IMG/VR virus record: IMGVR_UViG_3300011338_000356
Coordinates: 1-30,353 of that record
DNA: 30,353 bases
Direction: 5' to 3' (one strand)
DNA from: a virus
Taxonomy: Duplodnaviria > Caudoviricetes
The position numbers and the translations under genes are program-made. The notes under the pieces are model-generated. The model was not told where the DNA came from, did no database searches, and worked only from the letters and a program-made list of their open reading frames with translations. Below are positions 1 to 30,353 of this stretch, piece by piece; the stretch's first letter is position 1; the number at the start of each line of letters is the position of its first letter.

Positions 1-127
1 AAGGTGGTTTCGATTATTCGTAAAACATTCCCCGCTTTACGAGCAACGGTTATGCGTGACTTCTTTGAGATTTTAAAAGAATTGAATATCTATTCAAGTG
101 AACGACATAACAAATCGGAACACATCT
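1..127. repeat. 127-bp terminal direct repeat, copy 1 (circular assembly overlap)
   Basis: 1-127 is identical to 30227-30353, and the terL frame reads through the join. Confidence 0.97.
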
Positions 128-999
128 ACACGTTCGAAAATGGATCAATCGTTGAATTCTTTTCAGTAGACGATGAGCAAAAGATACGAGGGCGCAAACG
201 TGATGTAGCATGGTGTAATGAAGCGAATGAATTGTATTATGATGACTTCACCCAACTTAATATGCGAACCGAGTTTAAGTTGATATTTGACTATAACCCA
301 TCCGAGAGTTCAAGTTGGCTTTATGAGTTACCAAAAGACGAAAGCATCTTAATCAAGTCAACCTATCGTGACAATCCATTCCTACCTGAAAGCATCAAGA
401 AACAAATCGAAGATTTAAAGCGAACCGATGAATCGTTATATCAAATCTATGCACTCGGTGAAAAGGCGATTAGCAAGTCAAACATTTACAGCAATTGGAA
501 CTTCATCAACCATCGACCAGGACGATTTGTTAATTATGTTTATGGTTGTGATTTCGGGTACAATCACCCTACTGCTTTGGTTCGGGTCTACTATTGTGAT
601 AACGACATCTTTATCGAGAAAGTAATCTATGAAAGCTATCTGACAACTACGAACCTAATCGACAAGATGAATCAGTTAGGGGTAGAAAAACACGTTACAA
701 TTTTAGCCGATTATTCACGTCCCGAAATAATAGCTGAAATGAATAATGCGGGATTCGATGTTCAGAACGCAAACAAGGTGGTTAAAAAAGGAATTGATAA
801 CATTAAAACATTCGGGGTCTTTTGCGAGGATTCCAAAGAAATCAAAAAGGAATACGATAACTACAAATGGAAAAAGATAGGCGACACAATCACGGATGAA
901 CCAGTAAAACTATTTGACGATGCTATGGATGCGATTCGATACGCTACGACATACATACGACAAGAATATTACACCGATGATTCTTACTTCGCCTTCTAA
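1..999 (+). CDS. terL: Terminase large subunit (PBSX-like), C-terminal part; full gene 30074..30226 joined to 1..999, about 383 aa
   Basis: Walker B-like AWCNEANE, DYNP coupling motif, STYRDNPFL, nuclease motifs GCDFGYNHPT and DDAMDAIRY; follows terS. Confidence 0.95.
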   Translation, partial: KVVSIIRKTFPALRATVMRDFFEILKELNIYSSERHNKSEHIYTFENGSIVEFFSVDDEQKIRGRKRDVAWCNEANELYYDDFTQLNMRTEFKLIFDYNPSESSSWLYELPKDESILIKSTYRDNPFLPESIKKQIEDLKRTDESLYQIYALGEKAISKSNIYSNWNFINHRPGRFVNYVYGCDFGYNHPTALVRVYYCDNDIFIEKVIYESYLTTTNLIDKMNQLGVEKHVTILADYSRPEIIAEMNNAGFDVQNANKVVKKGIDNIKTFGVFCEDSKEIKKEYDNYKWKKIGDTITDEPVKLFDDAMDAIRYATTYIRQEYYTDDSYFAF

Positions 1000-1026
1000 A
1001 CATAAACACGAAAAAAAATAATATAG
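999..1026 (+). promoter_or_regulatory. Candidate phage late promoter AACA-N16-TAATATAG, copy 1
   Basis: AACA 999-1002, TAATATAG 1019-1026, ATG at 1029; same motif precedes three other structural blocks. Confidence 0.6.
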
Positions 1027-1028
1027 GT

Positions 1029-2237
1029 ATGGCATACCGAGAAAGACAAAAAATTAGTCAAATGACCCCAAAAGGTGCAGACCTTGAATCGACTGATTTA
1101 ATAGAAGTATCAACAATCGAAAGCGGGTCTTATGTCACTAAATCAATCACGGGTCAAGAAATAATCGATGCTGCTGGTGGCAACTTTGTGCCGTATACGG
1201 GCGCGACACAAAACGTTGATTTAGGCGAATATGAACTAAAAGCGGGTCAACTTACCTTAGACACATCCCCAACGGGAACAGCTGTTATTGGAACGACACA
1301 ATGGAATAATTCAATAGGTAGTTCAGAAACTATGTTGAAAGGCGGAAGTGTTATTCTTAAGAATGGTGTTGATTTAGTTGCAAGGGTAGTAAACAAAGTA
1401 ACCCCGAACACAACGTTAACAAAAGCGAATTATCCCGCTGTTAAAGTTTCGGGCGCACAAGGTCAAAGATTGGCTGTGGATTATGCACAAGCAAACACGG
1501 ATTTAAATAGCGCTGATACGATAGGATTAGTTACTGAAACAATTGCTACGAATCAAGAAGGATTTATTATAACGGTTGGACAGCTTGAAGAAATAAACAC
1601 TACGGGAAGTTTGCAAGGCGAAACTTGGGCAGATGGTGATGTTCTATATTTATCCCCTACGACAGCGGGTTCATTAACGAATATTAAACCAACGGGCGCA
1701 ACGGGTCACATCGTAGTTATCGGTTACGTTGAATATGCACACGCTGTTCACGGCAAGATATACGTTAAAATAATGAATGGTTGGGAATTAGACGAACTTC
1801 ATAACGTATACATAAACACGGGAACATTAGCCAATAACGATGCGCTGATTTATGAAAGTTCTACGCAACTATGGAAAAACAAAACCATAGCTACGGCATT
1901 AGGTTATACACCCGCTTCATATACACCACGAGTTCAAAGTTTAAGCAGCGCTTCAAGTGTAACACCTACAAACCTAAACGACTTAGTGAAGATAACAGCA
2001 CAAGCAGCAGCTTTAACATTGGTTAATCCTTCAGGAACATGGGATGAAGGTCAATCGTTAATGATTCGAATTAAGGATAACGGAACTGCACGGGCGATTA
2101 CATTCGATACGAATTATCGTGCTATCGGTGTAACTTTACCAACTACAACTACGATAAGCAAAACTACTTACATAGGAATTATTTACAATGCCACCGATGC
2201 GAAATGGGATGTCATCGGTGTAACTACACAAGCGTAA
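1029..2237 (+). CDS. Tail fibre / structural fibre protein
   Basis: Thr/Gly-rich modular protein with KISQM N-terminus, VPYTGATQNVDLG motif and LIYESSTQLWKN fibre-type repeat; lies in the structural module. Confidence 0.65.
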   Translation: MAYRERQKISQMTPKGADLESTDLIEVSTIESGSYVTKSITGQEIIDAAGGNFVPYTGATQNVDLGEYELKAGQLTLDTSPTGTAVIGTTQWNNSIGSSETMLKGGSVILKNGVDLVARVVNKVTPNTTLTKANYPAVKVSGAQGQRLAVDYAQANTDLNSADTIGLVTETIATNQEGFIITVGQLEEINTTGSLQGETWADGDVLYLSPTTAGSLTNIKPTGATGHIVVIGYVEYAHAVHGKIYVKIMNGWELDELHNVYINTGTLANNDALIYESSTQLWKNKTIATALGYTPASYTPRVQSLSSASSVTPTNLNDLVKITAQAAALTLVNPSGTWDEGQSLMIRIKDNGTARAITFDTNYRAIGVTLPTTTTISKTTYIGIIYNATDAKWDVIGVTTQA

Positions 2238-2238
2238 A

Positions 2239-3021
2239 ATGGGATATTATTCATTGATATCTATAATGCCTAAATCAGCGGGAATTGACCCTGATGCACA
2301 AGCGTTTTTGACTGCTTCAGGAATCACAAATGGAACGATCACAAGCGCGATAAATCAATTTGTTATAGACTTGAAAGGATATTCACTTTGGACAAAATTA
2401 TTTGCTTGTTATCCATTAGTTGGTGGAACAAGCGCCACGCATAAATGGAATCTCAAAGACCCGCGCGATTTGGATGCAGCGTATAGATTAGTGTTTAATG
2501 GTGGATGGACACATTCAAGCACGGGTGCTTTACCTAATGGAACGAATGGTTGGGCAAATACTTATTTAGTTTCACAAGGAACGCTTGGTTTAAATTCAAC
2601 AAGTTTCGGCGTTTATTCAAGAACTAATTTAGATAGGTTAGCGCCTTCAATCGGTAATGTTACGGGTGCTGCATCTGCTGAATGTTCATTATGGTTAAGA
2701 ACATCTAATTTAAGCTTTATTCGTGTTAATGGTTCAACAGGTTCATCAACTGCAAATACAGATTCAAGAGGTTTATTTATTGCCAATAGAGTAAACTCAA
2801 CACAAGCACAAATTCAGATTAGAGGCACACAAACAACATTTACAAATGCAAGTAATTCACTATATACAAATCCTTTTCAATTAGGTGGAGTCAATCCAAA
2901 TTTCTTTGACACTAAAGAACTTGCATTAGCATTTATTGCAAGTGGATTAACAAGTCAAAACATGACTGATTTAAACACGGCAGTAGTAGCATTTGAAACA
3001 GCATTAGGTAGAAACGTATGA
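2239..3021 (+). CDS. Putative receptor-binding / lectin-like (LamG/ConA-like) virion protein
   Basis: DPDAQAF...YPLVGG...NLKDP N-terminus followed by a beta-rich Ser/Thr/Asn domain; next to the fibre gene. Confidence 0.45.
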   Translation: MGYYSLISIMPKSAGIDPDAQAFLTASGITNGTITSAINQFVIDLKGYSLWTKLFACYPLVGGTSATHKWNLKDPRDLDAAYRLVFNGGWTHSSTGALPNGTNGWANTYLVSQGTLGLNSTSFGVYSRTNLDRLAPSIGNVTGAASAECSLWLRTSNLSFIRVNGSTGSSTANTDSRGLFIANRVNSTQAQIQIRGTQTTFTNASNSLYTNPFQLGGVNPNFFDTKELALAFIASGLTSQNMTDLNTAVVAFETALGRNV

Positions 3022-3233
3022 TACAAGTAGGATTATTAACTTTGTCGCAAAAAGAAGAATTAGAAGGTCAACTTTACGATGCTGATTCTTATTTTAATCC
3101 GATTCAAGATATCAATGATAATTGGATTATATCGGTTGAAGAAATAGAACAAAACGAAAATAGTTTATTAGCTTGGGTAAAGGATTTACCATTGATTGAA
3201 TTTGAACCTAAACCCGCACCACCAATTATATAG
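3018..3233 (+). CDS. Small acidic protein, possible fibre chaperone
   Basis: 4-nt overlap with the upstream gene; 71 aa, acidic. Confidence 0.45.
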   Translation: MIQVGLLTLSQKEELEGQLYDADSYFNPIQDINDNWIISVEEIEQNENSLLAWVKDLPLIEFEPKPAPPII

Positions 3234-3236
3234 ATA

Positions 3237-4718
3237 ATGGCATTAACTTTAATAGCACAACCACAAGATATTACACCCGCTTATAATCCAGTAAAATGGA
3301 TTGTAGATTCAGACATAAAGACGTATGATGGATTTAGATATGTTTTTATAGTAAAGGATTCGTCATTAGATATAATCGCGGAATATAGAATTTTACCTTC
3401 ATATGCTACGGGTTATGGTGAACAAGATTTATCGAAGCTATTAAGTAACTATGTTTCGTTTGATATTGAAACAGCAAACACAAGTTTTTACGCTGCATCA
3501 AATTCGTATGCTGAATATACGCTTGAAACGGGTGAAGAATATGTAACGCGAGTAGATTACGTAAACACGTTAGTAAATAGTTCAGGGAACGTTCGTATTA
3601 ACGTAGCGAATAGCTTTGTCGCGGGTGATAGGATAAACATCAAGCAAGACGATAATGGCGCTGCTAATCCATACCTTGAAGGATTATTCACGATATTAAG
3701 CGCAACGGGTTCATACATCGTTGTTAATAGTCTTTATTCACTTGTTACTGATACAACGATTAACGGAACTATTACCTATGCTGATAATCGTAAGACATTT
3801 GTAGCGGGTGACACATACACGAAAAACGTTTTTAATGGTGTGTTTCGTTGGTTGGATTTTCCTACTTATAATCAAGATGACTTTTATTTAGACGCAAACA
3901 CGAAACGATGGTTAACAAACCAACCTACTACATTTAATGCTACATTAGGTCAAGATATATTTTTAAACATTCGCGATACGGGTGTTGGAATCAACGAACG
4001 CATTTACTTTGAAAATAGTAATGGCGATATTTTCTATAAATCCATAAGCGGTGGTGATTTGATTAAGGGGATTCCCGTAGGTGCTAACAACTATGGAATA
4101 TTAACGTTGGTAAGTGGAACACCGAATCTTATAAAGACTGATACAACGTATTATGATGTGTGGTATTCCGATGGTGTTTTTAATCCAGTTCAATCATTGA
4201 AATATCGAATCAACTTAGATACACGCGTTCAGATATCGGAATATCATTGTTTGTTCTTAGATAGGTTAGGTTCGTTTAGTTCATTCGCTTTTCAGCTTAA
4301 AAATTACGAACGCGGTGAAATAACGCGTGATGAATATAACAAAGATGTCAAAGGATATATTGCAGATGGCGCATGGAATTATAACACGATTGAAAGCGGA
4401 TTTACTTCATTTAATTTGAATCTTAAAAAGACGATTGAATTAAATACGAATTGGATGACTGAAGAAATGAATCGATACTTCGAAGAATTGATAACATCAC
4501 CACAAGTTTACTTGAAATTGGCATCATACACAAACACGGAAAATTGGTTATACCCTGAAGATGAAAGCGGATGTCCATTAAGAATTCCCGAATCAACTGA
4601 ATATCAACCGGTGATCGTCACAAACACACAATACGAAGTGTTTCAGCAAAGAAATAAGAACTTAATCAAGCATTCAATTCAAGTACGTTTAGCAAATCAA
4701 GATAATATCAATGGTTAG
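3237..4718 (+). CDS. Tail/baseplate structural protein
   Basis: QPQDITPAYNP N-terminus, FLDRLGSFSSFAF and ELITSPQVY motifs; lies between fibre and tail-tip genes. Confidence 0.55.
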   Translation: MALTLIAQPQDITPAYNPVKWIVDSDIKTYDGFRYVFIVKDSSLDIIAEYRILPSYATGYGEQDLSKLLSNYVSFDIETANTSFYAASNSYAEYTLETGEEYVTRVDYVNTLVNSSGNVRINVANSFVAGDRINIKQDDNGAANPYLEGLFTILSATGSYIVVNSLYSLVTDTTINGTITYADNRKTFVAGDTYTKNVFNGVFRWLDFPTYNQDDFYLDANTKRWLTNQPTTFNATLGQDIFLNIRDTGVGINERIYFENSNGDIFYKSISGGDLIKGIPVGANNYGILTLVSGTPNLIKTDTTYYDVWYSDGVFNPVQSLKYRINLDTRVQISEYHCLFLDRLGSFSSFAFQLKNYERGEITRDEYNKDVKGYIADGAWNYNTIESGFTSFNLNLKKTIELNTNWMTEEMNRYFEELITSPQVYLKLASYTNTENWLYPEDESGCPLRIPESTEYQPVIVTNTQYEVFQQRNKNLIKHSIQVRLANQDNING

Positions 4719-7479
4719 GATACAAATCGAAACGGGTTATTTAGATGTAAAAGAAGGAACTAACCTACCTTTGAATTTTCAAGTGGGCGATATTCGTGAT
4801 TTAACACAACGTAAGGGAACGTTTTCAAAGTCTATAACGCTAAGCGGAACAAAGAACAATAATACGCTTCTAAACAACTATTACGATGTCAATATCAAAG
4901 CGGGAACGTTTGACATAAACAAGTTAACGCGATGTTCAATAATTCAAAATGGAATTCCCATAATCACGGATGCATTACTTCAGTTGGTTAATGTAAAGAA
5001 AGTTCAATTAACCGATGCATACGAACAAGGGTTAGAATATGAAGTGTTGATTAAAGATTCACAAGCGGAATTCTATACTTCGATTACAAATCTTGAGCTC
5101 ACTGATTTAGATTTCAGCGATTGTAATCATGACTTTAGCATATCAGCAATTACGGATAGTTGGAATAATACACAAGTAGACCATTATAAATACATAATGC
5201 CGTATAACGACACAAATAATTATACGGTTAATCACTTCAAACCCGCAATTTACGCTAAAAGTTACTTCGATAGGATATTCGCGAATTCAGGATTCACATA
5301 CAATTGGACAAATCTAAGTGATTTTCATTTTGACAAATTACTGATTCCTTACAATGGCGATGTAAATAATTTTGATTACACGGATTACGAAGTTAAAGCG
5401 GATGCTACTTACACAACTAATTACGTTCAACCATCTTTGGGTTATAACTTTACATTTTTACAAACATTAACAACTTTTACTGAAGTTTTAGATGTTCAAA
5501 ATATTTTTGATCCATCAACGGGTATTTACACTGCACCATTTAATTCGGATACTGCACAAGGTCAAACGTATTATTTTAACTTCAACTATTCGTATGATTT
5601 ATTTTTAGATAATACAAGCGGGGTTAATGCATATTTAATGTATCACGATATAAGTGGTGTAGTAACCAATCCCGCAAGAATGCGATATGCTTTAATTTTT
5701 CGCATAATTAAAAATGGTTCTGCGGTTGGTCAATTTGTTCAAGCTGCGGATAGTATAATATTTGATGGAAATACGGATAACCCATTAGCAAATGGTACAA
5801 CTTCTTTATTAACTGCTTCAGGTACTACCGATTATCCCGTCCCAATTAACGTAACTGCAAGTGATACTTTACAAATTCAAGTAGGAATCGTAGTTAATCC
5901 ATTAGATAGTCTATACACCTTTTGGGAAAACGCTGCGGGTACATCAAATTTACAAGTAAATCCACAAGTAGATTTTTCATCACTTAGCGTGTCGATTGTT
6001 CCTTCTAATAATATTCAAGTTATTGGTGGTGTTCAAATAGTCAATGAATTCATCCCACAAAAAATTAAGCAATCGGATTTCGTAAAGGCGATATTTCAAA
6101 TGTATAATCTTTACGCATATCCTAACCAAAATCAACCAAATGAACTTATATTAGTTCAACGTGACGAATGGTATGATGCGGGTGCTGAAAAGGATTGGAG
6201 TCTAAAACTTGCCAAGAACCAGGAACAACAACTGATATTTTTACCTGACTTAAGCAATAAAAAATTAAAGCTAACTTACAAAGCTGATAACGACACGCCC
6301 AATGTAATCTTTACACAAGCAACGTCTGAAATCTATGGGCAAATAGAATATACGTTCAATAACGAGTACGTTAAGGATACGGACACAAAAGAACTATTAT
6401 TTTCACCGACACCCGTTACACGAAGTACATTTGATGCTTACCTTCCAATGATTAACGGAATAGCGCCAAAAACGAATATTCGAATATTATACGATGCGGG
6501 ATTACAAACTTGTTTACCATTTAACATTTACGAACAAGGCACAACGGGAGTCACGGGTTTAACTGATTATCCGCAGACGGGTCATTTCAATAATGCATTA
6601 ACACCTACGTTTGATATTAACTTCGGTGTGTGTGATTTTTACTTTTATCAAACAAGCGTTTTAACGAACAATAATCTTTACAATTTATATTGGCGAAGAA
6701 CCGTTAACCAAATAAATGTAGGTCGAATGTTAACTGCATCATTCTTATTAAATGAAGCGGACATTCAGACGTTAAAGCTAAACGATAAAATACGAATCGA
6801 TAATTCATGGTGGAACATCAATAAGGTGATTGATTATAATGCAAACGATGAGGTTCTAACAAAAGTCGAATTAATAAGTGTAGATACTGAAATCGATTTA
6901 GCTGATTTTATTACGGGTGACCCTATCTTTGTTGGTGACGATACTACTGCTGAAGCAACGGGTGAAATTATTCGTAACATAAAATCACAATCTAACATCA
7001 ATTTAAGTGATGGGAACGTTGAGATTTATGGAATTGGCAATGTAGTTCCAAAAGGATTAAAGGGATTAGTAGTAGGGGATAACCAAAACATAACTGAAAG
7101 CGGAATAACTACAACGAATTTAACAATCACTGAGACGATTAATGGACAACCATTAAACGACATACTACCTACCTACACAAAATACATCGCTACGATAAGT
7201 CAATCGGGAACAGCAGACCCGACATTGAGTATTTTAGAAAACACGATAGGTAATATTGTATGGACAAGAACGGCAATTGGTAACTACTTTGGAACACTTA
7301 TAGGTGCTTTTCCTAACCAAGATAAAACATACTTAACTTTAAGCAACGCTGATACATCTCAAGTATTAATAACTTGGACAAGCGCTAATCAGATAAGAAT
7401 AAGAACCTTTGACTTTACAACAGCCTACATAGATGGGCAGTTGACATATAACACAATAGAAATAAGAGTTTATCCGTAA
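4711..7479 (+). CDS. Tail tip / baseplate hub-like protein
   Basis: 922 aa, adjacent to the tape measure; FSKSITLSGTKNN, IKQSDFVKAIFQMYNL and WWNINKVIDY segments resemble Bacteroidota siphophage tail-tip proteins. Confidence 0.6.
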   Translation: MVRIQIETGYLDVKEGTNLPLNFQVGDIRDLTQRKGTFSKSITLSGTKNNNTLLNNYYDVNIKAGTFDINKLTRCSIIQNGIPIITDALLQLVNVKKVQLTDAYEQGLEYEVLIKDSQAEFYTSITNLELTDLDFSDCNHDFSISAITDSWNNTQVDHYKYIMPYNDTNNYTVNHFKPAIYAKSYFDRIFANSGFTYNWTNLSDFHFDKLLIPYNGDVNNFDYTDYEVKADATYTTNYVQPSLGYNFTFLQTLTTFTEVLDVQNIFDPSTGIYTAPFNSDTAQGQTYYFNFNYSYDLFLDNTSGVNAYLMYHDISGVVTNPARMRYALIFRIIKNGSAVGQFVQAADSIIFDGNTDNPLANGTTSLLTASGTTDYPVPINVTASDTLQIQVGIVVNPLDSLYTFWENAAGTSNLQVNPQVDFSSLSVSIVPSNNIQVIGGVQIVNEFIPQKIKQSDFVKAIFQMYNLYAYPNQNQPNELILVQRDEWYDAGAEKDWSLKLAKNQEQQLIFLPDLSNKKLKLTYKADNDTPNVIFTQATSEIYGQIEYTFNNEYVKDTDTKELLFSPTPVTRSTFDAYLPMINGIAPKTNIRILYDAGLQTCLPFNIYEQGTTGVTGLTDYPQTGHFNNALTPTFDINFGVCDFYFYQTSVLTNNNLYNLYWRRTVNQINVGRMLTASFLLNEADIQTLKLNDKIRIDNSWWNINKVIDYNANDEVLTKVELISVDTEIDLADFITGDPIFVGDDTTAEATGEIIRNIKSQSNINLSDGNVEIYGIGNVVPKGLKGLVVGDNQNITESGITTTNLTITETINGQPLNDILPTYTKYIATISQSGTADPTLSILENTIGNIVWTRTAIGNYFGTLIGAFPNQDKTYLTLSNADTSQVLITWTSANQIRIRTFDFTTAYIDGQLTYNTIEIRVYP

Positions 7480-7483
7480 CGAT

Positions 7484-9631
7484 ATGAATGAAATAGAAGT
7501 TCCATTAAAGATAACGGGCATAGGTGCAATCAAAAAAGAATTGCGCGATTTAAAAGGCGAGATAGCAAACGCAACTGATCCACAAGCAGTCGCAGCGTTA
7601 ACGCAAAAAGCGGGTGCATTAAAAGACCAATTGGCAGATGCTAACGAGCAAGTAAATATCTTTGCTTCAGGTTCTAAATTCGAACAAGTCAATAATGGTT
7701 TAGGTTCGATTAAGCAATCGATAATGTCATTGGATTTTGCTGAAGCGGGTGAAAAAGCGAAGCTATTAACGAATGCTTTGCGTGGTATAAGTCCAGCTGA
7801 TTTTGCAGCACAATTCAAAGGGTTTGCACAAGTAGTTCTTTCATTAGGTTCTGCCGTAGGTATAGCTATGAAGCAGTTTATCGCTTTCGGAATTTCATTA
7901 CTTGCGAATCCAATATTTTTATTGGTTGCGGTTATCGTTGCAATTGTAGCAGCTATTCTTTTGTTGTTGCATAAGTTAGGAATTCTAAAAAAGATATTTG
8001 ATATCTTGATGATTCCAATCAAGGCATTGATTCAAGGGTTTAAGGATTTAACGGATTGGTTAGGTTTAACAAGTTATGCGGCTGAAGAAAATGCTGAAAA
8101 AATGATTGAAGCAAATGAACGTGTAGTCGAGAGTTCAAAAAGACGAAGCGAAGACTTGGCTGCCAACTATGACTATGAAATTAAATTAGCACAATTACGC
8201 GGTCAAGATACGCTTGATTTAGAAATTGATAAAAGTAAAAAATTAGGTGTTGAATCGAAGAAGCGTTTAGGAAGCGCTACAAAAGCGTTATGGGCAGAAT
8301 TAGCCTTGGGTGAAGATGTTGATAAGAAAAAATTAGAGGATCTCACGAAACAAATCGGTGAAGAAAAGAAACTAATCGAGCAAGGTAAACGCGATAGAGA
8401 TATCTTGGTTAAAACTGATTATTACAAAAGGCGTGAAGATGCTAAAAAAGAAGCTGAAGCAGCTAAGAAAGAAGCAGAAGATGCAGCTAAGAAAGAAGCA
8501 GATGCAGCGAAAAAAGCAGCTGAAGCAGCGCGTAAATATGCAGCAGATAGATTAGCAGCACGAAGAACGATAAGAGATATTGAAATTAGCTTAATTAAGG
8601 ATGATGCGGATAGAGAAATAGTAACTACGCAAGAAAAATATGCACGATTAATAACTGATACAAAGAATAGTGAAACACTAAAAAAAGACGAAAAATTAAA
8701 ACTTATTCAATTATATCAAAAACAACTTGAGTTTGAACTTGGCAAACAAGAACAAATAGAAATAGAAGCGGAAAAAGAAAAACAAAAAAAGCTACTTGAA
8801 GAATATAATGCGGGTTTAATTAAAAAATACGAAGAACAAGATAAGCAATATCTAAGACTTCAAGAATTAACACAATCGCAACTTGAATGGGATAAAACAC
8901 AACTTCAATTAAAATACGAAGCAGAAGTAGCAGCAGCTGGTGAAAATGAAGAATTAATTAAAGCATTAACAACTAAGTTACAAAATGATTTAACTAAGAT
9001 TGATAAAGATGCAGCAGATGCGCGTGTTAAAATAAAAGAAGAAGAAGAAGCTAAAAAACGTGCTGCCCAACTTCAAACGGCAAACGATGCGTTAAAAATA
9101 GCTGAAGATTCTACAAAATCAATTCAGGCGCTTGGTGATATTGCTTTTGCTGCTAAAATGAAAAATGTTAAAAAGGGAAGTAAAGAAGAAGAAGAATTAG
9201 CGAAGAAACAATTTAAATTTAACAAAGCTATGCAGTTAGCGGGTGCTATTGTTGATGCGGGAAAAGCAGTTACAGCATCTTTGGCAAGTGCGCCATTAGC
9301 GATTGGTGTCGCACCAAACCCAATAGGGATTGCATCGTTAACAGCGGCTATTACAACTTCAGCAGCAAACATAGCAAAGATTGCAGCTACACAATTTACT
9401 TCAACGGGTGGTGGTGCTACTGCTAATTCAAATGCATTAAACGCTTCTTCAACATCAACCACTTCAGCTACACCTTCATTTAGTTTGTTTGGTCAAGGTA
9501 ATGATATGAACAACGTAGGTGCTCCACAAGATAGTTCAACAACGATAACCGTTCAAGCTGTTGTTAGTGAAACTGAATTAACCAATACGCAAAACAAAAT
9601 AAAACAAATCAATAAAAACGCAACACTATGA
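7484..9631 (+). CDS. Tail tape measure protein
   Basis: 715 aa Ala/Lys/Glu-rich coiled coil with hydrophobic ANPIFLLVAVIVAIVAAILLL segment and C-terminal VQAVVSETEL motif. Confidence 0.85.
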   Translation: MNEIEVPLKITGIGAIKKELRDLKGEIANATDPQAVAALTQKAGALKDQLADANEQVNIFASGSKFEQVNNGLGSIKQSIMSLDFAEAGEKAKLLTNALRGISPADFAAQFKGFAQVVLSLGSAVGIAMKQFIAFGISLLANPIFLLVAVIVAIVAAILLLLHKLGILKKIFDILMIPIKALIQGFKDLTDWLGLTSYAAEENAEKMIEANERVVESSKRRSEDLAANYDYEIKLAQLRGQDTLDLEIDKSKKLGVESKKRLGSATKALWAELALGEDVDKKKLEDLTKQIGEEKKLIEQGKRDRDILVKTDYYKRREDAKKEAEAAKKEAEDAAKKEADAAKKAAEAARKYAADRLAARRTIRDIEISLIKDDADREIVTTQEKYARLITDTKNSETLKKDEKLKLIQLYQKQLEFELGKQEQIEIEAEKEKQKKLLEEYNAGLIKKYEEQDKQYLRLQELTQSQLEWDKTQLQLKYEAEVAAAGENEELIKALTTKLQNDLTKIDKDAADARVKIKEEEEAKKRAAQLQTANDALKIAEDSTKSIQALGDIAFAAKMKNVKKGSKEEEELAKKQFKFNKAMQLAGAIVDAGKAVTASLASAPLAIGVAPNPIGIASLTAAITTSAANIAKIAATQFTSTGGGATANSNALNASSTSTTSATPSFSLFGQGNDMNNVGAPQDSSTTITVQAVVSETELTNTQNKIKQINKNATL
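8441..8530 (+). repeat. Imperfect in-frame tandem repeat in the tape measure gene (AKKEAE/DA units)
   Basis: GCAGCTAAGAAAGAAGCAGA occurs twice with degenerate flanking copies; protein reads AKKEAEAAKKEAEDAAKKEADAAKKAAEAA. Confidence 0.7.
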
Positions 9632-10080
9632 TAAGTTATCAAAGTTTAATCAATAAGATTATCAACTTCTACGATAATCATTTACAAGTAAAAAAAGTAG
9701 GTTCGGATTTTCGCGAACAATTGGAAAACTTCGCGACGAAAGACGAAAAATATCCTTTGGTTTATATTTGTCCTTTGGATTCGTTCGCAAGTGAAGCGGG
9801 ATTTACTACTGAAATAAATTTAGAAATCTATTGTTTTGACATTATACAAAAAGATCGAGCAAATATAAACACGATACTAAGCGATTGTCACTTAATCTTA
9901 AATGACTTGTATGTGTGGTTTTTGAATTCAGACGATTATAGTTTTGATATTGTTGGTGTTCCTACACTATCGCCATTAAATAATGACTTGTTAGATTATG
10001 CAGCGGGGTGGGTTATGACCATAACGTGTTCGATTAATAATTATACTGATTGCCAAGTTCCTGAACAAATCGGCGATTAA
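9628..10080 (+). CDS. Tail terminator / tail completion-like protein
   Basis: 150 aa, acidic, KYPLVYI...ILSDCHLILNDL...AAGW pattern; in the tail module. Confidence 0.5.
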   Translation: MISYQSLINKIINFYDNHLQVKKVGSDFREQLENFATKDEKYPLVYICPLDSFASEAGFTTEINLEIYCFDIIQKDRANINTILSDCHLILNDLYVWFLNSDDYSFDIVGVPTLSPLNNDLLDYAAGWVMTITCSINNYTDCQVPEQIGD

Positions 10081-10091
10081 TAATAATATAG
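10064..10091 (+). promoter_or_regulatory. Candidate late promoter AACA-N16-TAATATAG, copy 2
   Basis: AACA 10064-10067, TAATATAG 10084-10091, ATG at 10096. Confidence 0.6.
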
Positions 10092-10095
10092 ATGT

Positions 10096-10509
10096 ATGCC
10101 ATCAAACGAATTTAGATTAAAGTACAAGATTAGGAACAAAGCAGCACAAGTTCTAAAGAAAGTAATCAAAGAAGATGCCTTGATTGATACGGGTACATTA
10201 TATGAATCGGTGCGTATTAATGCTAAATTCACTACTGAAGGTAATCTTCGTATCGAAATACTTGCAGCATATTACTTCGGATTCTTGAATAACGGAACAA
10301 TCACCATTGAACCATATAATTTAGTTCGACAATTTAATTTGCGTTTAGAATCTTCAGGAATAATATCTGAAATGTACGCACAATACTTCGAGTGGTTGGC
10401 AAGTAAATATCCGCTTGTTCAAGTAGCGGGAATGCTTCGTAAAAAGCAAAACGTAATTTATGACTTTAACCCATTATTCGGTGAATTTTGGGGTGCTTTG
10501 GAATATTAG
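10096..10509 (+). CDS. Neck/tail completion protein (HK97 gp10-like)
   Basis: IDTGTLYESV and YFGFLNNGT match the DTG.L..S / Y...le.GT pattern of this family. Confidence 0.55.
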   Translation: MPSNEFRLKYKIRNKAAQVLKKVIKEDALIDTGTLYESVRINAKFTTEGNLRIEILAAYYFGFLNNGTITIEPYNLVRQFNLRLESSGIISEMYAQYFEWLASKYPLVQVAGMLRKKQNVIYDFNPLFGEFWGALEY

Positions 10510-11270
10510 ACGTTCAATTCTTTTTTCATCCCGAGAAAGTTAAAGACCAGGATTAATGGAAGGTCACAAACAGCATAGAATTTAGTTAAATCTTCGTTGC
10601 ATAATGCCCATATAAGCTGTTCCCATGCCCATTTTTGCTGCTTCTTTTCTTCTTCGATTTCTTTCATTTCTTCAGCATCCGCGTTTTCAGATAATTCGAA
10701 ATCATCTTCATAGCTTTCAGTCATTAGATTTTTATATTGCTCTATAAAACTTTCACGATATTTAATGTATTCGGGCAACAATCCAAAAACATCCGTTATT
10801 TTAAAATCCCAAAACCATTCTAACCTATCATTCGAATTATAGTTATAAGGTTCTAACGTTTCATCACCCCATTCATTAACACGGAATCTTCGATAAAGTA
10901 TTGCAACGATATTAGGTAGCTTTAAAATGTAGTTATCCGCGAAATATGTTTCTAAACTTATGAATTCACCTAACGTTAGTTTGTTAAATGGTTTTAGTTT
11001 ATAGCTTCCAAGTTCAGATTTGTAGTTCTTGGGTGGTTCATCACGTATAAACTTAACGGATAGTAATAATTCTTCAAGTTCTTCGATAGCTAATTCATCA
11101 ATATCTTCAGGGTAGCAATCTAATAACGTACAAAGTACATCTATTTGATAATTAAAAACCCCTTCTTCATCAGACAAGGTCTTCAGTTCTATAAATGATT
11201 CAATCGTTATCTGATTCCACGCTTTCGGAAGCTTGTTTTTTAGCGTGTTCAGAGATTGTGCTTGTGACAT
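10506..11270 (-). CDS. Putative tail assembly chaperone (start uncertain); paralogue of the upstream gene
   Basis: Acidic; LPKAWNQITIESF, LTLGEFISLE, IVAILYRR and a C-terminal W..LIWALCNEDLTKF..V.DLP..LVFNFL segment. Confidence 0.5.
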   Translation of the reverse strand: MSQAQSLNTLKNKLPKAWNQITIESFIELKTLSDEEGVFNYQIDVLCTLLDCYPEDIDELAIEELEELLLSVKFIRDEPPKNYKSELGSYKLKPFNKLTLGEFISLETYFADNYILKLPNIVAILYRRFRVNEWGDETLEPYNYNSNDRLEWFWDFKITDVFGLLPEYIKYRESFIEQYKNLMTESYEDDFELSENADAEEMKEIEEEKKQQKWAWEQLIWALCNEDLTKFYAVCDLPLILVFNFLGMKKELNV

Positions 11271-11742
11271 AGTTAAGATATGGAATTGCTATTTCAGCCG
11301 GTTGCATTCTAAATAGTTTAGATTTATGTTTTAGATGTGCTGAATCGTAGTGTTCCGTGTTACTTAGGTCGGTTCGCTTAAACATCAAAGCCATAATATC
11401 AGACACTGAATGTTTATTTTCCTTAGTAACCATTTTCTCGATTAGCTTGGTGTCTTTTACCGAGAGTTTTAATTCAGCTTTGTAAGTGTACCCATCTATT
11501 TCTATTTCACCGATAGGGTTTTTAGCTTCATAGTTATCCGTATTAAATTCTTGTGTTTTTTCTACGAAGTATTTAAAGTCATCCCATTCATCCTCATCGA
11601 CTCCTACTACTTCAAACACTTTGATTTGCTTTTCGATGTTATCGAGTTCCTTATCGTTATGGATAGCGCTTATCTTTTCGAATTCTTCTATGGTAATTTC
11701 GTTCATTTTATTGGCGATTTGCCTTCCAAGTACTTCAATCAT
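11200..11742 (-). CDS. Putative tail assembly chaperone-like protein
   Basis: NEITIEEF and IMALMFKR resemble NQITIESF and IVAILYRR of the neighbour; has its own promoter-like site upstream. Confidence 0.45.
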   Translation of the reverse strand: MIEVLGRQIANKMNEITIEEFEKISAIHNDKELDNIEKQIKVFEVVGVDEDEWDDFKYFVEKTQEFNTDNYEAKNPIGEIEIDGYTYKAELKLSVKDTKLIEKMVTKENKHSVSDIMALMFKRTDLSNTEHYDSAHLKHKSKLFRMQPAEIAIPYLNYVTSTISEHAKKQASESVESDND

Positions 11743-11756
11743 CTTTATAATTTTTG

Positions 11757-11783
11757 AACAAATATAAATAAATTATAATATAG
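11757..11783 (+). promoter_or_regulatory. Candidate late promoter AACA-N15-TAATATAG, copy 3
   Basis: AACA 11757-11760, TAATATAG 11776-11783, ATG at 11788. Confidence 0.6.
11759..11766 (-). promoter_or_regulatory. Bacteroidota -7 promoter element TATATTTG for the two minus-strand genes
   Basis: Reverse complement of CAAATATA (11759-11766), 16 nt before the ATG at 11742. Confidence 0.6.
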
Positions 11784-11787
11784 TGAG

Positions 11788-12789
11788 ATGACAAAGGATT
11801 TACCTATCTACAAAATCACGATTGACCCTGAATATTCCGATGGCGAAGATTTAGGAATTGAACAAATTGCGTTCACTTCCAATCCCGCAATTAAAGTAAA
11901 AGGAATGGCATTTAGTCATGAAGTTAAAATGTTATTTGCAGACGATTTAAAATATCGCGTGACTGCACCCGCTATGATTCCAATGGAAATTTATAGACGT
12001 GACGATGAAAGCGGCGAATATTATGTTCAATTCACTGAAGAAACAATCGAGCAAATTCACGCTAAGTTCATGCAAGATTTAAAGAATCGTGATATCTTTA
12101 ATTTAGAACATGACCAAGCACAACAAGTTCCAGCATATATTCTTGAATCTTGGATTGTAGATAACCCGAAAAAAGATAAAGCGTTCAGCACATTTGGAAT
12201 TGATGTTCCAAAGGGAACACTTATGATAACAGCGCAAGTTACCGACAAAGACTATTACAACGAATTAGTGAAAGCTGAACAAGTTGGTTTTTCTATTGAA
12301 GGGTTTTTAGGTTTGAAATTAAGTAATCAAATAAATCAATATAGTATGAACAAATTACCCGATGGGGAACACCTAATCGAAGGTAAAATCTATGTCGTAA
12401 AAGGCGGTGAGATTATCGAGATTAAGGATGCACCAAAAGAAGAAGTAGCTATGGAAAGCGATTCGGTAGTTGAAGAAGAAGTAACCACTGAAACTGAACC
12501 TATTGATGAGCAACCCGCACCTGAAGAACTTGAAGAAATCAAAGAAGAAGTGAAAGAAGAAGTAAAAATGGCTGTTGATGTAACAACTGATGCTGAAGCT
12601 GTTTTAGCAATTGTTTCACCCGTACTTGAAGAACAAGTAAACAACCTATTAAAAATTATCGCTGACTTAAAAAGCCAAATGGAAGATATGTTAGCGGAAG
12701 AAACAACTACTGAAGAAGCGATGAAATCTGAAGTAAAAATGAGTATGGCTGAAAAATTCAGCGCATTGACTAAATTAAGTAATAACTAA
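11788..12789 (+). CDS. Prohead protease (XkdF-like) with acidic scaffold-like C-terminus
   Basis: APAMIP..IYR, FNLEH, ESWIV, PKGT.M and GFSIEG motifs; directly upstream of the capsid gene; Glu-rich tail. Confidence 0.85.
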   Translation: MTKDLPIYKITIDPEYSDGEDLGIEQIAFTSNPAIKVKGMAFSHEVKMLFADDLKYRVTAPAMIPMEIYRRDDESGEYYVQFTEETIEQIHAKFMQDLKNRDIFNLEHDQAQQVPAYILESWIVDNPKKDKAFSTFGIDVPKGTLMITAQVTDKDYYNELVKAEQVGFSIEGFLGLKLSNQINQYSMNKLPDGEHLIEGKIYVVKGGEIIEIKDAPKEEVAMESDSVVEEEVTTETEPIDEQPAPEELEEIKEEVKEEVKMAVDVTTDAEAVLAIVSPVLEEQVNNLLKIIADLKSQMEDMLAEETTTEEAMKSEVKMSMAEKFSALTKLSNN

Positions 12790-12807
12790 AATCTAATAAC
12801 AACAAAA

Positions 12808-13740
12808 ATGGAAAGAAAATTAAAATTCGATCTTGACGTAGAAGCAAATGCTTTGCTTTGTCCAAACCCTAACGAGTTCTATTCTCGTGCTTATTTAACT
12901 GCTGATGTAGCTGATTCTTATCGTGCATTGCCTTCAATCAAAAGTCGTTCCCGAATTGCTAACGTAACTTTTGGTTCAATCTTACAAGCATCAACGTGTA
13001 ACTTCAGCGCTCCTACTGATACATTAGATGCTATCGATATCGATGTATGTGCATTTTCTGCAATGGCTCAAATTTGCCAATTCGATTTAGAGCAATCATT
13101 CGTTGCTTTGCAAATGACACAAGGTTCTAACGGAGATTTTTCAGTAGCTTCATTTATGAATTACTATTGGAATGTAATGGCTATGCAAATCGAAGAAGAC
13201 ATCGAATTGATTAGATGGCAAGGTGATACTGCAAGTGAAAACCCATTGTTGGCACTTTGTGATGGTCATTTAGTTAAGTTATGTGCTGATGGTGCTAACT
13301 TGGCATATACGGGTGGTGGTGCTGTAAACAGCGGAAACGTACTTACTACTTTCAACGTAGTTGTTAATAGCCTTCCCGCTTCAGTGCGATTCAAAAAAGC
13401 TGATTTAAGAATCCGTGTTTCTGCTAACGTTGGTGCAGCTTACGAACTTGCTGCTGCTTCAGGTAACACTATGACTTATGTATCTGCTCCATTGCAAATG
13501 ACTTACTTAGGAATTAAAGTAATCGTGTGTGAAGGTATGCCTGATAACACAATCGTTGCTTCTTTGAAAGACGATTTAATCTATGCATTCGATGCAGAGG
13601 GTGATTCAAAAGCATTGAAAGCGGTTAATTTGACTGATACCGTTGCAGAGCCTTATATCCGTACTCGTGCAAATGTTAAAGCAGGATTTTATCATACAAA
13701 CCCTGAGCAAATCGCTGTTTGGGCTGCTTGTTTTGACTAA
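12808..13740 (+). CDS. Major capsid protein
   Basis: 310 aa after the protease/scaffold; IEEDIELIRWQGD...CDG and YLGIKVIV..GMPDN patterns; followed by a hairpin. Confidence 0.85.
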   Translation: MERKLKFDLDVEANALLCPNPNEFYSRAYLTADVADSYRALPSIKSRSRIANVTFGSILQASTCNFSAPTDTLDAIDIDVCAFSAMAQICQFDLEQSFVALQMTQGSNGDFSVASFMNYYWNVMAMQIEEDIELIRWQGDTASENPLLALCDGHLVKLCADGANLAYTGGGAVNSGNVLTTFNVVVNSLPASVRFKKADLRIRVSANVGAAYELAAASGNTMTYVSAPLQMTYLGIKVIVCEGMPDNTIVASLKDDLIYAFDAEGDSKALKAVNLTDTVAEPYIRTRANVKAGFYHTNPEQIAVWAACFD

Positions 13741-13757
13741 TCAAAATCAATAATAAC

Positions 13758-13781
13758 GGGGGTGTAAAATACCCCCTATTT
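13758..13781 (+). terminator. Hairpin after the capsid gene (weak terminator or RNA stabiliser)
   Basis: GGGGGT(13758-13763)/ACCCCC(13771-13776) followed by TATTT. Confidence 0.6.
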
Positions 13782-13806
13782 AAATAACTAAAAAAAATAT
13801 ATATTT

Positions 13807-14325
13807 ATGTCGTGTGAAGCATTAGAAGGAATTGTAAAGTCGTGTGACAACAATTCAGGTGGCATTTACAAGGTATGGATTAACCAACAAGATAATATAT
13901 CAAGCATCGGTCTTGATTCTACGTTAACTTGGACGATTGATTCAATCGCTTTGACTTCGCCATCAAACACTTATACTGAATTCGAAATCCGTAGAAACAC
14001 GGGTTCTTATACTGAAGAAGCAGCTATTGACTTAGTTAATGGTTCTTCTTATTATACTCAAACTATTACGTTAATGTTCCATCGTCGTGACCAATCTAAG
14101 TCACAAGCTATTAAAGTGCTTGGAGCGGGACAGCAATATTTGAACGCTATTGTTCAAGATGCTAACGGAAAGTATTGGTACTTCCCTTATTTGCAATTAA
14201 CGGGCGCTTCTGAAGGTTCGGGTACGGCTCGTGCAGATGGTAGTAAATATCAAATTATTTTAACAGCGGAAAACGAGTATTTATCTTATGAGGTATTAGA
14301 AGCTGCTGTTCAATCAGTAATCTAA
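13807..14325 (+). CDS. Major tail (tube) protein
   Basis: MSC...C.NNSGGI N-terminus, IVQDANGKYW and SGTARADGSKYQIILTAE patterns; follows the capsid gene. Confidence 0.65.
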   Translation: MSCEALEGIVKSCDNNSGGIYKVWINQQDNISSIGLDSTLTWTIDSIALTSPSNTYTEFEIRRNTGSYTEEAAIDLVNGSSYYTQTITLMFHRRDQSKSQAIKVLGAGQQYLNAIVQDANGKYWYFPYLQLTGASEGSGTARADGSKYQIILTAENEYLSYEVLEAAVQSVI

Positions 14326-14347
14326 ATTTCTGCCCTCCATAATAAAT

Positions 14348-14374
14348 GAGCATCCTTCGGGGTGCTTTTTTTTT
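14348..14374 (+). terminator. Rho-independent terminator
   Basis: GAGCATCC-TTCG-GGGTGCTT stem-loop with a T9 run. Confidence 0.9.
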
Positions 14375-14375
14375 A

Positions 14376-14403
14376 AACAAAACTATGAACTAACTTAATA
14401 TAG
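14376..14403 (+). promoter_or_regulatory. Candidate late promoter AACA-N16-TAATATAG, copy 4
   Basis: AACA 14376-14379, TAATATAG 14396-14403, GTG at 14406; immediately after a strong terminator, where a new promoter is needed. Confidence 0.65.
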
Positions 14404-14405
14404 TT

Positions 14406-14747
14406 GTGATATACATAAATAAAGACGAAGTCAATAATATAGTGTTAACGTTAAGCGAAGTAAGTACATTAACGAATCCTTATTATTTGTTCGTGTTTCA
14501 AAACGAAATGAATCCCGAATCTGACCCAATTTTATTCACTACACCCGATATTTCAACATATCCTGAAAGATTTAATCAGTTCTTGTTGGATGAACCCGTA
14601 GATGTAGAATTGGTTAAAGGTCAGTATTCATATTCGGTTTATGAATCACTTATCCCACCAATAACAATCCAAGATACTACGGGCGAAGTAATCGAAGAAG
14701 GTAGAATGGTTGTTTCGGGTGCTATTGTAAATTCAATATACGATTAA
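14406..14747 (+). CDS. Small virion protein (head-closure-like)
   Basis: 113 aa, beta-rich (GQYSYSVYE...IEEGRM), just before the portal gene. Confidence 0.45.
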   Translation: MIYINKDEVNNIVLTLSEVSTLTNPYYLFVFQNEMNPESDPILFTTPDISTYPERFNQFLLDEPVDVELVKGQYSYSVYESLIPPITIQDTTGEVIEEGRMVVSGAIVNSIYD

Positions 14748-14750
14748 ATT

Positions 14751-16070
14751 ATGGCTTGGTACGATATATTTAGACAAAGTGAAAAACAAAATATTGAAGT
14801 CGTGGAAGGCTATCAAAGTTTTAGTACACCTTTTTATAAGATTGGCGGTGCAAATCTCGCATTACCTTATGTAAATGGGCGCTATCAAGTTGCTGGTTAT
14901 ATTCCATTTGGTCAAGATAACTTATATCCCGAAACATTAAATCAAATGTACTATTCATCACCATTACATGGAGCGATAGTAGATTATAAAGTGAATGCAG
15001 TTATCGGTGGTGGTTTTACTATTAAAACGGAAAAGCTAACAAACGAAGAAAAATTAGAGCTCTACGCATTTGAAAAGAAGATAAAGCTAAAAAAGGTTGC
15101 AGCGATTGTTACCAAGCAATTAGTTATTCATAATAGGGTTTATTTTAAATTGTGTTTTTCAGAACGCGGAAAACTTACAAAAGTAGAAAACCTATCACCT
15201 GAGAAATTACGACGTTCTCGTGATGGGAAAACCTACTTTATATGTGAAGATTGGGCATCAAGAATAGATGTATTTGAAATCACGCCTTATCACCCGCTTA
15301 GCAACGAGTACGAACAGCTTTATATATACGAATTACCTTGTATTGGTCAAGATTATTATCCATTGCCGCAATATAGTTCAGCACTTAATTTTGCGTTTTT
15401 GAGTGGCGAGTTATCATACTTAGCGAAATCAAACATTCAGAATGCTGTTTTCCCGTCTTTTGCTATGATGTTTCCTAAACGTCCGCAAAGCGAAGAAGAA
15501 AAAAATGTGTTAAGACGAACAATTGACAAGCTTAAAGGCGCAGAAAACGCGGGTAAAGCAGTTGCATTTTTTGCGAACTCACCCGAGCAGATGCCTAAAA
15601 TTGAAAGTTTACCAACTAACTCAAACGATAAATTATTCCAAGAAGCATCGGCGTTAAACACCGAGCAGATTTGCTTTGCGCATACGATAGATCCTATATT
15701 AATGGGTGTTAGAACTACGGGCGCATTAGGTTCGGGTTCGGATATCAAACAAGCTTACGTTATATTCGAGAAAAACGTAGTTAAACCATTACGAGAAATC
15801 GTACAAGATATATTTAACGAATTGTTACATATCGCTAAAGTTAAAGGTGAGTTAGTTATTAATAACTTTCAAATCATTAACGAAACGATTGTTGAAGTTG
15901 AAGAAAGCGCAAGTAAAACAAGCGAAGCTTTGAATTCGATGTCACCTTTGGTAGCTACGAAAGTTTTAGATTCAATGACTTCAAACGAAATTCGTGCTTT
16001 AGCATCGTTACCACCAATCGAAGGCGGTGATGGTGTTCCTAATACTAACCCCGAAACTCCTGCAGTATAA
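14751..16070 (+). CDS. Portal protein
   Basis: FGQDNLYP, SPLHGAIV..K, YYPLPQY, GAENAGK, ICFAH.IDP.LMG, VVKPLR and MTSNEIR motifs. Confidence 0.9.
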   Translation: MAWYDIFRQSEKQNIEVVEGYQSFSTPFYKIGGANLALPYVNGRYQVAGYIPFGQDNLYPETLNQMYYSSPLHGAIVDYKVNAVIGGGFTIKTEKLTNEEKLELYAFEKKIKLKKVAAIVTKQLVIHNRVYFKLCFSERGKLTKVENLSPEKLRRSRDGKTYFICEDWASRIDVFEITPYHPLSNEYEQLYIYELPCIGQDYYPLPQYSSALNFAFLSGELSYLAKSNIQNAVFPSFAMMFPKRPQSEEEKNVLRRTIDKLKGAENAGKAVAFFANSPEQMPKIESLPTNSNDKLFQEASALNTEQICFAHTIDPILMGVRTTGALGSGSDIKQAYVIFEKNVVKPLREIVQDIFNELLHIAKVKGELVINNFQIINETIVEVEESASKTSEALNSMSPLVATKVLDSMTSNEIRALASLPPIEGGDGVPNTNPETPAV

Positions 16071-16624
16071 TGCTATACTTTATAACTGAAAACTACCTAA
16101 AGACGAACACACCTATAACGGCTAACGTAGATGTTACTGATGTCACCCCATACATAGCGACACAAGCACAATTACGAGTTATGCCAATTTTAGGAACTTA
16201 CTTCTTTAATTATATGCTGAACGTGTACAATACACAAACGGCTACAAATGACGAAGAAACGCTAATTAAATTCATTCAACCGATTGTAGCTTGGCGAAGT
16301 GCTGAAGATGCGGTATTCGGTTTAACATATCAGTTAAAGAATAAAGGTCTTCAAACTCAAAACGGGGATTTTTCAAGTTCAGTAAGTCAACGTGAAGTAG
16401 CTTTTGGGATGGAACACTACGCACAAAAGGCTTCATTCTTTGAACAAAGATTAATTAGATGGTTAATCAAAAACAAGAATCTTTTTCCCGAATTTATTTC
16501 TGAAGAAAACAGGGACACGGATTTAAGACCAATGATTGACTGCCACGGGTGTTCGGGATGCTGTCACGGAACTTGCCATTATGAAAACGGAAACGGATAT
16601 AATAACCAAATTTTAATATTGTGA
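16070..16624 (+). CDS. Head-tail adaptor/connector
   Basis: FITENYLK.NTPI..NVD...I..AQ....PILG pattern; directly after the portal gene. Confidence 0.65.
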   Translation: MLYFITENYLKTNTPITANVDVTDVTPYIATQAQLRVMPILGTYFFNYMLNVYNTQTATNDEETLIKFIQPIVAWRSAEDAVFGLTYQLKNKGLQTQNGDFSSSVSQREVAFGMEHYAQKASFFEQRLIRWLIKNKNLFPEFISEENRDTDLRPMIDCHGCSGCCHGTCHYENGNGYNNQILIL

Positions 16625-16836
16625 TTGACTTAAACAAACTTTTTGAAATTATTAAAAAGCAAGGAGCAACGGGAGTTTTAGCGTTGTGGTTGTTTTACAC
16701 TCATACGGAAGTACAAGAATTAAAGCATCGTCTTTATGATTGTTATGGTAAAACTAAAGGAATGGTTCAAGAACCAATTACTGACACTACTAATTTTGCG
16801 GTTATACCCAAAGACGAATTAATAGAGATTGAATGA
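16621..16836 (+). CDS. Holin-like small membrane protein
   Basis: One hydrophobic segment (GATGVLALWLFY); overlaps the endolysin start. Confidence 0.4.
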   Translation: MIDLNKLFEIIKKQGATGVLALWLFYTHTEVQELKHRLYDCYGKTKGMVQEPITDTTNFAVIPKDELIEIE

Positions 16837-17351
16837 ACTACGATTGGTTAAAAGAAGAAAAAGCACCCCGTGTTTTAGTTCAAGCTGTTAAACAACTTGG
16901 AGTAACTGAGATCGTAGGCAAAGAACACAATCCTGTTATTTTATCTTGGGCGCGTGAACTAAAATTAGCAAGTGTCTATAACGCTGATGAGATACCTTGG
17001 TGCGGTTTATTCGTAGCTTATTGTTGTAAAATGGCAGGATTAGAAGTAGTAGACAAACCATTGTGGGCGTTATCGTGGGCAACGTGGGGTAACCCTGTAA
17101 CCGAACCAATGTTAGGGGATATCTTAACATTTAAAAGAACGGGTGGTGGTCACGTTGGAATATATGTAGGTGAAGACTTAACACACTACCACATTTTAGG
17201 CGGTAACCAAGGTAATTCGGTAAGTGTGTCACGAATCGCTAAAAGTAGACTACACAAAGCAAGAAGAACGGCTTGGAAAGTTGCACAACCTACAAGCGTA
17301 AGAAAGATTAAATTAGCACCAAAAGGAGTAATAACAACAAACGAACAATAA
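16833..17351 (+). CDS. Endolysin, NlpC/P60-CHAP-type peptidase (TIGR02594-like)
   Basis: DEIPWCGLFV (catalytic Cys), GGGHVGIY (His) and LGGNQGNSV. Confidence 0.9.
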   Translation: MNYDWLKEEKAPRVLVQAVKQLGVTEIVGKEHNPVILSWARELKLASVYNADEIPWCGLFVAYCCKMAGLEVVDKPLWALSWATWGNPVTEPMLGDILTFKRTGGGHVGIYVGEDLTHYHILGGNQGNSVSVSRIAKSRLHKARRTAWKVAQPTSVRKIKLAPKGVITTNEQ

Positions 17352-17352
17352 A

Positions 17353-17580
17353 ATGGCAAAGAAAAAGAAAAATGTAGATGTAGAAATTCAAGTGAATGAC
17401 GCATCGTTAGAGATTAAAAGAGATGAAACAATTAGCGAAGTGAAATTAGATACTAAGAACTTAGATATCGAAGTTACAAAAACGGATGACAAAGTCGAGG
17501 TGAAAGTCGATGCTCAAAAGCCGTTATTGAATTTTGTTGGAAAAGTTTTGGGTAGATATATAACTAAGAGATTAAAATAG
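17353..17580 (+). CDS. Hypothetical protein
   Basis: 75-aa ORF ending the lysis block; amphipathic basic C-terminus. Confidence 0.6.
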   Translation: MAKKKKNVDVEIQVNDASLEIKRDETISEVKLDTKNLDIEVTKTDDKVEVKVDAQKPLLNFVGKVLGRYITKRLK

Positions 17581-17653
17581 TATATTTGCACCATTCTTCA
17601 TAATTGAATAGGTTAATTGTTAACGAGAACCCTTGCTTCGGTAGGGGTTTTTT
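17581..17653 (+). ncRNA. Candidate small antisense RNA unit (promoter, ~60-nt RNA, terminator)
   Basis: TATATTTG at 17581-17588, no + strand ORF, terminator at 17627-17653; body is complementary to early-gene start regions. Confidence 0.6.
17627..17653 (+). terminator. Rho-independent terminator
   Basis: AACCCTTGC-TTCG-GTAGGGGTT followed by a T run. Confidence 0.9.
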
Positions 17654-17693
17654 AGTTTTAGAAAAAATATTTTAAAAAAAACTGAAAAAAAAC

Positions 17694-17723
17694 TTGTTAT
17701 ATTAAAAAGTATAACTATCTTTG
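17694..17723 (+). promoter_or_regulatory. Early promoter (TTG-N19-TATCTTTG) containing the conserved 27-bp element, copy 1
   Basis: Bacteroidota -33/-7 consensus; TTATATTAAAAAGTATAACTATCTTTG at 17697-17723. Confidence 0.75.
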
Positions 17724-17747
17724 TTGAAACAATTAAGATAAACAATT

Positions 17748-17957
17748 ATGAAAACTTTAAAATTAAACAAGAAATCAAAAGGGTATTATACAAATCAAGT
17801 TGATAATATTGAAGTTGTTGTATCTGAATTTAAAGGAAATTGGACAGGCGAAATATTAGATTGGAATAAATCAAATGATGAGTTTATTGTTTATAAAACT
17901 TTTGCATCGACAAAAAAAATAGTAGTAAATCAATTAACACAATATTTTTTAAACTAA
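17748..17957 (+). CDS. Hypothetical early protein
   Basis: First ORF after the promoter; A-rich leader. Confidence 0.7.
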   Translation: MKTLKLNKKSKGYYTNQVDNIEVVVSEFKGNWTGEILDWNKSNDEFIVYKTFASTKKIVVNQLTQYFLN

Positions 17958-17963
17958 TAAAAA

Positions 17964-17988
17964 CGAGGGGTGCGTCTCGGTAACGCAC
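17964..17988 (+). promoter_or_regulatory. Compact H-type pseudoknot-like RNA element
   Basis: CGAG(17964-67)/CTCG(17976-79) and GTGCGT(17970-75)/ACGCAC(17983-88); GC-rich patch in an AT-rich intergenic gap. Confidence 0.5.
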
Positions 17989-18006
17989 ATTAACAATTAA
18001 TTTATT

Positions 18007-18153
18007 ATGAAAAAACACTTTTACAACTTGTTAGACCAAGTTACACCACGCAACGAAGAGGATAAAGACATTTTAATAACGTTTTTAGGCTTTTTCCCGC
18101 TACTTCTCGTAACGATTGGCGCATTGTATTCACTTTTAATTTATATGCGATGA
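18007..18153 (+). CDS. Small membrane protein, 48 aa (absent from ORF track)
   Basis: MKKHFYNLLDQVTPRNEEDKDILITFLGFFPLLLVTIGALYSLLIYMR; AACAATTAA leader; ATGA overlap with the next ORF. Confidence 0.7.
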   Translation: MKKHFYNLLDQVTPRNEEDKDILITFLGFFPLLLVTIGALYSLLIYMR

Positions 18154-18320
18154 GAACGAAGAAAAACACGAAGCCAACTTTATTAGAAATAATTAACTAT
18201 TGGCACGACCAAAAGAAAAAAAACATAGGCAAGTTTGACGTTCAACATTATATGCGAGTTTGTCAGGCAAAAGCATACTTAGTTCGATTCGATGAACATA
18301 ATAATATGGTTCGAATATGA
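18150..18320 (+). CDS. Hypothetical protein, 56 aa (absent from ORF track)
   Basis: MRTKKNTKPTLLEIINYWHDQ...; ATGA overlaps at both ends. Confidence 0.7.
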   Translation: MRTKKNTKPTLLEIINYWHDQKKKNIGKFDVQHYMRVCQAKAYLVRFDEHNNMVRI

Positions 18321-18517
18321 AATATAGGTGGATTTATAAAACGATAGTTAATTCAAATGGTAAAAGATATACGAATTATGTTGTTTATATTAAGGATGAG
18401 TATAAATATTCGTCCCGTGTTTTAGCAAATTGCGAAAGTTATGTTTTGAATTATGCACGTAAACACGAAATAGAAGAAAAGAAAATATTAAAAAACGGAA
18501 AACACCCAAGAATATGA
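18317..18517 (+). CDS. Small basic protein, possibly AP2-like DNA binding
   Basis: KYRWIYK...GKRY..YVVYI beta pattern followed by a helix; weak resemblance only. Confidence 0.4.
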   Translation: MKYRWIYKTIVNSNGKRYTNYVVYIKDEYKYSSRVLANCESYVLNYARKHEIEEKKILKNGKHPRI

Positions 18518-18729
18518 AAACAGCAGTAGAATGGTTGGAGTCTTTATATTATCCAGAATATATACCGAAACATATTTTAGAACAAGCCAAAATAATGGAG
18601 AAAGAGCAGATAATGAAACATTCTCTTGAATTAGCAAAAATACTTATTAGTAATCCTTATGAAACAACTGGCAAAATGCCCACAGAATTAATTGATAGTT
18701 ATATAAACGAAACCTTTAAATCAGAATAG
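18514..18729 (+). CDS. TAVEWL-QAKEME-TFKSE mini-protein, copy 1
   Basis: Shares three conserved blocks with ORFs at 19348, 19803 and 20053. Confidence 0.75.
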   Translation: MKTAVEWLESLYYPEYIPKHILEQAKIMEKEQIMKHSLELAKILISNPYETTGKMPTELIDSYINETFKSE

Positions 18730-18730
18730 A

Positions 18731-19327
18731 ATGAAAAATATACATTTATTACGAACAGATAAACCAAGTAGAATAAGACTTGGGAATAATAAAAATTTTG
18801 TAATTGCTAATTTTGAACAAAGTTCAATTAGAAGTAAAAATGATTCTTATACAAACCAACACATCTACATCACTTCTGATGAATTTATTGAAGAAGGAGA
18901 TTTTGGTTTAAATCTTTCTACAAAAAATATAGTACAGTATGATGGTATTAAGGGTTTAGATTCATACTATAAAAAAATCATCCTAACAACAGACCAAGAC
19001 TTAATCAAAGATGGTGTACAAGCTATTGATGATGAGTTTTTAGAATGGTTTGTTAAGAACCCAAGTTGTGAGTTTGTTAAGGCCAGTGAGTTGAGGTTTT
19101 TTGACCCTGATACTAATGAATCAGCACACTGCAAATGGGAATATGATTTACCACAAGAAGAACCTAAACAAGAAACACTTGAAGAAGATGATTTAGATTC
19201 TATAGAAAATAAAATTATAGAATGTTTAAATAAAGCTGATAATAAATTGAATGCTAATGATTTTAATAGATTAGCTGAATCTATAATTGATTACATTGAT
19301 GAAATTAGTAGAAGTAAGAGTTATTAA
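18731..19327 (+). CDS. Hypothetical protein within the mini-gene array
   Basis: 198-aa ORF coupled to the upstream stop; CG-depleted. Confidence 0.7.
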   Translation: MKNIHLLRTDKPSRIRLGNNKNFVIANFEQSSIRSKNDSYTNQHIYITSDEFIEEGDFGLNLSTKNIVQYDGIKGLDSYYKKIILTTDQDLIKDGVQAIDDEFLEWFVKNPSCEFVKASELRFFDPDTNESAHCKWEYDLPQEEPKQETLEEDDLDSIENKIIECLNKADNKLNANDFNRLAESIIDYIDEISRSKSY

Positions 19328-19347
19328 TAAAATTAAAACAAAATAAA

Positions 19348-19566
19348 ATGAAAACAGCAGTAGAATTTTTGGAAGAAAAAATATTTCAAGAATTTAAAGT
19401 TCCAATTAGCAATGAAGTATATGAACAAGCCAAAGAAATGGAATTTGAGCAGAGAAAAAAAGACTTTGTTAATGGCTATAAAGCAAGAGCCAAAGCAAGT
19501 AAGTTAATTTTTGATGAAACCTCTGAAATGTATGCAATAAAATTATTTAATGTAACTTTTAAATAA
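19348..19566 (+). CDS. TAVEWL-family mini-protein, copy 2
   Basis: MKTAVEFL...EQAKEME...NVTFK. Confidence 0.75.
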   Translation: MKTAVEFLEEKIFQEFKVPISNEVYEQAKEMEFEQRKKDFVNGYKARAKASKLIFDETSEMYAIKLFNVTFK

Positions 19567-19576
19567 AAACAAAAAA

Positions 19577-19801
19577 ATGGAAAACAAATTTTTACAAAGT
19601 GTTGAAAGATACACTAACAAAGAGCAAGGTAAAACTGGCTACAAAGCTATTTATAGCAATGGTCTTGATTTTGAAACTTTATTGTTTCCTGTCAAAAACG
19701 GTGTGGATACTATAAACATACCCTCTATTGTAAAATCTGTAATGACTATTGAAGAAATAGAGAGTATTGGTGCTGAATTATTAACTTCTAAATCAAAATA
19801 A
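19577..19801 (+). CDS. Hypothetical protein ending in a degenerate TFKSE block
   Basis: Unrelated body, but ends AACTTCTAAATCAAAATA (LTSKSK*). Confidence 0.65.
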   Translation: MENKFLQSVERYTNKEQGKTGYKAIYSNGLDFETLLFPVKNGVDTINIPSIVKSVMTIEEIESIGAELLTSKSK

Positions 19802-19802
19802 T

Positions 19803-20051
19803 ATGGAAAAGAATTTAACAGCAGTAGAATGGTTAGAAGATGAAATTCAATCTGATATGACATTTATGGAAGTACTTGGATTAATAAGACAAGCCAAAGA
19901 AATGGAGAAAGCAGAAAAGATTAAGGCTCAAATTTATATTTGTGACAGAATCAGATACTGGAAAGATAATCAGATAAATAGTGTAGAAAATTTACAGATA
20001 AACCTTGAAAAACAACTCAAAGAATTATTATTAACCTTTAAATCAGAATAA
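19803..20051 (+). CDS. TAVEWL-family mini-protein, copy 3
   Basis: LTAVEWL...QAKEMEK...LTFKSE. Confidence 0.75.
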   Translation: MEKNLTAVEWLEDEIQSDMTFMEVLGLIRQAKEMEKAEKIKAQIYICDRIRYWKDNQINSVENLQINLEKQLKELLLTFKSE

Positions 20052-20052
20052 G

Positions 20053-20241
20053 ATGAAACAGACAGCAGTAGAATGGTTGATTGAACAAATGAGACAACCT
20101 AATTGGATGTCAATACCAACAACTGAATGGATACAACAAGCCAAAGAAATGGAGAAGCAGCAGATAATAGATGCTTATTGTATGGGAGATGATAACATTG
20201 GAGCAGAAGAGTATTACAACGAAACCTTTAAATCAGAATAA
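20053..20241 (+). CDS. TAVEWL-family mini-protein, copy 4
   Basis: QTAVEWL...QAKEMEKQQI...NETFKSE. Confidence 0.75.
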   Translation: MKQTAVEWLIEQMRQPNWMSIPTTEWIQQAKEMEKQQIIDAYCMGDDNIGAEEYYNETFKSE

Positions 20242-20242
20242 A

Positions 20243-20458
20243 ATGAAAGCAAAAGAAGTAACAGCAGTTTTCGAATGGACGAACGAAGCAGTTTTATTAC
20301 AGCAAATAGAACGTTTAAAAGAATTACTTTTACAAGGTAAGGAATACCACGAGGATGTTTATAATAAAATGAGTCTTCAGTTTATGCAGAAATACGAACG
20401 GACACGAAGTTTTAAAGTAATTAACCATAATGAAGTAATAATAAAATCTAAAGTATGA
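20243..20458 (+). CDS. Hypothetical protein (start revised from 20171)
   Basis: ATG at 20243 follows the upstream stop in an AAAATG context; MKAKEVTAVFEW. Confidence 0.6.
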   Translation: MKAKEVTAVFEWTNEAVLLQQIERLKELLLQGKEYHEDVYNKMSLQFMQKYERTRSFKVINHNEVIIKSKV

Positions 20459-20637
20459 CACCGAAAGAATTTGCAGTAGAATTAGTAGACAAGTTCTACA
20501 TAGGTCTTGATTTAAAAGATTATCGAAAAGCACGTAATTGCGCTATATTTACAGCACATCAAAGAATACAGGAAACGATGAGTTTAGACCGCATTCGATT
20601 CTTAAAAGAAGTAGTTACTGAAATTGAGAAGCTATGA
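20455..20637 (+). CDS. Hypothetical protein
   Basis: ATGA-coupled; MTPKEFAVELVDKF...EVVTEIEKL. Confidence 0.65.
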   Translation: MTPKEFAVELVDKFYIGLDLKDYRKARNCAIFTAHQRIQETMSLDRIRFLKEVVTEIEKL

Positions 20638-20819
20638 AAGATAGTATAGTAGAATCCGTTATTCAGCAGTTTAAAGAACGCTCAGACGTAGGAATAGAGA
20701 AATACGTAGTAACATTAGATAGAAACGATTTAAGTACGTTAGAATGGATAAATCACGCACAGCAGGAGGCTATGGATTTTGTTCTTTATTTAGAGAAACT
20801 AAAACACGAACTAAAATGA
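20634..20819 (+). CDS. Small helical phage protein, possibly all-alpha NTP-PPase (MazG-like) superfamily
   Basis: R..VG.EKY..TLDR.DL...W..HAQQEAMD..LY pattern. Confidence 0.4.
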   Translation: MKDSIVESVIQQFKERSDVGIEKYVVTLDRNDLSTLEWINHAQQEAMDFVLYLEKLKHELK

Positions 20820-20923
20820 TAATCTACAATCCTAAGCAAAAGATCGACTATAGAAATTTAAAGCGTTGGAAGGTTCGTGTTAACATATCAAATAATTTTT
20901 ACAAAAACGAAGAATATGATTGA
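20816..20923 (+). CDS. Hypothetical protein, 35 aa (absent from ORF track)
   Basis: MIIYNPKQKIDYRNLKRWKVRVNISNNFYKNEEYD; fills the gap, overlapping both neighbours. Confidence 0.5.
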   Translation: MIIYNPKQKIDYRNLKRWKVRVNISNNFYKNEEYD

Positions 20924-21218
20924 GAAATTAAAGAAAACTTATGAGACTTACGAAGGTTCGTCTTTTTTTATTGACTGCGTAAATGATGCTTTTATTAAAT
21001 GCGGACAAAATGAAAGTAAAATAAAATGGTTTATAAATAATCATTTTCAACTTTATAAAGAATGTGATTTAATTCAGATGAAGAAATGTGCTGCCCATTG
21101 GCGTAATGTTTCATTTGATAAATTGAACCAATTGGATTTTTTAAACTATAGACATACTATTTTTACTTTAACAAATTATAGAATGATGGTAAAAATTATG
21201 GAACATTATGAATATTAA
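20916..21218 (+). CDS. Hypothetical protein (start revised from 20877)
   Basis: In-frame ATG at 20916 overlaps the end of the preceding small ORF. Confidence 0.55.
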   Translation: MIEKLKKTYETYEGSSFFIDCVNDAFIKCGQNESKIKWFINNHFQLYKECDLIQMKKCAAHWRNVSFDKLNQLDFLNYRHTIFTLTNYRMMVKIMEHYEY

Positions 21219-21229
21219 ATAATTATTTT

Positions 21230-21334
21230 TATATTTGTATTCGAGTTCATCCTACATTATAAAACTCGTAAAGGTATTATTGACCCTTTGAATGAATGTG
21301 AGGTAGGATGCACAGGATTTCAAGGGGTTTTTTT
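21230..21334 (+). promoter_or_regulatory. Promoter (TATATTTG) plus structured leader/attenuator of the replication operon
   Basis: Hairpin 21242-21268; terminator-like hairpin 21282-21329 with T run; complementary loops. Confidence 0.65.
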
Positions 21335-21350
21335 ATTTATACAACAACAA

Positions 21351-21923
21351 ATGAAAACAGGATTTATTTTACACTTAGACAGTTTATCAGTTCTTGATGA
21401 ACTAACAAATGAACAAGCAGGAATTTTATTTAAAGCGATTCGTGATTATAATTTAGGAAAAGAACCTGAGTTAGATTTTGCAATGCGTATGGCTTTTATT
21501 CCATTTAAGAATCAATTTGAACGTGACTTAGAAAAATACAATTCAACGTGTGAACGTAATAGAAATAATGGAGCTAAAGGTGGCAGACCAAAGAAACCCA
21601 CCGAAACCCAAGAAACCCAAGTGGATTTTGAAAAACCCAAAAAAGCCGATAATAAGAATGATAGTGATAATGATAATAAGAATAAATTTATAATACCAAC
21701 TTTTAATGATGTTTTAGAATATTGTATGCAAAACAATTTAGAAGTTGATGGATATAAGTTTATTAACTTTTACGAGTCAAAAGGTTGGATGGTTGGTAAA
21801 AACAAAATGAAAGATTGGAAAGCTGCTATTCGAACTTGGGTAAAACCTAAACAACAAACGGAAGGTATATCACCTGAAGAACTAAAAGCAATTAAACTCG
21901 GATTCCTAAAACCTAAACAATGA
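21351..21923 (+). CDS. Replication initiator (DUF6291-like N-terminus, C-terminal helical domain); start revised from 21288
   Basis: FILH...LTNEQAG.LFKAI..Y, RNRNNGAKGGRPK, F.NFYESKGWMVGKNKMKDWKAAIRTW; precedes the helicase. Confidence 0.8.
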   Translation: MKTGFILHLDSLSVLDELTNEQAGILFKAIRDYNLGKEPELDFAMRMAFIPFKNQFERDLEKYNSTCERNRNNGAKGGRPKKPTETQETQVDFEKPKKADNKNDSDNDNKNKFIIPTFNDVLEYCMQNNLEVDGYKFINFYESKGWMVGKNKMKDWKAAIRTWVKPKQQTEGISPEELKAIKLGFLKPKQ

Positions 21924-22888
21924 TAACACAAGAAGGTGATTGCCTACAATATTTGTTAGACTATAAAGATGGTAAAATAAAAGACGGATTGAAAATTGAT
22001 TGTCATTTAGATGAGTACATACGTTTTAAACCTAATCAACTGAATATAATTTTAGGACACGATAACGTCGGTAAGACGTATTGGATTAATTGGTACTTCT
22101 TAACATTGGCACTTAAACACGATTTGAAGTTTTGTATTTGGAGCGGTGAAAACAAGAAAGCTACAATTCTTCGTGATTTGCTTCAGATGTATTACGGAAT
22201 AAAATTCAAAGATTTAACCTACCAACAAATAACAACGGGAACAACAATAATTGAACAGCAATTTAAATTCATAAGCAATAAGGAATTATACAAGCCAAAT
22301 GAATTATTGAAGCTATTTGAAGAAAGTGAATGTAATGTAGCGTTGATTGACCCATTTACAGGCTTAGATAGGCAAATGGATTTTCAAAGTAACTATAATT
22401 TCTTAAATACTTGCCGTGATTTCTGCAATAAGTTCGGAGTTACGATATACATAAACACGCACCCAAATAGCGAAAGTGGTAGGAGTGGTAACGTTTATCA
22501 GGAAGGCGAATATAAAGGACATTTAAAAGCACCTTTAAAAGACCATATCGAAGGAGGTAAAGCGTTTAGTAACCGATGTGACGATTTGTTTGTAATACAT
22601 CGCTTAGTAAAACACGAAACAATGAAATACTGTACTTGGGTAAACGTTGAGAAAGTTAAAGATATGGACACGGGAGGTAAACATACTGCATTGAATGACC
22701 CTTTAATGTTTGATTTTAATTCGGGATTAGGATTTAAAATTAATGGAGTTGATCCGTTATTTAATGTTAGACCAAAAATATCAAATAGCTTCCCGACTAA
22801 ACTACCTTTGAATAAACCCGATATTGTAAATGGAAAAGAATTACTTTCGTTTAGCGAAAAGATGAATAATAACGATGTACCTTTCTAA
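21920..22888 (+). CDS. Replicative helicase-like P-loop ATPase (SF4/DnaB-like)
   Basis: Walker A GHDNVGKT, WSGEN, Walker B ALIDPF, NTHP and IEGGKAFSNRCDD. Confidence 0.8.
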   Translation: MITQEGDCLQYLLDYKDGKIKDGLKIDCHLDEYIRFKPNQLNIILGHDNVGKTYWINWYFLTLALKHDLKFCIWSGENKKATILRDLLQMYYGIKFKDLTYQQITTGTTIIEQQFKFISNKELYKPNELLKLFEESECNVALIDPFTGLDRQMDFQSNYNFLNTCRDFCNKFGVTIYINTHPNSESGRSGNVYQEGEYKGHLKAPLKDHIEGGKAFSNRCDDLFVIHRLVKHETMKYCTWVNVEKVKDMDTGGKHTALNDPLMFDFNSGLGFKINGVDPLFNVRPKISNSFPTKLPLNKPDIVNGKELLSFSEKMNNNDVPF

Positions 22889-22890
22889 TT

Positions 22891-23184
22891 ATGGATGAAC
22901 TAACAATAATATCAGGCAAAGTAAACTTAGATACTACTTATTTAAAGATTAAACTAAGCCTTGAAGAAATAAAACAAAAACACGGAACAAGAACTGATTT
23001 AATTGACTCAATGGAACGTAGTTTAGCAGACCTTCAAGAAGTTAAGATTGCGTACGACGCTATGGAGAAGGAACTAAGGGCAGCGTTACAACAAAACTTT
23101 AGACTTGAAAAGCTACTTCAGGAAGAAAAGTTTAAAGTAAAAGATTTAGAAATACAATTAAAAATGAAAGACGCAGAGTTATGA
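22891..23184 (+). CDS. Coiled-coil hypothetical protein
   Basis: 97 aa with heptad pattern. Confidence 0.65.
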   Translation: MDELTIISGKVNLDTTYLKIKLSLEEIKQKHGTRTDLIDSMERSLADLQEVKIAYDAMEKELRAALQQNFRLEKLLQEEKFKVKDLEIQLKMKDAEL

Positions 23185-23711
23185 GGTGTAAAAACTGCAA
23201 GAATAAATTTGAGCCTGTACGCTTTAACCAAAAATTTTGTTTAGAAGCTGAGTGCGTTCGTGTTTGGGTAGAATCCGAAAAGGCGAAACAATGGAAAAAG
23301 ACGAAACTAAAAATGCAAAAGGATTTAGAAACGGTGCAGGATTATTTGAAGATGGCACAAATAATATTTAACAAGTTTATTCGACTTCGTGACAAAGGAC
23401 AAGTTTGTATAAGCTGCCAAAAGAAACCATTAAAGGAAAACGCAGGTCACTTCTTCAATGCAAATAATCATTGGAATGTAAGATTTGACGAAAGGAATGT
23501 TCATCTCCAGTGCGAACATTGTAATACTTATTTGAGCGGGAATCTAATAGAATATCAAAGAAACTTAATACATAAAATCGGAATAGAAAGTTACCACGAA
23601 TTAGAAGCTGAGGCAAAGAAAACACGAAAGTTTACCAAAGACGAACTAAAAAAAATTATGGCGATCTATAAAAAAAAGTGCAAAGAACTTGAATTATATC
23701 AAAAAGAATAA
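23181..23711 (+). CDS. ninG: NinG/Rap-like recombination endonuclease
   Basis: CxxC...FC...C N-terminus, FNKFIRLRD, CISC, AGHF, FDERNVHLQCEHCN...SGN. Confidence 0.88.
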   Translation: MRCKNCKNKFEPVRFNQKFCLEAECVRVWVESEKAKQWKKTKLKMQKDLETVQDYLKMAQIIFNKFIRLRDKGQVCISCQKKPLKENAGHFFNANNHWNVRFDERNVHLQCEHCNTYLSGNLIEYQRNLIHKIGIESYHELEAEAKKTRKFTKDELKKIMAIYKKKCKELELYQKE

Positions 23712-23720
23712 TTAATTTAG
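23694..23720 (+). promoter_or_regulatory. Conserved 27-bp early promoter/operator element, copy 2 (-7 variant TAATTTAG)
   Basis: TTATATCAAAAAGAATAATTAATTTAG followed by an AACAATTAA leader. Confidence 0.6.
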
Positions 23721-23743
23721 CCGAAACAATTAAACCTTAAACA

Positions 23744-24634
23744 ATGAAAAATTATGATTTATTTGGTAATGAAATAGTTACCGACCCTATTTTAAGGGAG
23801 CAATTTATCGAGCCGCCATTTAGTGTGTTAGATACAAAAAGCGGTAATTGGGTAAGACGTAAAAAGTTATGGAAACAAATAGGAATCAAAAGTGAAATCG
23901 GAAGAGAATTAAAAACTATAAATGCAGGAACTGATTTATATAAAAATTGCAAAGAAAGATTAAATTCAAAAGGAATTGATAGTGCAAAAGAACCACACGC
24001 ATCTATTTTTGACCCTGCATTATGTGAAGTTTTATATAAATGGTTTTGTGTTGAAGGCGGCGAAATATTAGACCCATTCGCTGGTGGTTCGGTTCGAGGT
24101 ATTGTCGCAAATAAATTAGGTTATAAATACACGGGTATTGATATAAGACAAGAACAAATAGATAGTAATAGAGAACAGGGTTTAGATATATTAGACGTAA
24201 ATAATCAGCCTAATTGGTATTGTGGTGATTCAAATGAAATTTTAGATAATTTTAATAAAGAATTTGATTTTGTTTTTAGTTGCCCACCTTATGCAGATTT
24301 AGAAGTTTATAGCGATTTAGAAGGAGATATTAGTAATAAACCATATGATGAGTTTTTAAGATTATACGAAAGTATTATTGAAAAATCTTGTAAACTATTA
24401 AAAAAAGATTGTTTAGTTTGTTTTGTAGTTGGTGAGGTTAGAGATAAAAAAGGTAATTACATAGGTTTTGTTCCTGATACAATTCGTGCTTTTGAAAAAT
24501 GCGGAATGAAATTTTATAATGAAGCCATTTTATTAAATGCAATCGCTTCTGCTTCAATGAGAGCAAATGGTAATATGAAAACACGAAAACTTGTAAAAGT
24601 ACATCAAAACATTTTAGTCTTTAAAAAATATTAA
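23744..24634 (+). CDS. Orphan amino-DNA methyltransferase (m4C or m6A)
   Basis: SAM-binding ILDPFAGGSVRG precedes catalytic FSCPPY; no adjacent endonuclease. Confidence 0.85.
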   Translation: MKNYDLFGNEIVTDPILREQFIEPPFSVLDTKSGNWVRRKKLWKQIGIKSEIGRELKTINAGTDLYKNCKERLNSKGIDSAKEPHASIFDPALCEVLYKWFCVEGGEILDPFAGGSVRGIVANKLGYKYTGIDIRQEQIDSNREQGLDILDVNNQPNWYCGDSNEILDNFNKEFDFVFSCPPYADLEVYSDLEGDISNKPYDEFLRLYESIIEKSCKLLKKDCLVCFVVGEVRDKKGNYIGFVPDTIRAFEKCGMKFYNEAILLNAIASASMRANGNMKTRKLVKVHQNILVFKKY

Positions 24635-24637
24635 ACA

Positions 24638-24997
24638 ATGATAACAACATTTGAAGAACACACAAGCGAACTTACAAGCGAAGAAATGGAGATACTTCCA
24701 ATAGTAGTTCACGGATTTAGAAATTACAAAAAAGACAACCCGATAAAAGCTGAGTTGATCGTTACCCGAATGAACGAATTTTTAGCAGTAAGGGGTTTTA
24801 AAACACGAATGAGCCAACCTCGTTTACGTAAGATGGTGAATTACATACGGACAAACGGAATAATTCCGTTAATAGCAACATCACACGGATATTTCACAAG
24901 CGATTGCACTGAAACCATAGCAGAACAAATAAAGTCTTTACAGGAACGCGCTAATTCAATTCAACGATGCGCAGAAGGATTAAAAAAGTTTATATAA
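24638..24997 (+). CDS. Hypothetical protein, possible winged HTH
   Basis: RLRKMVNYIR..G.IPLIATSHGYF pattern. Confidence 0.5.
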   Translation: MITTFEEHTSELTSEEMEILPIVVHGFRNYKKDNPIKAELIVTRMNEFLAVRGFKTRMSQPRLRKMVNYIRTNGIIPLIATSHGYFTSDCTETIAEQIKSLQERANSIQRCAEGLKKFI

Positions 24998-25014
24998 TTT
25001 CTTGGTCTCTATTA

Positions 25015-25041
25015 TTATATTAAAAAGAATAGTTATATTTG
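25015..25041 (+). promoter_or_regulatory. Conserved 27-bp early promoter/operator element, copy 3
   Basis: TTATATTAAAAAGAATAGTTATATTTG; ends in TAnnTTTG. Confidence 0.75.
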
Positions 25042-25071
25042 CATACGTTAAACAATTTAAAAATATGAATT

Positions 25072-25611
25072 ATGAAAAAATTAGCAGAAATTCAGGCAGA
25101 ATTAAAATGTCCAAAGGGAAGTTTCAATGCATTCGGAAAGTACAAGTACCGAAGTGCTGAACAAATCTTAGAATCAGTTAAACCATTATTGTATAAACAC
25201 GGAGCAACATTAGTTCTTAGTGATTGTATTGAACAAATTGGAAACAAGCTATTTTTAAAGGCTACAGCAACGTTAAATATAGATGGAACTGAAATACTTG
25301 TTGATAGTTACGCTGAAATGGGAGAGCATAAAGGAATGTCATCTGAGCAATGCACGGGAACGGCAAGCTCATACGCACGAAAGTATGCGCTTAATGGACT
25401 TTTCCTTATCGACGAGACCGAAAGTGACCCTGATTCAAGAGATAACAAGAAAGAAGAACCAGTAAAACCGAAAGCAAAAAAACCTATAATAGAAGGTGAA
25501 CGCTTTTTAAAAGCAGTTGAAGCGATTCGTAATGGTGAATTCACAGCTGAAGAACTACAAGCTAAGTTCGAATTAAATGAAGTTCAACAAAAAGCGCTTT
25601 TATTGTTATGA
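25072..25611 (+). CDS. erf: ERF-family single-strand annealing protein
   Basis: N.FGKYKYRSAEQILESVKPLL, Q.TG.ASSYARKYAL.GLF.I and D.D motifs. Confidence 0.9.
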   Translation: MKKLAEIQAELKCPKGSFNAFGKYKYRSAEQILESVKPLLYKHGATLVLSDCIEQIGNKLFLKATATLNIDGTEILVDSYAEMGEHKGMSSEQCTGTASSYARKYALNGLFLIDETESDPDSRDNKKEEPVKPKAKKPIIEGERFLKAVEAIRNGEFTAEELQAKFELNEVQQKALLLL

Positions 25612-26279
25612 AAATAAGATGTTCCCAAATCGGTAAATTGATGACTTCACCCAAAACAAAGGGTGAGGTCTTATCTAAAACTACAAAAACCTACATTCAA
25701 GAACTTGCAATCGAACATAAATACGGAATCCGTAAAGAGTTTTGGTCGCGATACACTGATAAAGGTAACGAAGTAGAAGACGAAGGTATTGAATTAGTTA
25801 ACGATGTTCTTGATTTAGGCTTCATCTACAAAAATGACGAGAACCTAACTAACGATTATTTAACGGGAACTCCCGATGTAAACACGAATGAGGTTCTTTT
25901 AGATGTCAAGTGTTCTTGGGATGCTACTACTTTTCCTTTTTTTGAGACTGAATGCCCAAATAAAGACTATTTTTTTCAGTTGCAAGGGTACTTATGGTTA
26001 ACGGGAAAAGACGAAGCATTGCTTTGTTATTGCCTTATAAACACACCATTTCAAATCGTAGAAGATGAGGTTAGACGTGAACATTGGAAGCAAGGGTTGA
26101 TAGATGAAAGTTTAGACGTAAGAGATTTTGTGCAGAAGAAGCATAACTTTGACCATATTCCGAAAGAAAGACGTTTAAAGGTGTTTAAAATAGTAAAAGA
26201 CGAAGCAGTGATAGAACAAATTAAAGAAAGAATAGAATTAGCAAGAGAGTATTATAACAATTTAATTAACGAATTATGA
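25608..26279 (+). CDS. YqaJ/lambda-exonuclease-like nuclease
   Basis: IRCSQIG, KGNEVED, GTPD...DVKC (PD-(D/E)xK) and Y.FQLQGY.WLTG; coupled to erf. Confidence 0.85.
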   Translation: MKIRCSQIGKLMTSPKTKGEVLSKTTKTYIQELAIEHKYGIRKEFWSRYTDKGNEVEDEGIELVNDVLDLGFIYKNDENLTNDYLTGTPDVNTNEVLLDVKCSWDATTFPFFETECPNKDYFFQLQGYLWLTGKDEALLCYCLINTPFQIVEDEVRREHWKQGLIDESLDVRDFVQKKHNFDHIPKERRLKVFKIVKDEAVIEQIKERIELAREYYNNLINEL

Positions 26280-26461
26280 AAGATTTAAAAGTAATGGGTC
26301 ACTATTATAACGTGACAAGAGAGGATCAAGTTGTCCAAATCAAAGATTTGCAAAAAACAAAAGTATGGTATGAAGTACTACGTCAATATGACAAAAACAC
26401 GATTACCGATTTTTGCTGCACCCGTGAAAGATTTAATAACATATATCGTGAGAAAAAATGA
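26276..26461 (+). CDS. Hypothetical protein
   Basis: ATGA-coupled 61-aa ORF. Confidence 0.6.
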   Translation: MKDLKVMGHYYNVTREDQVVQIKDLQKTKVWYEVLRQYDKNTITDFCCTRERFNNIYREKK

Positions 26462-26541
26462 GTAAGACAAGCACAAAAAGTAAAATCGAAGTCTTAAAAA
26501 TGTGGCTTCAAAGTATAAATCCCATAAAATATATTAAGTAA
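26458..26541 (+). CDS. Hypothetical peptide, 27 aa (absent from ORF track)
   Basis: MSKTSTKSKIEVLKMWLQSINPIKYIK fills the gap between two genes exactly. Confidence 0.45.
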   Translation: MSKTSTKSKIEVLKMWLQSINPIKYIK

Positions 26542-26542
26542 A

Positions 26543-26785
26543 ATGGAAAAGAGAGACAATTCAGGAGCGTTATTCACTAACGACAAGCGCGAAAAGGAAA
26601 CGCATCCGAACTATCAAGGTAAAGCTACGATTAACGGAGTAGATTATTACGTTAGCAGTTGGATTAAGGAAGGGAAAAATGGAAAATTCCAAAGCCTAAG
26701 TTTTAAACCCGTTCAGGAACAACCAAAGCCACAAGGTAGACCAAGTTATGGTCATGAATTCGATGAATTTTTAAATAACATATGA
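26543..26785 (+). CDS. Putative small ssDNA-binding protein (DUF736-like)
   Basis: SGALF.N..K..E.HPNYQG...ING..Y..SSW.K.GK.GKF.SL; in the recombination operon. Confidence 0.55.
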   Translation: MEKRDNSGALFTNDKREKETHPNYQGKATINGVDYYVSSWIKEGKNGKFQSLSFKPVQEQPKPQGRPSYGHEFDEFLNNI

Positions 26786-26985
26786 ATTACGCAGCACAAA
26801 TTTTAAGCGGAGCGAATGAGATTACTCGGTCAATGGTTAAACACTACCTACAAAAAAACGAAATCAGCTTGAACGCTTTTTCAAAAGAAGTAGGTATAAG
26901 ACAACCTAATCTTCATAAGTTTCTAAACGGACATAACCTATCAAGTAGGTCAATTGAAAGGCTTGGAGAGTTCTTCAGTAAGTAA
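26782..26985 (+). CDS. XRE/Cro-like helix-turn-helix regulator
   Basis: SLNAFSKEVGIRQPNLHKFLNG...LS..SIERL. Confidence 0.8.
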   Translation: MNYAAQILSGANEITRSMVKHYLQKNEISLNAFSKEVGIRQPNLHKFLNGHNLSSRSIERLGEFFSK

Positions 26986-26992
26986 ATTTAAG

Positions 26993-27022
26993 AGCGGAAC
27001 ATAAAAAATTCCGCTTTTTTTT
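26993..27022 (+). terminator. Rho-independent terminator
   Basis: AGCGGAA...TTCCGCT stem followed by a T run. Confidence 0.8.
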
Positions 27023-27043
27023 ATTTTGAATTATATTAATTAA

Positions 27044-27051
27044 TATATTTG
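27044..27051 (+). promoter_or_regulatory. Bacteroidota -7 promoter element TATATTTG
   Basis: Follows the terminator; leader AACAATTTAAAAACACGAATTATG nearly identical to the erf leader. Confidence 0.7.
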
Positions 27052-27081
27052 TAGACAATTAACAATTTAAAAACACGAATT

Positions 27082-27435
27082 ATGAAAGATTTAACAAGAG
27101 ATTGCCAAGAATGTAATGGTTGGGGAACTATAACAATCGAACACAACGGAACGGAAATTCCTTATCTACAAGATATAGTAGATTATGAATGTATGTCTTG
27201 CACGGGAACCGGAGAGCAATTAGACCCTGATTTAATTAAAGAACGTATTGATGAGGTTAACGATATGATTCAAGGTATGCAAGATAGAATGCGGGTAATA
27301 TCCGATACGATTATGTTTTGCAAAAAAGGATTACTTCACGAATTAGCTAAAAAATACGTTGATCGATTAGATACTTGTGCGCGTGGTGTTGGACGTTTAA
27401 ATATTTATAAGAATAAATTGCTTAAATTAGCCTAA
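27082..27435 (+). CDS. DnaJ-type zinc-finger protein
   Basis: CQECNGWG and CMSCTGTG (CxxCxGxG twice). Confidence 0.7.
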   Translation: MKDLTRDCQECNGWGTITIEHNGTEIPYLQDIVDYECMSCTGTGEQLDPDLIKERIDEVNDMIQGMQDRMRVISDTIMFCKKGLLHELAKKYVDRLDTCARGVGRLNIYKNKLLKLA

Positions 27436-27446
27436 AATTTTAGGCG

Positions 27447-27701
27447 ATGGATTTAATTTTTTTAGTAGCAGTTGCATGGTGGTTTGTTAATTTCGAACCC
27501 TTGCAGCTGCTTTTTGATTATATATTCAACCAAATTCAAGTCAATCACTTATCCAATTATATACATTCATCATTGGGATGTTGGAAGTGTTGGTCATTTT
27601 GGACAACGTTAATTTATTCAGGTAGCTTTCAACACGCTTGTTTAGCTGCGTTAATTGCTTTTACTATAGATATATGTTTGAACAAACTGAACTTGAAGTA
27701 A
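27447..27701 (+). CDS. Small membrane protein with CxxC (DUF1360-like pattern)
   Basis: Hydrophobic segments and SLGCWKCWSFW. Confidence 0.55.
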   Translation: MDLIFLVAVAWWFVNFEPLQLLFDYIFNQIQVNHLSNYIHSSLGCWKCWSFWTTLIYSGSFQHACLAALIAFTIDICLNKLNLK

Positions 27702-27877
27702 TCAATGAGATAAACGCTTCACAAGATGTAGTGAAATATTCAAAGGTTAGCTTAAATAAGTTAAAAAAGATTAAGGAACTAAAAACGGGAAAAAAGGAAA
27801 GTGAATGTTTCTGCTCAAATGTCCGTAGGCGGGTGTGGTTCAAAGATTTTATGTCTTGGTTTGAAAGCAATACTTGA
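27674..27877 (+). CDS. Hypothetical protein with CFC motif (start revised from 27638)
   Basis: ATG at 27674 (MFEQTELE...ECFCSNVRRR). Confidence 0.55.
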   Translation: MFEQTELEVINEINASQDVVKYSKVSLNKLKKIKELKTGKKESECFCSNVRRRVWFKDFMSWFESNT

Positions 27878-28391
27878 CCAGTACATTAATAAGAATTATT
27901 CTGAGATTAGAAAATACACTAATTATTTTTTGGTGCGCATGAATAGCACCATAACAGCAGATGTGGTAATTAATAACGCTTATCTTTACTTAGTAGAGTT
28001 AAATCCCGACTTAAACACGGAAAACGAGGTTAAAAGCTATCTTCTTAACACGATTAAAAAGCAAATATTGTGGAACACTTCACAATCGAACAAAGACGAA
28101 TCAGTTACAGCTATCGAATACACGAACAATGAAACAAATGATGATAGCGATTTAATATATAAGATAGAGCAAGAGCGTAAATATCAGCTTCATAAATCGT
28201 GCATCGAGATTTATAGAAACACGATTCAAGATAGGATTAAGTTAATTATATTCGAAGCGTATTACGATAAAGGTTACACTACTTCACGAGCAATGGGTAA
28301 ATACTTCAACCTTCCATATGTAACTGCTCACTATTGGATTAAAGAAATTAAAGAAGATTTAAAACGAATAAAACTTGAAAATGAAAATTAA
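27861..28391 (+). CDS. ECF-like RNA polymerase sigma factor (probable TTG start)
   Basis: Region 2-like ADVVINNAYLYL...SYL..TIK; region 4 HTH TSRAMGKYFNLPYVTAHYWIKEIKEDLK. Confidence 0.65.
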   Translation: MKAILDQYINKNYSEIRKYTNYFLVRMNSTITADVVINNAYLYLVELNPDLNTENEVKSYLLNTIKKQILWNTSQSNKDESVTAIEYTNNETNDDSDLIYKIEQERKYQLHKSCIEIYRNTIQDRIKLIIFEAYYDKGYTTSRAMGKYFNLPYVTAHYWIKEIKEDLKRIKLENEN

Positions 28392-28626
28392 AGACGAACA
28401 CAAGGGCAAGACTATCATTAAGTATGATTCAGTTCTTGGACAAAGACGAATTGAAGTAGATAAACTTGACCCGAAGCGATTTACTTACTATCAGTCAATC
28501 GGATTAGGTTACTTATTTGAACCCGAGCCAATCAATTACACGGGAACAGAACAAGAAGAACCGTTGTCTGAATCCGAATTAAATACTGAAAAGCCTAAAA
28601 GACGAAGAAAGAATGCCAAATCCTAA
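28375..28626 (+). CDS. Hypothetical protein
   Basis: KIKDEHKGK...GLGYLFE with basic tail; overlaps both neighbours. Confidence 0.6.
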   Translation: MKMKIKDEHKGKTIIKYDSVLGQRRIEVDKLDPKRFTYYQSIGLGYLFEPEPINYTGTEQEEPLSESELNTEKPKRRRKNAKS

Positions 28627-29377
28627 GCCGAACGAAACAAAAGACGAATTCATCAAACGTTGCATGGGTGATAAGGAAGCAAACAACAGCTTTCCTGAAG
28701 CAAATCAACGTTATGCCTTTTGTCAGAGCCAATGGGATGAGTCTAAACTGAATGCTTTTAAACGTTTGTTGGGTAGTGGTGAATTAATTTCGTTCGATTA
28801 TGACGATGTGTTCAGTACTAAGAAAGGCTTTGATATGGCAGTAGCCGAAAAGGCGAAAGGAAACCTTGTTTATTTGATTTCTGCACGTTCTAACAAGTAT
28901 AATATGACTGAACGAGCAACTGAAGCGGGAATACCATTAAACCGAGTGTATGCCGTTGGGTCAAACAAAGCAAAGATTCAAAAGATTTTAGATTTAGGAA
29001 TTGATACTCACTATGATAATAACCCAAATGTGATTGCTGAATTAGGTAAACACGGAAAATTGTTTCAAAACTTCGCTGAAACGTACAATGATTACCCTAA
29101 ACAAGCTACTGAAAACGCAAAGATTGCTTTAAGATATGCTAAAGAGTTCGGATGGGGAAGCTGCGGAACTGCTGTAGGTAAAGCAAGAGCAAATCAATTA
29201 GCAAAAGGCGAACCAATAAGTGAAGATACCATTTCAAGAATGGCAAGTTTTGAAAGACATAGACAAAATAGCCAAAAAGAACTCGGTGATGGATGCGGAA
29301 GATTGATGTGGTTAGCTTGGGGTGGTGATGAAGGAATAGAATGGGCGCAACGAAAATTAGAACAAATTAGAAAGTGA
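28613..29377 (+). CDS. Three-module protein with a central HAD-like domain
   Basis: N-terminal P.P...E...EFI.RCM...QR.A.C...W; HAD motifs ISFDYDD, ISAR, K, HYDNN; C-terminal DYP...CGT.VG..RA.QLA...WGG..G..WA. Confidence 0.65.
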   Translation: MPNPKPNETKDEFIKRCMGDKEANNSFPEANQRYAFCQSQWDESKLNAFKRLLGSGELISFDYDDVFSTKKGFDMAVAEKAKGNLVYLISARSNKYNMTERATEAGIPLNRVYAVGSNKAKIQKILDLGIDTHYDNNPNVIAELGKHGKLFQNFAETYNDYPKQATENAKIALRYAKEFGWGSCGTAVGKARANQLAKGEPISEDTISRMASFERHRQNSQKELGDGCGRLMWLAWGGDEGIEWAQRKLEQIRK

Positions 29378-29577
29378 GCTCATTATATCTGACAAGTGAT
29401 TATTACATCGTGTTTATGAATCCTGGTAAGCACAAAAGCGAATGGAACGCATTACGCTTAATTATGAAAGTAGCTGAGATTAACTATTGCGTGTTTATTG
29501 ATTATCGCTTATACGCTTTAGAGATTCATGCGGTAGAAAAAGACGAATTTGAAACATATAAATATAACCCTAATTAA
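29374..29577 (+). CDS. Hypothetical protein
   Basis: GTGA-coupled 67-aa ORF. Confidence 0.55.
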   Translation: MSSLYLTSDYYIVFMNPGKHKSEWNALRLIMKVAEINYCVFIDYRLYALEIHAVEKDEFETYKYNPN

Positions 29578-29579
29578 TT

Positions 29580-30026
29580 ATGCCAAAACCTAAACTAATA
29601 GAAACACCTGAAAGACTACTTCAGTTATTCAAAGACTATGTAAAACACGAATCAGAAAACCCAATGTATAGAGTAGATTACGTTGGTAAAGAAGGTAAGC
29701 AAGTTAAAACCCCACTTGAAACACCTATAACCTTTGACGGATTCGAAGTCTATCTTTATAACCAAGAAATCATAAACGATTTAGGTGATTACTCAAAGAA
29801 TAAAGAGGGTAGATATTCTGAATATGCCCCCATCATTGCGTATATAAGGAAACATTGCTACGTTCACAACTTTAAAGGAGCGGCAGTAAAATTGTTCGAC
29901 CCTAATCTAATTGCTCGTAAACTTGGAATAAAAGATAGCAGCGATGTAACCACAAATGGTGAATCGATAAATGAAATCAAGGTCAATATCATAAAGCCAA
30001 GTGACACAAACACGAATGAAATGTAA
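29580..30026 (+). CDS. terS: Terminase small subunit (P22 gp3-like)
   Basis: TPE.L...F..Y, P.TFDGF..YL and GAA...F.PN.IARKLG.KD; directly upstream of terL. Confidence 0.8.
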   Translation: MPKPKLIETPERLLQLFKDYVKHESENPMYRVDYVGKEGKQVKTPLETPITFDGFEVYLYNQEIINDLGDYSKNKEGRYSEYAPIIAYIRKHCYVHNFKGAAVKLFDPNLIARKLGIKDSSDVTTNGESINEIKVNIIKPSDTNTNEM

Positions 30027-30073
30027 ACGCATCTATAGGGTGAGTATAACCTAAATATGCAAATAGTGAGCAA

Positions 30074-30353
30074 ATGGAGTTAAATAGTACAATAATATTT
30101 GAAAAGAATTATAACGCACTTCAAAACAAAGGGGTGCGTTTCGTGATTAACGAGGGTGGTTCACGTTCAAGTAAGACCTATTCGCTATGTCAATTGCTTA
30201 TCGTTTATAGTTTGCAAAATCCGCAAAAGGTGGTTTCGATTATTCGTAAAACATTCCCCGCTTTACGAGCAACGGTTATGCGTGACTTCTTTGAGATTTT
30301 AAAAGAATTGAATATCTATTCAAGTGAACGACATAACAAATCGGAACACATCT
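30074..30353 (+). CDS. terL: Terminase large subunit, N-terminal part (continues across the origin)
   Basis: ATG at 30074 gives MELNSTIIFEKNYNALQNKGVRFVINEGGSRSSKTYS, with Walker A GGSRSSKT, in frame with 1..999. Confidence 0.93.
   Translation, partial: MELNSTIIFEKNYNALQNKGVRFVINEGGSRSSKTYSLCQLLIVYSLQNPQKVVSIIRKTFPALRATVMRDFFEILKELNIYSSERHNKSEHI
30227..30353. repeat. 127-bp terminal direct repeat, copy 2
   Basis: Identical to 1-127. Confidence 0.97.

Follow-up and report, generated by a model that had tools for sequence, protein, structure and literature searches.

The window analyzed here, a whole virus record of 30,353 bases with genes nearly all on one strand, carries between its lysis genes and its first early promoter a short cassette which, with a probability of about two in three, encodes a small RNA acting in trans to keep ribosomes from initiating on early mRNAs of the same phage, a block that likely serves as delayed negative feedback. 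The cassette consists, in order, of a promoter, a block complementary to start codons (anti-start-codon block), a block complementary to early leaders (anti-leader block) and a terminator, and the argument for its function is built on comparison of sequences across related and unrelated phages. A trans-acting RNA directed at early starts had already been proposed by an earlier, sequence-only reading; of that proposal, the conserved noncoding cassette and a seed that tracks the promoter-led leaders of its own phage stand, while the repression is a prediction.

The late region of the genome extends up to position 17580 and holds the terminase, tail, head, portal and lysin genes; small ORFs, then replication and recombination genes, occupy the stretch from there to about 27.5 kb. 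Promoters in the window are of the Bacteroidota type (TTG, 19 nt, TAnnTTTG). A family scan of 53 ORFs, many of them without any family, returned neither an integrase nor an antirepressor. The closest cultured relative by portal protein shares 24% identity, and among annotated phages a blastn search with the region found none whose match spans the cassette. The only substantial minus-strand ORFs (10506-11270 and 11200-11742) lie amid the structural genes behind a minus-strand promoter at 11766; they are conserved in four genomes and belong to no family. A second promoter-to-terminator stretch of about 95 nt (21230-21336) precedes a DUF6291 replication gene (start 21351) and had no Rfam match; it contains a complementary 8-nt pair, in place of which relatives have a different complementary pair, and this pattern suggests a structured attenuator.

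The -7 element and the UUCG terminator of the cassette were both found where the sequence-only reading had placed them, and the reverse complement of 17597-17623 reads exactly as it had been given (Table 1). The cassette promoter in the window lacks a -33 TTG at the usual spacing; across 39 distinct cassette variants, a TTG lies 18-19 nt upstream of the box in 21. The TAnnTTTG box sits at -12 to -5 relative to the transcription start according to the available part of PMC9723704, and the start of the predicted RNA was placed accordingly (17593-17653). The sole stable fold computed for this RNA is the terminator hairpin (-19 kcal/mol; equally good folds in 2/200 shuffles), which likely ends the lysis-gene transcript too. 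The complementarity on which the proposal turned stood up to shuffling: the window has two instances of the bipartite pattern (17599-17621 on the minus strand and 17728-17750 on the plus strand) against 0.00 expected from 100 shuffles. The 9-mer TTAACAATT alone is at chance level (3 found, 1.9 expected).

Table 1. Coordinates of the cassette, its surroundings and its predicted targets in the window. Energies are computed binding energies of the predicted RNA; fractions of 50 give the shuffled seeds that bound as well.
Feature	Position	Strand	Remarks
CHAP/NlpC-type lysin and conserved 75-aa ORF	16833..17580	+	Close the late region, upstream of the cassette
Sigma-A -7 promoter box TAnnTTTG (TATATTTG)	17581..17588	+	Begins right after the ORF 17353-17580 stop codon
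Predicted small RNA, about 61 nt, no ORF	17593..17653	+	5' part mostly unpaired, plus terminator; start inferred from box position
Anti-start-codon block	17597..17606	+	Complementary to AUG and neighbors; T.CATA invariant in 36 aligned variants
Anti-leader block	17613..17623	+	Complement of AACAATTAA at early-mRNA 5' ends; TTAATTG invariant in 36 aligned variants
Intrinsic terminator, C(UUCG)G hairpin and U-run	17627..17653	+	U-run on the plus strand only
Early promoter (TTG, 19 nt, TATCTTTG)	17694..17723	+	Predicted start 17728, the first base of the block
Predicted target, entire 20-nt leader and the start of ORF 17748 (69 aa, no family)	17728..17752	+	Best anchored score of 52 starts; -14.8 kcal/mol, 0/50
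Predicted target, leader of ORF 18007	17990..18012	+	-13.7 kcal/mol, 0/50; block in 4/4 homologs
Doubtful target, start region of ORF 22891	22864..22896	+	-16.8 kcal/mol without block; block in 0/6 homologs
Weak predicted target, DNA methyltransferase leader (PF01555)	23725..23748	+	-7.9 kcal/mol, 3/50
Predicted target, promoter-led erf leader (PF04404)	25051..25076	+	-11.0 kcal/mol, 0/50; block in 6/6 homologs
Predicted target, leader of ORF 26276 (61 aa)	26256..26280	+	-11.6 kcal/mol, 1/50; block in only 1/6 homologs
Predicted target, promoter-led leader of ORF 27082 (117 aa, CxxC motifs)	27059..27086	+	-11.0 kcal/mol, 1/50; block in 4/6 homologs

To establish the conservation of the cassette, 32 syntenic loci were located via the upstream 75-aa ORF and read as raw sequence, with no selection by cassette pattern. 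The cassette, promoter box included, follows directly after the stop codon of that ORF in every one (32/32). Among 55 further loci located by the lysin only, 7 were too short to assess; the cassette was present in 39 of the 48 assessable loci and absent from 9, in which mostly other genes continue at that place. In 36 distinct variants, chosen by promoter/terminator pattern, the core motifs of both blocks are invariant (T.CATA and TTAATTG) and the intervening spacer differs in length and content; two invariant blocks around a variable spacer fit an RNA duplex with a loop. The terminator stem is paired in 99.4% of alignment cells, with 2/9 pairs changed on both sides. The next leader downstream keeps ACAATTAA in 44/45 distinct cassette/leader pairs, in front of a first gene that varies among at least eight proteins. 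Much had been made at first of an identical 6-nt spacing in the cassette and the adjacent leader; blocks and spacing are as described, but the identity is incidental, being found in 12/45 cassette/next-leader pairs, and spacer length in the RNA is uncorrelated with that in the leader over the 45 distinct pairs (rho = 0.13, P = 0.40). One related locus (G003, L056:10750-10900) has two promoter-terminator cassettes in tandem, the second of which lacks CAT and scores 41 bits with the family model.

The window has eight plus-strand copies of the block AACAATT(A/T)A, of which six lie in early leaders (ORFs 17748, 18007, 23744, 25072, 26276 and 27082), and a single minus-strand copy, inside the cassette. 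The blocks claimed at 17990/17992, 23725, 25051 and 27059/27061 are all present; that at 26256, before ORF 26276, had been missed, as had a differently shaped match at ORF 22891. The notion of a whole early regulon is right in that several early leaders carry the block, and too wide in that these are 6 leaders of 26 early-half starts. Likewise, three of the five targets first named lie behind promoters (17748, 25072 and 27082) and two do not (18007 and 23744). Since the predicted start of the first early transcript coincides with the first base of the matched block, the RNA would cover the entire leader of ORF 17748. Computed binding, folding costs included, ranged from -8 to -17 kcal/mol for seven early candidates versus -3 to -6 kcal/mol for 6/7 late starts, the exception being the start of the terminase small subunit (-9.8 kcal/mol, better than all 50 shuffles); these targets had been picked as best scorers, and their shuffles are no independent test. 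By plain duplex energy, stronger sites exist within coding regions (-26.8 kcal/mol at 15211). When the 48 plus-strand starts are ranked by anchored score, the top nine all fall in the early half (P = 0.002), but much of this bias is generic, because unrelated cassettes likewise place five to nine early genes in the window's top nine and ATGAA starts are commoner early (14/26 early versus 5/22 late); the upstream block alone did not separate early from late starts (P = 0.17). In the seven family genomes searched for homologs, the block was found on no homolog of a late window gene, and two block-bearing genes without a window homolog were of uncertain class.

Judged by sequence comparison, the seed and the leaders of the same phage change together across phages. 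The target in this analysis was the first promoter-led leader downstream, which 157 of 283 cassettes had (the other 126 were dropped). Over 16 clusters, own pairs were better than foreign ones (residual -3.08 kcal/mol; 0/100,000 permutations, P < 10−5; shuffled-leader control, -0.51 ± 0.48), with the own leader ranked first in 7 clusters, in the top three in 12 and eighth or worse in 4. A strand-asymmetry test based on G:U wobble gave a similar signal on the opposite strand (-2.55 versus -3.08), and the covariation tests therefore demonstrate matched sequence and not RNA pairing as such. A further set of fetched records was reduced from 43 to 38 (23 families by shared proteins), the other five having no cassette that passed the filter or a real opposite-strand gene start. 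Across these families, the own signal for promoter-led leaders was again significant (P = 0.0005); genes of 250 aa or more had no own-leader signal (P = 0.31), and there was no covariation downstream of the AUG (P = 0.62). The within-genome contrast was not significant across the 23 families (P = 0.13) because several distant cassettes, such as those of G008, G020 and G036, have no good own target. Covariation across relatives, as anticipated by the sequence-only reading, is thus borne out for promoter-led leaders, including those that are not adjacent to the cassette.

These distant leaders bear directly on the best-surviving alternative, itself unlikely, in which the element acts in cis: in late transcripts that read through the terminator, the anti-leader block would fold onto the next leader 110 nt downstream and silence only the first early gene. 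The computed fold of such a read-through RNA pairs the two with a mean probability of 0.72, no leader in the window matches better than the adjacent one, and the terminator also closes the lysis region. All 32 syntenic loci nevertheless retain the promoter box, for which cis action would have no need, and covariation persists when genes within 1 kb downstream are removed, both across 22 families (P = 0.005) and within the window's family (P = 0.004), in which each of four seed types gives its top rank to its own distant leaders. Furthermore, the erf gene, 7 kb off, retains the block in all six of its homologs, the best match in phage Fpv5 is also 7 kb off, and in filifjonk9-1 and TCUEAP1 the matched leaders are on the other strand.

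The architecture extends well beyond the window's family. A pattern of promoter, TTTCAT and terminator tail retrieved about 190 viral stretches (121 seen in 40/64 parts), a raw count that is not dereplicated and is dominated by the window's family, with 34 sequence clusters seen; permuted controls retrieved 16 stretches (anti-AUG hexamer permuted; a hairpin is missing or CAT present in several) and 5 stretches (promoter permuted). A second terminator pattern added about 260 further stretches. Over all 14 intergenic cassettes of 12 cultured Bacteroidota phages, which were taken from similarity hit lists and not by cassette pattern (ctnlZ23, one of 13, was excluded), the seed-leader signal was significant by energy (P = 0.01) and by longest match (P = 2 × 10−5). 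Cultured examples include phage 11b at 30326, filifjonk9-1 at 45 (minus strand) and BT498P1 at 12664; no intergenic cassette was found in Arctus_1, BF486P1 or PM708P3. In phage 11b the block is altered to AAACCAAATA on both sides, cassette and leaders alike. The link between the window and 11b is architectural rather than one of demonstrated homology, because the family model fails to detect the 11b cassette. The post-lysis cassettes of Fpv5 (L561:19888) and tant8-1 (L559:40431) match leaders in two blocks that reach as far as the AUG without covering it; that of tant8-1 is annotated as a 31-aa hypothetical gene. Some matching leaders of 11b (L553:30326) belong to small, separately promoted genes within the structural region, and one at about 28740 precedes a five-codon ORF, possibly a frameshifted gene.

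In a set of seven cassettes picked by eye, the Flavobacterium phages 11b, filifjonk9-1, Fpv5 and tant8-1 have four different seeds, each of which ranks its own leaders first. This weighs against another unlikely explanation, rated a little below cis action, in which the main targets are host mRNAs (shut-off) or the early mRNAs of competing phages and the match to own leaders reflects a start-site style shared by Bacteroidota. The part of the seed complementary to ATGAA is indeed generic, a small own-genome signal exists at non-promoter starts too (P = 0.001 across 23 families), and several distant cassettes, as noted, are without a good own target. However, the four phages of Flavobacterium hosts differ in seed, each seed matching its own leaders, and the bipartite motif occurs only five times in five Bacteroidota genomes (about 20 Mb; 7 for the reversed control) against twice in the 30-kb window. 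Host mRNAs, which the sequence-only reading had entertained as targets, are therefore disfavored as the main ones.

Slightly less probable still is a role for the block as a DNA site bound by a phage protein (e.g., the Cro-like ORF 26782) at early transcription starts, or an origin of the cassette as a neutral inverted leader copy or as the relic of a minus-strand gene. At least 21/27 leader copies of the block in the seven family genomes sit just behind a promoter, TTAACAATTAA is pseudo-palindromic, the wobble test gave the similar opposite-strand signal described above, and real opposite-strand gene starts occur in distant records (G019, G029 and G035, twice in the last). A DNA site nevertheless leaves unexplained the invariant anti-AUG at variable distance and the flanking promoter and terminator, as well as the strict strand bias of the block (55 coding-strand versus 8 reverse copies in the seven genomes, 6 of the 8 being the cassette), and drift of the spacer between two preserved blocks is not what a neutral copy would show. 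Read on the minus strand from the hidden ATG, the sequence yields 2-115 codons in all three frames, with no TAnnTTTG box upstream on that strand; the cassette is thus not a gene relic, a possibility that the sequence-only reading had held against its own proposal. Among 45 elements, real opposite-strand gene starts amount to four clear cases plus one shadow ORF. At five loci (G019:16999, G029:1687, G035:1088 and 14652, and L564:8695), the promoter box lies within the first codons of an opposite-strand gene, and the terminator lies upstream of the latter. Such a cis-antisense layout may be chance, or it could be where the trans form came from.

Type I antitoxins have one dedicated target, with which they form a long continuous duplex. 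That the cassette encodes one, with the 48-aa membrane protein of ORF 18007 as the toxin and the other matches secondary, is very improbable: this neighbor is small and hydrophobic (18007-18153; a single predicted membrane helix, with a hydropathy of 2.47 averaged over 19 residues), is commonly the first of the early genes in relatives, lies right behind the cassette in most of them and has the block in all four homologs, but the computed pairing is short and split and involves several targets, seven other first genes share the same leader, erf and ORF 27082 keep the block, the ORF 18007 protein matches no Pfam, PHROGs or Atlas family, and antitoxin models score far below threshold.

In the preferred reading, a trans-acting RNA aimed at the phage's own early leaders, a host-type sigma-A promoter would drive a 61-nt RNA that pairs with about six early mRNAs via two short helices around an internal loop. 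The duplex would span the whole 20-30 nt leader through the AUG and so stop ribosome loading; repression of early leaders is proposed by analogy with the bacterial RNAs FopS and GibS. Initiation in Bacteroidota relies on adenines at -3, -6 and -11 to -15 (available part of PMC7366714), and this adenine-rich stretch is what the RNA would cover. As infection proceeds the RNA would accumulate, with late transcripts that stop at the shared terminator adding to the pool, and would then cap the expression of host-takeover and recombination genes (the first early gene, the erf operon and ORF 27082), with most structural genes escaping its control; swappable early genes could enter the circuit by keeping the leader. 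Delayed negative feedback is, we infer, the most likely role, and the simplest because the RNA and its targets share the host sigma-A promoter type; it is also the weakest step of the explanation.

Early-gene shut-off in small phages that use only the host RNA polymerase is largely unknown outside a few models. A broader proposition, that Bacteroidota phages have repeatedly evolved a master anti-leader RNA, a single short transcript from the late/early boundary that turns off several early genes by way of a shared, phage-specific leader tag, is more tentative, and we give it somewhat less than an even chance. Because the seed is lineage-specific, the same RNA would also silence incoming relatives bearing that tag, and immunity would follow from the same pairing; if true, this would amount to timing control and superinfection immunity by RNA only, in phages without a repressor. 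The question is directly testable because the cassette occurs in cultured phages, and the seed offers a portable translational switch for Bacteroidota.

The claim that the element belongs to no described family holds for Rfam membership: nothing in the window reached a gathering score, and the best sub-threshold match was isrB (25.2 of 35 bits, driven by the terminator). The design, however, has a close precedent in the same phylum. FopS, which binds RbpB, blocks translation at the first gene of its target operons, and one copy in a phage is mentioned in the available part of PMC11697453; GibS of Bacteroides thetaiotaomicron pairs over start regions and represses like FopS (PMC7366714, in part). 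Like FopS, the cassette has a sigma-A promoter, a single-stranded 5' part and an intrinsic terminator, together with computed complementarity to the first-gene start regions of several operons. Unlike FopS, which has 12-15 chromosomal paralogs (PMC11697453, same part), it is present as a single copy in a phage, and a search for multicopy paralogs gave three weak matches in 151 genomes from the order to which a Flavobacteriaceae genome belongs. It also differs from both FopS and GibS in that its predicted targets are the phage's own early leaders, covarying with the seed. The FopS model (RF04319; gathering score, 56 bits) had no plus-strand match at E ≤ 10 in the window, and its sole match there (18 bits) is the reverse of the ORF 18007 leader; conversely, the model of the cassette family scored 24-26 bits on FopS copies (E of 0.3-1). 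The promoter/anti-AUG/terminator pattern retrieves the Rfam copies of FopS in Parabacteroides as well as other bacterial families.

Among phage regulators, RegA of T4 is a protein repressor that covers the AU-rich start regions of many early mRNAs. The cassette resembles it in setting one phage factor (here predicted) on many early start regions and differs in that the factor would be an RNA with specificity by base pairing; an RNA controlling a set of early genes via a shared leader would be an RNA equivalent of RegA, with the FopS/GibS principle put to use by a phage. The c4 antisense RNA pairs at two sites. Both c4 (P1/P7, RF01695) and sar (P22) act on one antirepressor mRNA each, in temperate phages of Proteobacteria (available part of PMC12197685). 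The cassette shares with them the position of a phage small RNA at the initiation region of phage mRNAs (here predicted) and the phage specificity given by seed differences; it differs in being unstructured outside the terminator and in having several scattered predicted targets. RF01695 had no match in the window, its multi-stem structure is absent (the terminator being the only stable fold), and the 53 scanned ORFs, many without family, include no antirepressor or integrase such as a c4-type target in a temperate phage would entail. Unlike in the cis-antisense RNAs sar and OOP, no conserved opposite-strand ORF overlaps the cassette, such overlap being confined to some distant records. A similar layout is that of the Start Associated Sequences (SAS) of cluster K mycobacteriophages, a shared, oriented motif just upstream of non-structural gene starts; four genomes also have a single copy in reverse orientation that is unconnected with any gene start (available part of PMC3203893). 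SAS has a Shine-Dalgarno core and, in that part of the source, no identified cognate RNA; the cassette block is without such a core. In a literature search that reached few subscription journals and bioRxiv supplements, no paper was listed that describes, for Bacteroidota, a phage RNA directed against several early leaders of the same phage. The phage small RNAs covered in the available part of a 2025 review act on one phage mRNA or on host mRNAs and include no Bacteroidota example (PMC12197685). The two cassette motifs are absent from the searched part of the supplements of a large phage RNA screen (PMC10690425), elsewhere in which the element may be listed.

Cassettes of the same general build also occur in other settings. 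Four larger lake phages (L113, L126, L136 and L138) have one or two cassettes, each right before another promoter and without a match to the adjacent leader. Finally, chromosomal families with the promoter/anti-AUG/terminator arrangement (L357, L369, L384, L408, L432 and related loci), two Chryseobacterium loci of which were scanned and had no Rfam match, are found in Chitinophagaceae, Bacteroidales, Chryseobacterium and Saprospiraceae.
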